This document shows positions 1 to 64,000 of a stretch of DNA of 64,000 nt, piece by piece (the first letter of the stretch is position 1; each line of letters begins with the position of its first letter). Below the pieces are notes generated by a model. It saw only the letters and a list, made by a program, of their open reading frames with translations, was not told where the DNA came from and searched no databases. Position numbers and translations under genes: made by a program. The stretch spans positions 1 through 64,000 of IMG/VR virus record IMGVR_UViG_3300037541_000804; one strand, 5' to 3'. Source of the stretch: a virus.

Positions 1-520
1 TATCGTCTCCATGAAAATTGTTCCATTTAATTTTGTGGGCCGCTCTTTCTTCAAGAATTGGATCATTGGCCATTTCATCTTCTCCAGCACACGGATACAA
101 ATTGCCGTTCTCGTCATAACGAGACAAGTGAATGGTGATTCCGCCGTTCTTCTCAACCCAAGGTAGTTCGTTCGAGTAAAAGCGGGTGTCGGTCAAAATT
201 GCAACATGAGGAACTTCATTTTCGACCAAAGTTTTTTCCAGCTTTTTGATCCAATGGTCAGGGTCTTTGTTTCTCCAATAGCCAGTGCCATATGAGATTA
301 ATGTTTTTCTGATAAGCTCTTTTTCAACGGGGTCTTCTGTAAACGCGCTAACGCCAGCATTCAGTAGGAACAGTGGGTTTAACTCTTTTTTAAGTTCGTC
401 TGCGAAGGCATATTGTTTGGCCAAGATGTTTTTGGCCGCAAATTCTTTAATGAAAGCGTCTGCTAACGAATTTTTCCCAGAACGCTTACGCCCCGATACT
501 GAAACTATTTGATGAATCAT
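1..520 (-). CDS. deoxynucleoside monophosphate kinase (runs off the left edge)
   Basis: Not in ORF track; manual translation MIHQIVSVSGRKRSGKNS...YAFADELK...ILTDTRFYSNE shows the P-loop, FAD-LK and D-RF-NE motifs of phage dNMP kinases; ATGA overlap with upstream gene. Confidence 0.85.
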   Translation of the reverse strand, partial: MIHQIVSVSGRKRSGKNSLADAFIKEFAAKNILAKQYAFADELKKELNPLFLLNAGVSAFTEDPVEKELIRKTLISYGTGYWRNKDPDHWIKKLEKTLVENEVPHVAILTDTRFYSNELPWVEKNGGITIHLSRYDENGNLYPCAGEDEMANDPILEERAAHKIKWNNFHGDD

Positions 521-1101
521 ACATTATGTGTACGAGAGCATAAAGTAGATTCTTTCAGGATTTTTTCTATTACATCATTGTAGGACAAATCCTTAGTGTT
601 CCAATTTGACGGGACGCAAACAGCATTTCCTCCCGCAGCAATGAATTCGTCGCAGTTTTTCTGCAAGTCATCAATCAGTAAAGATTCTGAATTGGCCAAA
701 AGATATTTCTTCTTCGTAAACACACAATCGCCCGTGGAAATTGATGAATCAATCTTTTCCTTTAGCCATTTTACCTTTCCCCAAACGCAATTTGACCCAT
801 CGGAGGGAGAGCTAAGTATTGTTACTGGTGCGAAACGACTTAGAAAGTCATAAAGATTTTTTGACCATGGATAAGCTGGTAATGTGTCCCAAAAATATTG
901 ATCGTTCCCTTCCACGCATTGCCAAAATTCTGCATTTGTGATTCCAAACAGAGCGGCCATATCAAATTGGCCGAAATCTACATACTCGGAAATAGTTGCA
1001 GGATTTTTTGCGCGGTATTTATTATTCAGTTTTCGGAGAGCGGCGCTAAAGAAATCCGCCAAAATTCCGTCGAGGTCACAATATACAATTTTTATTTTCA
1101 T
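517..1101 (-). CDS. HAD-family 5'(3')-deoxyribonucleotidase
   Basis: DLDGILADF motif I, ILSSP, K, LIDD motif IV. Confidence 0.85.
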   Translation of the reverse strand: MKIKIVYCDLDGILADFFSAALRKLNNKYRAKNPATISEYVDFGQFDMAALFGITNAEFWQCVEGNDQYFWDTLPAYPWSKNLYDFLSRFAPVTILSSPSDGSNCVWGKVKWLKEKIDSSISTGDCVFTKKKYLLANSESLLIDDLQKNCDEFIAAGGNAVCVPSNWNTKDLSYNDVIEKILKESTLCSRTHNV

Positions 1102-1423
1102 AGCTTCAAAAAGTCAGTATCACATAGTATCTCTCCAGCGCCCAACGCTTTAAACTTCCATTGAAGTTCTGGAATATCGCCAAGCTTTTTAAAACCAGCG
1201 GGCGTTTTAACATAAACGATTTCCTTAGCAAGTTCATTGCTAAGATAATTCGCCGCTATTGGATTCAGGGTTACAAAAGACCTTTGCCTTTCAAAAAATC
1301 TAACACAAATCCCTCATCGAGAAACTCTTTATTCGCGTTTCTAAAACAACAGTACAAATGCCCGTCATTCCATAAGGGCTCCTCTACGTCATCTGGAGCG
1401 TGTAGCCAGTAGATTTTTAGCAT
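1098..1423 (-). pseudogene. ~108-aa hypothetical gene split by a -1 frameshift (pseudogene, programmed shift or sequence error)
   Basis: 50-aa ORF 1423-1271 continues in the -1 frame to TGA 1098, which forms an ATGA overlap with the next gene; T6 run at 1293-1298. Confidence 0.55.
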
Positions 1424-1424
1424 C

Positions 1425-1631
1425 TTAGAATTCAGAGTATGGCTCCCATTCCTGAGTCTCCATCTTCAACTTACGCATACACATATCCTCATCATCGAAG
1501 TCCCAAATCTTATTCGGGCCAGCAGGATAATACTGTTCTAGCTCACGCTTAAATTGCCAGAAATCTTCATGTGCGCGGCGAATCTTTTTCTGGTATTCGT
1601 CAAAGGTGGGAATGAAAGGGTCTAGGGTCAC
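1425..1631 (-). CDS. hypothetical protein
   Basis: 68-aa ORF abutting the downstream gene. Confidence 0.6.
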   Translation of the reverse strand: MTLDPFIPTFDEYQKKIRRAHEDFWQFKRELEQYYPAGPNKIWDFDDEDMCMRKLKMETQEWEPYSEF

Positions 1632-2110
1632 GCATATCTAACGTAGATTTGGCGCAAAACCTATCATCTTTTTCTTTCGGCGCAAAACTTTTTCGGGCGG
1701 GAAAGACAGAATCTCCCTTTACTTGTAAAAGTCACGAAGGCGTCGATTAGCGCGTGTACCGTACAGTTAACCGTACTCTAGACCACTATCTTAGTTTGCT
1801 TCGCAAAGTGAATAACGGCTTCCGTTCGTCCCTCACTCTAGCCTTTGAATGAGAGGGCTATCGCCGCCCTCTCAAACTCTCTTGGCGCTTGACAATCTTG
1901 TATCGCTTTTCTCCGAGAGGTTTCTCTATGCCCCAAGATTCTCAAGACCCTCATATTCATTCTTGGTTAACTACAAATATTAATCGGCGCATTCGTTCGT
2001 CGTTCCGACAATGCTCGCTCTGCTCGATTTTCTCCCAGTTTCCCCTTATTCCCCAAATGTTACAGTAAAACGCCCAACTTCTTTCAAAAAATCTTCAAAA
2101 ATCTTCACGA

Positions 2111-2161
2111 ATGGACACTTTTTGTCCATTGGGTCGAAATCGTGGACACTTTTTGTCCATT
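2111..2161. promoter_or_regulatory. two tandem copies of a palindromic site RTGGACA-CTTTT-TGTCCAT
   Basis: atggacactttttgtccatt at 2111 and gtggacactttttgtccatt at 2142, 31 bp apart, in the divergent intergenic region. Confidence 0.6.
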
Positions 2162-2272
2162 CATTTTTGAGAATGTTCTCATATTTGATAGAGTTTTGTC
2201 TTTTGTGGCGGGCGGAAAAAGTTGATCTTTTTGCTAGACTTACAGAGTTGTTCATGTAATATACTGAGCCGC

Positions 2273-3241
2273 ATGATTACCGAACCAAGACTCGTTTATA
2301 AACCGTTTGAATACCCCGAGGCAGAAGCATTTTGGCTAAAACAGCAACAAGTTCATTGGTTGCATACCGAAATTCCTCTCGCCCAAGACCTTAATGATTG
2401 GAAATTTAATCTTCAGCCGCACGAAAAGGAAATCATTGGCGGAATTTTAAAAGGATTTGCCCAAACAGAGACGGTTGTTGAGGATTATTGGAGCGGTATG
2501 GTCGCCCGTTGGTTTAAGAAACCAGAAATTGCCGCCATGGCCAGAACATTTGGTTCTTTCGAGACGATTCATGCGGCCAGTTATGCCCTTTTAAATGAGA
2601 CTCTTGGATTGGATAATTTTTCTGAGTTCCTTGAGGATGAGGAAACGAAAGCCAAAATCGACGCCCTCCTGAGAGTGAGTAACGCAAAAAACGATGATTG
2701 GCATTCTCGCGCTAGATCGTTGGCTATTTTTTCAGCCTTTACAGAAGGGGTCAATCTTTTCTCCTCTTTCGCTGTTCTTCTGTCTTTTAAACTGAGGAAT
2801 CTTTTAAAAGGTGTTGGCCAAATTATCGAATTCTCCGTAAGAGACGAATCTTGTCATTCGGATGGTGGGTGCTGGCTATTTAGACAACTAATGACTGAAC
2901 GGCCCGATTTAAAAACTCCAGAGCTTATCAAAGATATTGAAGAAGCGGCGCTTTCTGCTCTTAAATTAGAGTTTGACTTCATTGATAAGGTATTCTCTAA
3001 TGGAGACTTGGAAAACCTCAAGAAAGACGAACTCAAGAATTTTATGCGCCACCGAATTAATACAAAAATGGTGGACTTGGGACTCAAGCCGATTATCCCA
3101 GCATCAGAAATTGATAGCGGAGCAATTAAACAAATGAGGTGGTTTGACGCAGTGATTGCTGGGCAAATACAAACAGATTTTTTCTCGGGAAGAAATACCA
3201 ATTATTCCAAAGGCCAATATAACTGGGACGAAGCATTTTAA
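2273..3241 (+). CDS. nrdB: ribonucleotide reductase beta subunit, class Id-like
   Basis: GFAQTE (Glu as first ligand), ETIHAASY, TEG, RDESCH, TDFF; start moved to ATG 2273. Confidence 0.93.
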   Translation: MITEPRLVYKPFEYPEAEAFWLKQQQVHWLHTEIPLAQDLNDWKFNLQPHEKEIIGGILKGFAQTETVVEDYWSGMVARWFKKPEIAAMARTFGSFETIHAASYALLNETLGLDNFSEFLEDEETKAKIDALLRVSNAKNDDWHSRARSLAIFSAFTEGVNLFSSFAVLLSFKLRNLLKGVGQIIEFSVRDESCHSDGGCWLFRQLMTERPDLKTPELIKDIEEAALSALKLEFDFIDKVFSNGDLENLKKDELKNFMRHRINTKMVDLGLKPIIPASEIDSGAIKQMRWFDAVIAGQIQTDFFSGRNTNYSKGQYNWDEAF

Positions 3242-3243
3242 TC

Positions 3244-4962
3244 ATGGACAACAACATAAACTCAGACATTAGTAAGTGGGAAAAGGGAAAAGATTATCCA
3301 GAATTCATGGATGATGCTGCGCTAGCAACTGTCTCAAAAGGATACCTTCTTCCAAACGAAACGCCAAAACAAGCATATAAAAGGGTGGCCCATACTGTCG
3401 CGTATAGATTACGTCGCCCAGACTTGGAGAATAAGTTCTTTAAATATATGTGGAAAGGCTGGCTATGCCCAGCTTCGCCCGTGTTATCTAACACAGGAAC
3501 AGAGAAAGGTTTGCCCATTTCTTGTTTTGGACTTGATACCCCAGATAGCATCACTGGGATTGGTCTGACGAATCTTGAAATGATGAAACTAACGTCTTCG
3601 GGCGGCGGAGTTGGTATTTCTGTATCAAGAATTAGACCAAGAGGTTCAAAGATTAACAATGGAAATGGGGTTAGCGAAGGGGTTGTTCCTTGGTGCAAAA
3701 TTTATGACTCAACTATTATAGCCACAAATCAGGGGCAAGTTCGTAGAGGGGCCGCGTCTGTAAATTTAAAAGTGAGTCATCCAGACTTTTCAGAATTTTT
3801 ACGCATTCGCCGTCCGTCTGGTGATCCAAACCGTCAATGCCTTAACCTTCATCAGTGCGCCGTTGTTGACGATGCGTTCATGAAGAAAGTTGAATCTGGG
3901 GATAAAGAGGCTCGCGATCTTTGGATTGAAATCTTGAAAACAAGAATTGAGACAGGGGAACCATATCTAATGTTTGAGGATAATGTTAATAGGGCAAATC
4001 CTTTAGCGTACAGGAAGAACAACCTCAGTGTCTCCATGACAAATATTTGTTCGGAAATTGCCCTCCACACAGATGAAGATCATTCGTTTATCTGCTGTTT
4101 GTCTAGTTTGAACATTACAAAGTGGGAGGAATGGAAAGACTCTGATTTGGTAGAAACCACAATTTATTTCTTGGACGGAGTGTTGGAAGAGTTCCTAGTA
4201 AAAACAGACGGCAAAAAATCATTTGACAGATCACATCGTTCGGCCTTAAAGGGCCGCGCTCTTGGATTGGGAGTTCTTGGATGGCACTCATTCCTTCAAC
4301 AAAAAGGATTGCCATTCGTGTCTATCGCTTCGACGGGATATACAAATAAAATCTCGGCCCAAATCAAAAATCAAGCTGAATACGCTTCTCGCAAGCTTGC
4401 AGAGGAATACGGAGAACCAGAATGGTGCAAGGGAACTGGAATGAGGAATAGTCATCTTATTGCTATCGCCCCAACGGTTTCTAATTCTACGATTGTTGGT
4501 GGCATTTCTCCTGGGGTGGAGCCTTTTCCAGCAAATTGTTGGTTGTTTAACAGCGCCAAGGGTTCGTTCATTCGTAAGAACTCAGAGCTTGAAAAGTATC
4601 TCGAAAAACGAGGACATAATACAGAAGAAGTTTGGGATTTAATCGCTCAATCAAGAGGCTCTGTGATGGACCTCCCAGAAGATGTTATCCCAACAGAAGA
4701 TAAGGAGATATTCCTTACGTTCGCCGAAATTAATCAACTTGGAATTGTGGAACAAAATATCGTTCGACAGCAACATGTAGATCAGGCGATTTCCTTGAAT
4801 CTAAAATTTGATCCAACTGACTCTCCAAAGTTCATCAATACAGTTCATTTGGCCGCTTGGAAAGGTGGAATTAAAACCCTGTATTATCTCAAGTCAGAGA
4901 GTGTCCTTCGGGCGGATATTGCGACAAGAACAAGCGAAGAGTGTTTGGGATGCGCTGGCTAA
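3244..4962 (+). CDS. nrdA: ribonucleotide reductase alpha subunit (short, no ATP cone)
   Basis: PISCF, GGGVG, TNICSEI, APTVSNS, KTLYY, C-terminal CLGC. Confidence 0.95.
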   Translation: MDNNINSDISKWEKGKDYPEFMDDAALATVSKGYLLPNETPKQAYKRVAHTVAYRLRRPDLENKFFKYMWKGWLCPASPVLSNTGTEKGLPISCFGLDTPDSITGIGLTNLEMMKLTSSGGGVGISVSRIRPRGSKINNGNGVSEGVVPWCKIYDSTIIATNQGQVRRGAASVNLKVSHPDFSEFLRIRRPSGDPNRQCLNLHQCAVVDDAFMKKVESGDKEARDLWIEILKTRIETGEPYLMFEDNVNRANPLAYRKNNLSVSMTNICSEIALHTDEDHSFICCLSSLNITKWEEWKDSDLVETTIYFLDGVLEEFLVKTDGKKSFDRSHRSALKGRALGLGVLGWHSFLQQKGLPFVSIASTGYTNKISAQIKNQAEYASRKLAEEYGEPEWCKGTGMRNSHLIAIAPTVSNSTIVGGISPGVEPFPANCWLFNSAKGSFIRKNSELEKYLEKRGHNTEEVWDLIAQSRGSVMDLPEDVIPTEDKEIFLTFAEINQLGIVEQNIVRQQHVDQAISLNLKFDPTDSPKFINTVHLAAWKGGIKTLYYLKSESVLRADIATRTSEECLGCAG

Positions 4963-4963
4963 T

Positions 4964-5163
4964 ATGAAAAATACTTTAACCTTCGACACGGAAAAGGCCC
5001 GCAAAAACGTCTAGCTTGGCTTTGTCGTCCTATAATCCATGGCATTAATAGGGATACGAATCAAAGTAAACGAGACGAAGACGACCAAGAATGCAGTTGC
5101 AACGCCAGATATTCAAACAAAGGAATGATGAATCTTATGGCGATGTACGGTTATTCTCCTTGA
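4964..5163 (+). pseudogene. ~66-aa hypothetical gene split by a -1 frameshift
   Basis: 16-aa ORF from ATG 4964 continues in the -1 frame past the A5 run (5003-5007) to TGA 5163. Confidence 0.4.
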
Positions 5164-5188
5164 CAGGGTTGAATCCATCGCGTATTCT
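5160..5188 (+). promoter_or_regulatory. sigma70-type promoter, near-leaderless
   Basis: TTGACA-N17-TATTCT-N8-ATG. Confidence 0.75.
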
Positions 5189-5196
5189 TCTCCCAC

Positions 5197-5757
5197 ATGA
5201 AAGAATACAACATCGACGACAAAGTATGGATCGCCTCACACGGCCAAAAAGAAGTGCGTAAAGACTGTCCTGTTTGCTATGGGCAGCTTTTCGTAACGCT
5301 AGTATTGGGCAACGGAGACGAAATTAGGACGCCATGCGACTATTGCGGCAAAGGTTATGAAGGTCCAAAAGGTTACGTTCTAGAATATGAATATGTGGCA
5401 GAACCCCGCCAAGTCACCATCACTGATAAAACCAAGGCAGAATCCAGCGATGGAATAAAGTGCGAATACAGAAGCTATGACGCCTACTTTGACGAAGTTT
5501 TCGACACGAAAGAAGAGGCCGAAGCCAAAACCCTAGAGAATATCAAAGAACACGAAGAACAAGAACGCAAAAACATCGAATGGCGCAAATCCCATAATCA
5601 CAAAACCTACTCTTGGCATGTCGGGTACTCTTTAAAAGAAATCAAAGAAGCCAAACGAAAACTCGACTGGCATAATCAAAGAGTAATCCTTATGGGAAAG
5701 CGCTCAAAACCTGAAAAAGCCGCAAAATGTCTTTCCCAAGAAGTTGAAATTCTATGA
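5197..5757 (+). CDS. hypothetical protein with CxxC...CxxC zinc finger
   Basis: CPVCYG...CDYCGKG; promoter directly upstream. Confidence 0.75.
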   Translation: MKEYNIDDKVWIASHGQKEVRKDCPVCYGQLFVTLVLGNGDEIRTPCDYCGKGYEGPKGYVLEYEYVAEPRQVTITDKTKAESSDGIKCEYRSYDAYFDEVFDTKEEAEAKTLENIKEHEEQERKNIEWRKSHNHKTYSWHVGYSLKEIKEAKRKLDWHNQRVILMGKRSKPEKAAKCLSQEVEIL

Positions 5758-5942
5758 CCAAATCCGAACTCTGGCGCATCTACGTTAAGAAAAACCCCTC
5801 ATTCGAGGGTCAATCCAACATAGCCATTTCCCCGAACGGCTTAAAAAAACTATTCGACCAAACATGGGAATTCGCCCAAGAAGCGGCCAAAAGTCAAAAA
5901 CCATTTGACGCCAGCATTTTCGGTGATATGTTTCGCCGCTAA
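5754..5942 (+). CDS. hypothetical protein
   Basis: ATGA-coupled 62-aa ORF. Confidence 0.7.
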   Translation: MTKSELWRIYVKKNPSFEGQSNIAISPNGLKKLFDQTWEFAQEAAKSQKPFDASIFGDMFRR

Positions 5943-6025
5943 ATATTTCTCGGTGCGCCTCTTCTTGAAAGCGCAATTCATCGGGATTTTTAGGAAGCTG
6001 CCAAATAAACAAAACAGCCACCAAT

Positions 6026-6077
6026 TAACCATTCAATCGCCAAGCAGTTGCAAATGCTCCGATTGGGTGGTTTTTCA
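6026..6077 (+). terminator. long G.U-containing hairpin followed by U-tract
   Basis: AACCATTCAATCG...CGATTGGGTGGTT then TTTT. Confidence 0.55.
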
Positions 6078-6201
6078 GTAAAAATTCGGAGTAGAATGTT
6101 AAAATGAAAGACCAAATTAAAAAACTAAAGACAGAACTTTTGCCGCTGTGAAGATTAAAGACGATCTAAGAATTCCACCTGAAAAGAGTGTAACATAACT
6201 C

Positions 6202-6717
6202 ATGGAACTCGACTTTTCCGATCAAATCAAGACCGCGAATTTTAATTTTACGCCCAAAAATCCTAAATTTGGGAGTTTCAAGCTATCAGAAAACGCCAAA
6301 AAGTTCATCGAATCCATCGCCTCCGAAACAAATAAGGAAATTCTTGTATCTGTGGCGCAAAATGCTATCCAAGCGGCCAAAAGTTTCCACCGAGTAGGGT
6401 TTTCGGACGTAGAAGTGGCTGTTGCCCGCATCTGTCGTTTCGCCAAACACGGTGATACGAAAATGCTTACAGCCAACCACGTTGATTTAGCCGATATTGA
6501 ATACGCCCTGGCCAAAGTAACCGTCGCTCAAAACAAACTTCAAGCCAGCGATTTCCTAGCTCTCGCCGAAGAAGAAATGGAAGATGAAGACGAAGATGAA
6601 GATGAAGATGAAGACGAAGATGAAGACGAAAAAGAGTGTGAATGCGAAGATTCCGAAATGAAGGAAGTTGGCGGGAAAGTCGTGTGTGGAAAATGCGGCC
6701 TCAAGAAGAAAAAGTGA
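6202..6717 (+). CDS. hypothetical protein with acidic tract and C-terminal Cys cluster
   Basis: (ED)n tract, CEC...CGKC; GTGTAA-N8-ATG upstream. Confidence 0.75.
   Translation: MELDFSDQIKTANFNFTPKNPKFGSFKLSENAKKFIESIASETNKEILVSVAQNAIQAAKSFHRVGFSDVEVAVARICRFAKHGDTKMLTANHVDLADIEYALAKVTVAQNKLQASDFLALAEEEMEDEDEDEDEDEDEDEDEKECECEDSEMKEVGGKVVCGKCGLKKKK
6580..6630 (+). repeat. GAAGAY hexamer tandem repeat (Glu-Asp)
   Basis: about 8 copies of gaagat/gaagac. Confidence 0.9.
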
Positions 6718-6745
6718 TAGACAGGCTCAAAACGCTCGTTAGTAT
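6718..6745 (+). promoter_or_regulatory. sigma70-type leaderless promoter of the glycan cluster
   Basis: TAGACA-N16-TAGTAT-N6-GTG. Confidence 0.6.
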
Positions 6746-6751
6746 AAACGA

Positions 6752-7672
6752 GTGACTAGTCTACTAGACCAAAATCTCCATCTTTGTATTCCACCCATTC
6801 GTCCTTATCAAAAGGACGAGTTGGAGCTTTCGGAAGTAGAGTTAGAAATTAAAAACGGCCAATTACTATCTTTGGGTAGAAACCCTTCTCAAGATGAATG
6901 GCGGTTTATAACTTTTATAAATCTTCTTCAAGAAACAGCTAAGAAAAACGCCTTACCGAATACGAGGTTTATCCTTAATATGTATGAGGGCGTTTACACT
7001 GACAAAACGCAGCGTTTTGCTTATACATCGAAGCCAAATAGTGGCCATATTTTAATCCCAGACGCTCATTCTCAAGAGACGCGAAATAAACTATTGGCCG
7101 TAAAAAATACAGACATTCCTTTCGGCGCTAAGCAAAAAAGAGCTATCTTCGCTGGTTCTGATACTGGAGCAAGGCGAAAAGACGGTTGGACAATGCGTTC
7201 TTTGGTTAGTCATATATATAAAGATTCACCAACAGTTTATTCCAAGATTACGGCCCTAGATGCTGACGCAGAAAAGAGATTTGGCGGCAAAATTAACCTA
7301 GACGCAATCTGCCGCCCGCCAAGCAATATTGCAAGGCAGCTTCGTTTTCAAGTCATTCTCAATATTAACGGCAACTCCACAAGCTGGGAGCGTCTTTTGT
7401 GGGCAATGGCAAGTAATTCATTGTGCGTTTTTGTCAAACCATTCGATGGCGAGGAAATGTATAGTTGGTATTATCCCCTACTAGAAATGACGGGCGTAGT
7501 GCCAATGATCGAATATGATCGTTTGGAGAAGTTTATGGAGAACGATTTCTCCACCGATTGTTGGCAACAAAAAATCGCCGACCAAAAAGTTTTTGCCAAT
7601 TATGTGTCATCGTTAGATACGCAGACAAAGTTTTTGTCAATAGTTTTAGATAAGTATGCCAAAGAGTCCTAG
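6752..7672 (+). CDS. glycosyltransferase family 90 (CAP10/POGLUT-like)
   Basis: ILIPD, KRAIFAGSDTG, ILNINGNSTSWERLLW, SWYYP. Confidence 0.75.
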   Translation: MTSLLDQNLHLCIPPIRPYQKDELELSEVELEIKNGQLLSLGRNPSQDEWRFITFINLLQETAKKNALPNTRFILNMYEGVYTDKTQRFAYTSKPNSGHILIPDAHSQETRNKLLAVKNTDIPFGAKQKRAIFAGSDTGARRKDGWTMRSLVSHIYKDSPTVYSKITALDADAEKRFGGKINLDAICRPPSNIARQLRFQVILNINGNSTSWERLLWAMASNSLCVFVKPFDGEEMYSWYYPLLEMTGVVPMIEYDRLEKFMENDFSTDCWQQKIADQKVFANYVSSLDTQTKFLSIVLDKYAKES

Positions 7673-8369
7673 ATTATCAGTTATTGTTTCTCTCTATAAT
7701 GCCGAAAAGTTTATTCGAGGCTTTATGGATAACGTAATGGAGCAACAAGGTCTTGAGGACATGCAAATACTGCTTCTTGACGCCCAAAGTTCAGATAAAA
7801 CGGCCCAAATAATTGGCGAATACAATCACCCGTCTCTCGAATATATTCTTCTAAAAGACCGTCTTTCTATTTACGAAACGTGGAATAAGGGGATTGCCTT
7901 GTCGAAAGCTCCAATCGTCTCAAATTGGAATGCTGACGATAGGCGAAAATGGAATTCTTTATATACTCAACTGTGTTTTATGGAGGCAAATCCCGAAATC
8001 GACGTTTGCTATGGGCATGTAGCATGGAGCTACAAAGCTAACGAGAAGTTTGAAGACGCCAATACTTACGACCTCTACCCGTGTTTCGATGTGACGCCTA
8101 ACACGATGATGCTAAACAATTCGCCGCACTGTATGCCAGTTTGGCGGAAATCATTACACGATAAATTCGGCCTTTTCAACTTGGAATATCCAACAGCAGC
8201 AGATTTCGACTTTTGGATGAGATGCTTAGAGGGCGGCGCAAAGTTCCAAAAGCTATACGAAACAGTTGGCCTGTATTATTATAACCCGCAGGGTCTTTCC
8301 ACAAATAACCAGTCTTCAAACATGAACGAAGGCGCAAAAATTAAAGAAAAATTTAAACACCTACTATAA
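7656..8369 (+). CDS. glycosyltransferase family 2
   Basis: SVIVSLYN, DAQSSDKT, WNKG, NADD, DFDFWMR. Confidence 0.9.
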   Translation: MPKSPRLSVIVSLYNAEKFIRGFMDNVMEQQGLEDMQILLLDAQSSDKTAQIIGEYNHPSLEYILLKDRLSIYETWNKGIALSKAPIVSNWNADDRRKWNSLYTQLCFMEANPEIDVCYGHVAWSYKANEKFEDANTYDLYPCFDVTPNTMMLNNSPHCMPVWRKSLHDKFGLFNLEYPTAADFDFWMRCLEGGAKFQKLYETVGLYYYNPQGLSTNNQSSNMNEGAKIKEKFKHLL

Positions 8370-8947
8370 TGGCTTATACCGATTGGATTCCCGTCCTAGA
8401 AATCATTCAGGACAAAAAAGAAACAAGCATCCTAGAATTTGGAATCGGCGCTGGCACAAAAGCGCTGGTTGACAATTTCGAAGAAGTTTTTTCACTCGAA
8501 ATCTTGAATGACCGCGAGTGGTTTGACAAAACAGTTGACCAACTTAAAGATTATAGGAGTTACACCGCGAAATACATTGACGCGCCAGAGCTTTTCGCCG
8601 CACACGACGAATTCACCAAGTCGGCCCAACAAAATCATCGCGGTAATAATTTCCAAGCAGAACGGCCATCAAAAGCTCTTCTGGAGATTCTCGAAGAGTC
8701 TAAATCTTCTATTGACTATGGAAAATACGACGGATTCTTCGTTGACGCGGGCGTTTATCTTCGCGGCGAGATTGTGAATTTTGTCTTGCAATATAAGCCG
8801 CGCTTTGTATTGGTTCATGATACAAATGGATTTGATGATTACGGTTATAACCTTGTTACAAGCAGTGAATACGCTTACTTCGGATTTAATACTGGCGACG
8901 GAACAGGCTTATTTCTACGAAAAGAAAAGTTGACAACAAATGAGTAA
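8369..8947 (+). CDS. class I SAM-dependent methyltransferase
   Basis: ILEFGIGAGT, FVDA...R, VHDT. Confidence 0.75.
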   Translation: MAYTDWIPVLEIIQDKKETSILEFGIGAGTKALVDNFEEVFSLEILNDREWFDKTVDQLKDYRSYTAKYIDAPELFAAHDEFTKSAQQNHRGNNFQAERPSKALLEILEESKSSIDYGKYDGFFVDAGVYLRGEIVNFVLQYKPRFVLVHDTNGFDDYGYNLVTSSEYAYFGFNTGDGTGLFLRKEKLTTNE

Positions 8948-9584
8948 ACTAATCTCTTTCTCTCTTTGGGGAGACAACCCAAAATACACAATCGGCGCTC
9001 TTGAAAATGCCAAACAACGGGCCGACTTTTACCCCGATTGGGAATGCGTCTTTTACGTTCACAAAGACGTTCCCCAAGAAGTCCAAAACAAACTAAGGGG
9101 ATTTAGCGGTACAAGAGTAAAAATTCTAGACGGCAAAGCAGACTGGACTTTTTCGTTGACGCGATTTCTGCCATTCGCTGACGAAGATGTAGAGTATTTT
9201 ATCTCCCGCGATTGCGATTCGCGCTTCTCTATGCGCGAGGTTTCCGCCGTGGAGCAGTGGATTGATAGCGGCGCATTGTGTCATACAATGAAAGACCATC
9301 CGTGCCACGTTAATTATCCCCTACTAGCTGGCATGACGGGTTTCAGAAATCCCGCGCCATTTGATTTTCTCGCTTTAGTTAAAGACTATGAGAACGAGGA
9401 GTACTACCACTACGACCAAGACTTCTTGCGCGATGTAATTTTGCCGTTTTATAGGCATTCGGTAGCCTTCCACCATAAAGACAATTTCCCGCTACCAAGA
9501 GAAAAAGATCGCTTTGTGGGGCAGGTGTTTGACGAATTTAACCATGTTGACCCTCATCATCTTGAGCTTTTGAAGCATGAGTAA
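8940..9584 (+). CDS. putative GT-A-fold glycosyltransferase-like protein
   Basis: SFSLWG..PKY, RFLP, SRDCDSR (DxD), DHP.H, AGM.G, DQDFL; cluster context. Confidence 0.6.
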   Translation: MSKLISFSLWGDNPKYTIGALENAKQRADFYPDWECVFYVHKDVPQEVQNKLRGFSGTRVKILDGKADWTFSLTRFLPFADEDVEYFISRDCDSRFSMREVSAVEQWIDSGALCHTMKDHPCHVNYPLLAGMTGFRNPAPFDFLALVKDYENEEYYHYDQDFLRDVILPFYRHSVAFHHKDNFPLPREKDRFVGQVFDEFNHVDPHHLELLKHE

Positions 9585-10236
9585 GTTTTGTATCTATCAT
9601 CATTTAGGGTTAGGCGACCATTTTATCTGCAATGGATTGGTTCGAGAACTGATTAAGGACCAAGATAAACCGCATCTTTTTGTGAAGCATCACAACCTTG
9701 AGACGGTATCTCAAATGTATGAGGATATAGATTTACAACTTATCGGAGTCAATAATGATCAAGATGTTATTAATCAAATAAAACTTGGCGATTTGGGAGT
9801 TCAAATTGGCTTCCACCAGTTAAATCAACACGAGCCATTCGATCAACAATTCTACAAACTTACGGGCGTTCCTTTTGAAAAACGATGGTCATCTTTCAAA
9901 GTCAATAGAGATAAGAAGAAAGAAAATAACCTAATTTATAGCCTAAATTTGCCGCCAAAATTCGCCCTCCTACACGAAGATGAGTCTCGCGGATATGTGA
10001 TTGACCGCAATAAAATCAACCTACCAATCGTTAAGCTCCGCCCGATTAGTGGATTCACAATGATTGACTGGCTTGGAGTGGCTGATTTGGCCGATGAAAT
10101 TCATGTTATTGATTCGTCGTTCATGTTTCTTCTTGACTCCGTAGAAACAAAAGTTCCGCTTTACGTTCACCGTTATTCCCGCCAAAATCCCGACTGGCAA
10201 TTGCCAACATTAAAGAAAAATTGGATCATTCTATGA
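9577..10236 (+). CDS. putative GT-B-fold glycosyltransferase-like protein
   Basis: HLGLGDHFICNG and EIHVIDSSF, resembling GT9-type motifs. Confidence 0.55.
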   Translation: MSKFCIYHHLGLGDHFICNGLVRELIKDQDKPHLFVKHHNLETVSQMYEDIDLQLIGVNNDQDVINQIKLGDLGVQIGFHQLNQHEPFDQQFYKLTGVPFEKRWSSFKVNRDKKKENNLIYSLNLPPKFALLHEDESRGYVIDRNKINLPIVKLRPISGFTMIDWLGVADLADEIHVIDSSFMFLLDSVETKVPLYVHRYSRQNPDWQLPTLKKNWIIL

Positions 10237-11234
10237 AATCCGCCGTATTAACAGAACTCAATCAACCCTTATCTTGGGAAGACGTAGAACTAACACCTCT
10301 CAAAGCTGGCCAAGTTAAAGTCAAAATTTTAACTAGCGGACTATGCGGCGCTCAGTTAATGGAGATCGCGGGCCTAAAAGGCAATGCCAAATTTTTACCA
10401 CACTTAATGGGCCATGAAGGATGCGGAATTGTGGAGGGAATTGGAGAAGGTGTTTCTCTCAAAATCGGCCAAAAGGTTGTTATGCATTGGATGGTTGGCG
10501 CAGGCATAGATTCGCCGTTCCCCGAATACATTTTTCGCGGCAAAAAAATCTCTAGCGGCAAAGTCACAACTATTGGTGAATATTCTATTTGCTCGGAAAA
10601 TCGGTTGACGCCAGTTGGCTATGCTGTGCCAAATGAACTATGCTCTCTCTTGGGCTGTGGAATGACAACGGCCTTGGGAGCAATTAACAACGAGGCGGAA
10701 GTTAAAATCGGCGAAAACGCCCTAGTCTTGGGATGCGGCGGGTTAGGTTTGAATCTGATTCAGGGACTACGAATGGTTGGCGCAAATGAAATTGCCGTTG
10801 TTGATATTCAATACAAATCAGAACTGGCAAAAATCAATGGTGCTGACTTTTTCACATGTTTAAAAGATAAAAATCTTGCTTGCTTAGGAGACTACGATGT
10901 TATCTTTGATACAACGGGCCACTCTCCATTAATCGAAGAAGCCTTAAAACACTTGAAAGATTCGGGCCGATTCGTAATGATTGGTCAACCAAAATCCCCA
11001 ATCAGTTTGAACGGCCAAAACCTTTTTGGAACTAGCGGCAAAAGGATTATCGCCACACAGGGCGGTAAAACAAATCCAACCAAAGACATTCCTAGATACG
11101 CAAGCATGAGCGTAACTGGCCGACTCAATTACAAAAACATTGTCACCCACCATTTCTCCATGAGAGAAATCAACGATGCAGTTAGTATATTGAAGCAAGG
11201 AAACTGCGGACGAATTATTCTTCATAATGACTAA
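10233..11234 (+). CDS. zinc-dependent alcohol dehydrogenase (MDR family)
   Basis: GLCG, GHEGCG, LLGCG, GCGGLG. Confidence 0.9.
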   Translation: MKSAVLTELNQPLSWEDVELTPLKAGQVKVKILTSGLCGAQLMEIAGLKGNAKFLPHLMGHEGCGIVEGIGEGVSLKIGQKVVMHWMVGAGIDSPFPEYIFRGKKISSGKVTTIGEYSICSENRLTPVGYAVPNELCSLLGCGMTTALGAINNEAEVKIGENALVLGCGGLGLNLIQGLRMVGANEIAVVDIQYKSELAKINGADFFTCLKDKNLACLGDYDVIFDTTGHSPLIEEALKHLKDSGRFVMIGQPKSPISLNGQNLFGTSGKRIIATQGGKTNPTKDIPRYASMSVTGRLNYKNIVTHHFSMREINDAVSILKQGNCGRIILHND

Positions 11235-12420
11235 AGAGCAACTAATCAACTTCGAAAACGAAATCGCCGACTTGTATCGCGATGGCAAACTCCCATTTTT
11301 ATTCCACCTTTCAGGAGGAAACGAAGATCAACTGATTGAAATTTTCAAAGAAATCAAAGAAGGCGATTACGTTCTTTCTACTCACCGAAACCATTATCAT
11401 GCTCTTCTTCATGGTATTCCGCCCGAAGAACTGAAAGAGAAAATCCTGAATGGCCGTTCAATGTTCGTCTTTGATCGTAAGCGGAATTTCTTTACTTCGG
11501 CGATTATCGGCGGAACTCCAGCTATCGCTGCGGGGATTGCTTTAGCACTAAAAAAGAAAGGCTCCAGTCAAAAAGTCTGGTGCTTTGTCGGCGATGGCAT
11601 TGAAGATACGGGCCACCTTTGGGAAGCGGCCCGATATGTGGACGGTCACGAACTGCCATGCAATTTCATCATTGAAGATAATAATCGCTCCGTAGAAACA
11701 ACCAAAGAAGAACGATGGGGTAAAGCCACCAAACCCGAATTTCCATCTTGTGTTCGCCGTTACGAGTATAAAATTACTTGGCCACATGCCCGAACTACGG
11801 ATATGATTAATTTGGCCACTCAAGAAAAGCCAAAGACCGACAAGGAATACTTCCCCTTTCTAAAGGATGAGGGTTTGCTTTCTAATTACTTTGAACCAAG
11901 GACGGCCAAAGTTCCCTATAAGGATGCCATTCAATATTCAATGGAGAAAATTGCCTCAAAAAATGGTGTGTTTATTGGCTACAATGTCAAGAACGGCAAC
12001 GCCATGGGTTCGCTTAAAAACGTGCCAGATGAGCAAAAGATTGAAACGCCCGTTGCTGAAAACCTTATGGTAGGATTAGCCATTGGCATGTCATTTGAGG
12101 GTTATCGTCCAGTAGTGTATTTTGAGCGTCACGATTTCATGCTCGTAGCAGCAGACGCCATTGGTAATCATCTCAATTATATTGAACGAACAAGCCATGG
12201 TGAATATACTTGCCCTGTCATTTTAAAAACGGTAGTGGCAGATAGCGGCCCATTCTACTCTGGCCCAACGCATTCTCAGGATTTTAGCAGGGTATTTGAT
12301 GAATTAGTCAACTTCCCCGTTTTTGTTCCCGAAAATGGGCAGCAAGTTCTGGGATGTTATGATCTTGCGCTACAGTCAAATCGTCCATCCATGATTGTGG
12401 AAAAAAAATCCTTCCTTTAA
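11227..12420 (+). CDS. TPP-dependent E1-alpha fused to E1-beta pyrimidine-binding domain (transketolase-like)
   Basis: HLSGGNE, THRNHYH, GDG...EDN, TPVAEN.MVGLAIG, GPTHSQ. Confidence 0.85.
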   Translation: MTKEQLINFENEIADLYRDGKLPFLFHLSGGNEDQLIEIFKEIKEGDYVLSTHRNHYHALLHGIPPEELKEKILNGRSMFVFDRKRNFFTSAIIGGTPAIAAGIALALKKKGSSQKVWCFVGDGIEDTGHLWEAARYVDGHELPCNFIIEDNNRSVETTKEERWGKATKPEFPSCVRRYEYKITWPHARTTDMINLATQEKPKTDKEYFPFLKDEGLLSNYFEPRTAKVPYKDAIQYSMEKIASKNGVFIGYNVKNGNAMGSLKNVPDEQKIETPVAENLMVGLAIGMSFEGYRPVVYFERHDFMLVAADAIGNHLNYIERTSHGEYTCPVILKTVVADSGPFYSGPTHSQDFSRVFDELVNFPVFVPENGQQVLGCYDLALQSNRPSMIVEKKSFL

Positions 12421-12421
12421 T

Positions 12422-13147
12422 ATGAAAATCTTAGTTATCGGCGAGTCATGTAAAGATGTTTTTGTGTATTGTGATGCAAAGCGTCTTGCCCCAGACGTTC
12501 CCGTGCCAGTTCTAAACATTGTTAGGCAATCAGAAAACCCAGGAATGGCGGCAAATGTTTTTCGAATGCTTCAAAAGCTACAGCCAGATAGCTCCGCCCT
12601 TCTAACATGCGACAATTGGCAGAATATTACAAAAACCCGATTTGTGGATGAAAAAAGTAATCACCATTTTATTCGTGTTGATTCACCCCATAACTTCTTA
12701 CCACTAGATATTGATCTTGACGAGTTGAATGAATACGATATTGTAGCTATTTCAGACTACAACAAAGGATTCTTAACGGAAGAAACTATTGAAAAAATCT
12801 GTCAATACCATCCAAACGTATTTATTGATACCAAGAAGCCAATCAAAGACTTCGCCAAATCGGCCAAATATATCAAAATCAATGACTTCGAATATCAAAA
12901 CTCCAAGCATTATTTGACGCCAGAGCTTGAGGCTAAAATTATTCATACAGCAGGAGAAAACGGTTGTTATTTCAGCGGGAAACACTACGCCGTAAACAAG
13001 GTTGAAGTAAAAGATGTATCGGGCGCTGGGGATTCTTTTTTTGCCGCACTTATTGTTTCTTTTGCATCTAAAAGAGATATTGACTATGCCATTAAATTTG
13101 CGAATTCTATTGCCTCAGAAACGGTTAAACATCGCGGAGTAAGCTAG
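12422..13147 (+). CDS. PfkB-family sugar kinase, HldE/RfaE domain-I-like
   Basis: PGMAANV, ISDYNKG, DVSGAGDSF. Confidence 0.85.
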   Translation: MKILVIGESCKDVFVYCDAKRLAPDVPVPVLNIVRQSENPGMAANVFRMLQKLQPDSSALLTCDNWQNITKTRFVDEKSNHHFIRVDSPHNFLPLDIDLDELNEYDIVAISDYNKGFLTEETIEKICQYHPNVFIDTKKPIKDFAKSAKYIKINDFEYQNSKHYLTPELEAKIIHTAGENGCYFSGKHYAVNKVEVKDVSGAGDSFFAALIVSFASKRDIDYAIKFANSIASETVKHRGVS

Positions 13148-13908
13148 TGAAAATAGAAGAAATCGTCAACGGTGAAAATTTAAAATCGCTTGCGGATGTT
13201 GCTGTTGACGTTGACACGGTAGGTCAATCGCGAGATTTTGATGGGGCCAAAATAGTCTTTTGCAAGACGGACCTATTAAGCGTCTTGTTTTTAGAATTGG
13301 CCGAATTTAATGGAGAGTTGACTTTGATAACTCATTTGTCGGATTATTCCATCACAGAGAATCTTTTCAATAGTCGCCCAAAGTGTATCAAAAAATGGTT
13401 CGCCCAAAATGCTGCTTATCAGCACGAGGATTTAATTCCCGTTCCTATTGGGATTGAAAACCATAAAGGCCCAAGCAAAGGGACATGCATTGACTTAGAT
13501 TTTATTAAAAACGAGTTAGACAGTTTAAAAGACCACACAAAAGCGGGTTCAATTTACGTCAACTTTGCTGACACACACCCATCTCGCGCCGAAATCAGAA
13601 ATGTTTTGATGTGCGATCTTCGCGCAGATTTTGCCTCCAATAAAAAGTATGGAGATTACTTTAACGACTTGGCCCGACATATGTTTGTCGCTTCGCCGAG
13701 AGGCAATGGTATAGACTGTCACCGAACATGGGAGGCGCTGCTTGTTTGGTCAATCCCAATCGTAGATAGGCATTTTATGTATGACAAGTGGAATATTCCA
13801 GTGATTCAGGTTGATTATTGGAGCGATTTGGGCAACTTAAAACTTCCAAAGAACAGTTCCATGCACGCATTATATATGGATTACTGGAGGGAAAAGATTT
13901 GTGGTTAA
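13147..13908 (+). CDS. exostosin-like (GT47-type) glycosyltransferase
   Basis: PIGIEN, SPRGNGIDCHRTWEAL..IPIV. Confidence 0.7.
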   Translation: MKIEEIVNGENLKSLADVAVDVDTVGQSRDFDGAKIVFCKTDLLSVLFLELAEFNGELTLITHLSDYSITENLFNSRPKCIKKWFAQNAAYQHEDLIPVPIGIENHKGPSKGTCIDLDFIKNELDSLKDHTKAGSIYVNFADTHPSRAEIRNVLMCDLRADFASNKKYGDYFNDLARHMFVASPRGNGIDCHRTWEALLVWSIPIVDRHFMYDKWNIPVIQVDYWSDLGNLKLPKNSSMHALYMDYWREKICG

Positions 13909-14536
13909 AATCAACTATCAGGGCCGATTTGGCAACAATTTATTTCAATTTGCAGTTGCAAGGGTTATTTCTGATAACCTTAACCTAAGAATTGAAAATC
14001 CTTTGCAACAAAGCATACTTCCTTATGATGAAAGGGGCATCCCAGAAGATGAAGGGGATCGTATTGTTGTGGATGGGTTTTTTCAGACGCCTGCAATGGT
14101 GGGAAATTTTCAAAACTTAAACTTCTCGCCCGTAAAAGAAAAAGGAGGAACATTCGTTCATGTTCGACTCGGCGACCTTCTTGAGAACCACTCTCAATCT
14201 GGCAACCGATTTGCCTCTGCCGATTATTACAGAAAAGCCTTGCAAGGATCAAGCAGTGGATACATCTCTTCTGATTCGCCCGATGATCCAATCATTAAAG
14301 AGCTTTGTGCCGAATTTAATCTAGAGCTTTGCCAAGATTCGCCCGAAAATACAATTAAGTTTGGGGCCGCATTCTCAAAAAAAGTTTTGTCTCTAGGAAC
14401 GTTTTCGTGGTGGATCGGCTTTCTTGGTAATCAGAAAGAGGTGATTTGCCCGAACCCATTAAACTTTCCCAAATGGCATGGCAACATATTTCCGCCCGTT
14501 TGTTCTTTTTTGAACTGGAAATGCATTGATTCATAG
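13901..14536 (+). CDS. alpha-1,2-fucosyltransferase-like (GT11)
   Basis: GRFGNNLFQ, HVRLGD, YY..AL, SD, TFSWW. Confidence 0.85.
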   Translation: MVKINYQGRFGNNLFQFAVARVISDNLNLRIENPLQQSILPYDERGIPEDEGDRIVVDGFFQTPAMVGNFQNLNFSPVKEKGGTFVHVRLGDLLENHSQSGNRFASADYYRKALQGSSSGYISSDSPDDPIIKELCAEFNLELCQDSPENTIKFGAAFSKKVLSLGTFSWWIGFLGNQKEVICPNPLNFPKWHGNIFPPVCSFLNWKCIDS

Positions 14537-14565
14537 CCTCGTAAGTTAGTATATTTCAATCGCAT

Positions 14566-15204
14566 ATGCTGATTGACCTTTTACAACTTCGCGAAAAATA
14601 CCAAATCTACCCAAAAACCGTTCTCCATGTGGGAGCGCATAAAGGAGAAGAGCTTCTTTTGTATGAAACATTAGGTGTTAAAAACGTCTATTGGATAGAA
14701 GCAAACCAAAAACTTGCCGACGAACTCAGTTGTCTTGAAATGATTTGCGATTTAGAGGGACTGCCGACAAAAAGTTATATTGAATGCGCCGTCATTTCTG
14801 ACAAAGATGGCCAAGAGGTAGAATTTAATATCTCAAACAATAACCAATCCTCTTCTATTCTGGAGCTTGGAGAGCATTCAAGTCTTTTTCCAGATGTATT
14901 TTATTCTCAAAAGGAGAAGCGCACAACTTCGACAATTTCCTCCGTCTTAAAGAAGTTTGGCAATCCACAAATTGATTTTCTCAATCTTGATATTCAGGGG
15001 GCCGAACTTCTAGCCATGAAGGGATTTAAGGAATTGGCTGACGTTCAATTCGTTTACACAGAAATCAATAGTCGAGAAGTTTACAAGGGTTGTGCGTTGG
15101 TTGAGCAAATTGATGAATATCTCCTGCCACTAGGACTCATTCGGGCCGAAACGGCTTTTTGGAATGATCATCCGTGGGGAGACGCATTGTATATTAAAAA
15201 ATGA
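14566..15204 (+). CDS. FkbM-family methyltransferase
   Basis: HVGAHKGEE, IEAN, SSSIL, LDIQGAEL, WGDALY. Confidence 0.9.
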   Translation: MLIDLLQLREKYQIYPKTVLHVGAHKGEELLLYETLGVKNVYWIEANQKLADELSCLEMICDLEGLPTKSYIECAVISDKDGQEVEFNISNNNQSSSILELGEHSSLFPDVFYSQKEKRTTSTISSVLKKFGNPQIDFLNLDIQGAELLAMKGFKELADVQFVYTEINSREVYKGCALVEQIDEYLLPLGLIRAETAFWNDHPWGDALYIKK

Positions 15205-16121
15205 GTACATTTATCGCAGGACATAATGGAATGGTGGGTTCCGCCTTAGTAAGACTTCTTGAGGGCAAGGAAGAAATTATTGTTGGAAATAGACGAGTAC
15301 TGAATCTCGAAGATCAAAACGCGGTGGCTAGTTTTTTTGATTATTTTCGGCCAAAAAAAGTTTACCTAGCAGCGGCCAAAGTTGGCGGCATTTTGGCGAA
15401 TAGGGACTATCCTGCCGAGTTTATTCATAGCAACTTGTCAATCCAGACAAATGTAATCCACGCTTGCTATAAATACAATGTAGAAAAACTACTATTATTG
15501 GGTAGCTCTTGCATTTACCCAAAGTTTTGCCCGCAACCGATTAAGGAAGAAGCCCTTTTGACTGGACAACTTGAACCCACTAATGAAAGCTATGCCGTGG
15601 CTAAAATTGCGGGCATTAAAATGTGCGAAGCATATTACAGGCAATACGGTTGCGAGTTGGTATCCGTTATGCCGACAAATCTTTTTGGGCCGAAAGACAA
15701 TTTTGATTTAGAATCGTCTCATGTTTTGCCCGCCCTTGTGAGGAAATTCTGTGAGGCAAAAGGAGACGTTACCCTGTGGGGAGATGGTTCCGCCAAACGA
15801 GAATTCCTGCATGTTGATGACATGGCTAAAGCATGTATTCATGTGATGAACTATATTCCTGCGAAAGCAATCTACGGACAAGGAATTTCCCATCTAAACA
15901 TTGGCTCTGGCAAAGACATAACCATCAAAGAATTGGCCGAAAAGATCGCCCAAAAGACCAACTTTAAAGGCCAAATCCTTTGGGATACATCGAAACCAAA
16001 CGGCATGCCGCGAAAACTTTTAGACTCGTCAAGGCTTAATAACATGGGCTGGAAACCAGAAATCTCTTTCGATGACGGGCTGGATAAAACAATTCAATAT
16101 TTTAAAACGCTTCATGTCTAA
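15201..16121 (+). CDS. fcl: GDP-L-fucose synthase
   Basis: GHNGMVGS, AAKVGGI, GSSCIYP, YAVAK, SHVLPAL, REFLHVDD. Confidence 0.95.
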   Translation: MSTFIAGHNGMVGSALVRLLEGKEEIIVGNRRVLNLEDQNAVASFFDYFRPKKVYLAAAKVGGILANRDYPAEFIHSNLSIQTNVIHACYKYNVEKLLLLGSSCIYPKFCPQPIKEEALLTGQLEPTNESYAVAKIAGIKMCEAYYRQYGCELVSVMPTNLFGPKDNFDLESSHVLPALVRKFCEAKGDVTLWGDGSAKREFLHVDDMAKACIHVMNYIPAKAIYGQGISHLNIGSGKDITIKELAEKIAQKTNFKGQILWDTSKPNGMPRKLLDSSRLNNMGWKPEISFDDGLDKTIQYFKTLHV

Positions 16122-17163
16122 AATAGCAATCATTACTGGCGCAAATGCGATGGACTCAAAAAGTTTGGCGCGATTCCTTCAACACAAGGATTACAAGATC
16201 GTTCTTACTTATCGCAGAAACACTCTCTTCCACGAAGAAGACTGGTTTAAAGAAGTTCAAATCGAAGAACAAAATCGCTCAAAAATTGAATTCGAGCCAT
16301 GCGATATTATTGACCAAAACTCTGTTCGTGAGTGTATCAAGTCAGTTCTATTGAGACATGGAAAAGTTGACGAGCTTTATTTGATTGCGGCAATGAGCCA
16401 CGTTGGAAACTCCTTTAAGCAAAAGGAATATTCAATCATGTGCAACGGCCAAAGCTACTATTACTTCTTGGAGGCTTTGAAAGAGTTTTCGCCGAAAACA
16501 AAGACTTATGGAGCAATGACAAGCGAATTGGCTGGTAATGTTCCAAGCGGAACTCTTTTTAATGAGAATACCCCTTGGATGCCGAAAAGCCCGTATAGCC
16601 TTGGGAAACAGTTGGGAGGCTCATGGATCAAGTTTTACCGCGAATCACTTGATTCTCAGCTTTTTGCGTGTTTTGGAGTCTTATTTAATCATTCTAATTT
16701 TTATAGAACTCCTGATTTTTTTATTGCGAAAGTTGCCAAAGCGGCAGCGGCTATTGCACTTGGGAAGCAAAAGGAACTTCCTTTAGGGAACTTGAATTTT
16801 TATCGGGACGAACATTGGTCTGATTTCGGCGTAGAAATGATGTGGAAAATGCTTCAAAACGACGAACCCAAAGATTATGTCATTGGCGTTGGACGAACAT
16901 TTCATGGAGAAGAGTTTCTTGATGAGGCGTTTAATAGGGTCAATCTAAAGTGGCAAGATTTCGTAAGAAAGGACGAAACCCTTTTGCGGCCAAACGAGGT
17001 TCATCGTTTAATTTCCGATCCATCCAAGGCAGAAAAAGAGCTTGGCTGGAATCCTAATCGCATGTCATTTAAGGATCATATGGGTTACTTAGTTGACTTT
17101 TGGCTGGCAAAAGAACAAGGAAAAGAATATAAAATCCCCAACATGTGGGAAAAATATCCTTGA
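16114..17163 (+). CDS. gmd: GDP-mannose 4,6-dehydratase (divergent)
   Basis: AAMSHV, TSE, SPYSLGK, LFNH, LGNL..RD, RPNEV; N-terminal GANAMDS instead of GITGQDG. Confidence 0.85.
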   Translation: MSKIAIITGANAMDSKSLARFLQHKDYKIVLTYRRNTLFHEEDWFKEVQIEEQNRSKIEFEPCDIIDQNSVRECIKSVLLRHGKVDELYLIAAMSHVGNSFKQKEYSIMCNGQSYYYFLEALKEFSPKTKTYGAMTSELAGNVPSGTLFNENTPWMPKSPYSLGKQLGGSWIKFYRESLDSQLFACFGVLFNHSNFYRTPDFFIAKVAKAAAAIALGKQKELPLGNLNFYRDEHWSDFGVEMMWKMLQNDEPKDYVIGVGRTFHGEEFLDEAFNRVNLKWQDFVRKDETLLRPNEVHRLISDPSKAEKELGWNPNRMSFKDHMGYLVDFWLAKEQGKEYKIPNMWEKYP

Positions 17164-17187
17164 CAAGCTTCAATTCTGAATTAAAGT
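17160..17187 (+). promoter_or_regulatory. sigma70-type leaderless promoter
   Basis: TTGACA-N16-TAAAGT-N5-ATG. Confidence 0.65.
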
Positions 17188-17192
17188 GACGA

Positions 17193-17423
17193 ATGGATTT
17201 TTCACCCGTTGTTCACTTTTTCAGATGTGCCACAGAATTAATGCAAATGGCTGCGCCATGGTTGATGTGGGTTTTAACGCCGATTTGGATTGTGGCTTTG
17301 ATAATTTCTATCAAGAACATTAAAGTTTGCGACGGAGATGTGGTAATGGATATTGTTTCGACAATTTTGTTTTTCGCATTGAGCGCGTTTGGAATCTATT
17401 GTATTATTTATGGGCCGACCTAA
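17193..17423 (+). CDS. small two-TM membrane protein
   Basis: two hydrophobic segments. Confidence 0.6.
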   Translation: MDFSPVVHFFRCATELMQMAAPWLMWVLTPIWIVALIISIKNIKVCDGDVVMDIVSTILFFALSAFGIYCIIYGPT

Positions 17424-17778
17424 GAAAATCAAAACCCCGAAACCACCAAAGCTTCCGCCGATTAACAAACACAAGTTAGTCGAACGACTTGTTGAGAAAC
17501 CGTCTCAAAACATCCGCTTCTGGCTAATCAAAGAATGTTCTATTCTTAAAAAGCTAGAAGAAAAATTCCCCCTCGCTTTCCTAAATCAACTCAAATACAG
17601 CAAGAAGTGGGCAAGTCTGGCCGTATTGTTCTGTGACGACTTAATGAAAGATTTGGAACGCCGCTACAGAGCTTATCTATACGTTCCGCCCATTCAAGAA
17701 CAGATAACTTTGGGCGAAAAATCGGGCGAAGATTTGAAAATAGAGAAAAAGAAGTCATTAAGAGAGATACTGTCATGA
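17410..17778 (+). CDS. hypothetical basic protein
   Basis: operon-coupled ORF, start moved to ATG 17410. Confidence 0.7.
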   Translation: MGRPKKIKTPKPPKLPPINKHKLVERLVEKPSQNIRFWLIKECSILKKLEEKFPLAFLNQLKYSKKWASLAVLFCDDLMKDLERRYRAYLYVPPIQEQITLGEKSGEDLKIEKKKSLREILS

Positions 17779-18041
17779 TTAAAACCCAAGGAAAATCCTC
17801 CATTACTATCAGCAAAACCGCTTTCTTGGACGAAATGCTGCCAGAGCCTCGGCTAGTAACTCACGACGAAGATTTGACGCAATACTCTCTAGAAAACACA
17901 GACAAACTGCTAGAACTCGTCAAAAAATTGGCCGCAAAAGTCCTGACAGAAGATGAGCTAGTTACTATTCTAGGAGACTGCCACGGATACGGAAGAAACG
18001 GCATCTCATACACTCCGAACAGCAAAGAAATCCCTCATTAA
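17775..18041 (+). CDS. hypothetical protein
   Basis: ATGA-coupled ORF. Confidence 0.65.
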   Translation: MIKTQGKSSITISKTAFLDEMLPEPRLVTHDEDLTQYSLENTDKLLELVKKLAAKVLTEDELVTILGDCHGYGRNGISYTPNSKEIPH

Positions 18042-18046
18042 CGCAC

Positions 18047-19201
18047 ATGGCCACAATCAAAAAAATCCTAGAACCCGCCCCAAAAGAAGGCGCAGACGCA
18101 GCACTTAAAAAGTTCCTTAATTCAAAAGATACTGTCCACTATAACGATATTGTTCCCAAGGAAATTCCAATCTCTACTGGATCGCTAATCCTTGATAGCC
18201 AATTGAAGGTTCGTTCTGGACAGGTGATTCGCCTTGTTGGCAAGGGTGCAGAATTGGGAAAGTCGTCGCAAGCTCTTGTTTTCGCTGAAAATTACATGGA
18301 GACAATGCCGAATGCAAGAACCCTCTACGTTAAAGCGGAGGGTCGCCTATCTAAAGAACTTCAATATCGAAGTGGTCTAACATTTGTCAACACTATTGAT
18401 GAATGGGTGACTGGATCGGTTTTTGTTCTCGCATCTAATGTTGCAGATGACATTTTCGACCTAATCAAAGACCTACTAAAGAAAGCTTACGAAGCGGGCG
18501 AACACATTTGTTTCATTATTGATTCGGTGGATGGCCTCATCCTTAAAGACGATTACCAGACAAAAGGAATTGGAACAGGCGGAATGGTGGCTGGCGTTCC
18601 AAAGATTACAAAACTATTCTTTAGACACTGCGCCTTGCCAATTAATCACTATGATTCTTTATGCTTAATGACGGGCCAATATGCGGCCCAAATTAGTATC
18701 GAAAGAGGCCCATCTGCGCCCAACCAAGGAAGCTCCTCTGGCGGCTCATCCCAACAACATCAAGCAGATTATGTTCTTGATTACCAAGGAATCCGACAAG
18801 GAGATTTAATTCTTGAAGACCAAAACAATAAAACTCCCGATCCTGAAAAAAATAAAATCCTCGGAAAGGTAGCTAGAATTACCCTGAGAAAATCGGCGAG
18901 CGATGTAACTGGAAATACTTTTGAAATTGCAATCCGCAAGAGTTCGGAAACGATTAGGGGGAAGAAACAAATTTGGGTCGAGAAAGAGATAGCTGATATT
19001 ATGGTATCCTACCAAATGCTTACAAAAGGTGGTAGCTGGCTTACTTTTGCTCCTGAAATCCTAGAAGAAGTTAAAGCCGCTGGTTTGGAACTGCCCGAAA
19101 AAGTTCAAGGAATCAATAACCTTTACTCCTTGATTGAAGAGAACGAGGGCGTCAAAGACTACTTCTACGCCAAGATTAAAAAAATGATTGACGTGTCATG
19201 A
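18047..19201 (+). CDS. RecA/UvsX-like recombinase
   Basis: ISTGSLILD, GKGAELGKSS, KAEG, IIDSV, SSGG, KGGSWL. Confidence 0.88.
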   Translation: MATIKKILEPAPKEGADAALKKFLNSKDTVHYNDIVPKEIPISTGSLILDSQLKVRSGQVIRLVGKGAELGKSSQALVFAENYMETMPNARTLYVKAEGRLSKELQYRSGLTFVNTIDEWVTGSVFVLASNVADDIFDLIKDLLKKAYEAGEHICFIIDSVDGLILKDDYQTKGIGTGGMVAGVPKITKLFFRHCALPINHYDSLCLMTGQYAAQISIERGPSAPNQGSSSGGSSQQHQADYVLDYQGIRQGDLILEDQNNKTPDPEKNKILGKVARITLRKSASDVTGNTFEIAIRKSSETIRGKKQIWVEKEIADIMVSYQMLTKGGSWLTFAPEILEEVKAAGLELPEKVQGINNLYSLIEENEGVKDYFYAKIKKMIDVS

Positions 19202-19611
19202 CCTTTCTTGACTTAAAAGGCCGAAAGAAGAATATAACAAATATCCGCCGTTATCTAGTTAACTGGAGTAAACCAACCCGCTCTAAGTTCCAAGACTCCG
19301 CGAAGAAGTTCTTTTATCCATATTGGAATTCGGATATTGTATTAGAGGAATGCCCTCTAGTTGGGAGTCTAATGAAATTCGACTTTGTAAACGTTTCAAA
19401 GAAAATTATCGCCGAAATTTCGGGGAGGCAACATATAGAACACGTTCCTCATTTTCACGGCAAAAATCCTGTTGGTAAATTTCTCGGCCAAATTAAAAGA
19501 GACATGAAAAAGCACGAATTCGCTGAAATGAACGACTACCAGTTGGTCGAAATTTACAGCGACAAGGAACTAACCTACGAGTTCTTTTTAGAAAAAGGAA
19601 TAGAGCTATAA
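19198..19611 (+). CDS. Vsr/DUF559-like PD-(D/E)xK endonuclease
   Basis: FDF...IAEISGRQH...FH...RDMKK. Confidence 0.7.
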   Translation: MTFLDLKGRKKNITNIRRYLVNWSKPTRSKFQDSAKKFFYPYWNSDIVLEECPLVGSLMKFDFVNVSKKIIAEISGRQHIEHVPHFHGKNPVGKFLGQIKRDMKKHEFAEMNDYQLVEIYSDKELTYEFFLEKGIEL

Positions 19612-19646
19612 GAAAGAACCCACCTGCCAACCCGTTAGTATTAGGC

Positions 19647-19886
19647 ATGGCATTCACTATTCCCCCTAGCTTTCTTGAAAAGCTCTACGAACTAACAGGC
19701 GACGGACAAAACTACAAAGGCTGCATGGTCTTTTTCACAGACGAGGATGGCTGTGTGAGACAGTATATTCGCTGTCAAAACCCTTTAACGCTTGACGCAA
19801 TGCGTAAAAAGGCCGAGACTTATCTCGTCTCTATGGACGAACAGGAATCGGTAATTGGAAGACGTGGAGATGTTGATGATGACTAA
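19647..19886 (+). CDS. hypothetical protein
   Basis: TAGTAT-N5-ATG; directly upstream of helicase. Confidence 0.7.
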   Translation: MAFTIPPSFLEKLYELTGDGQNYKGCMVFFTDEDGCVRQYIRCQNPLTLDAMRKKAETYLVSMDEQESVIGRRGDVDDD

Positions 19887-19889
19887 AAT

Positions 19890-21395
19890 ATGATATTCGA
19901 CCAAAAGCTAGAACACCATCTAATTTCGGGCCTTCTTCGGAAGCCGAATGAGTATTTGACCATCCAATCGTTTTTCTCGGAGGATGACATTTACAGCGAG
20001 GATTCGTTGTTGCGGCGAACTATTTTGTCGCTCATTCGCCAAGCAGTAGAAAAGGGCGAAGGAGAATCTGTTGACGCAATGATTATTGCTCAACGGTTGG
20101 AGGGTTTGGGAATCAAGTTTGATGAGGAGATTCCAGTCGGCCAATTTGTTGAATCCTTAGCTCTTAGGAACGTTCCAGAAGGTTCCGTGTATAAAGCGGC
20201 TGTAGAGTTGAAGAAGCTAAGTTTGCGCCGAAAACTTTTAGACGCAATGGAAAGAGCGTCAGAAAAACTTAAGAAAGCTGATCGTTCCGCCTCTCTTGTC
20301 GAGCTAGAAGAAATTGTTGATAAGGAAATCAACAGCCAAATGAACGTATTTGATAGTGGTGAAAACGCGCCGTCTAATATTTACGAAAAAATGGAAAGCG
20401 TTATTGAAGAACGCGGCAATAATCCAGTTACAGATTTTGGGATGCTTGGGCCGTTCCCAACAGTGAATAAAATCTATGGTTCTCTTGTTCGAGAAGGTAA
20501 CGTGACGGTAATTTGTGCGCGTGCGAAGGGGGGTAAAAGCACTTTAGCAATGGATTATACAACTTATGTTGCTGACAAATATGATGTTGATGTTCTTCAC
20601 TTAGATAACGGAGAAATGAGCGAGCAAGAGCTAATTTTTCGCCAAGCATCATCGCTTTCGGGAGTTCCTCTTTATCTTCTTGAAACAGGTAAATGGAGAA
20701 ATGCTGGGGAAGAAATTGTCAATAAAGTGCGTTCCGTTTGGAAGCGTATTAAAAAATTGCGTTTTTATTACTACTGCGTTGGAGGAATGCCAGCGGATGA
20801 AATGGTGGCTTTTGCCAAACGCTTCTACTACAACAAAGTTGGAAGAGGAAAAAGAATGATCATCTCTTTCGACTACCTCAAAACAACAGGTCAATTAAAC
20901 GGCAATCTTACAGAATGGCAGGTTGTTGGAGAAATCGTTGATAAATTTAAGAAGCTCATCGCTAAGGAAATTGTATTCGATAATAAACCAATGGTGAGTA
21001 TGTTCACTAGCGTTCAGAGTAATCGCTCTGGCATTGTTACGAACAAGAAAAAGGAGAATATCACAGACGACGAAAGTGTTGTCAGCTTGTCAGACCGTAT
21101 TATTCAATATTGTTCTCACATGTTTCTATTGCGAAAGAAAACAATGGACGAAATTTTAGAAGATGGCGAGCAATTCGGGACTCACAAGTTAATCTGTTTT
21201 GCTGCCCGACACCTGGGAGAAGATGTTTCTGGAGAATTGGAACCAGTAAAAATTGGTGATAAACTAGAGAAAAATTGTATTTTCCTTGAGTTTTCTAACT
21301 TTAGAATCTCTGAAAAGGGAGATTTAAGAAAGTTAGCTGGGTATAAAAATTTTCCACTAGAAGAATCAAAGACGGATGATCCAACAAGTTTTTAA
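19890..21395 (+). CDS. dnaB: DnaB-like replicative helicase
   Basis: ARAKGGKST Walker A, GEM, FDYLK, VQSNR, SDRI. Confidence 0.9.
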   Translation: MIFDQKLEHHLISGLLRKPNEYLTIQSFFSEDDIYSEDSLLRRTILSLIRQAVEKGEGESVDAMIIAQRLEGLGIKFDEEIPVGQFVESLALRNVPEGSVYKAAVELKKLSLRRKLLDAMERASEKLKKADRSASLVELEEIVDKEINSQMNVFDSGENAPSNIYEKMESVIEERGNNPVTDFGMLGPFPTVNKIYGSLVREGNVTVICARAKGGKSTLAMDYTTYVADKYDVDVLHLDNGEMSEQELIFRQASSLSGVPLYLLETGKWRNAGEEIVNKVRSVWKRIKKLRFYYYCVGGMPADEMVAFAKRFYYNKVGRGKRMIISFDYLKTTGQLNGNLTEWQVVGEIVDKFKKLIAKEIVFDNKPMVSMFTSVQSNRSGIVTNKKKENITDDESVVSLSDRIIQYCSHMFLLRKKTMDEILEDGEQFGTHKLICFAARHLGEDVSGELEPVKIGDKLEKNCIFLEFSNFRISEKGDLRKLAGYKNFPLEESKTDDPTSF

Positions 21396-22458
21396 CGAAA
21401 TAAGTCAGCTTTTAGACTCTGGACGAAGCATGCTTAGAATAAGCAAAGAACTCTCCGTTTCTTATTCAACAGTTAGAAGGGTTGCCATACAAAAAGGTTT
21501 GATCGCAAAGGGCAAAAGAAAATACAACGGCATCTATGATACTAATTTTCTGAATGAGATAAATTCTCCAGAGGCGGCAAGATTTTTGGGAATAATGGGT
21601 TCAGACGGAAATATTAATAAAAACATGGCGAGCTTATCGCTGGCTGTAGATGATATAAAGTACCTAGAAAATATAAAAAATCTAATTTGTCCAGACTTAA
21701 AATTGAAGGTCTATAAAAACCATCCCCATAAGGATGTAGCGCGAATAAATATTTGTCATAAAACAGTTAGGGATCAATTAAGAAAAAATGGCATAGTAGA
21801 GAGGAAAAGCTGCATCTATGATTTCCCAGACATTCCGAAGCGTCTTTATTCTTCATTTATTTTGGGTCTATATGAGGGAGATGGCTCTATTTCTCTATCC
21901 ACAACAAGAAATTTAGTAAGGTTTGGTCTTGTAGGGTGCCATTTAATCATTTTAAAGATAAAGGATTTCCTAGAAAAAGAGCTTAAGATAAGTCTCTGCG
22001 TCTCCTATCATAAAAACGTCAAGGAGTTTGGTTCTATATGCAGTATTGGCACAAAAAATAACCTAGATACGCTCAGGGTTTTAGATTTCTTATATTCCTC
22101 AGAAGTAGATTTCTTTATGGAGAGAAAGCTCAAAAAATTTCAAGATGCCCTTTATTTAAAAGATGGATTTGTGGAAAGAAGGGAGATTTTTAAACAAAAA
22201 CATTCCAAGACTATTAAAGAGGCTAACGATTTGAAATCAAAAGGTCGATCTATGTCTGAAATAGCCAAATTAATAAATAATGATTACGCGCATGTTAGAT
22301 ACCTGTTAAGATATAAAAGGTCTTCCATCGAAGAGGATAGTATTGCATATAGCGGAGATTCATTTATTCTCGCGGAAAAACTAAAAGAGAAATATAAAAA
22401 TTTGTTTGAAAAACATCTACCAGAGCGCTCCCATGCAAATGAACCCACAAGTTTCTAA
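21376..22458 (+). CDS. free-standing double-motif LAGLIDADG homing endonuclease with HTH domains
   Basis: FLGIMGSDGN and FILGLYEGDGS; AT-rich. Confidence 0.88.
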   Translation: MIQQVFNEISQLLDSGRSMLRISKELSVSYSTVRRVAIQKGLIAKGKRKYNGIYDTNFLNEINSPEAARFLGIMGSDGNINKNMASLSLAVDDIKYLENIKNLICPDLKLKVYKNHPHKDVARINICHKTVRDQLRKNGIVERKSCIYDFPDIPKRLYSSFILGLYEGDGSISLSTTRNLVRFGLVGCHLIILKIKDFLEKELKISLCVSYHKNVKEFGSICSIGTKNNLDTLRVLDFLYSSEVDFFMERKLKKFQDALYLKDGFVERREIFKQKHSKTIKEANDLKSKGRSMSEIAKLINNDYAHVRYLLRYKRSSIEEDSIAYSGDSFILAEKLKEKYKNLFEKHLPERSHANEPTSF

Positions 22459-22801
22459 TCACTACTATCTCTACGCCAAACCAGATGAGCTACAATCTCT
22501 TGGCGTTGAAGAATTTTACGAGACGGATGTTTCCCTGCTTTCCGCCGAATTAACAGACGAACACGTTAAAAGCCTAATCCCGCACTCAGACTATTGTTAT
22601 AAATGGTTGGAAACACCCCAACCCGAAAACAACTATCGCGGCAAAGTCAAGACTTGCCCATTTTATGACAAAATGGAAAACCTTCCCGCTCAATCAAACG
22701 GCTATTGCCACTATCTGAAAGCGGGTGACTTCACAGAAAATGGCGCACATCTTTTATTTGACATGTGCAAGGAGTGTGGTATCAATGTAGAAAATGAGTG
22801 A
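22439..22801 (+). CDS. Cys-rich hypothetical protein
   Basis: YCY, CPFY, YCHY, CKECG. Confidence 0.7.
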   Translation: MNPQVSNHYYLYAKPDELQSLGVEEFYETDVSLLSAELTDEHVKSLIPHSDYCYKWLETPQPENNYRGKVKTCPFYDKMENLPAQSNGYCHYLKAGDFTENGAHLLFDMCKECGINVENE

Positions 22802-23840
22802 CAAAAAACAATTCAAAACCTACCCCGCAGGCAAAGTCTGCGAGGTTCTTCAAACACTCAATTACCCACTACAAGACTTTGGCGCTTACGTTAGAACAAA
22901 AGCACTATATCGCGGCGGAGACTCCCCAAATACGCTTAAAGTTTGGAAAGAATCGGGCTGGTGCAAAGATTACGCGGAAGATAAAGGCTTTTCTCTCTAT
23001 GATCTTGTCGCTAAAACGTTGGGGACAACAAATCCAAAAACAATTCTAGAAATTATAAATTGCGAAAAACAAACCGCCATTTATAGCCCCCGCCCAAAAT
23101 TCCTTATGGCCAAAACTTTTGACCCCAAATGTTTGGAAAGACTTCTCCCGAATTACTCATTCTACGAGAAGAAAAAGATTTCGGCGGAAACCCAAAAACT
23201 TTACAAAATGGGCTACGCCACAACGGGCCAAATGTTTCAACGGTTGACTTTCCCCATTTTTGACGAACACGGGCAAATCGTTGGATTTTCGGGCCGACAC
23301 ATTTATTGGACAGAGGAATCCTCATCTCCTAAGTGGAAACATATTGGACGCAAAGAAACGTGGACGTATCCTTATAGTCTTTGGCTAGACAACTCAGAAA
23401 TCAAAGAGAATTTCGATTCTGCGCCCGAAATCTTTCTCGTTGAAAGTCATGGCGATAGCATGGCCTTAACTGAAAACCGCATTTATAACCACCTCATCAC
23501 TTTCGGCAAAGAAGTTTCATCAACAATATTAGCTTTTCTCGTCAAGCGTGATCCTCAATTTGTAATAGTTGTTGGTAATCGTGACGAAAATAACGAAGGT
23601 CAAATCGGCGCGGTTCGAGCTTTGATTAAACTATCCAGCGTTTTCCCCATTGACATGCTGCGAATCAAGCTCCCGACTCTGAACGACTTGGGCGAAATGC
23701 AAGAAAACGGCGAAAATCTAGTTGACTGGCAGAAAAACGGTGCTATCCTTTCTAAACCCGAAATTCTAGAAATTATAAACAAACACCGCGAAAAGTTCAA
23801 CGCTGAGAAATTGGCAAAGTTTTTGAAGAAATATGACTAA
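22794..23840 (+). CDS. DnaG-like primase (TOPRIM)
   Basis: RLTFPIFD..G.IVGFSGR, PKWK, FLVESHGD; the DxD is NRD and the N-terminal zinc ligands are largely absent. Confidence 0.85.
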   Translation: MSDKKQFKTYPAGKVCEVLQTLNYPLQDFGAYVRTKALYRGGDSPNTLKVWKESGWCKDYAEDKGFSLYDLVAKTLGTTNPKTILEIINCEKQTAIYSPRPKFLMAKTFDPKCLERLLPNYSFYEKKKISAETQKLYKMGYATTGQMFQRLTFPIFDEHGQIVGFSGRHIYWTEESSSPKWKHIGRKETWTYPYSLWLDNSEIKENFDSAPEIFLVESHGDSMALTENRIYNHLITFGKEVSSTILAFLVKRDPQFVIVVGNRDENNEGQIGAVRALIKLSSVFPIDMLRIKLPTLNDLGEMQENGENLVDWQKNGAILSKPEILEIINKHREKFNAEKLAKFLKKYD

Positions 23841-24237
23841 AGTTTTAAAATTCGGAACAAAAGAATACACCAAATTTGCCAAAAAGAAGCAAAAATCCTT
23901 TCGCGAAAAGGCATCTGAAATTGAGAGTAAAAGAAATATGACTAAGAAAAACCAATCTTGGCTAGATGAAAAGCTCCTAGAGGTAGAAAATTGGGGAACG
24001 CTTACTCTTCTTCAATTCCTAAGGGATAATTACAGTGGCCGAATGGAAGCCGAAAGAAACACCATTTTCAAATACGGCACCGAAAATTATCACGGCTCAA
24101 ACCTTGACACTCACGATAGAATGGTTGCCGCCGTAAATAGAGTTTGGGATCGAGAGTTCAGGAAAATTTATAAATGGATTGAAAAATCTAACCCAGAGTG
24201 GAAAAAAACTCATCAATTTGGAGAAAAACATGACTAA
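23833..24237 (+). CDS. hypothetical protein
   Basis: coupled ORF. Confidence 0.65.
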   Translation: MTKVLKFGTKEYTKFAKKKQKSFREKASEIESKRNMTKKNQSWLDEKLLEVENWGTLTLLQFLRDNYSGRMEAERNTIFKYGTENYHGSNLDTHDRMVAAVNRVWDREFRKIYKWIEKSNPEWKKTHQFGEKHD

Positions 24238-24691
24238 AAACAATTACCGTATTTGGGATACTCAAGATCACTTTTTCCGAAAAAGCGTTTACGAAACCGC
24301 CAAAGATTGCTATCTATTCATTGCACAGATGGGTTATGCAACCGCATTCAACTGTTATGGCGATGAGTTAAATTTTGATGATGAAAGATTCGTCATCCAA
24401 CAACACACAGGATCAACCGACTCTGCCCAAAACCCCATCTACGAAGGTGACGTTGTTCTCTGGCACGCAGAAGATCATTTTGAGGGCGGTTACTCCTATA
24501 AAAAAATGGTTGTTGGCTGGAATCAGCGGTGTATGCAATTTCGTCTTTTTGAATTTCCAAACCAAGTCGGGAAAGCTGCGGGTGAAACATTTTGGGCCGA
24601 AGATGTGAGAGTAATTGGCCACGTTTTTGATTATGAGAACGAAGAGTGTCGGTATCACTTGGATGAGTCAGTGAAAAACTTGAGGAAATAG
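24230..24691 (+). CDS. YopX-family protein
   Basis: YRIWD...QQHTG..D....IYEGD...VIG. Confidence 0.8.
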   Translation: MTKNNYRIWDTQDHFFRKSVYETAKDCYLFIAQMGYATAFNCYGDELNFDDERFVIQQHTGSTDSAQNPIYEGDVVLWHAEDHFEGGYSYKKMVVGWNQRCMQFRLFEFPNQVGKAAGETFWAEDVRVIGHVFDYENEECRYHLDESVKNLRK

Positions 24692-24693
24692 TC

Positions 24694-25029
24694 ATGAACA
24701 ATAACATCCAATTCGGATCAATAAACGTCGAAACGGGCGAATCTCAAGAGGGTTATATTGAAAACGGCCAAATGAAATTCAAACCTATGAAATGGTGGCA
24801 AAAACTCTTCTTCAAAAAACCCGAAGAAAAAGAGTTTATTGGCTCATATAAGTATGAAACAAAATTCCCATGGTCAAAGCAATGTGTGAAGCGCCAAATC
24901 GCCATGTATAAATACTTTAATCCATACACTGGTAAAATCTATAAAATAGAAGGTTCTGACGGGGAAGAAACAATTCAACTTGACGTTGGAGCTTTTCAAA
25001 ACGGCCAAATCATTCCGATTAGACAATGA
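24694..25029 (+). CDS. hypothetical protein
   Basis: 111-aa ORF in operon. Confidence 0.65.
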   Translation: MNNNIQFGSINVETGESQEGYIENGQMKFKPMKWWQKLFFKKPEEKEFIGSYKYETKFPWSKQCVKRQIAMYKYFNPYTGKIYKIEGSDGEETIQLDVGAFQNGQIIPIRQ

Positions 25030-25061
25030 ATAAAATCACCGCTTCCGTCGCTGGCATTTAA
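25026..25061 (+). pseudogene. relic 5' end (MNKITASVAGI*) of the gene at 25579
   Basis: 29/33 nt identical to 25579-25611, all differences synonymous. Confidence 0.85.
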
Positions 25062-25064
25062 AAT

Positions 25065-25235
25065 ATGATTGGCAAGATTAAAAACAAAATAATTCGCCGC
25101 GTGGTGTTAATTGTCACACTTCCAGTTACAATTCCACTATCTTTAGCGATCCTACTCTTTGATTCTGCCCCAGGAATTATCAAGGATATGGCGGGGGAAA
25201 TCTCAGAATGTTGGAGACGTAGTTCATTAGATTAA
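25065..25235 (+). CDS. small membrane protein (56 aa)
   Basis: manual translation MIGKIKNKIIRRVVLIVTLPVTIPLSLAILLF... Confidence 0.55.
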   Translation: MIGKIKNKIIRRVVLIVTLPVTIPLSLAILLFDSAPGIIKDMAGEISECWRRSSLD

Positions 25236-25239
25236 ACAT

Positions 25240-25575
25240 ATGAGCGGAAAAACCAGACCAACGAAATACGTCAATATTGATGACGACTACACCAAAAACC
25301 ATTTGCGAATCTTAATTGATTGGCTGGTTAACGAAGTCGGCTCCGCTGGCGGAGATGGGGATGCTATTTGGTATTCAGAATTTTATTGGGTCGATGACAT
25401 TCTCGCTCTCGTTCAAGAGCATAACGACAAGCAAAAATACAAGTGGCAAATCTCTTTTGACGAAGAAAAGGGCCAAATTTTTTATGGAGAACGTCAAGAG
25501 GGTCTTTTGATAACAAACAGCAAAGAAGACTTTGATAACCGCCCAAGCTGGCAACAATGTTCGGTAGTTCTTTAG
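25240..25575 (+). CDS. hypothetical protein
   Basis: 111-aa ORF. Confidence 0.7.
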   Translation: MSGKTRPTKYVNIDDDYTKNHLRILIDWLVNEVGSAGGDGDAIWYSEFYWVDDILALVQEHNDKQKYKWQISFDEEKGQIFYGERQEGLLITNSKEDFDNRPSWQQCSVVL

Positions 25576-25578
25576 CCC

Positions 25579-26757
25579 ATGAATAAAATCACCGCCTCCG
25601 TCGCAGGAATCTCTTTTGCCCTAAAAGACAATCCCGCCCTCAAATACTCCGAACTCAGAGAGGGCGAAAAACTGTCAGTTATTCCCGAACCAGAGAACGA
25701 ATATGACCCTAAAGCTATCCGCCTAGAATATAATGGTAGCAAAATTGGCTACGTTCCCCGAAAAAAAGAAGGACTAGATTTCAGCATTCAAAGCTGGTGC
25801 GCCGATCACATTGACTCGGTTTCGGCGGAAATTGACCAAACTTGGTATCGAAAAGACGGCGAAATCACTTTCGAGTATAGCGAGGGTTGTGAATTGGTTG
25901 GAGTTTACGTTCGATTCGAGATTCCAATCAAAGACGAAACCGAATTTGATGACAAAATCATCACCAAACACTCGTTCAGCGAACCAGATGTAATTGTCGA
26001 TTTCAACGAGACAAAGCACATCTACAACATGCGCTGCGAAGGTGGCGTTAAAGTTCTCAAAGGCGGGACGACTTTCATCAAGAGATTTTACGATCCATTT
26101 GATGCGCCCAAAATTGCCCGCCAGTGTTCAAAATATTGGGGAGTTTCGGCCAAAGATATTGAAGAAATGTGGGCTTCAAATGGTTCTGTCAGCGCCCTCT
26201 TAGGTACAACGGTACACTTGGCTTTGGAGCACTATATCAATTACAAAGATGTAGGCAACACCATTACCACAACTCGCAAAGCCTCTGGCAAAGACGTAGA
26301 TGGGAACTACGCAATGCCAAAACACCCTTTCCTCAAGAAAACCATTGAATCACTTAACCGTCTAACCGACAAATTGGATAAAAAATACAAAGTCCAAGAA
26401 GTTGTCGCCGAAGCTCTTGTTACAGATTCGGCCACTGGTTGGGGCGGATTAGTTGACCGTCTTGCTATTCTCGACAAAGAGCGCAAAATCGCCCGCGTGC
26501 AAGACTATAAGGTGAACATTGGCGCGGAAAAAGAAGAGTCTCATAGCAAGCCAAAACAGCCATTCTCGCACCTTCCCGCGAATAAGCTAACGAAGTATGC
26601 TTTGCAGTTGAGCTTCTACTCGTCAATCCTAAAGAAGCATGGGTGGATTATTGAGGGCTTGGATGTCTTTATCTATGAGGAACGGTGGGTTCACCATTCA
26701 CTAGATTTGATTGATTTCGCGGCATATAAGGACGAGATTCAGAAAGTGGCAAAATAA
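25579..26757 (+). CDS. HIRAN domain fused to PD-(D/E)xK (RecB/Cas4-like) exonuclease
   Basis: EPENEYDPKAI..IGYVPR; GTTVH, GLVDRL, DYK, YALQLSFY. Confidence 0.85.
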   Translation: MNKITASVAGISFALKDNPALKYSELREGEKLSVIPEPENEYDPKAIRLEYNGSKIGYVPRKKEGLDFSIQSWCADHIDSVSAEIDQTWYRKDGEITFEYSEGCELVGVYVRFEIPIKDETEFDDKIITKHSFSEPDVIVDFNETKHIYNMRCEGGVKVLKGGTTFIKRFYDPFDAPKIARQCSKYWGVSAKDIEEMWASNGSVSALLGTTVHLALEHYINYKDVGNTITTTRKASGKDVDGNYAMPKHPFLKKTIESLNRLTDKLDKKYKVQEVVAEALVTDSATGWGGLVDRLAILDKERKIARVQDYKVNIGAEKEESHSKPKQPFSHLPANKLTKYALQLSFYSSILKKHGWIIEGLDVFIYEERWVHHSLDLIDFAAYKDEIQKVAK

Positions 26758-26760
26758 TTG

Positions 26761-26789
26761 TTGACACGGTATGGTTTATGATTTAGTAT
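26761..26789 (+). promoter_or_regulatory. sigma70-type leaderless promoter
   Basis: TTGACA-N17-TAGTAT-N6-ATG. Confidence 0.8.
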
Positions 26790-26795
26790 TGAACA

Positions 26796-27131
26796 ATGAA
26801 GAAGCCTAATCCAATTTTTGTCAGCGAACGCCTAGCCAGTGTTTATCCAGACGAACTAAGACTCACTCCCGAACAAGCTTTTCAAGCATTTGGTCTTGAA
26901 TTTCGGCCAGAGTTTCAAACTATAAGGCTAGAATTTGATGTGGACGAAGGCTATAGCGGGGATGTCTATAGACTAGAACTATTTGGTGTTCGCCCCGAAA
27001 CTCCCCAAGAAACGGAAAGACGAGAACTAGAAGCGGCCAAAATCATTGCGGCACAAAACCGAGACAAACAAAAGAAAGAAGACCGAGAGAAAAAAGAACT
27101 CGCCCGACTCAAGAAAAAATACGAAAAATGA
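26796..27131 (+). CDS. hypothetical protein
   Basis: RPETPQE and C-terminal coiled coil. Confidence 0.7.
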   Translation: MKKPNPIFVSERLASVYPDELRLTPEQAFQAFGLEFRPEFQTIRLEFDVDEGYSGDVYRLELFGVRPETPQETERRELEAAKIIAAQNRDKQKKEDREKKELARLKKKYEK

Positions 27132-27886
27132 TTCTGCCGATCTTCACAAGCAACTATTCTATCGGGAAAAGTTTGATTTCTCTGGAAGACCCATCGAAAG
27201 TTTCTCCAGAAGGAAGCGATAGTCTTCTCGAAATCGCCAAGACGAATAATCTTAAACAAGTCATCCTCCTAGAATCAACGTTTATCGGCTTTAAAAAGGC
27301 TTTTGATTCTTTTCAGGCGGCAGACATTCAACTAATTTTCGGCATTCGATTCAAGATTTGCAATGATCGTCTGGCGGAAGATCGCGAAAAGACCGAACAC
27401 AAAATCTGCTTGTTCGCCAAAAATGATAACGGCTGCAAAGAGTTGATGAAACTTTACTCAGCGGCCCAAACAAAGTTCGGCGGGTTCTTGGACTATTCCC
27501 TGTTGAAGGAACGCTTGACCGACAATCTTTTGGTTGTTATTCCCTTTTATGACTCATTTATACACTGCAATTCTCTTCACGGAAAACAGTGTTTGCCTGA
27601 TTTGAGTTTCTGTCAGCCAATCTTGTGGCTGGGGGATCATGGGTTGCCGTTTGATCATATTTTGCGGCGGAAAACAGTTGATTTTGCGGCCAAAAATGGC
27701 TACGAAACTCAAGAAATTCACCACATCTATTACAAAGACCGCGCAAGCATAGACGCGATGGTTACTTATAAAATCCTAACAAATCGCCAAGGCGGGAAAG
27801 CTCAAACCTTAGACAGACCAGAGCTTTCAAATTTTTCATCGGACGAATTCTGCCTACAAGGCTATCTTGAAAAACTGGAAAAATAA
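27128..27886 (+). CDS. stand-alone PHP domain of DNA polymerase III alpha (metal ligands degenerate)
   Basis: TSNYSIGKS, LIFGI, LFAKNDNG..LMKL. Confidence 0.8.
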   Translation: MILPIFTSNYSIGKSLISLEDPSKVSPEGSDSLLEIAKTNNLKQVILLESTFIGFKKAFDSFQAADIQLIFGIRFKICNDRLAEDREKTEHKICLFAKNDNGCKELMKLYSAAQTKFGGFLDYSLLKERLTDNLLVVIPFYDSFIHCNSLHGKQCLPDLSFCQPILWLGDHGLPFDHILRRKTVDFAAKNGYETQEIHHIYYKDRASIDAMVTYKILTNRQGGKAQTLDRPELSNFSSDEFCLQGYLEKLEK

Positions 27887-27887
27887 A

Positions 27888-28520
27888 ATGAACGACCTTT
27901 TGCGATTTAAATTTGATCAGAAATTCTTATTGCTAGACACTGAGACGGCAAATTTAAGCCTGACCAGCGGCCTTCCTTGGCAAATTGCTTGGTTGACTAC
28001 CAAGGGTAAATACGTCACCAACAAATTCGAGCGTAAAATCAAATGGCCTGATTATCGCGTAGCGCCCGAAATTGCCGTTTTTAACCATTTTGACGAAGCG
28101 CAATACTTGCGTGAGGCACGCGACCCTGTTGAAGTGCTTGACGAGTTTGAGAGCTATCTATACGATCCATCTTACATGAGCGTGGGAATGAATACGCTTG
28201 GTTTTGATTTTGCGATTATCAATAATTGGCGCAAAGCTTTGGGCCGAAAGACTGATTATTCTTGGCTAGACCGTCATTGGGATATTTTGGCGGTGTATCG
28301 GGCGATTCAAAGCGGCGCAAAGAGTCCGCCGAAAGATGATTTCTTGGCTTGGCAGTATTCATGGATCAATCATCGAGATAGGAAGATTAAGGCGTCACTA
28401 TCGAGTCAGTTGAAGCATTACGGGGTGCCATTTAGGGAGGAAGACCGCCACGGGGCATTGTACGATGTAGAACTGACCTTCGAGGTATTTAAGCGTCAAC
28501 TTTTTGAGCTAGATATTTAA
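27888..28520 (+). CDS. DEDDh 3'-5' exonuclease (epsilon-like)
   Basis: LDTET, N.LGFD, HGALYD. Confidence 0.88.
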   Translation: MNDLLRFKFDQKFLLLDTETANLSLTSGLPWQIAWLTTKGKYVTNKFERKIKWPDYRVAPEIAVFNHFDEAQYLREARDPVEVLDEFESYLYDPSYMSVGMNTLGFDFAIINNWRKALGRKTDYSWLDRHWDILAVYRAIQSGAKSPPKDDFLAWQYSWINHRDRKIKASLSSQLKHYGVPFREEDRHGALYDVELTFEVFKRQLFELDI

Positions 28521-29274
28521 CCCTAGCTTGTCGAGCCTCTTCTTCTGTATCAAACCAACCCAAGTATTTATTTTTTGGGCCATATGCCCGCCATCTTCCT
28601 TCCCCTTTATGATAACCGACACCTTTCCATTGAGAGGATACCGTAGGAAGAGACGAGATTATACTTTGACACTTATCGAACTTTCGCTTTAACCCGAACT
28701 CAAAATCATTTGGATAAAGATACTTAGATAGGCGAAACAAATCTGGGCCATATTTTATTTCTAAAACAGAACCTCGTCCACTTAAATAGCTTTTTTGAAA
28801 ATAAAAAAAGTTTTCAATTTCTAATTCATTAAGTAAAACTAAAAAATCAGACCAATCCTGTTCATAAGAACCAGCAAGAGAAAATGTTCCGCCAATTCTT
28901 CCTTTTCTTTTGTAAAAACAACCATCTGCGTCGATATAGCCAAGCCAGAAATACCTATGGTTTTCTTTTGGAATCTGAGAAAGAATTTTGCTAGGAGAAT
29001 TTATGCTTTTTAATAAAAAATCATTATTTAGCATTAAATCTATTAGGCCCCTGTTCTTTGTAAAGAAAAACCCTCCCTGAGTTCTCCTATTCTTTAATTC
29101 TTGTCTCTTAAATTGAAAAGTGGCAACTTTTTCAAAGACACTAAAAAGTGATAAAGCATCTTCTTCTACAATCCTTATGTTTGGCGTCATATACCCATCG
29201 CCACTCTTAAAACACCCATCTCCCCAGAAAAACCCAAGAAAGTAAGCCCAATATTTATCAAATACATCAACCAT
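28489..29274 (-). CDS. LAGLIDADG homing endonuclease with C-terminal AP2 domain
   Basis: FLGFFWGDGC, WLGYIDADGC; SSQWKGV...RWRA...YLGWFDTEEEA; GTGTAA 11 nt upstream of ATG 29274. Confidence 0.85.
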   Translation of the reverse strand: MVDVFDKYWAYFLGFFWGDGCFKSGDGYMTPNIRIVEEDALSLFSVFEKVATFQFKRQELKNRRTQGGFFFTKNRGLIDLMLNNDFLLKSINSPSKILSQIPKENHRYFWLGYIDADGCFYKRKGRIGGTFSLAGSYEQDWSDFLVLLNELEIENFFYFQKSYLSGRGSVLEIKYGPDLFRLSKYLYPNDFEFGLKRKFDKCQSIISSLPTVSSQWKGVGYHKGEGRWRAYGPKNKYLGWFDTEEEARQARVKYLAQKVDA

Positions 29275-29328
29275 AGCATTAAGGATTACACGCAAAAATG
29301 CTTTTTACGATTTTTCCACTGAAAATAG

Positions 29329-29357
29329 TTGACGAATCAGTTAGACTAGCGTATATT
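29329..29357 (+). promoter_or_regulatory. sigma70-type leaderless promoter
   Basis: TTGACG-N17-TATATT-N7-ATG. Confidence 0.7.
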
Positions 29358-29364
29358 CCGTAGT

Positions 29365-29823
29365 ATGTATCCAAAATCCTACTACCCATATTCTCCAGAA
29401 TATACTGAGAAGTACCATGAAATTTCTGAATACTTTCGGCCCAAAGTAGAGGAAATCTTAAACTCCAAGCCGTCCACTTACAAAAAGTGGCGCAACCATC
29501 ACTTTCTAATTGAAGGAGACGACTCTTTCGAGCAATTCGCCAAAATTTCCAAGAAGAACGTAATCATTACCCATCGAGAAAAACTACCATTCCTCGAATA
29601 TGTTACGGAAAGACTAATGTGGTATTCTCTAGCTCACGATTATAAATCGGCAAAAATTAGCTTGAAAGATGACCTTGGTTGCGGTAAAGTAAGGTGGTCA
29701 AGCCGAATGGGACCAAAATTGGATAGTCTTTTTAATAAAGGGCCAGACGGAACAGAAGATAGAAGTTTAAAGACATTGAGAACAGAACCATTTGACGATA
29801 CGCTTTTCACAAAAGATGCTTAA
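29365..29823 (+). CDS. hypothetical protein
   Basis: 152-aa ORF with own promoter. Confidence 0.7.
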   Translation: MYPKSYYPYSPEYTEKYHEISEYFRPKVEEILNSKPSTYKKWRNHHFLIEGDDSFEQFAKISKKNVIITHREKLPFLEYVTERLMWYSLAHDYKSAKISLKDDLGCGKVRWSSRMGPKLDSLFNKGPDGTEDRSLKTLRTEPFDDTLFTKDA

Positions 29824-32416
29824 CTATTTCCAAAAGTATAAGAAGGTGCTCCACGCGGGAGTCATTCTTCCCTCAATTTCTATCGACCAACGCTTCTACG
29901 ACGAACTTGGGCTAAAGAATACAGTCTCAAATTACGAATTTCTCCGTCGTCTTTGCTGGAAAGGTATTCAAGATAAGGGTATCGACAAGTTGCCGAACAA
30001 GCAGGAGTACTATGATCGAATCAAAAAAGAACTAGACGTTTTCAAAGAAACCACGTTTGATAGTTATGTGCTCTTGAATTGGGACTTTCACCAATTTTGC
30101 CACAAAGAAAATATCTTAACTGGATGGGGTAGAGGTTCGGCGGCGAGTTCTCTTGTTTTGTATCTCTTAAACATTACGAGAATTGATCCGCTTGAATATA
30201 ATCTCTACTTTGAGCGATTCCTTTCTGTGGTTCGCGCCAAGAAGATTATTGATGACGACGGAACGGTTTATCTTGACGGCGGCGCTCTTTGTGACGTTGA
30301 CTCAGATATTTCATACTCCGAAAGATACAGGGTTATTGACTATCTTTACGAAAAACACAAAGGCAGAACAGCCAAAATCCTAACTCTTGGAACTCTTAGT
30401 AGCAAAGTTTGCATTACAGAGTGTTGCAAAATCGTTGGCGGCATGTCTCCAGAAGATGCCAAGCACGTTAGCGATATGATTCCGAAGAAGTTTAACATTC
30501 CTGTTTCTATCAAGGAAGCCATCGTGGAGAGTGAGAAATTTGCTATTTTCGCCGAACAAAACGAAAAGATTATCAAGGTCGCCCAAAAGCTTGAAAACCT
30601 AATCAAAAACACAGGCATTCATGCATCTGGCATTGCAATTAGCCATGAAAATATTGAAGAAACAATTCCCCTAGAGCGGTGCAAGGACGACGAGAGCGGC
30701 GAAGAAGGCGTTGTGACGGGTTTTGAAATGGGCGATGTTGGATCGTTGATTGTAAAGGTTGACGTTCTAGGATTAAAAACCCTGTCTGTTGTTAATGACA
30801 CTTGCAAAGATATTGACATAGACCCAAACAACATCCCCAAAGAAGACCCCGAAACATACAAATTCCTGCAAAACCTTGTTGCGCCACAAGGGTTATTCCA
30901 GCTAGAGACGGATGTAGGCTTCCGAGTTTGCCAGAAGGTAAGGCCGCGAGATTTACATGATTTGGCTGCAATCTTAGCGATTGCAAGGCCAGGAGCTTTG
31001 GCTTATGCTGATAAATATGCTGAATTTGTAAGGACAGGAGAAAGTCAAAGCGTTCATCCATTCTTTGATAGCGTCTTGGGGAGAACGGGGAACATCCCAA
31101 TCTTTCAAGAACAGTTGTTGGCCATGCTTAATAAGATTGGCCTATCTTTAATTGATGCTGACCGTGTTAGAAAGTGTGTTGGCAAAAAGTTAGTAGAAGA
31201 GATGAAGGAATGGCAAAGTAAAATCTATGAAACTGCCGAGAAAAATGGCCTAGATAAATCTGTTGGAGATGTTGTTTGGAGGGTTGCGGATGAGAGTAAA
31301 AATTACTCGTTCGCAGCGGGACATTCCTTCCCGTACTCTAAGCTATCTTACATTACGGCTTACTTAAAGGTTCACCATACTGTTTTCTTCTACAAGAATC
31401 TTCTACAGATGGCGACTACGGAGCAGAAACCGTTTGAAGCTATTTCGGCCATTTCTCAAGAGCTTCACCTATTCAACATCCGACTACTTCCGCCTGATTT
31501 AATTAAGAGCGACAAAGTTTTCAAGGTTGAAGGAAACAATATTCGATATGCTCTAGCTTCCGTTAAGAGTGTTAGTGATAAAACAGCAGACGCATTGGAT
31601 GTTTTTCGCGGCAAAGCTCTAACCAACAAATTTGAAATCTTCAACGAAGCAAAAGAAGCGGGCCTAAACATTGGGGCGCTCTGTTCTCTCATCCAAGCTG
31701 GCTGTTTGGATTCTTTCAACACTGATAGAAGTTTGCTCATGTTGGAGGCGCAAGTTTTCAACACCTTGACGCCTAAAGAAAAGCCTCTCGTTACAAACTA
31801 CGGCCAATCATTTAATTACGACATTTTGGCACTCTTAAAAGCAGTCGGCGAAGGCAAATTACTGAACGACAAAGGTAAACCCATTATATCTGATAGCCGC
31901 CTCAAAACCTTGCGCGAAAAATACGGGGACTACCGAAAACTCTACGATCATAACCACCAACACAGAAAATTCTGCGAATGGTTCTTTGAGAAGAAACTTC
32001 TCGGATATTCCTATACACATAACTTGCGCCAAGTCTTTAAAGACAATCAAGGATTTACACCAGTCATTGAATTGCTCTCCCTAACAGACAAAGACCGCGT
32101 GCGAATTGTTGGCACTGTCGATGATTTCGCCAAGTCTAAGAGTAAAAAGAACGACAAATCATATCTCAGAATTAACTTCTCAGACGAGGGTGGCAAAACA
32201 ACTGTCCTATTCTTCGATAAACAAAAGCTCAACAAAGACCAAAAACCCAATAGCGAAGATCACCCCGCGACCATGTTCTTTAAAGCGGCAGACTTAGAGA
32301 AGGAAGATATTATTGTTGTTGACGGCCAAAAATCAGGCGATATTGTTTTCGCCAATGAAATTAAAAAAATTGACACCCAAATCTTTAGCAAAGTATCAGA
32401 GGCAAAAAATGACTAA
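29816..32416 (+). CDS. dnaE: DNA polymerase III alpha catalytic part (family C, lacks PHP)
   Basis: GRGSAASS, FERFL, DVDSD, HASG, KVDVLGL, FQLE, RPG, FQEQ, C-terminal OB fold. Confidence 0.95.
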   Translation: MLNYFQKYKKVLHAGVILPSISIDQRFYDELGLKNTVSNYEFLRRLCWKGIQDKGIDKLPNKQEYYDRIKKELDVFKETTFDSYVLLNWDFHQFCHKENILTGWGRGSAASSLVLYLLNITRIDPLEYNLYFERFLSVVRAKKIIDDDGTVYLDGGALCDVDSDISYSERYRVIDYLYEKHKGRTAKILTLGTLSSKVCITECCKIVGGMSPEDAKHVSDMIPKKFNIPVSIKEAIVESEKFAIFAEQNEKIIKVAQKLENLIKNTGIHASGIAISHENIEETIPLERCKDDESGEEGVVTGFEMGDVGSLIVKVDVLGLKTLSVVNDTCKDIDIDPNNIPKEDPETYKFLQNLVAPQGLFQLETDVGFRVCQKVRPRDLHDLAAILAIARPGALAYADKYAEFVRTGESQSVHPFFDSVLGRTGNIPIFQEQLLAMLNKIGLSLIDADRVRKCVGKKLVEEMKEWQSKIYETAEKNGLDKSVGDVVWRVADESKNYSFAAGHSFPYSKLSYITAYLKVHHTVFFYKNLLQMATTEQKPFEAISAISQELHLFNIRLLPPDLIKSDKVFKVEGNNIRYALASVKSVSDKTADALDVFRGKALTNKFEIFNEAKEAGLNIGALCSLIQAGCLDSFNTDRSLLMLEAQVFNTLTPKEKPLVTNYGQSFNYDILALLKAVGEGKLLNDKGKPIISDSRLKTLREKYGDYRKLYDHNHQHRKFCEWFFEKKLLGYSYTHNLRQVFKDNQGFTPVIELLSLTDKDRVRIVGTVDDFAKSKSKKNDKSYLRINFSDEGGKTTVLFFDKQKLNKDQKPNSEDHPATMFFKAADLEKEDIIVVDGQKSGDIVFANEIKKIDTQIFSKVSEAKND

Positions 32417-32795
32417 AAAATTTAGAGTTTGGGACAAAGAGCTAGCTATATTCGCCGAACACGCGGAACTTCGCGATGGGATTCTAGAAGATATTTTGCT
32501 TCATCCAAAGGGAGGATTCCTTGCTATTTGGGATAACGGGGCGACTAAAATTCTGAATGAGAATAGGTTTGTGCTTGAGCAATTCACTGGTATCCTTGAT
32601 TCAGAAGGTAAAGAAATCTATGAGGGAGACATTATTTCTGGCGAATTTTACGACACGGAATATCATTGTTCAACAACGGTAGTTCATCCAGTCGTATTCA
32701 ATAACGGGGCGTTCAATATTTCTTCCAGCTTGTGGTTTAAGCCAACCTTGAAAATTCTTGGAAACATCCGCCAAAATCCCAAACTTCTAGCTTGA
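32409..32795 (+). CDS. YopX-family protein
   Basis: KFRVWD...EQFTG..D..GKEIYEGDI...ILGNI. Confidence 0.88.
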   Translation: MTKKFRVWDKELAIFAEHAELRDGILEDILLHPKGGFLAIWDNGATKILNENRFVLEQFTGILDSEGKEIYEGDIISGEFYDTEYHCSTTVVHPVVFNNGAFNISSSLWFKPTLKILGNIRQNPKLLA

Positions 32796-32819
32796 CTTTT
32801 CCCGCCCATTCCGTATATT
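32792..32819 (+). promoter_or_regulatory. sigma70-type leaderless promoter
   Basis: TTGACT-N16-TATATT-N5-ATG(32825). Confidence 0.7.
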
Positions 32820-32824
32820 CCACC

Positions 32825-35170
32825 ATGCAGTTCGCACCCAACCTCAACCGTTTAATCCTCTTAGCTTCTCAATCTGCAAAAAAGAAAGATCAAAATCCCA
32901 ACACGCCCGAACTCTTCATCCAATTAATCAGCGGCGAAAAACACGCACGAATTCTCAGCAAACTTGGATTAAACGGCGAAGCAGTCGCCCAATCTGTTTC
33001 GCAAATCGGTATCGCCTTTCCCACAACCGTAGTTGGTGAGGACGCGAAAAAAGAATACGAAGAGGTAATAGCTTTTGCGGCCCAAATCTCCGAAAAACAC
33101 AATCACCATTTCATCGACAGCGAGCATGTAATGGTTGCGATTTTAGAAGTCGGTAATTCAATTCGCGCATGGATGGCACTTATTGAAGAGCAACAGCAAT
33201 TTCCAACCGCCCGATTTAATCAAGAATGTAACAAGCTACTTGAGTTTGACAAGCCGCCGCAAAACTCTCAATCTAACGAAGATTTTGACGATGACATGCC
33301 ACCAAACATGCAGCGTTTTTTGCACAATATTACCGCAGATATTGCTAATAGTGGCCAATCTGTTTTTGGCCGCGAAAAAGAAATCACAGAGCTATCAAAT
33401 ATTGTTACTCGTCAACGTAAAAACAACGCCTTGTTGATTGGCGATGAGGGAGTTGGCCGCAAAAGTATTTGTCGTGGTTTGGCTGAAAAAATCATGTTTG
33501 GTAATGTTCCAGACCATCTTAAATTTAAAACGGTTTACCAACTTGACTGCCAAAAACTCGTTAGTGGAACAAGCATGTTTGGTGCTATCGAACAAAGAAT
33601 CACTAGCTTGACCGATGAATTGGAAAGCGTGGCTGGAGGAGATTCGATCATCGTTATTCCGTCGCTTCCAACAAGCGTGGGCAAAAATCAAGACACGAGT
33701 TTACTAAACCTTCTAAGCCCTCTTTTTGAGAGCGATAAAATTCCAGTAATTTTAGTTTGCACCCAGCAGGAATACAAGCGCCATGAAAAAGAACTCCTTG
33801 GCTTTGAACAGATTAAAGTGTCCGAACCTTCTAAGGACGAAACGCTAAAGATTGTTCTCGGTAACATTTGGAAAATGCAGGCTCATCATATGGTGTCAAT
33901 GGATTTCGATGCCGTAAACACCGTAATCGACCTGTGCCAAAGATTTTTGCCATATCGTAAATTCCCAGAAAAAGCGCTAGACGTTTTGGATACGATTCTT
34001 GCTGATACAAAGAACAAAGCATATACCCCGCCAGAATCCATCGCCAAAATTGAAAACCAGATTACGAAAATAGCCCTATCTTGCGCTATTCAGGGGAAAT
34101 CAGAACAAGAAGCGCGAAAAAAGGTCGAAAAACTAGAAGACAAATTTCTTGCGGCCAAAGAAAGATGGGAAAGCAAGGTAATGAAAAATCCACCAATTGT
34201 TTCAGTAAAACAGGCAATTTCAGCATTCGCTGAAAAGTATAAACTAACCGAAAATCAAATCTACCAGACGCAAGGGAGTTTATTGTCGGATTTAGCGGAC
34301 GAATTCAAGAAAGAGGTTTTCGGCCAAGAACATGTGATTGATCAAGTAAGCGACGTTCTACTTTGCACAAAAGTAGGCCTACGAGACGTTACAAAACCTA
34401 TTGCAAAATTCATGTTTGCAGGTTCTAGTGGCTGCGGAAAAACGATGCTAGGCAAGAAAATCGCCAAACATTATTTCGGCGATGAAAAAGCCTACATCAA
34501 GGTTGACATGAGCGAATTCCAAGAGCGCGGCACGATTTCTGGCCTTATTGGGACAACGGCAGGATACATTGGCTATGAAAACGGCGGTCGATTGACCGAA
34601 TTCGTTAAGCATAATCCATCTTGTGTTGTGATTTTTGACGAAATCGAAAAAGCGCATCCAGACGTTCATAATCTCTTGCTGCAAATCATGGACGACGGTT
34701 GCTTGACAGACGGCGGCGGGTATAAGGTTGATTTCACTAACACAATTATTATCTTGACAACAAACCAAGGCTCCGCCGATAACAAAAGAAGCATGGGCTT
34801 TTTGAATGACAAAACCGTTCAAGGAAACTACGCCGAAAGCATTAAAAAAGCCTTCAAGCCTGAAATTATTGGCCGAATTGATGAGGTTCTAGTGTTCAAC
34901 GACATTGATGAGAAGACTTCCAAGCTAATCATCTGGGATTCTGTGAACAAAATCATTCTCGCCCTAAAAGACCAAAATATCCTATTGACAGTAGAAGAAC
35001 CCGTGGTAGATTATCTTCACAAAATCGTTAGCGAGAACCAATCTCACGCACGCGCCGTTCAATCGTCGGTGCAGAAAAACTTGACAACTCCAATTTCTAA
35101 ACTTTTAATCAAACAGCGGCCAAAAGCCATCATTGCTTCGATTGAAGGTGGGCTTATTAAGATCAACTAA
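32825..35170 (+). CDS. ClpA/ClpC-like Hsp100 ATPase with degenerate first AAA module
   Basis: Clp-N repeats, FGREKE, degenerate D1 (GVGRKS, IVIPS), intact D2 (GSSGCGKT, DMSEF, GYIGY, FDEIEKAH), MGF loop. Confidence 0.9.
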   Translation: MQFAPNLNRLILLASQSAKKKDQNPNTPELFIQLISGEKHARILSKLGLNGEAVAQSVSQIGIAFPTTVVGEDAKKEYEEVIAFAAQISEKHNHHFIDSEHVMVAILEVGNSIRAWMALIEEQQQFPTARFNQECNKLLEFDKPPQNSQSNEDFDDDMPPNMQRFLHNITADIANSGQSVFGREKEITELSNIVTRQRKNNALLIGDEGVGRKSICRGLAEKIMFGNVPDHLKFKTVYQLDCQKLVSGTSMFGAIEQRITSLTDELESVAGGDSIIVIPSLPTSVGKNQDTSLLNLLSPLFESDKIPVILVCTQQEYKRHEKELLGFEQIKVSEPSKDETLKIVLGNIWKMQAHHMVSMDFDAVNTVIDLCQRFLPYRKFPEKALDVLDTILADTKNKAYTPPESIAKIENQITKIALSCAIQGKSEQEARKKVEKLEDKFLAAKERWESKVMKNPPIVSVKQAISAFAEKYKLTENQIYQTQGSLLSDLADEFKKEVFGQEHVIDQVSDVLLCTKVGLRDVTKPIAKFMFAGSSGCGKTMLGKKIAKHYFGDEKAYIKVDMSEFQERGTISGLIGTTAGYIGYENGGRLTEFVKHNPSCVVIFDEIEKAHPDVHNLLLQIMDDGCLTDGGGYKVDFTNTIIILTTNQGSADNKRSMGFLNDKTVQGNYAESIKKAFKPEIIGRIDEVLVFNDIDEKTSKLIIWDSVNKIILALKDQNILLTVEEPVVDYLHKIVSENQSHARAVQSSVQKNLTTPISKLLIKQRPKAIIASIEGGLIKIN

Positions 35171-35171
35171 T

Positions 35172-35357
35172 ATGACAAACAAACAATTCTTGCTCTCCAA
35201 AATTGAGGATTTCTTAAATAAAGAAAAAGAAGATGGCCTTCTCGATGAAGATTTCGTCTATGAACAGCTATCTTTAGATATGACTCTTGCAGCAGAGCAC
35301 GTTTATAATGTGTGGCAAAAAACATGTTCGCATACTAGAAACCAATATGGAGATTAA
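35172..35357 (+). CDS. hypothetical protein
   Basis: short ORF in operon. Confidence 0.55.
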   Translation: MTNKQFLLSKIEDFLNKEKEDGLLDEDFVYEQLSLDMTLAAEHVYNVWQKTCSHTRNQYGD

Positions 35358-35586
35358 CATGTTCGCCAAAATTAAAAAACTCTTTAAAAGCATTGGCAAA
35401 TGCTGCCGCCCAAATTGTCAAAATTCAGCAGCCGTATTTGGCACTTGCGAAGAGTGTATCCATGAAGAATGGACGCAAATGGGAGAGAGGAGAGAAGATG
35501 AAGAATGCCAAAGGCTCATAAAAGCATTTACACGGGCTATTTTAGAGCTAGAACAAGAAAAGCAACAAAAATCTGCAATACCTTAA
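35347..35586 (+). CDS. hypothetical Cys-rich protein
   Basis: CCRPNC...CEEC. Confidence 0.55.
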   Translation: MEINMFAKIKKLFKSIGKCCRPNCQNSAAVFGTCEECIHEEWTQMGERREDEECQRLIKAFTRAILELEQEKQQKSAIP

Positions 35587-35624
35587 CCTCCCAAGCGTTA
35601 ATATATTGCCTAACCTATAAACAT

Positions 35625-35822
35625 ATGCGCCCAGACTACCAACAGAGAGTAATTGACGAAAAATCGGAACTAGACGACAAAATCTCGAAACTTGGAGACT
35701 TTATTAGCTCCTCCTCCATCTTTCAAAGCCTTCCAAGCGAAGAAAAAGAACGCCTAGTTCGACAAAAATCTTGCATGGGTGAATACTCCGAAATTCTCGG
35801 AGAACGCATCTCTGCATTTTAA
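35625..35822 (+). CDS. small helical phage protein (crAss001_48-like)
   Basis: YQQRV..EK.ELD.KI.KL..FI...Q...M..Y..IL..RI. Confidence 0.7.
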   Translation: MRPDYQQRVIDEKSELDDKISKLGDFISSSSIFQSLPSEEKERLVRQKSCMGEYSEILGERISAF

Positions 35823-35839
35823 ACAAAAAAAACACACAC

Positions 35840-36028
35840 ATGAACAACACAGAAACCCAAATCCGCAATACTAAAGGTCGTTTTTTCGGCGTAACCCTCA
35901 AGTCTGGAGAAACTTTCAACGCGCAACTTCGCGGCGAAACCCCCAAGACCTTCAAGCTTTTTGATCGCAACGACTATCGCCCGCGCAACGTGCTTAAGCG
36001 TTTGATCGTTGGTGTAAATTGTCGCTAA
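35840..36028 (+). CDS. hypothetical protein
   Basis: 62-aa ORF followed by terminator. Confidence 0.65.
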   Translation: MNNTETQIRNTKGRFFGVTLKSGETFNAQLRGETPKTFKLFDRNDYRPRNVLKRLIVGVNCR

Positions 36029-36045
36029 CTTCGTCCGACCAAGAC

Positions 36046-36081
36046 AACCCGCCGATGAGGAAACTCTCGGCGGGTTTTTTG
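36046..36081 (+). terminator. intrinsic terminator
   Basis: ACCCGCCGA...TCGGCGGGT followed by T-run. Confidence 0.85.
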
Positions 36082-36093
36082 TTATTATAGGGT

Positions 36094-37107
36094 ATGGCCG
36101 ACCTTCTCCAAAATAAAGTCTTTGTTTTCGCGCAAAATCCGACACCCTCAGAGTCGGAAATCTATTTTTTGGACATTGTGGCCGAAAACGCCAGTCTCGG
36201 GAGAATTTGCGGACATGAAATCGTCTCCTACAGCGATAACTATGACGTTTACAAGATTCAAAGTACTCTCGGCCCAAAGATCGTCAAACTATCGCTAGAC
36301 CCCGAATTCAATTTTGAGAACGATGCACAACCATTAAACGGGCCGAAAACATTCTCTATTGTCAAAGCAGACATTGGCGTTCAAGTCGTGGCCAAAATTG
36401 AAGATTTTATCGCTGCCCCAAGTTTGGCAGAAATCGGCGAATCAAACATCAACTCAGCATGGCCATTAGTTGTTAAGGCTATAATTAATAATTCCAAAGA
36501 GACTCACAGTAGAAGTCTAAAAGACCACCTAAAAGCCCTGTTCAAGCAAACATCCTTGGACGAAAACAAAAACCTAGACGTTTTAGTAAAAACCAATAGC
36601 TCCAACTACCAGCTAATCAAAAAAGGCGCAGAAGAGCTTAAAAAAGAAGTCGAACAACTTTATAAGACATGGCATTCCGTCGATACTCTCATTAACGGCA
36701 ATATCTCATCTGACAATTTGTTTCTAGACAGAAACAATGCTTACATTTCGTCGTGGGGCAAATCGTATTCGGCCCATGTTTTTCTTGAACTTGCGGCCCT
36801 AAAAATGAACATCGACATGCCGCAGTCAACAGAATACGACATGTTTAACGAGCTAAAAAGACAATCATCTAGCGAGAATACATGGGAAGACTATATCCAG
36901 TGTAAAACTTTTGTGGCTTCTTATAAGTTTTTGGAATGCGTCTTTTCTTTCATCAAAGAGACTTTTCTTTTTGAAGGCAAGAGGAGAGATGAGTTGCTAA
37001 AATTGTCGTCTTATTTTTGCCGAAATTTGGGTCTTTTCAACAATTTGGCGGGCTTTAGAAAAAACCAAGAAGAGCTTTTGAAGCTTTTTAGCTCACCAGT
37101 CGTTTAA
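36094..37107 (+). CDS. APH/choline-kinase-fold protein, probably catalytically degenerate
   Basis: YDVYKI...IVKL, INGNISSDNL (cf. HGDxxxxN), ISSWG (cf. IDW). Confidence 0.55.
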   Translation: MADLLQNKVFVFAQNPTPSESEIYFLDIVAENASLGRICGHEIVSYSDNYDVYKIQSTLGPKIVKLSLDPEFNFENDAQPLNGPKTFSIVKADIGVQVVAKIEDFIAAPSLAEIGESNINSAWPLVVKAIINNSKETHSRSLKDHLKALFKQTSLDENKNLDVLVKTNSSNYQLIKKGAEELKKEVEQLYKTWHSVDTLINGNISSDNLFLDRNNAYISSWGKSYSAHVFLELAALKMNIDMPQSTEYDMFNELKRQSSSENTWEDYIQCKTFVASYKFLECVFSFIKETFLFEGKRRDELLKLSSYFCRNLGLFNNLAGFRKNQEELLKLFSSPVV

Positions 37108-37901
37108 GTCCAGCCAGTTAAGTGCGTGCGGCCCCAAGCATTGGTTCCAGTGCAAATGTAAAGATGGCCACTTCCAACGGCAAATTGACCCCTAGTGCCA
37201 ATTGCGCCAGTTCCAGTTGGAATTCCAGTGCCAGAAATAAACAATCGGCCAATTGTAGAATCTCCAATAACGCTAGAGTTGCCAGATACGGTCAAATTAG
37301 ATGCTACGGAAGCGCTTTGGTCAACAATTAAATCATCCGTTTGAACAAATCCGCCGAAATAAGCATTCTTAAATTGGCTAGACAAAGAGCCAAGATCATA
37401 AAGATTGTTGGTTTTCGGCAAAAAGTGCGTGGCAATGTTTTTCGGCAAAAAGTCTCCAGTTACCGTAAAGTTGCCAGTTACGTTCAAGTTCCCCGTAATG
37501 GTTGAGTTAGACCCAACAGAAAGACTTCCGCCGATTGTAGTTGAACCACTAACAGACAAGCCAGTTGCAACGGTTAAGTTTTCGTCAACAATTAGCGTAT
37601 CAAACCAGCCTGTTCCGTCGCAATAAACATTTCGCCATTCTTTCGAGGTTGATCCAAGATTATAGAGGTTGTCAGTTTTTGGCTCTAGCGTTCCAACAAC
37701 GTCTCCTGTAATCGCAAAATCCCCACCAACATTTACATTATTTAGGAAAAACGCCGAGTCATAAAACGTCTTAACGCCCGAAATCGGCTGTTCGCCAGTG
37801 TTACGCACAAGGCCAGTGCCCCAAACAATTAAAGCATAATAAGCGCCCGAAGTCGCTTGATCCAATTGTAAACCAGAAAGATGAAAAACACGAGAAGCCA
37901 T
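37104..37901 (-). CDS. tail fibre-like protein
   Basis: EQPISGVKTF, PKTDNLYNLGS...W repeats, V.G.L.V.G beta repeats. Confidence 0.7.
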   Translation of the reverse strand: MASRVFHLSGLQLDQATSGAYYALIVWGTGLVRNTGEQPISGVKTFYDSAFFLNNVNVGGDFAITGDVVGTLEPKTDNLYNLGSTSKEWRNVYCDGTGWFDTLIVDENLTVATGLSVSGSTTIGGSLSVGSNSTITGNLNVTGNFTVTGDFLPKNIATHFLPKTNNLYDLGSLSSQFKNAYFGGFVQTDDLIVDQSASVASNLTVSGNSSVIGDSTIGRLFISGTGIPTGTGAIGTRGQFAVGSGHLYICTGTNAWGRTHLTGWT

Positions 37902-37902
37902 A

Positions 37903-38124
37903 CTACCAAGAGGAGAGAAGAATTCGGCCCCATTGATTGGTGCCAGTTGGGGTTAAAAAGTAAGCGCCACTAACGGAGGCTGTTCCAACAGCGCCGAAAG
38001 CTGCTTGGCTAGTTGGTGGAGCGACATATCGAAAAAGACCTGTCCCAGCTACAACCAAAGCCTCATACGCGCCAGAGATGGCTCTGTCAGCTTGTTCAGC
38101 GGTGTTGTAGAGAGTGTAATCCAT
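37903..38124 (-). CDS. small virion protein (paralog of 37104 and 38756)
   Basis: shared AY.AL...GTGL.R and TG.N.WGR. Confidence 0.65.
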   Translation of the reverse strand: MDYTLYNTAEQADRAISGAYEALVVAGTGLFRYVAPPTSQAAFGAVGTASVSGAYFLTPTGTNQWGRILLSSW

Positions 38125-38753
38125 TAAAGTTTAATTATTTTATTGCAGACAATAGAAGGTTGAATATTATTATGGGCCGTATCGCTACCAAACCCGCCGC
38201 CCAATTGAGTCGTCGAAGGAAAGCCAACGACTGTGGAAAATACGTTATAGTCTCCGCCAGTAGCCACTGATACGTTGTCTCCAACATCATGAGAGTGAGC
38301 GGCAACAGATGGAAGTTCTGCCTCTGTTAAAACATGTGTTTCTTCACCAATTTGATCGCCAAGAGTTGCAAAAGTTGAAGCGTCTTTACCGACAGATACT
38401 CGGCCATTTAAATTAGGCAAGGTGATGGTTTTATGTGCGGCAAAATCACTCGCTGCTGAACCGCCCCTTCCGCTAGAAACTGGAGCTTGCGCATTTGCTA
38501 GACTATTCCAGAGAAGCGTAAATAACTGCTCCGTATCAGCATTAGCTCTACCTGTCGCTCCAGAACTAGCGTTACCGATAGTTTGGCCGTTGGCTAAAAC
38601 CCATCCGTTTGGCGCAGAAGAACCCCAATAGTCGATCATCATACCCGTACTCACAAGAGAGGCGTAAAGTTCTGCGAAATTTGCATTAACCTTCTCAAAC
38701 CCCTGATAAAGAAGGTCTGTTTGGGTGGATGTGTCAATAGTTTGTTGAGCCAT
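38124..38753 (-). CDS. tail collar domain protein
   Basis: TGMMIDY...APNGWVLANG, LFTLL, LPNLNGR, HNNIQPS. Confidence 0.85.
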   Translation of the reverse strand: MAQQTIDTSTQTDLLYQGFEKVNANFAELYASLVSTGMMIDYWGSSAPNGWVLANGQTIGNASSGATGRANADTEQLFTLLWNSLANAQAPVSSGRGGSAASDFAAHKTITLPNLNGRVSVGKDASTFATLGDQIGEETHVLTEAELPSVAAHSHDVGDNVSVATGGDYNVFSTVVGFPSTTQLGGGFGSDTAHNNIQPSIVCNKIIKL

Positions 38754-38755
38754 AT

Positions 38756-39058
38756 TTAAGACGCCGAAGCGTTACAGTAGATTGCATTATTATTGCAATA
38801 ATATTCCGAGTTATTGCAGTATATAGGTTGAGAAAACTTGGAGATTTGAGTTCTTCCCCACTGATTATTTCCAGTGCATGCATAAAAATAATCGCCACTA
38901 AAAGCAACATTATAGCCAGAAATTCCAGCAGAAGTTGATGAAACTGGGGGATTGACGACTCGGATGAGTCCAGTTCCCTCAAGAATTAGGGAATTATACG
39001 CGGTGAAAATGGCTAGTTGAGCCAGTCCCATTGATTGTGTGAGCGCGTAGTAATCCAT
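38756..39058 (-). CDS. small virion protein (paralog of 37104 and 37903)
   Basis: shared motifs; C-terminal YCN x3; GTGTAA upstream. Confidence 0.65.
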   Translation of the reverse strand: MDYYALTQSMGLAQLAIFTAYNSLILEGTGLIRVVNPPVSSTSAGISGYNVAFSGDYFYACTGNNQWGRTQISKFSQPIYCNNSEYYCNNNAIYCNASAS

Positions 39059-39080
39059 AGTCCTTTATTTTAATTACACC

Positions 39081-40979
39081 TTAGCCGTTAATTAAAACCC
39101 CTACACCAGTAGAATATTCTCCATAGTAATCTGGAGAAGCTTTGAAAGCTCTTAACGTATATTGGTAATAATTACCTCCATCAAGAGGAGTGTCAACATA
39201 TGAATTTGTGAATGAAGCGCCAGCATAAATATCGTCCCTATAAATTTGTATAAAATCATGGCTAGTCTCATCAATCGTCCAGCTTATATTTGCGGCATGT
39301 CCAACGTCATTAGCTATTAAATTATAAGGAACTCCAAGAGGCTCAACGTATGTTGCATAAATCACTTCTGAATTTTCAGAAACCGCTTGGCCATTATTCG
39401 CAACAACATAATAATAATGTACGGCATCTTCCTGCGGAATTGACGCATTGTAAAACAAATTAGAAGTATTTGAAACATTCACCCACGGGCCTCCATCTCC
39501 ACCTATACAGCGATATACAGAAAAGCTCGTATATGGACCGTCTTGAAGCCAGTTCAAGACGGCGTTTCCACCTATAGCAGCTTCTCCGTCTGTAAAATAC
39601 AATCCATAAGGAGCGCTTATAGGAAGAGAACATGTCTGATTAGCTCCCTGTCTCACAAAATTATCCACAGTACACATAATATACCCATCAGCAGAAAGCA
39701 TTGTCTGAACCTCACAACCATCAGTGTAAGCGCGGCAAAATGGGTCTGTGATCAAATGATAGCCATCCGACGAAACTAACCTCTTCAAATCGCTTGACCT
39801 CAACAAAAAATCATCAAAAGAAGTAGTTTCGCCCTGCTTATAGGAAAACCCTTTGTTTTCAGAAGCGGCGAAATCAAATTGGGCGCTAAATTCATACAGC
39901 CCGTTAACAGAAAGTGAATCTCTTTTTTCGCGCAAAACGCAATCGTCAAATTTCAACCAACGGTTTTTAACAATGTGGCCCGTCTCATTTAATGCGGCGA
40001 AACTGTCGGAAGATAATCCAGACAAATACTCATCTTGAGGATCGCGGTGGTAAATTTCAATTGTTTGTTTTGATTCATTTCTCATCAAAGCGTCAAACGA
40101 ACCCGTCGAATAGTCCGAAACAAGCCCATTAATAGAAATAGACCCCTGAACGGGTAATTTAACATCTCTCCCATAAACATGATCGCTGCCGAACCCATAA
40201 GAGTTTTCCCTATCTATAGATAAGGATATTTCCATATTTTGAATATGTGCGTCATTCCAAGAATCTAGCCTCTGGTTTGGAATTTGAAGATTGTCAAAAG
40301 ACGGCCTGAATCTGGCGCTCCAAATATTGGGAACTACTCCAGTTAAATTGCCAGTTGGCAGCCTATGAACTTGCAATGGATTCAAGAATATAGTCGCCGC
40401 ATCTCCAGTCGTTCCACTTTCAAGGTTGATCGCTGGAATTTGCATATAATTGCCAGCCAAAGTTTCCGAGGTGATATTCGATGCCACAATTTGGCAGGTT
40501 GTTTTCGCCAATTGGCCGACATTATAGCTTTGAGAAGCGTTTGTCAGGTAACAGTTACCCAAAGAAACAACATTCACTCCGCTAAAGGAATTTGCGTCCT
40601 TGATTTGTTTAATCAGATCGTAACCCTGCAAATCGGAGAAGAAAAGATAACCATTGAAGGAAAAATCATTAACGCCCGTAAAAACTTGCTGATAATTGCC
40701 AGACGGACGATAAATCATTCCAATTAAAGAATCAGAATCAAAATCCTGTCGCGAAAGATAGCTCAAATTAGCAATAATATCGGGCGAAAAGTTGACCTCA
40801 TCAACGCCGTAATTTTGGGAGCCAATTTGCCTAGACTGAGTTCTCGCTGGCGACGTGGAAAAATCCACATTCTCCATAAGGCTCAAGAAATACAGCCCAA
40901 GACGCTCCCCCGTAACAAACGCTGGAGAGGAATCGACTGCAAATAGGCAGGAGTTGCTTTTTATAAAGTTGGGCATCAC
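39081..40979 (-). CDS. tail-tube-like protein with C-terminal FN3-like domains
   Basis: LGNCYL.N and GS....R.V..P shared with 56721; P.NL...W...Y.YY.V.A. Confidence 0.65.
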   Translation of the reverse strand: MMPNFIKSNSCLFAVDSSPAFVTGERLGLYFLSLMENVDFSTSPARTQSRQIGSQNYGVDEVNFSPDIIANLSYLSRQDFDSDSLIGMIYRPSGNYQQVFTGVNDFSFNGYLFFSDLQGYDLIKQIKDANSFSGVNVVSLGNCYLTNASQSYNVGQLAKTTCQIVASNITSETLAGNYMQIPAINLESGTTGDAATIFLNPLQVHRLPTGNLTGVVPNIWSARFRPSFDNLQIPNQRLDSWNDAHIQNMEISLSIDRENSYGFGSDHVYGRDVKLPVQGSISINGLVSDYSTGSFDALMRNESKQTIEIYHRDPQDEYLSGLSSDSFAALNETGHIVKNRWLKFDDCVLREKRDSLSVNGLYEFSAQFDFAASENKGFSYKQGETTSFDDFLLRSSDLKRLVSSDGYHLITDPFCRAYTDGCEVQTMLSADGYIMCTVDNFVRQGANQTCSLPISAPYGLYFTDGEAAIGGNAVLNWLQDGPYTSFSVYRCIGGDGGPWVNVSNTSNLFYNASIPQEDAVHYYYVVANNGQAVSENSEVIYATYVEPLGVPYNLIANDVGHAANISWTIDETSHDFIQIYRDDIYAGASFTNSYVDTPLDGGNYYQYTLRAFKASPDYYGEYSTGVGVLING

Positions 40980-40985
40980 TAATAG

Positions 40986-41834
40986 TTACATTTTTTCCAA
41001 GATAACCTCAGAAAGCCACTTGTTTAAATCGGACTGTTTCTCTCCAATAGTCCTATAGTGTTCTAAAGCTTCAAAAATAGGCATATCTGTTTCCAGCATG
41101 GCTCTAATATGGTTTTTAAATTTATTTTCGCGAGTTGGCCGATAAGGAGCACCATTAGGGCGTCTGAACCTATGCAACCAAGAAAATTTACTCAAACACA
41201 TTGTTTTCCTGCCTGCCTGCCTGAATTTTTCATGGACAAAAAATTCCTCACCCCCAAAACCCTTACATTTACTAGGAAACCCCACCCAAGCATTCTTCTT
41301 GCATGCGAAAACACCCATTCCTTGGGCGGGAATCTCAAAAGACTTTTCACTCTTAACTCTTTCATCATACGCCCATTGGCCAAACATCCCGCTTCCCCAT
41401 GTTGGTTTTAAATGGGTAGCAATCACTTTCATATCATCAGATAAGAGCGGCCCTTGTATCAAGTTGCCACCATCTTCGCCGCTTTCAAAAAAAGAAATTA
41501 AAGATTGAATAGCGTTGGGCGCGAACAAAACATGACAGTCGCAAACTAATACATTATCCGATTTTGCGTGAAAAAACACGTCTTCTTTAGCAAAAGCCCC
41601 GCGAGAGTTGTCTAATTTTATATATTTGATGTTTTTATCGGTCGCACAGAAAGCCGCCGTTTCCTTTCCCTCCTTAGATTCTGGATTGTTGTCTATAACA
41701 ATAATCTCGCAATTTGCCAGCGCTTCCGCGTGATACATTTTCAATGACTGAATGGTAAAATAAACACCATTAAAGTCGTCAAAAGTGACCATTCCGATAG
41801 ACAGACTAGGGGTAGATGCAGGAGCCATCGTCAC
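40986..41834 (-). CDS. glycosyltransferase family 2 embedded in tail operon
   Basis: SIGM...EIIVIDN, VCDCH, GFGGEE. Confidence 0.8.
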   Translation of the reverse strand: MTMAPASTPSLSIGMVTFDDFNGVYFTIQSLKMYHAEALANCEIIVIDNNPESKEGKETAAFCATDKNIKYIKLDNSRGAFAKEDVFFHAKSDNVLVCDCHVLFAPNAIQSLISFFESGEDGGNLIQGPLLSDDMKVIATHLKPTWGSGMFGQWAYDERVKSEKSFEIPAQGMGVFACKKNAWVGFPSKCKGFGGEEFFVHEKFRQAGRKTMCLSKFSWLHRFRRPNGAPYRPTRENKFKNHIRAMLETDMPIFEALEHYRTIGEKQSDLNKWLSEVILEKM

Positions 41835-43821
41835 ATGTTGCTAGAGGATCATGATTTAAGGCGTTAGAGTCCATGCATCCATATATGCAAGGGTCGGATG
41901 TTGTTGTGCTAGTTGTAGTAGTAGTGCTAGTGCTAGTTGTAGTAGTAGTAGTGGTAGTCGGAGGTTCCGTAGTCTCCTGGGGACATTCTCCCGTTCCTCC
42001 AAACGATCCTTTGCCGCAACAAGTTCTATTAAATATATAGTAAGTAGTTCCATCAGCAACATAGACTATAGAATTGCCAGAAACAGATGTGTTGGAGTAA
42101 TTAATCTTAGTTATCAAATCCAACGACTCTGCATCCGACAAAACATCTTCTATTGAAGGGGCGTTACATGCGTCATGAGCGGTAGAGCCTAGTCCCATAG
42201 TGACAAAATAACCTGTTGGGTTAATTATTGGAGCTAAGGTCGTTGTGGCTTCAATATATGGATCGTAATTGTAGGTTGCGCTCCACGCCCTTCCAGTCAG
42301 TCCCGTTACAAAAGAATAGGCAGAATTAGAAATTTCGCCATTTCCTTGCATGTCAGCAATGCCACTAAATAATCCGCCACTATATAAAACCCCAAAAGTT
42401 TCGTTAATATAAGACCCACTAATAAAATTACCCGTGGCATACAAACCAGTAATTTGCGGGGAGTTGGCAATGTTTAAATATGTTGCGCTGTTGTTTTGTA
42501 TTTGAATCTTTCTCAAATTAGGTTTTTCACGCAAATCAAACCCACCTACATTATTGTTATTGTAATTGAAATCAACCAAACTAGGCGCGTAATACAAATT
42601 CGCCACGCCAATAGAGTTGTCGCTCATGTTTAAATGAGTCAAATTTTTGGCAATATCGTATCTTGATTTGATGATAGATTGGCCCGTGCCCGTTAATCCA
42701 ACAATTGGCCCAAAAAGCTTTAGCGTGTTAGCGTGCCCAGTATTGCCCCACGGAATGTTCAAATTTGGGAAAGAAATTAACTGTTTTAAATCGCCCGTCT
42801 GATAGAAACAATATCCTGAACCAGTCACCGAAAGATTTAGCTGAGACTGCCCACTCTGTTGCGTGATAGAAATTGACGGGGAACCTTTTTCTTCAACACC
42901 AAGAGGGTCTTCCATCAAAGACAAGGTTAAGTTATTGCTTTCTTTAGCGTTCCATTGGTGGCCCCAGCTTGCACAAGTAAACAATTTCGGGCGATTGTAG
43001 ATTTCGGGGAATTGATGTTTGAATCTTTTGTAACCTAATTTTGATTCGGCGAAATGGAGAAGAGATTTTGTTTTCTTGTCGGAAATATTTTTGTAAGAAA
43101 TGTCGATGGACTCAAAAGAGTGGATGTTCTTTTGGTCATTGATTCTTTGGGCGAAAGAAGCTTTGAACTCCGACTTTTTCACCATCGGAGCTTGGTTGAC
43201 AGAAAAGCCTTCGTTCGAGTCTTCGAACAAATTGGTTGTCCAGTTTTGGCCCGTCGATAAAGGATTATTGGACAAGCTTGACGTGTGATCTTCGAGAGAG
43301 TAGAACCAATTGTTTGTAGGCTCTTCCACATCATGTTCGAACCATACAATGTCGTATTTGTTGTAGGATTGGTTTGGTTGCCATGCTCTAAACTCATGTG
43401 AGACAAAACTTTGGCCGCTCCAGTTTAAACACGGAGCATTTCTCTCCACATGAAAATCTAAAGCAAGGCCATATTTACCATTGCTAGCAGAGTCCAGCCC
43501 CCCAAGAGAATCAATTGTCCCGCTAAGGGTTTTGTAAATATTGGAAGAATCGCTAAACGTAAAAATACCCGTTCCACTTTGGCTTTCATAAAAGTTAATT
43601 AGTTTTTGTGCATCGTTCTCCCGTAAAGAAAACTTTAAGGCGAACTTTCCAACAATACTATTTAATCCAAGAGGCGCGATAGACTGGATTCTATCGGAGG
43701 ACAAGACGTAATTGTTTCTTGCCTCGAATTGAACCGACGATCCGTATTCGGGCGAATATGTCAATCCCGTTAGTAATTCAATACCCGAAATATTTCTGTC
43801 TCTATCGTAAAAAAGGCTCAT
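41806..43821 (-). CDS. minor tail protein: two lambda gpM-like domains, CBM-like module, LRR, Thr-rich tract, GCxD repeat
   Basis: F.E...G...F twice; WQPNQSYNKYDIV; L..L.MSDN.I; T/S tract; GCMDSNALNHDP.A..DDGSC. Confidence 0.65.
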   Translation of the reverse strand: MSLFYDRDRNISGIELLTGLTYSPEYGSSVQFEARNNYVLSSDRIQSIAPLGLNSIVGKFALKFSLRENDAQKLINFYESQSGTGIFTFSDSSNIYKTLSGTIDSLGGLDSASNGKYGLALDFHVERNAPCLNWSGQSFVSHEFRAWQPNQSYNKYDIVWFEHDVEEPTNNWFYSLEDHTSSLSNNPLSTGQNWTTNLFEDSNEGFSVNQAPMVKKSEFKASFAQRINDQKNIHSFESIDISYKNISDKKTKSLLHFAESKLGYKRFKHQFPEIYNRPKLFTCASWGHQWNAKESNNLTLSLMEDPLGVEEKGSPSISITQQSGQSQLNLSVTGSGYCFYQTGDLKQLISFPNLNIPWGNTGHANTLKLFGPIVGLTGTGQSIIKSRYDIAKNLTHLNMSDNSIGVANLYYAPSLVDFNYNNNNVGGFDLREKPNLRKIQIQNNSATYLNIANSPQITGLYATGNFISGSYINETFGVLYSGGLFSGIADMQGNGEISNSAYSFVTGLTGRAWSATYNYDPYIEATTTLAPIINPTGYFVTMGLGSTAHDACNAPSIEDVLSDAESLDLITKINYSNTSVSGNSIVYVADGTTYYIFNRTCCGKGSFGGTGECPQETTEPPTTTTTTTTSTSTTTTTSTTTSDPCIYGCMDSNALNHDPLATCDDGSCIYP

Positions 43822-44618
43822 TCTAAGTATCCTTGATATTGAAGAGTTACAGACAACGGCGCGTCAACCGTTCCTTCAATTTGTTGATTATAGATTTGAG
43901 CATTGGAAACGGGCAGGGTCATTATTGTTTGCGACAAATCTCTGTTCTTTATATTAATAGTAAAATTTGGCGCGGAAACATATCTGACAAAATTATTTAA
44001 ATCCAAAGCCGAAAACCCGCCAACATCAAAGGTGGCGGAAGCGGTTATATTTATAGCTCCGTTTTGTTCTACAATATCTGGGAAAAGATTCGGCCCAACT
44101 GAATATCTCGCCCTTCTAGGGACTTCAAGAGAGTAGTCAAAGCTTTTGATACGGTTAGAATTGCCATAATCGTTGGATATTTCCATGCTTCTCGGCGACG
44201 GCACAAAAATATCAGGATGCGTCACTCCAGTATGAGTTGCCGCGCCGCTTTTCATTTCGCCGTAAACAGAAAACCCACAAGAAACACTTGGCACTTGCCC
44301 AACAGAGCACGATACAGAATAGTTATTTAAATATCCCGACTCGAACCCATATTGACTCTGGCCATAGGAAAAAACGCCCGAAAAACAAGATTCCCCTGTA
44401 AAAGAGACTACTGGATCAGCATAGATTAACGATCTGGTTAAACTCACGCGCCCAACAGACGGCGAAACTTTTGCGTGTCCAAAATTTTTGCGCCCAAGAG
44501 TTTGAAAGCTGCCAACGCCAAAATCCGTTTCAAAATTAACGCTAGAAACGCCCGACAAATCATAACCATTGAATCGAAATGATTGCCCGTAGTTGAGGAT
44601 TGAAGTGGTTTTGGACAT
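43818..44618 (-). CDS. tail-tube-like (distal tail) protein
   Basis: YLNNYSVSCSVG.VP.VS similar to 56721; follows tape measure gene. Confidence 0.6.
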   Translation of the reverse strand: MSKTTSILNYGQSFRFNGYDLSGVSSVNFETDFGVGSFQTLGRKNFGHAKVSPSVGRVSLTRSLIYADPVVSFTGESCFSGVFSYGQSQYGFESGYLNNYSVSCSVGQVPSVSCGFSVYGEMKSGAATHTGVTHPDIFVPSPRSMEISNDYGNSNRIKSFDYSLEVPRRARYSVGPNLFPDIVEQNGAINITASATFDVGGFSALDLNNFVRYVSAPNFTINIKNRDLSQTIMTLPVSNAQIYNQQIEGTVDAPLSVTLQYQGYLE

Positions 44619-47600
44619 TATCTTTTGCTAAGAACGCCTCCAGGTCTTTGTTCCAATTGAATAACTTGCACAACTGCGCTGCGAAGTTTTTCGGCTAGCA
44701 TTTTGTTGTTTTGGTCGCCGCCGCCTTCTTCGGAAGACTTTTCGCCGTCTTTGGAAACGGTTACGTTGACGGTGACATTACTTGCGCCGATGGTTTTTTC
44801 AATGAGTTCGTCAAGTTTTGCGGCAATCATTGAATCGTCGCCCTCGGAAGAAGGAACGCCGCCGTTATTCATTGAATAAAGGTTGGAATAACCAATTTTC
44901 TTGGCAGCAGAGGAGTTGATCATAAACTCTCCCTTGCTGGCCATGATAGGAACAGTGTCGCCCGAACCAGAGATTGCGCCGCCAGAATTTCTTCCGTAAG
45001 GGGTATAGCTAGCTGACGGGAAAAGTGGATTTTCATAGTCTCCAAATCCTCTGCGGGGAGGCTGTGTAGAGCGATTGATTAGAGAACCAAAATTCCTACC
45101 AGAATAAATTCCCAAAATATCACTTCCAAAATTTAAATAATCAAACGAACTCGGCCTATAGGAATTAGTAACACCGCCAGAATAAGACGGCGCACTTCTA
45201 AATGGAATGCCGAAATTCGAAGATGAGTTAAAATAATTAGATGAAGAACCCCTGTATGACGAAGAACCAGCGCTAACACCAGAAATATTTGGCCTTTCCG
45301 AGACGCCTCTAATTGATCCGCCGCTATATTGAGTATTGCCAAGACTATTTGCGTTTTTACCAGCCGAATTGGCTTTATATCCAGAAGTAGCACCACCAAC
45401 TGCTGCGACGGCGAGGGAAATCCAGAATTGTCTTCTTTCTTCTTTTTTAGCCTTCTCCTTGGCGGCGCGAGCTTCTTCAAGTTGACGGTAATATTCCGCC
45501 AACTCTTCTTGGTATTGTTTCTCTTGGCCGAGTTGATCAACGTATAGGCCGAAAGCTTGGTCTTTAGCGTCTTGAGTAGCTTGAACAATAGGGGAGTCGC
45601 CGAAACGATTAAAGCTAGATAGTCTAAGGCTTTCTGGCTCAAGAGAAACCATTCCAGCGCCACCCATTAGTGAACGGCGAACATCTTGACCGCCAGAAGT
45701 GGCCGTTTGTGTGGCGAAATCTAGTAGGTTTTCTTTGCCAGTGATGTTTCCTTGACCGCGAACCCCAGGCGCGAAATAGCCACCTTGAGCCATTTGACCT
45801 ACGGAACCGCTGTTTAGTGCTTCGAAGAATTGCGAGCCGTATTTTTGGACGCTCTTTTTATTGACAACATATTCGCCACCCATAAGAAGAGTTGGCACGT
45901 CATCTTTAGTGCCAGAACCACCTGTCACTTGACCGCCAGAAGCTCTTTTTGTAAATGCGCCTAAAACACTAGAAATAACACCGCCACCCGAACCGCCCTG
46001 TCCGAAAAGAGCGTTGGTTGCAATTTTCGCCAAATTATCAAGCGCTGCATCGCGCAATTTATTCGCAAAAGCAAGAGCTACGTCCAAAAGGGATTCTTTT
46101 AAGCTACCAGTTCTAGAAACCGCTGCTTGCATTGCCCCAACAAGACCGTCTTTAAATCCTTCCGTAGCCGTTTTGCCGAAAGTGCTGCCAAAGTTATTAA
46201 CTTCATCTTGCATCCCGCTAAGAGACTCGCGAACGCCGAATCCGAACGAGCGGCGTTTTTCGAGGTTTGCATTAATAGCATTTTCTATAGCCAACTGTTT
46301 TTCGGCGGCAGACAAATCGCTGTTTCGAATAGCAAAAATTTGCTGATTCAATTCAAGCTCTGTCTCAAGATTTAAGCGTTCGACTTTACTCGCGGCTGTG
46401 GCAATGTCAAACTGTTGCTGACGAATAGCGTTTTGTTCCGATAAAGAGGACACTAAATCAGAACCAGACTTTCCTTGAACAGCGTCAAAAGATTGTTCGC
46501 CGATTAAGCCGCTGACAATAGAGGATTTGTCGGTAGCTTGGAGAAGATTAAATTGGTTTTGAGCGCGACTTTGACCCAATCCTCTAGAAAATTCCAATAG
46601 AGAATCTTGAAATTCTTGACGGGCATCCTTTGTTAATCCAATCTGAGACGTTTCGATATTCAAAGCGTCAATATTTGCATTAATAGCCTCAAGCTCTATA
46701 TCTCTTGAATTATTAAGGTCTTCAATGGCGCGTCTTTTGGTTCTTTCGTCTTGAATTGTAGAGTCTATTTCGAGCCTCTGGGCTTCTGTCGATTTTAGAA
46801 GTTCATCTCTTGATTTGTTAAGCTCTTGAACTTGAAGTCCAGCCAAATCTCTTTGAGACTGCTCTCTTTGGAGTGTCCCTAGTTGAGGATTGTTGGATTG
46901 AGCTTGTAAACGAGTGATGTTTCCTTGGATTTTGGCCCTGTCTAGGGCTATGGTATTCAAGGAAGATTTGGCAGCTTCAATTGCTGGCACAAGTTTTTGA
47001 ATAGCGTTAAATTCCTGTTGGCGGATTCTCGTGTTATCCGTTATAGACTTGATGTTAGCCTTGATTTCTGTTTCTTGGACGCCAAATTGCTCGATAACTT
47101 TAGTTATGCGGGCGTTACCTTCTAGGGTTGAAAATTCTTTGCCTTCTCCAGAGTTTTTCTTGATTTTTTCAATTTCATTCTTGGATTCGACTTCTGCTTT
47201 TTTCAGAGCCGCTTCGTAAATACTTTTTTGAATATTGGAGATTTGATTTTCAATATCATTTTTCGCAACACTAGACAAGGACGAACTCGTTGATAAAGAT
47301 TCAAGACCTTTAATTTTAGCCTCAAGAGACGCCGTGGATGAATCGAAAGCTAGAAGTTCAATTTCTCTTTGGACATCGAGAAATTTATCAATAGATTCTT
47401 GCGAGAATTTTTCAGAGCGGAAATTCCCTAATTGTCCAGCTTTGGCCGTCTTTTTTTCTGAAATATTAAAGAATCTTTGTCCAAATGTAGCCGTAAGCTC
47501 GCCCGCACGACCCGATTCAGCGGCGCGTTTAATTGGTTCGATATTTTTGGCAATGTTTTCAAGAAACAACTTATAAACTTCGTCTTGGAGCTTGTCTAAA

Positions 47601-50600
47601 CCAGAGGATTTTATGTCTTCGGCTCCAATTTTGGAAACGCCCTTTGAAGCGAGAAATTCTCGCAAGCCTTCTTCTGTTTGATTTGATAAGAGTTGCAGGT
47701 TTTCTTTGATAACCGTAGTTATCGAGGAATTTATATTACCAAGAGTTTCTTCAACTTCCACGACTCCGCCAGCTCCTTGCCCGCCAAATCCTATTTTGTT
47801 AACGGTGCCAGTTTTTGTGGCAGATATAAGATTATCTAATCTTTTTCCCAAAAGTTCATTGGAGATTTGAGATTGGTCTTTGCCTTCGGTATTAATGCCA
47901 GCAGCTTTTGCTTCGCGCTCTTTTCTAGCGTCCGAGAGTTTGGATTGGAAGCTGCCTTGAATTTCTTTTGGGGTGCGAAGAATAGCTTTGCCAGATGCAT
48001 CAAATAAAGATTCTGCATTATCTTTAAACGCTTGTGCTGATTTTTCAGCTTCAACGGTCAATCCGCCGAACGCCTCCTTAAGTCTTTGAAATCCGCTTTT
48101 ACCCGTCACAACTTGAACTGCTTCGTTTAAAACCGTAAGGGCGAGTGCTCCTTGGCCAATAACTGGTAGAAACTTAAGTAATCCGCCGCCGAAGGCCAGA
48201 AGACTGCCTGTTGCTTTTTTAAGCGCTCCGCCAGCGCCTCCACTAGCACCACCTAAAAGACTCCCAAGTTTTTCCGCTAATTTTCCCCCGCCAAGATTAG
48301 ACGCATTTACCCCGCCAAGTTGATTTAGCCCTTGAAATGCAAAAGCTGATATAGCGATTTTGGAAATTAAATCGGCATATTTTTCCGTTTCTTTTGAGCC
48401 TCGCAAAAAGGATGCCGATAAACCGTCAAGTACGCTTGTGGCAATTACCGCTTTGATGGCTAGCTTTTGAAGAGCTTCTGGGTCAACTGTTTTGCTAGCT
48501 ACGGCTAGTGAAGATTGGGGGATTCTTGAATCTACGCCAGCAATGCCAGATTTGAATCCGCCACCACTCTTGACGCCAAGAGATTCTCTTCTTGCGGCTA
48601 AAGATTCTCCATATAAAGCTTGAAGCTTTGCTTTTCTTTCTTGTTCTTGTAGGGATTTTTTTTCATTTTCTCTACGATATTTTTGAGCAGAGCCTTCAAC
48701 GCCAAATGAATTTGATGGGGAGCTAAGGTTCCCGCCATCAAAAAACGTATTGGCCGAACCTACGTTACCATAAATAGAATTAGAAGACACTCTTTGTCTT
48801 TGAGCAGCTCCTACCCCGAAAACGTCAGCAGTGCTATTTAAATTACCACCATTAAAGGAAGTATTGGCCGACCCAATATTGCCATAAATATTAGACGAAG
48901 GATTTGCTCTGCGTCTAGCTTCTGCTTCACCAGCGGCCACATCAAACCCATTAGAGCTTGCCTCCGCCAAGAGTTTAACTCTTTCAGAAGCTACTTTTAA
49001 TGAATTTGCATATTTTTCAGTTGAAGAAACAACAAGCTGTATGGACTTTTCATTTAAGTCAAAAGACCGAATAACAACCGTAGCAGCATCTACGATTTGT
49101 TCAATTGTTTGGCCTAAGTCAACAAGGAGTTGAACTTGATTTTCTAACCCCACCTCAAGGTTATCCGCCGTTGTGAATTTTCCAGAAGAATTCTTGAGTC
49201 TTTGGCCCTTCAAGAATCCGCTAGCGGCTCTTTGACCCATCATGTCTTGATTTAAAACACCGAACTTGCCGCCGCCAAGATTAACAACACTTTCAGAAGA
49301 ATTAGCTACCATTAAACCCTTATTTCCCCCACCAAGAGGAAAATTGGGCATAACTACAACCTTAGAATTGGAGCTTGCGCCACCAATTCCTTTCTTAATA
49401 TCATTCATTTCACCAGAAACGAGGTCTGGCAAATAACCTTCGGCGCTTCTTAAACCTTTCTTGGAGAGTGTTGGGCCAGCTTCACCAACTCTGAGTCCAG
49501 AATTATAAACCGAACCAGAAACAATTTGAGAAACGGCGCTAACTTGTTTGGCGTAAACAGCCTGTTTGGCCCATTCAGCGGAAATTTGTTTAGCGAGATT
49601 TAATCGGGCCGATTCGCTGGTTAAAAGTGTACTTAAATTTGCGCCAGATTGTTGAATGTAAGCGGCGATACTTTTTTGAATGGCCGCTTGCTCCTGACCC
49701 GCCGCGTTTAAGCCCAAAAACGTCTTGCCAGCGTTAATCGCGAAAGTCGCAAAGTTTACGCCGATTTTGCCAATTGCAATAGCAATCGCTCCGAAAACCG
49801 CTGGCGAAAATAAGCTACCGCCAAGGAAGCTACCTATTTTCTGAATACTTTGGCTGAAAAGGTCTGTCCCCTCAAGAATACTTTGAAGAAAGTCGCCCGT
49901 GTCAATAAGTGAATCTAAAAGACTAGAAAGAGGATTTTTTACGCCGATTTTCCCAGCCGAATTTAAAATTTCTTCTAATTGAACGCCCAGGGTATTAAAT
50001 TTAGCAGACAAGATTTCGGCCAAAGTTGCATTAGCGGCCAAAGCGTTATCTTTCGCGCCCTCAGATGTTCCGAGAATTTTATCATAAATAGACCTTTGCT
50101 TATTCAATTCCTGTAAACCTTGTCCAGCTAATGCGGCGGCAGCATTGACTTGATAAAGGCCAGAAATATCTTTGAAGATGTTAATCTGTTGATCTTTCGG
50201 CAAATCCTTGATAGCGTTGCCGAGATTACGCATGATTTCAATCGCGGGAATAAGATTTCCAACTTCATCACGCACCTTAATTACGCCGCCTTGAAAAGTT
50301 TCCAAAAACTTGATAGAATCTTCATCATATAAGCGCGTAAAGATAGACTTGAGTGAGTTACCAATTTGAGAACCACCACGCGCCGTAATTTCTTGAAGAG
50401 TTGCAATCGAAGCAATAGTTTGGTCAATATTTTGGCCAGTCAACTGTGCAACGGAAGCTGAACGCTGCAAACCTTCAATTAAATCAACAAGAGAAACAGC
50501 AGCAGCATTATCAACAGCTACGAGTTTGTTAATTACTGTCGTTGAGTCAATGCCTGACTGCTTGAAAGCGTTAAGAGTTGAAGTCAAACCATCAACGGCA

Positions 50601-51142
50601 GTTTTATATTCGACACCAGAAATTCTCGAAAGGATTAACGCATCGCGAGTTCTCTTTAGCGTTTCTTGAACACCAAGACCTTGACGGGAAAATTCTAGCG
50701 CCGCTTTTGAAGTGATTTCAAAGCTTTGGCCAGTGAGTTTGGCCGTTTGGAAAATCTGCTTGCCGAACTGTTCAATGCTAATTCCAGCCTTCGAGAAGTT
50801 ATCGCCAGCGACAACAGCAATTTGTGTCATGGCTTTTTCTACATCAGCGGTAGTTTTGACAAGCGCTAAAAATGAGCGCCGCATACCTTCGATAACACCA
50901 ACGGCAGTTCCGAACGCCAATACGCGAGCATTGGCCGCTTCCATCGACTTTGTAAACTGATCTGCATCATGACGAATTCGGCCAAGAGCCGCGCTGCCAG
51001 CTTTTAATCCAGACGAATCAAAGCCGCCAATCTTAATTTTTTGAAACGAAGAACTAATCTTGTCAACCAAGACCTTAGCTTTCGCCTCTGCTTGGCGAAT
51101 TTCAAGATCAACGCTTGCTGGTATTTTAAGATTTTCGGCCAT
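44618..51142 (-). CDS. tail tape measure protein
   Basis: 2174 aa, helical A/L/Q-rich, TP901-like core, GG.V.G...D.VP..L..GE(Y/F) motifs. Confidence 0.92.
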   Translation of the reverse strand: MAENLKIPASVDLEIRQAEAKAKVLVDKISSSFQKIKIGGFDSSGLKAGSAALGRIRHDADQFTKSMEAANARVLAFGTAVGVIEGMRRSFLALVKTTADVEKAMTQIAVVAGDNFSKAGISIEQFGKQIFQTAKLTGQSFEITSKAALEFSRQGLGVQETLKRTRDALILSRISGVEYKTAVDGLTSTLNAFKQSGIDSTTVINKLVAVDNAAAVSLVDLIEGLQRSASVAQLTGQNIDQTIASIATLQEITARGGSQIGNSLKSIFTRLYDEDSIKFLETFQGGVIKVRDEVGNLIPAIEIMRNLGNAIKDLPKDQQINIFKDISGLYQVNAAAALAGQGLQELNKQRSIYDKILGTSEGAKDNALAANATLAEILSAKFNTLGVQLEEILNSAGKIGVKNPLSSLLDSLIDTGDFLQSILEGTDLFSQSIQKIGSFLGGSLFSPAVFGAIAIAIGKIGVNFATFAINAGKTFLGLNAAGQEQAAIQKSIAAYIQQSGANLSTLLTSESARLNLAKQISAEWAKQAVYAKQVSAVSQIVSGSVYNSGLRVGEAGPTLSKKGLRSAEGYLPDLVSGEMNDIKKGIGGASSNSKVVVMPNFPLGGGNKGLMVANSSESVVNLGGGKFGVLNQDMMGQRAASGFLKGQRLKNSSGKFTTADNLEVGLENQVQLLVDLGQTIEQIVDAATVVIRSFDLNEKSIQLVVSSTEKYANSLKVASERVKLLAEASSNGFDVAAGEAEARRRANPSSNIYGNIGSANTSFNGGNLNSTADVFGVGAAQRQRVSSNSIYGNVGSANTFFDGGNLSSPSNSFGVEGSAQKYRRENEKKSLQEQERKAKLQALYGESLAARRESLGVKSGGGFKSGIAGVDSRIPQSSLAVASKTVDPEALQKLAIKAVIATSVLDGLSASFLRGSKETEKYADLISKIAISAFAFQGLNQLGGVNASNLGGGKLAEKLGSLLGGASGGAGGALKKATGSLLAFGGGLLKFLPVIGQGALALTVLNEAVQVVTGKSGFQRLKEAFGGLTVEAEKSAQAFKDNAESLFDASGKAILRTPKEIQGSFQSKLSDARKEREAKAAGINTEGKDQSQISNELLGKRLDNLISATKTGTVNKIGFGGQGAGGVVEVEETLGNINSSITTVIKENLQLLSNQTEEGLREFLASKGVSKIGAEDIKSSGLDKLQDEVYKLFLENIAKNIEPIKRAAESGRAGELTATFGQRFFNISEKKTAKAGQLGNFRSEKFSQESIDKFLDVQREIELLAFDSSTASLEAKIKGLESLSTSSSLSSVAKNDIENQISNIQKSIYEAALKKAEVESKNEIEKIKKNSGEGKEFSTLEGNARITKVIEQFGVQETEIKANIKSITDNTRIRQQEFNAIQKLVPAIEAAKSSLNTIALDRAKIQGNITRLQAQSNNPQLGTLQREQSQRDLAGLQVQELNKSRDELLKSTEAQRLEIDSTIQDERTKRRAIEDLNNSRDIELEAINANIDALNIETSQIGLTKDARQEFQDSLLEFSRGLGQSRAQNQFNLLQATDKSSIVSGLIGEQSFDAVQGKSGSDLVSSLSEQNAIRQQQFDIATAASKVERLNLETELELNQQIFAIRNSDLSAAEKQLAIENAINANLEKRRSFGFGVRESLSGMQDEVNNFGSTFGKTATEGFKDGLVGAMQAAVSRTGSLKESLLDVALAFANKLRDAALDNLAKIATNALFGQGGSGGGVISSVLGAFTKRASGGQVTGGSGTKDDVPTLLMGGEYVVNKKSVQKYGSQFFEALNSGSVGQMAQGGYFAPGVRGQGNITGKENLLDFATQTATSGGQDVRRSLMGGAGMVSLEPESLRLSSFNRFGDSPIVQATQDAKDQAFGLYVDQLGQEKQYQEELAEYYRQLEEARAAKEKAKKEERRQFWISLAVAAVGGATSGYKANSAGKNANSLGNTQYSGGSIRGVSERPNISGVSAGSSSYRGSSSNYFNSSSNFGIPFRSAPSYSGGVTNSYRPSSFDYLNFGSDILGIYSGRNFGSLINRSTQPPRRGFGDYENPLFPSASYTPYGRNSGGAISGSGDTVPIMASKGEFMINSSAAKKIGYSNLYSMNNGGVPSSEGDDSMIAAKLDELIEKTIGASNVTVNVTVSKDGEKSSEEGGGDQNNKMLAEKLRSAVVQVIQLEQRPGGVLSKR

Positions 51143-51168
51143 ATTCCTCTATCAAGAGGATTACACGC

Positions 51169-52140
51169 TTACTTGGACAATAAATTAGCCATTTGCGTGG
51201 AGTCCATTTTGCCGCCGTTTTTCTTCAATTCTTCGGCCAAATCTATCTTTTTAGCTGTAGGATCGTAGTATTCCAAGTCTTCTTTTGTCGCGCCGACAAC
51301 ACCAACAGTTGAGTGTTTGCTTCCTTTTGTTGGGTTTTTGTCTCTTTTCTTTTGAGTTTCAACAAAATCGAGTAGTTCTTTTGGCGATTTTCTTATGGAG
51401 TCGGGAATGTTTTCGACATTTTGCAAGATATTTAGGAACATTCTGCCGTAAGCTAGCATCTTTAGTTGATAAATACTCAAAGAAACAACCGAACGGCCAA
51501 AAAAGTCAAACGGTTTCTCTACTTGCGACAAATATAGGGAAAAAGCATCGCTTAACACTGCCTCTTGGATTTTCTCGTCCGTCATTCTGTCCGTCAAGCC
51601 GTAGTATTCTTTCATAAACGGCGAAAGGTCGTCAATTTGATTAAAATCTTCCTGCGAGTATTTCAATTCCCGACATTCCCTATCGGAATACAGGATATTA
51701 CGAATAAACTCTTCATTGGAGAACGAAACAGCATAATCTTCCGCCGTTTTTCCAAAGGGCGCGATGGTGCAAATCAATTCGCGCCGCTTGTTCAAAATTA
51801 CGTTTAGCTCTTTAGCTTGGGCGTCGATTGTTTTTTGAGTTGAGTCTTTTTGGCTTTTTAGTTCTAAGGCTTTTTTAGTATTAGAAAGAGTTTCGATGTA
51901 GCTTTTCTTTTCCTCAATATCAAGTTCGTCCTTGTCCGTCCAGAGGTTGCTCTTTTTTAGCCGCTCAAGGCATTCTTTCTCTGTCGGGACGGATTTTAAG
52001 GCTATCTTTTTTTGCTTTTCGAAAGCATCCGCCAAAACCTTTTGATCACGCAAATTGATATGGCGCAAGTAAACGGCCCCATCCAAAATAGGAGTGAGGC
52101 CGTCAAATATTTCGCAAATTAATGGCGAAAAATCACTCAT
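51169..52140 (-). CDS. putative tail assembly chaperone (distal)
   Basis: position directly upstream of tape measure. Confidence 0.5.
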   Translation of the reverse strand: MSDFSPLICEIFDGLTPILDGAVYLRHINLRDQKVLADAFEKQKKIALKSVPTEKECLERLKKSNLWTDKDELDIEEKKSYIETLSNTKKALELKSQKDSTQKTIDAQAKELNVILNKRRELICTIAPFGKTAEDYAVSFSNEEFIRNILYSDRECRELKYSQEDFNQIDDLSPFMKEYYGLTDRMTDEKIQEAVLSDAFSLYLSQVEKPFDFFGRSVVSLSIYQLKMLAYGRMFLNILQNVENIPDSIRKSPKELLDFVETQKKRDKNPTKGSKHSTVGVVGATKEDLEYYDPTAKKIDLAEELKKNGGKMDSTQMANLLSK

Positions 52141-52903
52141 CAGACTTCTCTTCAACCTTTTCGTCCACCTTCTCGATGCTTGTCATACGAGAGGCGAATT
52201 CTTCGGCGGTAATACCCATATTGTAGGCATAAAGGGCGCTGGTTAGGGCGATTTTTTCTTTTGCGGCGGAATAAACAGGTGTTGGGGCTTCCTCTAGTTC
52301 AAAGTAGAACTTTTCCTGATCTTCAAAGTTTGCACCTTCGAACATTTTTTGCGGCTCATCATTTTCGCGTTGGAAGTAGATGAAATTGACGGCAAACCAA
52401 GTGGTAAGATCGGTTTCAGCTTTAGATTCGGCGGTCAAAGCAAAGAGAGATGTTTTGTACTGGTGGAGTTCAATGATCTGATTCTGCAAGAGGGAGAATT
52501 CGTCCTTTAGTTTTTTGATCTTTTGCTTGACGGCTTTCTTGGGTTGAGTGCCAGCGACAATCAGTTCTTCTTGGACTTCGTAGAGGCGGGTCTGGACTTT
52601 GGCCAATTCTTTAGAGCTAGAATCGGAGATGAGTCCGCCGTTGTCAGAATACTTGTTCAAAAGCATGGCCCGCGTCATGAGTTTCTTCTCTTGAATGTAA
52701 TAGTTTACGCGCATAGCGTAAAACAGTTCGGCCTCGCGGGTGTCAATTCGAGATGGTTTCTTGAATAGGAACTTTACAGGAGATTCGACCGTTTCGGTTG
52801 TTTCGACAATAGCTTCCTTGCCGTCAACGGTTTGGGGCTTTTTGACCTGCTTTTCGGTCTTTTCGGTGACGGTGAATTCGTATAGGGGAGTGATTTTGGC
52901 CAT
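52133..52903 (-). CDS. putative tail assembly chaperone (proximal)
   Basis: position; coiled coil. Confidence 0.5.
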   Translation of the reverse strand: MAKITPLYEFTVTEKTEKQVKKPQTVDGKEAIVETTETVESPVKFLFKKPSRIDTREAELFYAMRVNYYIQEKKLMTRAMLLNKYSDNGGLISDSSSKELAKVQTRLYEVQEELIVAGTQPKKAVKQKIKKLKDEFSLLQNQIIELHQYKTSLFALTAESKAETDLTTWFAVNFIYFQRENDEPQKMFEGANFEDQEKFYFELEEAPTPVYSAAKEKIALTSALYAYNMGITAEEFASRMTSIEKVDEKVEEKSDE

Positions 52904-52922
52904 GGTTTATTAATATTAACGT

Positions 52923-53207
52923 TTAAAGACAGAAAGACACTTCATAATTATCTATTTCTAAATCAGACTCACGAATAACATCGTTGCCCGAATCTAGGAT
53001 TTTCTTACGAAGGCGTTGGTATTTCTCTTTTGAGAATGGATTTCCTACGACGAGAATAGGTATATATTCTTTTGGTAACTTATCGAGAAGATTTCCATAA
53101 AACTCATCATGCGAAGCCTTGACTTCTCCTAGAATTTCTAAGTATTCTTTGAATAACGCGGTAATAAAACGACGCTGCCTTTTTTGAAGAGAGTCCTTTG
53201 CTTGCAT
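52923..53207 (-). CDS. hypothetical late protein
   Basis: first gene after GTGTAA (53239-53234). Confidence 0.65.
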   Translation of the reverse strand: MQAKDSLQKRQRRFITALFKEYLEILGEVKASHDEFYGNLLDKLPKEYIPILVVGNPFSKEKYQRLRKKILDSGNDVIRESDLEIDNYEVSFCL

Positions 53208-53233
53208 GTGGAAATCCTTAATCCTGAAAAGCG

Positions 53234-53254
53234 TTACACGCAAAAGGGGTGTAA
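53234..53254. promoter_or_regulatory. back-to-back putative late promoters TTACAC-N9-GTGTAA
   Basis: at the divergence point of the two structural operons. Confidence 0.65.
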
Positions 53255-53262
53255 TTCCTTAT

Positions 53263-54572
53263 ATGGCACGCAAAGAAAACATCCTCCTTTAGGTGAAGGA
53301 TGAATTTCCGCTAAATATTTAACAATTATCGAAGATTTTGATAAATCCAGTGTAATATATGATGAGTGACGCATTGTGCTTACAAATTCCGCATCTATCC
53401 AACGCCAGAACAGGAAACTGTTTTGCGGCAGACAATCGGCTGCTGCCGATTTGTCTATAACTGGGCGCTGGCTCAGCGGCGCGAGGCGTGGGTAACAAGC
53501 AAGAAAAGCGTTTCTTACAATGCAACGTCTAAAGGTTTGACGGAATTGAAGGAATCGCCCGAGAAAGCGTGGCTCAACAGCGTCTCAAGCGTTTGCTTGC
53601 AACAAAGTTTGCGCAATCTTGATTCGGCGTTTGTAAACTTCTTTAAGAAACGAGCTTGCTATCCAGTTTTTAAAACACGAAAGAATGGTGGAAACGCACG
53701 TTTTCTAGACAACGCCTTCCGAATTGACGGAAACAATCTTTTTCTTGCTAAAATTAAAACGCCTCTCAAAGTTATTTGGTCGCGCAAACTCTCTGGAGAG
53801 CCAAGTCAGTGTGTTGTTTCGCAAAACGCCAGCGGTCAATGGTTTGCCAGCCTTCTATGTGAAGAGGAAATCTCTAAGCTCCCGCACTCCGACAAAAGGA
53901 TCGGTATCGACTTGGGAATCGAAACATTCGCGTCAACGAGTGACGGGCAGAAGTTTGGACAACCAAAGCGTATTCGTCGCTTGCGCCAAAAATTGGTTCG
54001 CTTACAACGATTGCATTCTCGCAAGCAGAAGGGTTCTAAGAACCGCGAAAAGGCTAGGCTTAAAGTTGCCCGCCTTCATCAGCATATCGCCGACACGCGA
54101 AACGATTTTCTCCACAAACTATCCACCAAGCTCATTCGTGAAAACCAAACGATTGCGCTAGAGGATTTGGCCGTTAAAAACATGGTTAAGAACCGCAAAC
54201 TTTCTCGACGTATAAGCGAGCAAGGCTGGCGGAGTTTCCGAACTATGCTTGAATATAAGGCTGAGTGGTATGGGAGAGAACTACTCATCGTAGATCGCTG
54301 GTTCCCAAGTAGCAAGACTTGTTCTTGTTGCGGGAGAAAAGCCGATCTTTCTTTGAAAGATCGCAAATGGACATGCGAATGTGGGGCCACGCATGACCGA
54401 GACATTAACGCCGCCAAGAATATCCTCGCCGCTGGACAAGCGGTGCCATTTGCCTGTGGAGCAGACGCAAGACCATCGAAGGACTACGTTCTTCGGGGCA
54501 GTCCGCAACGAAGCAGGAAACCCAAGGCGTGAGCCAAGGAATTCACGCCGTTCACGGCGGGGAGTATGTCAA
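53263..54572 (+). mobile_element. non-autonomous IS200/IS605-family (IS1341-type) element, tnpB only
   Basis: TTAT then LE with AAAA plus imperfect hairpin (53280-53302); RE GAAT-hairpin-AGTATGTCAA of IS608 type. Confidence 0.85.
53366..54532 (+). CDS. tnpB: RNA-guided endonuclease TnpB
   Basis: YKFRIYPT, GCCRFVYN, GIDLG, ALEDL, SSKTCSCCG, CECG..HDRDINAA; D-E-D triad intact. Confidence 0.97.
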   Translation: MTHCAYKFRIYPTPEQETVLRQTIGCCRFVYNWALAQRREAWVTSKKSVSYNATSKGLTELKESPEKAWLNSVSSVCLQQSLRNLDSAFVNFFKKRACYPVFKTRKNGGNARFLDNAFRIDGNNLFLAKIKTPLKVIWSRKLSGEPSQCVVSQNASGQWFASLLCEEEISKLPHSDKRIGIDLGIETFASTSDGQKFGQPKRIRRLRQKLVRLQRLHSRKQKGSKNREKARLKVARLHQHIADTRNDFLHKLSTKLIRENQTIALEDLAVKNMVKNRKLSRRISEQGWRSFRTMLEYKAEWYGRELLIVDRWFPSSKTCSCCGRKADLSLKDRKWTCECGATHDRDINAAKNILAAGQAVPFACGADARPSKDYVLRGSPQRSRKPKA

Positions 54573-54590
54573 TTAACACAGGCTCAAAAG
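54400..54590 (+). ncRNA. predicted TnpB omega/reRNA with guide 54573-~54590 (5' end approximate)
   Basis: established TnpB biology: scaffold overlaps the tnpB 3' end and RE, guide is the flank after TCAA. Confidence 0.7.
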
Positions 54591-54612
54591 GGATGCGATT
54601 AGTAGTCTTGTG
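54573..54612 (+). pseudogene. relic 5' fragment of an allele of gene 54711
   Basis: LTQAQK(+1 G)DAISSLV versus resident LTQAQKNTISGLI. Confidence 0.8.
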
Positions 54613-54696
54613 AAGAAGAAGAGTAATTTGTAATCATTTCGGCTATTTCTAGCTTTAGATAAGGGTCGGTATTGGGGAGGCGCAACTTTACTTAAA

Positions 54697-54702
54697 GTGT
54701 AA
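54697..54702 (+). promoter_or_regulatory. putative late promoter GTGTAA
   Basis: GTGTAA-N8-ATG, same spacing as 6188 and 53249. Confidence 0.7.
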
Positions 54703-54710
54703 TAAATAAC

Positions 54711-55172
54711 ATGGCTATTAGCTACCTGACACAAGCTCAAAAAAACACAATCAGCGGCCTCATAGACTCGATCCATTTAACGTTTGCAGTTGATGTTACC
54801 GCTTTTCAAATAAGTAAGAAAGCCGCTTTAACCGCCGACCCAAGTTTCAACTCAATTTACCGCCAAAACTCAGCGCAAGTTTCTTCCACGGAGCGTTCTT
54901 TAACGTTCAAAGCTCGTATTCGCTACTTAAAAATGGGAGAGGAGCTAATGACAGAATCAGACGGCTCAAATGCTACGAGCATTCAAGGGAGAGTTATTTT
55001 GCCCGTTGGCAGCGTGAAAATGAAAGTGGATAACACTGCTCACGAATTCTTAGAAACGGCCAAACGTGTGGAGATTAGCGGCAAAAGATTCATTGTTAAT
55101 GGCCATGCTCGGGCTATCGGGATGTTCGACAAGTCCCAATACTGGGAATACTTTTTAACGCCAACAGATTAA
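54711..55172 (+). CDS. putative head-closure/neck protein
   Basis: beta-rich 153 aa, first of a neck-terminator-tube gene order. Confidence 0.55.
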   Translation: MAISYLTQAQKNTISGLIDSIHLTFAVDVTAFQISKKAALTADPSFNSIYRQNSAQVSSTERSLTFKARIRYLKMGEELMTESDGSNATSIQGRVILPVGSVKMKVDNTAHEFLETAKRVEISGKRFIVNGHARAIGMFDKSQYWEYFLTPTD

Positions 55173-55813
55173 TGGCTCGAAAGTTATCCATCAAACGAAT
55201 CAGTGACTTTATCCGCCGCAAAGTAACGGAAAGCAAAATCGTTCAATTTGCCCTACGAAAAACTATAGAAGCTCGAATCCGTCCTCTTTTCAACCAAATT
55301 CGCCAAGAGATGCTAGAAGAATTTGATAACCACCCAATTACAGAAGAAATCGACATGGGGCCAAAATTCGGCTACGAGTCAAGGTTTTTGGGCGGGTATG
55401 GAGACTTGTTTTCTTTCATAGGTTTTGAGAGAGATGATAATCCAACGAAACCAATTCGAGAGATATTTCGCGGTCTAAGACTGTATTCTGTAACCTCAAA
55501 AGGTCTTGATCACGTTTATGAAGTAAGAAACTATCCTACCGCACAAGATATTTTCCGTATTACACCAATGCCGTGGAAAAAGGGCGCATCTTGGGCCGAA
55601 GGTATTGAAAAAGGCATCTCTGGCTTGGGAAGATACTTAAATATTGAATATCAACAAGGCCGCTCTCAGGCTGGTATCCAAGTAAAAACCAAGAAAAACT
55701 TTCGCCCCGCCTTCCAAACAGCTCCTTATATCACTGAAATAATAAAAAAATATCGCGCCAGATTCTTGGAAATTTCCAATCTAAAATTGCTCGGCATCCC
55801 TAAAACTCCATGA
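55172..55813 (+). CDS. putative neck/tail-completion protein
   Basis: basic; PW..G.SWA.GIE.G.SG; synteny. Confidence 0.5.
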   Translation: MARKLSIKRISDFIRRKVTESKIVQFALRKTIEARIRPLFNQIRQEMLEEFDNHPITEEIDMGPKFGYESRFLGGYGDLFSFIGFERDDNPTKPIREIFRGLRLYSVTSKGLDHVYEVRNYPTAQDIFRITPMPWKKGASWAEGIEKGISGLGRYLNIEYQQGRSQAGIQVKTKKNFRPAFQTAPYITEIIKKYRARFLEISNLKLLGIPKTP

Positions 55814-56670
55814 TTCTTCCTCAATTTATTCACAAAGTTACCTCGTCTTTTTATCTTTGGGCGGATCATATTCTCTTGGATAGAGGCCAAGCTTACACAA
55901 ATACAACTGGCGCTTTTACCAATTATACGGACGAAAGACTACCAGATGCGTTTGAAGCGTTTGGTTGCCCACATAAAGAGTGGGTTGCGGATTCTTCTGT
56001 GTCTGGCGCGGTTGTGCCGTCTGGGTTTTATGTCGGCGGGTCTTTTCGAGCTAGGGCCGATTCGTTCAACCTTGATTTTATTAATGGGCGCGTAATTACA
56101 AGCGGGATTAGCACGTCTCAGTCAATTACTGGTTCGTATTCCGTAAAGGACTTCAACATCTATGCCACAAATCAGGACGAGGAAAGTTTAATTGTTGAAA
56201 TGTGCGAAAATTATTCAGCGCAATACAATTCTATTGGCACGGACATTTCCACGCCGTATCTTGCGCCGTATTCCCAAAAAGTTCCCGCGATTTTCATCAA
56301 TACACAAACACAAGAAAACGTTCCTTTTGCTTTGGGCGGAACAGACAATTCTCAAGTTCGCGTCAACATGACGATTTTTTCTAAAACACCCTATGAACTA
56401 GATGGCGTATTAGGACTTTTCGCAGACACAAGTGACGAAGTTTTCAAAGAGTTGCCCCTAGAATCGGCCCCTATGACCGAATGGGGAGAGATTAAAAACG
56501 GCAATTATAATTACAATAATTTGGTAGCCGCAAGCGGAATCTCCAACATATCTATTGATTCCGTCAAAACAAGCAAAGTTTCCGACTCTCTAAAGAGAAG
56601 CTTGAAGACTGAACTGTATATTGGTTTCGCCGATTTTGAACTTTCCCAACCAAGAAACCCTAGAGTTTAA
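55810..56670 (+). CDS. putative tail terminator protein
   Basis: VPAIFI, PFALGG; directly precedes tube gene. Confidence 0.5.
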   Translation: MILPQFIHKVTSSFYLWADHILLDRGQAYTNTTGAFTNYTDERLPDAFEAFGCPHKEWVADSSVSGAVVPSGFYVGGSFRARADSFNLDFINGRVITSGISTSQSITGSYSVKDFNIYATNQDEESLIVEMCENYSAQYNSIGTDISTPYLAPYSQKVPAIFINTQTQENVPFALGGTDNSQVRVNMTIFSKTPYELDGVLGLFADTSDEVFKELPLESAPMTEWGEIKNGNYNYNNLVAASGISNISIDSVKTSKVSDSLKRSLKTELYIGFADFELSQPRNPRV

Positions 56671-56720
56671 AGTTTTCAGTAAATTTTGGTGTAACAACTA
56701 ATAACTCTTTCTAAAACTAT

Positions 56721-57845
56721 ATGGCAAAAAATCGTTCCCTCTATAATGCTCTTGGCGTCTATGCCTCCCAATTCGTCACTAGTACTGGTAGCGGCCAGCA
56801 TGTTCAACTAAAGCGCGTTCAAAGCGTTGGTCACTCGTCTGAAATTAATCGTACAGACGTTCTACAACTTGGAGATTTAGCCAGAATTGGAGCTATTGTA
56901 ACCTCTCCTCCTACTGTTTCTGCTGATTTGACCTATCTTCTTTCTGACGGGGCTGTAGAAAAAGCCCTTGGCTTCTACGTTCAAAATCCAAGCTCTCTTG
57001 GCGAAGCAAACTTTGCATCTGGTCAGATGGTTTCTTCTAGCGGCCTCAATTTGTTCGTTGTAGAAGGATCAGAAGGTTTCGATTTGAATCGTGAAACATC
57101 TCTCTCTGGGAAAGCAATCGTAGCTCTTGGAAACTGTTTCCTTTCAAATTACTCCGTAGAAGCTGCTGTCGGCGGATTCCCAACGGTGTCCGTTTCCTTT
57201 GATGCATCCAACAAACTTGCCGATTCATACTACCACTTGGGAGCAATCACTGGAACTCAAAACCCAGCCGTAGATATTGTTAATGGTCAACCAATTTCCT
57301 CCGCTACTGGCGTTCGCCTACCAATCCCGACTACTGGAGATGGCGCTATTGCACTTCGCCCAGGAGACGTGACGATTTCCTTTGGCACTCTTACTGGAAC
57401 TTCTGCGACTAAAGCCTCTGCTTTCAGCGCATTAGAAGGTGCGGATGGTCTTCGCGTTCAAAGCGTTTCTCTTTCTCTCCCTCTGTCTAGAACCCCAATC
57501 GAACAACTTGGTTCTCGCTTCCCATTTGCGCGTCCTGTTGATTTCCCAATCACAGCATCCCTCTCTGTATCCGCTCTAGCCAATGAGCAAGTTAAACGTA
57601 ATCTCGCTTCAATGCTTGATGACGTTTCCACTAGCGATATTACCATTGTAATTAACCAACCAGATGGTTCTGGAGGCGTTCGTTACGTTCTAAAAGGCGC
57701 TCAATTTGACAGCGAAAGTTCTTCTATTGATATTGGTTCGAATCGCACCGTTGATCTTAGCTTCTCCGCTCAAGTTGGTGGCCCAAATACCACTAATGTT
57801 GGCGTGTTTATGAGTGGGAGTCACAATGGAGCAGTATTCGCCTAA
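56721..57845 (+). CDS. major tail (tube) protein
   Basis: RVQS...R....QLG twice; own GTGTAA and terminator. Confidence 0.75.
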   Translation: MAKNRSLYNALGVYASQFVTSTGSGQHVQLKRVQSVGHSSEINRTDVLQLGDLARIGAIVTSPPTVSADLTYLLSDGAVEKALGFYVQNPSSLGEANFASGQMVSSSGLNLFVVEGSEGFDLNRETSLSGKAIVALGNCFLSNYSVEAAVGGFPTVSVSFDASNKLADSYYHLGAITGTQNPAVDIVNGQPISSATGVRLPIPTTGDGAIALRPGDVTISFGTLTGTSATKASAFSALEGADGLRVQSVSLSLPLSRTPIEQLGSRFPFARPVDFPITASLSVSALANEQVKRNLASMLDDVSTSDITIVINQPDGSGGVRYVLKGAQFDSESSSIDIGSNRTVDLSFSAQVGGPNTTNVGVFMSGSHNGAVFA

Positions 57846-57897
57846 TTAACCTTTAAAGGCCGCATTAGCCTAAAAACTAGCGGCTAAACTCCTTAAC

Positions 57898-57930
57898 AAA
57901 AAAGCCCGCCGATTTGGCGGGCTTTTTCTT
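57898..57930. terminator. bidirectional intrinsic terminator
   Basis: AAAAAAGCCCGCC-gattt-GGCGGGCTTTTT between convergent genes. Confidence 0.92.
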
Positions 57931-57938
57931 TGGCCGAA

Positions 57939-58391
57939 TTAGCTAGACAATTGGTCCCAAAGGCTTTTGTAATACATCCCATACCCCAGCATAATTTGCC
58001 GAAACCGTAGGGTTGTTATGGAATGTTTCGCGCCAGACTTGTCGGCAATAACTTGGCTTGTGTCATTGCTAATCAAACCTAGAGACAATGCTTCTTGCAC
58101 CAGGGTTAACATTTGAGTGAATGCGTTTCTGTCAGATTCAGCCAAACCAAGAACAAAGCCTTCTGGCTCAACTTGATAACCCTTGGACACTAATGGATTT
58201 GAATGGATGTTTCCATTTTCGACAAACATTTGAATAGCATCATCTAAAGAGTCTGCCCAAATCCAACCATCCACTGGATACTCATATGAATCTTTATCAG
58301 CCACTACCAGCATGTAGCCAGGGCCATCCACTATATTTGGGGCAAATAAAATTTGCGTTTCGTCTTTTTTGTAAAATCCTGCGTTGTTCAT
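57939..58391 (-). CDS. tail-fibre-associated protein
   Basis: GFYK...APN.V...YEYPVDGW.W; downstream of LRR protein. Confidence 0.55.
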   Translation of the reverse strand: MNNAGFYKKDETQILFAPNIVDGPGYMLVVADKDSYEYPVDGWIWADSLDDAIQMFVENGNIHSNPLVSKGYQVEPEGFVLGLAESDRNAFTQMLTLVQEALSLGLISNDTSQVIADKSGAKHSITTLRFRQIMLGYGMYYKSLWDQLSS

Positions 58392-58395
58392 AAAA

Positions 58396-60750
58396 TTAAC
58401 CTGTTACTGCGAACCCTTTGAGAATAGCTTTGTATGTGCCTAGCAAGCGAAACGCTAGTGTCTGTGCTGAACCACCAGCCATGGGTCTTGACATGGTGAC
58501 GCTTGTATTAGGCACAATGCTAACAATGGTTGAATTGTATTTCGCTGTTCCAGAGCCATTGGTTGTTAATGGTAATGCTGCTCCACCCAATGTGCTAGCT
58601 ACTTGAAAATTATCAGCAGCAGCATTAACCACAAAATAAATTGTATTAATTACAATGCCCGTTGTTGTGGTGATGACTGAGAAAGCAACTTCATTTCCAT
58701 CGCTCAATCCATGTGCTGTAAGATTTACTAAATCACCAGCATCAGTAAATGTTACTGCTCGTCCTGTTGTGAGACTAGTATTGGTTCCAGTGACTTGCAT
58801 ACCAGCAGATAATCCAGTGGTGCTAGCCATTGTGATGGTTGTAGAACCAGCAGCAGGTGTTCCAGTTAATGAGACTGGTGTTGGAGCACCCCAGGTATTT
58901 GATATAGTTAAGGTTCTTGTTGCTCCTACGAGTGCTGTTCCTAAATTTGTAAAGATTGTTTCAAGCGCATCTTTTGCAAGTTTGCATTGGCTAAAAGATG
59001 CAGTAACTCTTAAATTAGTAGCATTAAAAGTAGCCAAGCTAAAGCAGTTAGTGAGTGTTAAACCACCAACTAAATTCAAATTCATGGCAGGAATTTCAGT
59101 TAAGCTATAACAGTAATAAAACGCGTTTGTCATATCAGTTGCAGCAACTGTATTAAACGCAGGAATAGTCATTAAACTGACACAGCTATTAAATGCAGAA
59201 CTAAATGAAGTCACTTTAATGGTATTAAATAATGGTATCACTTTTAAAGCATAACAGCTAAGAAACATACTGTCAAAAGTAGTAACATTTGCTGTATTAA
59301 ACAAAGGTACAGATGATAAGCTATAACAGTTGCGGAACATGCCACCCGTGCTTGTAACTGCACTGGTATTAAATAATGGAACTGTTACTAAACTATGGCA
59401 ATTTAGGAACATGCTACTCATGTTTGTGACTGCTACAGTATTAAATAAAGGAACTGTTTTCAAACTAATACAGGATGAAAACATAGTGCTCATGTTTGTT
59501 ACTTTAACAGTATTCATTAATCCAACATTAATTAATGAATAACAGCCACTAAACATGCTATCCATGCTTAATACATTAGCCGCATTAAATGCTGGAACAT
59601 TTTGCAGTGCATAGCAATTTGTGAACATGGATGCCATAGTGGTAGCAGTGATAGTATTAAACAACGGTACAGTTTCTAAAACATAACAATTTGTAAACAT
59701 ATTGCCCATCTGCGTCACCGCTACAGTATTGAATAATGGTACTGACACTAGGCTATGGCAGTTTATAAACATGCTACTCACATCTGTTACCCTAACTGTA
59801 TTAAATAAAGGAACTGTTTTAAGGGAGTAACAAACCTGAAACATTTGACTCATAATAGTACAGCTACGAGTATCATATAGCGGTACACTCACCAATGAAT
59901 AACATTGGTAAAACATAGTTCTCATAGTTGTCACTGCTGCTGTATTAAATAGTGGAGCTACTGATAAACTACGACAATCATAAAACATTGATTCAGTAGT
60001 AAGCAAACCTGATAAATTTGCATTAGAACTGAATCTAACATCTAATAAACACCAACAGAAAGCAAACATACCTGATGTGGTTGTTACTGCTGCTGTTACA
60101 CCAACATCAACAAGCAACAAACTATACATGCTGTATAGTAAATTTGCAAAACTGGTTAATGTGCCTGTATTGATAAAATTAATGTATCTGCAACGTCTGG
60201 GATATATAGTAGATGAACCGTTTATTGTCCCAATTGTTAATGATGTTAGATTTGGAGCAGAAAGATATATTTCGTGTATGGGTTGACTATAATAGTTAAC
60301 CGACAACATGGAAGAGTGGCTGGTCTGAAGATTTACAGATGTTATATTTGCTCCTCCTTGTGGTGTTATAATCACCCATGCTTGCTTAAACCCATCAGAT
60401 GTTAAAGTGGAATTGGTTGGATCAAATGTTGCAAAATCATAGGAGTATTGTGCTGCTGTACCAGATGAGACGTTTTGTGGTGCTGTTCCATCTCCCCAAT
60501 CAACTGTATAGTTGCCTGCAATGGTAAAAGCTAGATAATTAGATGAATCATTTGATATAAAAACCAACAACGCAATCTTCTGTTCTGCGCTAGAGATAAC
60601 AGGAGGTGTAAGCAAATCGGTGGGACGATCTGTGCTAGTTGAAGCCGCAATGGGTTTTTTTAGATTATTAAATCTATTATACCCCATGAAAGAGGATGAG
60701 ATGATTTTATCCGCAGACGTTGCTGCTTTCTGGCCGTATCTGATGCTCAT
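58396..60750 (-). CDS. BspA/DUF285-like leucine-rich-repeat protein with PKD-like N-domain, candidate receptor-binding protein
   Basis: VDWGDGT; about 13 repeats of 24 aa VPLFNT..VT.M..MF..C.SL. Confidence 0.85.
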   Translation of the reverse strand: MSIRYGQKAATSADKIISSSFMGYNRFNNLKKPIAASTSTDRPTDLLTPPVISSAEQKIALLVFISNDSSNYLAFTIAGNYTVDWGDGTAPQNVSSGTAAQYSYDFATFDPTNSTLTSDGFKQAWVIITPQGGANITSVNLQTSHSSMLSVNYYSQPIHEIYLSAPNLTSLTIGTINGSSTIYPRRCRYINFINTGTLTSFANLLYSMYSLLLVDVGVTAAVTTTSGMFAFCWCLLDVRFSSNANLSGLLTTESMFYDCRSLSVAPLFNTAAVTTMRTMFYQCYSLVSVPLYDTRSCTIMSQMFQVCYSLKTVPLFNTVRVTDVSSMFINCHSLVSVPLFNTVAVTQMGNMFTNCYVLETVPLFNTITATTMASMFTNCYALQNVPAFNAANVLSMDSMFSGCYSLINVGLMNTVKVTNMSTMFSSCISLKTVPLFNTVAVTNMSSMFLNCHSLVTVPLFNTSAVTSTGGMFRNCYSLSSVPLFNTANVTTFDSMFLSCYALKVIPLFNTIKVTSFSSAFNSCVSLMTIPAFNTVAATDMTNAFYYCYSLTEIPAMNLNLVGGLTLTNCFSLATFNATNLRVTASFSQCKLAKDALETIFTNLGTALVGATRTLTISNTWGAPTPVSLTGTPAAGSTTITMASTTGLSAGMQVTGTNTSLTTGRAVTFTDAGDLVNLTAHGLSDGNEVAFSVITTTTGIVINTIYFVVNAAADNFQVASTLGGAALPLTTNGSGTAKYNSTIVSIVPNTSVTMSRPMAGGSAQTLAFRLLGTYKAILKGFAVTG

Positions 60751-60752
60751 AA

Positions 60753-61118
60753 TTATGCAGTGATTCTGTTGACGTAACCATAAACATTGATTCCGCTCGC
60801 TACTGAACTCAAACCATAAACAACGCTAGCAGTTGATCCGCTTCCCTCTAAAACAAAACCAGGAGATACTAATATCGGACCAGCGTAAGCTTGAACATTA
60901 ATTGGACCAAGAATATTTGTCGCGCCAGTCAAACCCCAATAGACAGTCAAAAGAGCATCTGAGGCTCCAGTGTTATTGGCGTATAGCCAAATTTCATCAA
61001 GGTCAGTAGCGTTGTTTTGAGTGGCATGTACTTGAACGCCTGGAACTCCAGTGGAGGTCAATAAAATACCAGCGCCAATTGCTGTTTGAGATAGTGGGAT
61101 TTTTGAATAAGAAGGCAT
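60753..61118 (-). CDS. small virion-associated protein
   Basis: DEIWLYA.N...GYVNRIT; tail fibre locus. Confidence 0.6.
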   Translation of the reverse strand: MPSYSKIPLSQTAIGAGILLTSTGVPGVQVHATQNNATDLDEIWLYANNTGASDALLTVYWGLTGATNILGPINVQAYAGPILVSPGFVLEGSGSTASVVYGLSSVASGINVYGYVNRITA

Positions 61119-61119
61119 A

Positions 61120-64000
61120 TTATGCGAACATTGAAATTGAAATAACTAAATTGGAATCATTAACATTAATGCTTCCGCCACCGCCACCGCCACCAGTTCC
61201 AGCATTATCCGCAAAAGAACCAGTGACAGTTGAGCCATCTCTTTGAAAAAGAGTAATAAACTTAGTGGTGTCGCCAGTGATAGTCATGCCAGTGATGGCA
61301 TCATTAAAACCAGTAATAGCATAACCACTGATTGATTGGCCGTTGCTCAAACCGTAATAGCGGCCATCTGCCGCGCCCGTGGTCAGGAACGCGCCCGTGA
61401 GCGCGGAAGCGGCAAACGCTCCAGTTTGTGAGGATGTAATAAACGAACCAGTATTTGAGGCCAAAGCATAAGCTGAAATTCCTGATACATCTCCAGTATT
61501 AATTTGACGAGCAAACCAAGAGCCGCTGCTCGAATTATACATCAGCGTATCATTAGAACTTGCATTCTTGGCATAAACCCGATGCAGTTCTTCAATTTCG
61601 AAACCATTTTGAGGTTTAACATAAACTTTACCGTTGTTTGATTGAGAACGTAAAACAACGCCCAAATAAACAAGATGATTGTTGCCATAAGGTTTGTTGC
61701 CAGTGCCAAAAATAATATCTCCAGTTGTGCCAAGCCACATTGGATCGCCAGCCGTAGCAGCGCTCGTATTAAATCCCTCTAAGATTCCTTCTGATACAAT
61801 ATAGCCAAAGTCATTAGAGTTTAGGTTTTGAGCTAAAAGGCCAATGGTTCTCGAAGAGGTTCGTTCTCCAGTATTTGACGCTCTTTTAATTAATGGGTTT
61901 TCTCCATTGGCTCCGCCAATATAGACTGGTTGACCCTTATACAAGGCAAAGGATTCATCGTTTTTACCATATAATTGTATACCTTCAAGAAGGGTCCCAC
62001 TGGTTAAAAAACTCCCCGTCTGTTCTGTTGTAACGAAAGTTCCCGTCGCAGATTGTAGATTAGCAATTAATCCGCTATGATAGCCGCTTATTCCTGTAGC
62101 AAAGGTAATAGTGGCATACGAGGATAGATCAACCCCAGTAATAAACCCAGAAGGATTATTAATCGGATAAAATTGCCCAGTTTGAGAGGAAGTTATAAAA
62201 ACACCCGTTGTAGAGTTGATACCGTTAATCTGCCCCTGCAAATGGCCGCTAACGCCAGTAACGTATCCAGTTGACGCTAAATTTGAAACATCTGCCGCGA
62301 CAAGATAAGACGAGGGATTACTTGATAATGGATAATACCTAGCATCTCCCGCTCCCGTGGTTAAAAACCCACCAGTTTGAGAAGCGGTAACGTAACTTCC
62401 AATTGGTTGATAACCAGTCAAAAATCCAGTCGATCCAGACACGGTAATTGTAGAACCAGCGACAGTGACGGAGTTGTTTCCCGCTCCAGCCACGGTAATG
62501 GTTCCCGAAAGACCATTAAGGGTTCCAACGCCAGCGCTACTGGCTGAAATCAATGACGCAAGATAACCGCTGACACCAGTGACGTAGCCCGTAGTTGCAT
62601 AACTAGAAAGATCAACGCCAGTGATGTAATTCGCTGGGTTAGAAGCTGCATAAAATTGGCCCGTTTGACCAGTCGTAACGAAGTTTCCAGTTTGAGAATT
62701 TATTGCAGATACTTGCGTTTGTAAATGCCCAGAAACTCCTGTTACATAAGGAACTGTTGCATAATTAGACAGGTTTACTCCAGTAATGTATCCACTAGGA
62801 TTAGAATTGAGTGGGTAAAAAAGATTAGAATACGAGCCAGTATTAGATTGAAGCGCGTATCGAACATCTCCCGCTCCCGTAGTTAGAAATGATCCCGTAT
62901 TGGCCGAAAGAGAAAACTGTCCAGTAACAGATTCGATAGCCGAAATTTGAATGTCCAAATAACCACTTATTCCAGTAACGAATGGTATCGTCGCATAGTT
63001 AGATAAATCAACACCCGTGATGAAGCCTCCAGTGCCATTTTGTATTGAAGTAATTTGTCCCTGGAGATGCCCGCTTACGCCAGTGACGTACGATTGAGTT
63101 GCGTACGTTGATAAATCGGCGGAAACCAAAAACCCGCTAGGGTTTCCCGTCAATGGATAAAACGCTCCAGTATATGCCCCAGTGGCAGATTGTAGAGTGT
63201 ATCTGTTGTCGCCCGCACCAGTTGTTAAGAACGCGCCAGTATTAGACGCCAAGGCAAACAATCCTGTGACACCCTCAACACTAGACAGGCGAGTGTTTAA
63301 GATGCCCGTCGCGGATTGTAGGTTAGAAATTAACCCACTGTGATAGCCGCTAACTCCTGTAACAAAAGCTATTGTGGCGTACTGAGATAGATCAACACCA
63401 GTAATATATCCAGAGGGATTATTGATTGGATAAAACTGACCAGTCTGAGAAGATGTTATAAAAACACCCGTCGCGGAATTAATATTATTGATCTGACCCT
63501 GTAAATATCCGCTAACGCCAGTGACATATCCTGTTGACGCTAGGCTTGAAATGTCCGCTGCAACAAGATAAGATAGTGGGTTGCTTGATAGCGGGTAATA
63601 CCTTGAATCGCCCGCTCCTGTGGTTAAAAATCCACCAGTTTGCGAAGTGGTGACATAATTACCAACTGGTTGATAACCTGTCAAAAATCCAGTCGCTCCA
63701 GACACCGTGATGGTAGAGCCAGCGACAGAGACGGTATTGTTGCCCGCTCCTGCGAGGGTTAATGATCCAGATAATCCATTAAGAGTTCTAACACCCGCGC
63801 TACTAGCCGAAATCAACGACGCAAGATAGCCGCTAACGCCAGTCACATAGCCAGTAGTTGCGTAATTAGAAAGATCAACTCCAGTAATGTAATTCGCTGG
63901 ATTAGACGCCGCATAAAACTGACCCGTCTGGCCAGTTGTAATGAAATTACCGCTTTGGGAGTTTATTGCGGAAATTTGCGCTTGCAAATAACCAGAAACT
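61120..64000 (-). CDS. long TG/SG-rich repetitive tail fibre protein (starts beyond the right edge)
   Basis: repeats NPSGYITGVDLS.YAT..YVTGVSG.LQ.QI; open to the window edge. Confidence 0.85.
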   Translation of the reverse strand, partial: VSGYLQAQISAINSQSGNFITTGQTGQFYAASNPANYITGVDLSNYATTGYVTGVSGYLASLISASSAGVRTLNGLSGSLTLAGAGNNTVSVAGSTITVSGATGFLTGYQPVGNYVTTSQTGGFLTTGAGDSRYYPLSSNPLSYLVAADISSLASTGYVTGVSGYLQGQINNINSATGVFITSSQTGQFYPINNPSGYITGVDLSQYATIAFVTGVSGYHSGLISNLQSATGILNTRLSSVEGVTGLFALASNTGAFLTTGAGDNRYTLQSATGAYTGAFYPLTGNPSGFLVSADLSTYATQSYVTGVSGHLQGQITSIQNGTGGFITGVDLSNYATIPFVTGISGYLDIQISAIESVTGQFSLSANTGSFLTTGAGDVRYALQSNTGSYSNLFYPLNSNPSGYITGVNLSNYATVPYVTGVSGHLQTQVSAINSQTGNFVTTGQTGQFYAASNPANYITGVDLSSYATTGYVTGVSGYLASLISASSAGVGTLNGLSGTITVAGAGNNSVTVAGSTITVSGSTGFLTGYQPIGSYVTASQTGGFLTTGAGDARYYPLSSNPSSYLVAADVSNLASTGYVTGVSGHLQGQINGINSTTGVFITSSQTGQFYPINNPSGFITGVDLSSYATITFATGISGYHSGLIANLQSATGTFVTTEQTGSFLTSGTLLEGIQLYGKNDESFALYKGQPVYIGGANGENPLIKRASNTGERTSSRTIGLLAQNLNSNDFGYIVSEGILEGFNTSAATAGDPMWLGTTGDIIFGTGNKPYGNNHLVYLGVVLRSQSNNGKVYVKPQNGFEIEELHRVYAKNASSNDTLMYNSSSGSWFARQINTGDVSGISAYALASNTGSFITSSQTGAFAASALTGAFLTTGAADGRYYGLSNGQSISGYAITGFNDAITGMTITGDTTKFITLFQRDGSTVTGSFADNAGTGGGGGGGSINVNDSNLVISISMFA

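Follow-up and report, generated by a model that had tools for sequence, protein, structure and literature searches.

Does a tnpB gene that lies, with no transposase of its own, just upstream of a conserved phage gene have a function there, and if so, against which DNA would its guide RNA be directed? The locus lies in the window analyzed here, a 64,000-nt stretch of the record IMGVR_UViG_3300037541_000804, a 165-kb phage genome. On balance, and judging from sequence, we lean toward an RNA-guided homing or competition element aimed at the neck gene of relatives. A TnpB-only IS605-type element lies within a dead, spare 5′ end of a conserved neck-like gene, with an intact second 5′ end keeping the gene working. 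The guide RNA would be templated by the sequence after the right end of the element, the ancestral allele TTAACACAGGCTCAAAA. During co-infection the TnpB-RNA complex, if expressed, would cut the neck gene of relatives that carry both TAM and target. In close relatives, repair of the break from the element genome would transfer both the element and the immune gene start, with a gain in inheritance; this would be intronless-type homing that brings its own rescue allele. Where the relative is distant, cutting would simply damage a competitor.

The rival that survives best, although we consider it less likely, is a tolerated insertion with no role. A partial duplication of the gene start would have existed beforehand (e.g. 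as a recombination joint of mosaic phages). The element would later have entered the dead copy at TTAT, since in a phage an insertion persists only where the DNA is dispensable. The guide match would be an automatic by-product, and TnpB might be active with no measurable homing or competitive effect. We weigh this alternative alongside the evidence below.

Anatomy of the locus

Defined as the DNA missing from relatives, the TnpB-only IS200/IS605-type element occupies 53269..54572 (all features given here are on the + strand), and its homology to sibling copies B and C covers 53268/9 to 54572/5. The IS608-like right end described in an earlier note on this DNA was confirmed. GAAT (54539-42) precedes the right-end hairpin (54543-62), and the cleavage tetramer TCAA (54569-72) stands 10 nt after it. 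The end …GTATGTCAA terminates at 54572, as does AGTATGTCAA. Three siblings elsewhere in the phage genome, copies B and C plus D (a solo right end), share this terminus, and a different flank follows each of them. These four right ends within one genome thus set both the right-end boundary and the position of the guide, whose template is 54573..54592 (guide positions 1-17 are 54573-89). A predicted guide-RNA (omega/reRNA) scaffold spans 54393..54572, taking in the end of the tnpB reading frame as well as the right end of the element. Its consensus fold, computed from nine lineage copies, has 45 pairs, 12 of them with compensatory changes; a three-copy version was also made. An Rfam scan of 52500-55500 matched no family, the guide-RNA scaffold included.

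The flank that follows the right end, TTAACACAGGCTCAAAAG…, is a fossil of the adjacent 153-aa gene. It covers codons 6 to ~19-20 (54573..54618), as judged from a MAFFT alignment with eight orthologs and from translations. As the earlier note had observed, 54573-90 agrees with codons 6-11 of the gene at 54711 in 14 of 18 bases, and all four differences are synonymous. The further homology it had pointed out, DAISSLV against NTISGLI, is also real but lies past a 1-nt insertion after AAAAGG, which shifts the frame and brings a stop soon after; from there the flank aligns with the orthologs to ~codon 19. The homology of the flank is established by this ortholog alignment and not by the 14/18 match, and a generic DNA local alignment of flank and gene start was not significant alone when judged by shuffling. 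Beyond the fossil lies a spacer (54619..54696), the 3′ part of which weakly resembles the native upstream region in the alignment. Across 54591-54710, no informative match was found in the phage's own genome or at any relative locus compared. The intact second copy of the 5′ end starts 138 nt downstream with its own gene-start signal, GTGTAAT and a 7-nt spacer (54697..54710), immediately 5′ of the ATG of the resident 153-aa gene (54711..55172).

On the left side, the ancestral start of the neck-like gene is still in place at 53249..53268, with GTGTAAT at 53249-55, a 7-nt spacer and ATGGCA at 53263-68. All IS-free relatives are collinear with the upstream sequence through GTGTAAT-N7-ATGGCA. For example, the relative L276 reads gtgtaattccttacATGGCA where 53249-68 of the window reads gtgtaattccttatATGGCA, identical at 19 of 20 bases. 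By this collinearity, the start codon of the ancestral gene lies at 53263-68, and TTAT (53259-62), previously taken as the left junction, is a native 5′UTR variant. Hence the empty site that had been reconstructed as coding, ATT CCT TAT|TTA (IPY), is non-coding 5′UTR upstream of ATGGCA. A junction TTAT|ATGGCA is less likely on two further counts: ATGGCA would have to recur by chance exactly at the orthologous start, a 6-nt coincidence, and the spacing from TTAT to the left-end hairpin would be 17 nt, outside the 19-22 nt of sibling elements. From the ancestral ATGGCA, reading now continues for just nine codons, into the element. In its description of the sequence, then, the earlier note was right about the right end, guide flank and nuclease, and the left junction and IPY site had to be replaced.

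On the left, the guide tetramer AAAA (53276-79) and the hairpin (53280-53302) were compared with sibling left ends and with those of L112, L115 and L119. Among the sibling left ends TTAT goes with AAAA and TTAC with AAAG, consistent with the IS608-like pairing of these tetramers. The rebuilt empty site of L112 is a continuous 195-aa ORF across TTAT|; for copy C, no clean empty site was seen in L101 or L102. From these ends we infer that TTAT is the family TAM, equal to the insertion motif of the element. Relative to the orthologs, codons 3-5 (ATCAGTTAT), which contain the true TAM, are missing here. The probable cause is a truncation at the 5′ side of the left end, which took codons 3-5 and the TAM with it. 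No intact left end adjoining a TAM with contiguous flanks was found, and the left flank stops at the ancestral ATGGCA.

The TnpB nuclease and its lineage

The tnpB gene (53366..54532, 388 aa, GTG start) was assigned by Pfam, by matches to ISDra2 structures and by a three-copy alignment. Its product contains HTH_OrfB_IS605, OrfB_IS605 and Cas12f1-like TNB domains, all above cut-offs. It matches PHROG 506 at E 1e-139 and the ISDra2 TnpB structures 8EXA and 8H1J at E 5e-75. The RuvC triad reported earlier as intact is recognizable by motif as D182 (GIDLG), E266 (ALEDL) and D346 (HDRD), is conserved in copies A, B and C, and aligns with ISDra2-type TnpB. By these motifs tnpB is an intact nuclease gene, the product of which may cut double-stranded DNA under RNA guidance. 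The gene has long been under purifying selection, with dN/dS of 0.08-0.13 at saturated dS of at least 1, and this long-term selection, near 0.1, argues against an insertion that merely persists without a role.

The lineage itself also argues against such an insertion, having a phage-type gene-start motif and no close bacterial source. The nearest bacterial TnpB is 55% identical, versus 72-88% for TnpBs of viral contigs. GTGTAAT stands at 53350..53356, 9 nt 5′ of the tnpB start codon. Its distribution indicates that it is the phage's own gene-start motif, as 15 of its 30 genomic sites are followed by an ORF start, compared with 12% for control 7-mers. The motif precedes tnpB in all viral relatives of 72-88% identity and is absent at identities of 52% or below. 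A sigma-70 promoter scan returned nothing above chance.

A Y1 (HUH) transposase TnpA (PF01797) had no match across the 165-kb genome, although control genomes were positive, in agreement with the earlier note; tnpA was likewise not found in five related viral records. Both results speak for the homing or competition reading. Other features of the lineage favor the tolerated insertion. L112 and L115 carry elements 96.6% identical at unrelated sites, each with an intact TTAT left end, so the lineage also moves by ordinary transposition to new TTAT sites, with transposase supplied in trans. The copy in L112 is a plain insertion, copy B sits inside a selfish HNH gene, and some lineage copies are decaying (L117 and L123 are broken).

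Target alleles in relatives and the resident allele

The 153-aa protein has homologs in 12 clusters, in which the N-terminus, MA.S[YF]L[TS]Q.QK, is the best-conserved stretch. Its AF2 model has a pLDDT of 72, and every top Foldseek match is to a phage neck, stopper or terminator protein, with weak E values of ~1e-2 and a probability of 0.99. On this model, the resident protein is a probable neck or stopper-type virion protein, and its gene is probably essential.

At the neck-gene locus, the element is missing from each of the 12 relative clusters. The earlier note had predicted that such IS-free relatives would carry TTAT followed by the guide sequence, and this proved correct. The ancestral target allele in relatives is TTAT followed by TTAACACAGGCTCAAAA, which in L016 reads AGTTAT+TTAACACAGGCTCAAAA. 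L016, L017, L019 and L020 have TTAT and a perfect match to the 17-nt guide (17/17), and L013 and L277 have TTAT and a single mismatch, in L013 at position 6; there are six loci with TTAT and at most one mismatch in guide positions 1-12. For comparison, the natural ISDra2 guide is ~16 nt (PMC8612924). The flanks of the perfect-match relatives are 55-63% identical, and are thus poor substrates for homologous repair. Relatives with flanks 80-84% identical have 1-4 guide mismatches or no TAM. An efficient drive should not be confined to a single background. Among the 12 relative clusters, no further carrier of the cassette was found at the locus, and scans with the right-end-guide junction gave no viral-contig match and nine metagenome matches, all unrelated coding sequence without the right end. 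In the phage GenBank collection the only matches were short ones to tnpB, and the locus itself had no relative there. The single carrier counts against a drive and in favor of the tolerated insertion.

In the resident allele, AGCTAC+CTGACACAAGC, CTAC stands at 54722-25 where the TAM would be, as noted earlier, and is followed by the guide-like stretch 54726-43. This stretch mismatches the guide at positions 1, 3, 9 and 18, three of them within the 12-nt TAM-proximal region. For ISDra2 TnpB, double mismatches within positions 1-12 abolish cleavage (PMC10097598), and by analogy the resident allele would resist its own guide. It is the sole guide-like site in the genome; no TAM-adjacent site elsewhere in the genome lies within five mismatches of the 20-nt guide.

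The earlier note expected TAM-less, recoded alleles in TnpB carriers. The resident 5′ end is no more divergent than the relatives are among themselves. A co-conversion or recoding gradient was looked for in the resident gene, and any trend was no stronger than the divergence among relatives. The IS-free L006 naturally has a similar allele, AGCTAC|CTAACACAAGC, in which CTAC likewise stands in the TAM position and the guide is mismatched at 1 and 9. The resident allele thus falls within natural variation and self-immunity here needs no selection, as a tolerated insertion would have it. Of the earlier interpretation, the TAM-plus-guide alleles in relatives stand; the left junction and left-end homology do not, and the recoding and, as discussed below, the order of events are not supported.

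A mirror layout, competing histories and known systems

A related phage, G003, carries the element after the stop of a 385-aa GT9-like gene. After the right end, the last 29 codons of that gene are preserved in frame as a wild-type fossil. The predicted target, which IS-free relatives of the 385-aa gene may carry, is TTAT+AAGCAAAACATTCCATTC. At its 3′ end the resident copy reads LCFAKS, where ~45 homolog clusters read IPF[SQ][KR]A, and it has 8 mismatches to the 20-nt guide. Its unique amino-acid changes are largely confined to the protospacer, in a comparison with IS-free relatives (including the closest, P0014) made at the protein level only and with viral-contig relatives of at most 44% identity. 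Such changes are hard to explain without self-cutting pressure. The 3′ end in G003 looks recoded, unlike the natural variant in the window, and the recurrence of a fossil-plus-resident layout argues against a role-less insertion.

The layout is thus seen at two independent loci in two related phages, at a neck-like gene here and at a GT9-like gene in G003. We tentatively propose, at somewhat short of even confidence, that a phage-resident TnpB lineage with the phage gene-start motif, and with neither a close bacterial source nor its own transposase, forms natural "home-and-rescue" RNA-guided gene drives at the ends of conserved genes. The displaced wild-type end would serve as guide template, linked to a cleavage-immune replacement end, and the drive would convert or kill co-infecting relatives.

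A different history, silent on present function, is that the insertion was lethal and rescued later, as the earlier note had supposed. The live essential gene would have been hit at codon 5/6 while a co-infecting relative complemented the genome, and illegitimate recombination with the relative's allele would have supplied a new start. The fossil, which is still at its original position and runs on from the native upstream region, fits this sequence of events, as does the diverged upstream region of the resident copy with its spacer lacking an informative match. In addition, the two copies of the gene start differ by ~35% in the UTR, which exceeds the expectation for a recent tandem duplication. 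Nonetheless, two rare events would be required within few generations, and no single sampled lineage stands out as closer to the first 135 nt of the resident gene. Insertion into a pre-existing dead duplicate accounts for the present data equally well. We regard rescue after a lethal insertion as improbable. Recruitment of TnpB for another task, such as TldR-like RNA-guided repression or processing of the phage's own DNA, is more improbable still: phage-encoded gene-regulating TnpB derivatives are described in a preprint on TldR (bioRxiv 10.1101/2023.11.30.569447) and tnpB here has a phage gene-start motif, but the RuvC catalytic motifs are intact, unlike those of TldR, which rules out a TldR-type nuclease-dead regulator, and the only guide-like site in the genome has no TAM and has seed mismatches.

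The homing or competition element that we favor resembles several known systems in part. It shares with ISDra2/IS608 TnpB the protein family, a guide templated by the right flank and a TAM equal to the insertion target (Karvelis 2021, PMC8612924; Meers 2023, bioRxiv 10.1101/2023.03.14.532601). There, TnpB restores its own transposon after excision, termed "restorative" homing. Here TnpA is absent from the genome and the left end has probably been truncated. The target would be an allele in other genomes rather than the element's own vacated site; as the flanks are non-contiguous (codons 3-5 missing), there is no donor joint to restore. Another related case is the "non-restorative homing" of IS605, which TnpB drives through plasmid populations without TnpA, an element-free site being cut and repaired from an element-bearing copy (PMC11870625). 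The plasmid site tolerates the element, whereas here a virion gene that is probably essential is hit at its start, and an immune replacement start forms part of the cassette.

Protein homing endonucleases are known to bias inheritance between co-infecting phages. Among phage nucleases, the free-standing homing endonucleases SegF and SegG of T4, with intronless homing or localized marker exclusion, offer a parallel (Belle 2002, as cited in PMC13565253). In such systems conserved genes border the nuclease gene on both sides, the target is in the adjoining conserved gene of nuclease-free relatives, and substitutions protect the self allele; through repair, the immune allele in the flank is expected to be copied along with the nuclease gene. 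In the window, recognition would be by RNA and a 4-nt TAM instead of by protein, with specificity stored in a target fossil beside a putatively active nuclease gene. The same review treats phage-to-phage TnpB homing as a theoretical possibility only (PMC13565253).

The arrangement proposed here would also have an engineered counterpart. In synthetic "home-and-rescue" or "cleave-and-rescue" drives, an RNA-guided nuclease is directed by its guide to an essential gene, and both are linked to a rescue copy of the gene that resists cleavage. The present case would be natural, phage-borne and TnpB-based, and the rescue allele in the window is a natural variant that is not visibly recoded. We found no published natural example of such a layout. 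If correct, our reading would join the fields of TnpB homing and phage homing endonucleases through a fossil-stored target, a spared linked allele and an essential virion gene of relatives. It would explain the persistence under selection of transposase-less tnpB genes in lytic-type phage genomes, and would provide a natural counterpart of rescue-type gene drives. The locus offers a concrete, testable pair in the guide TTAACACAGGCTCAAAA with the TAM TTAT, set against the resident CTAC allele.

Anatomy of the TnpB locus

The viral record from which the window derives (G000, 165,329 bp) is rated complete, and the window covers its first 64 kb. The TnpB element (53269-54572) sits between two divergent structural modules, with a 2174-aa tape-measure-type gene and three small genes on the minus strand and ORFs of 153, 213, 286 and 374 aa on the plus strand. 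In relatives, the long gene carries a PhageMin_Tail domain. In two close relatives, a further 124-aa ORF separates the neck-like gene from the one after it (L005:4471-4845 and L013:1129-1503); the window phage lacks this ORF.

The TnpB encoded by ORF 53366-54532 has all three Pfam domains and matches ISDra2 TnpB structures at an E-value of 5e-75. As the earlier note had stated, its RuvC motifs are retained and no tnpA accompanies it: no Y1 transposase was found anywhere in the genome or in five related viral records. The same genome holds two further full elements, copies B (G000 111185-112476) and C (G000 115407-116718), both at 72-73% nucleotide identity, and a solo right end on the minus strand (G000 130385-130418; L004) consisting of GAAT, the hairpin and AGTATGTCAA with no adjoining tnpB. 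This solo end may be what is left of a deleted element, or it may represent a minimal guide-RNA fragment. All four right ends terminate in …GGGGAG(T/G)ATGTCAA, with GAAT immediately 5' of the hairpin and TCAA 10 nt 3' of it. Because this terminus is common to all four while the sequence beyond it differs from one to the next, both the right boundary at 54572 and the guide start at 54573, as previously proposed, are solid. When nine lineage copies were aligned, a conserved fold with 12 compensatory pairs emerged across the final ~180 nt. Separately, the right flank of copy B corresponds to the 3'-terminal 61 codons of an HNH endonuclease gene, beginning exactly at the right-end junction (G000 111185-112662; L002:1501-2984). 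The HNH N-terminus is absent from its left flank, and an intact, diverged 266-aa paralogue (…KY|LEDQF…) lies on the minus strand near G000 87705-88400.

The 153-aa protein has 12 homologue clusters; all were collected, with DNA obtained for 11. In every relative with DNA, tnpB is absent from the locus and a small minus-strand gene directly adjoins the 153-aa gene; for example, an element-free related contig (L005; protein 88% identical) reads …gtgtaattacttttATGGCAATCAGTTAT|TTAACCCAAGACCAAAAG…. Orthologue alignment identified window positions 53211-53268 as native upstream sequence together with the start ATGGCA, and aligned 54573 to ~54618 with codons 6 to ~19 of the neck-like gene, with a 1-nt insertion. 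By this alignment, the right flank of the element is a fossil derived from the gene that follows. A second, diverged upstream signal (GTGTAAT-N7-ATG) and gene start follow from ~54697, leading into the intact resident gene (54711-55172). The alignment, together with the comparison at the ancestral start region of L276 gtgtaattccttacATGGCA with window gtgtaattccttatATGGCA, places the stretch formerly read as an empty site encoding IPY in the 5'UTR, so that reading does not hold.

Codons 3-5 (ATCAGTTAT) are absent from the fossil, and the spacing from TTAT/TTAC to the left-end hairpin is 19-22 nt in sibling elements vs 17 nt in the window element. The simplest reading is that a ~17-20-nt deletion took the TAM, codons 3-5 and the first bases of the left end; if so, the window element would be non-excisable. 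An inverted repeat, TTACAC-N8/9-GTGTAA, lies just 5' of the neck-like gene start (53234-53255) and recurs at the equivalent position in all relatives, such as L006 and L016. It is kept even at 60% identity, is only partly kept at the resident copy (54680-54703), and may be an operator or RNA hairpin.

Predicted targets among relatives

The L112 element, whose TnpB is 88% identical, has TTAT at its left end, and its reconstructed empty site is a single unbroken 195-aa ORF. Copies with the left-end tetramer AAAA have TTAT, while copy C, with AAAG, has TTAC, in agreement with the IS608 pairing rule. In relatives, AGTTAT directly precedes the guide match. The expected element-free allele combining TTAT with the guide sequence does exist, with 17/17 matches in L016, L017, L019 and L020; L018 has CTAT with 17/17. 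TTAT also precedes matches with one mismatch in positions 1-12 (L013, position 6; L277, position 9) or with 2-4 mismatches (L276, L008 and L005). TTTT occupies the TAM position in L275 and G003 (0-1 mismatch in positions 1-12) and in L014 and L272 (2-3 mismatches), and CTAC in L006 and L007 (mismatches at positions 1 and 9). In the resident allele, CTAC is combined with mismatches at guide positions 1, 3, 9 and 18. ISDra2 naturally uses a guide of ~16 nt (PMC8612924), and double mismatches inside positions 1-12 abolish ISDra2 cleavage (PMC10097598). By extension of these data, several relatives are predicted TnpB targets, while the resident copy is not. No further guide-like sites were found in the window genome.

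The 153-aa target protein has no Pfam or PHROG match. Foldseek searches with its AF2 model (pLDDT 72) gave weak E-values (~1e-2). As the top ~17 matches were all phage neck, stopper or tail-terminator proteins, it is likely, but not proven, to be a neck-type virion protein. Conservation across the family is highest at the N-terminus.

A mirrored layout and the TnpB lineage

The related phage G003 (IMGVR_UViG_3300033068_001957; complete, 160 kb; neck protein 60% identical) carries a lineage element directly 3' of the stop of a 385-aa GT9-like gene (L118:1285-3800). The corresponding empty site lies on the minus strand of the window genome (G000 150124-148967). The right end is followed by KQNIPFSKANRIIDSDDFWLDIEYYYFYL*, a fossil of the gene's final 29 codons that remains in frame and matches the closest IS-free relative at 28/29 residues. 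At the resident 3' end the sequence is KQNLCFAKSNRII…, with 8/20 guide mismatches, from position 9 on; its LCFAKS is unique to this carrier among ~45 homologue clusters, the others having IPF[SQ][KR]A. The left end is truncated here too. G003 has the window layout mirrored, and its resident copy does look altered specifically where the guide pairs. The layout is present in 2 of the 9 lineage copies examined.

Lineage tnpB copies differ with a dN/dS of 0.08-0.13 (dS at least 1). TnpBs at 72-88% identity occur in viral contigs only, and all have GTGTAAT ~9 nt 5' of the start, a motif absent there in more distant TnpBs. The closest bacterial or archaeal TnpB among 185,579 species genomes is 55% identical. 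Of 30 GTGTAAT sites in the window genome, 15 lie ahead of an ORF start, vs 12% for control 7-mers; the motif is a candidate phage promoter or gene-start signal. With the start codon 7-9 nt later, it marks ~15 genes, including every tnpB copy; sites include window 53249, 53350 and 54697 and G000 64734, 65597, 73920, 111257, 115495, 154869, 156300 and 158272. TGTAAT resembles a -10 hexamer, and its placement would make transcripts nearly leaderless.

Some lineage copies are decaying, since early stops interrupt tnpB at L117:2501-2887 (128 codons) and L123:2501-2698 (65 codons). The elements of L112 and L115 (IMGVR_UViG_3300022900_000874 and 3300033068_001321), located at unrelated sites, share 96.6% identity and have both kept their TTAT left ends intact. 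The pair suggests that the lineage transposed recently, though tnpA was not found in the viral records searched; thus, ordinary transposition with a transposase from elsewhere also takes place.

Homing, competition or a tolerated insertion

The anatomy of the locus is secure, and we lean slightly towards active homing or competition by the window TnpB cassette. TnpB would cut neck-gene alleles of relatives, which would then be converted, or the relatives outcompeted. Every structural feature agrees with this reading, and G003 adds to its strength. Points that weaken it are the low flank identity (55-63%) of relatives with a perfect guide match, the fact that the resident allele is an ordinary natural variant, and the junction scans of viral and metagenome contigs, which found no second carrier of the cassette. 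As a history of the window locus, a tolerated insertion into a pre-existing dead duplicate accounts for it equally well, and would produce the identical guide anyway.

A literature search found no natural TnpB case of phage homing, co-infection or intronless homing. Among theoretical cases, a 2026 review includes 'transposon non-restorative homing' between co-infecting phages (PMC13565253), and it cites TnpB-dependent, TnpA-independent IS605 spread in plasmids.

Elsewhere in the window, the two ends of a 360-aa ORF, itself located after a DnaB-like helicase gene, carry a 17/20 near-duplicate (21376-21395 and 22439-22458). The only hit for this ORF was a sub-threshold LAGLIDADG_3 match (E 0.003). 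The ORF may encode a protein homing endonuclease whose gene terminus is duplicated, which would parallel the TnpB layout.
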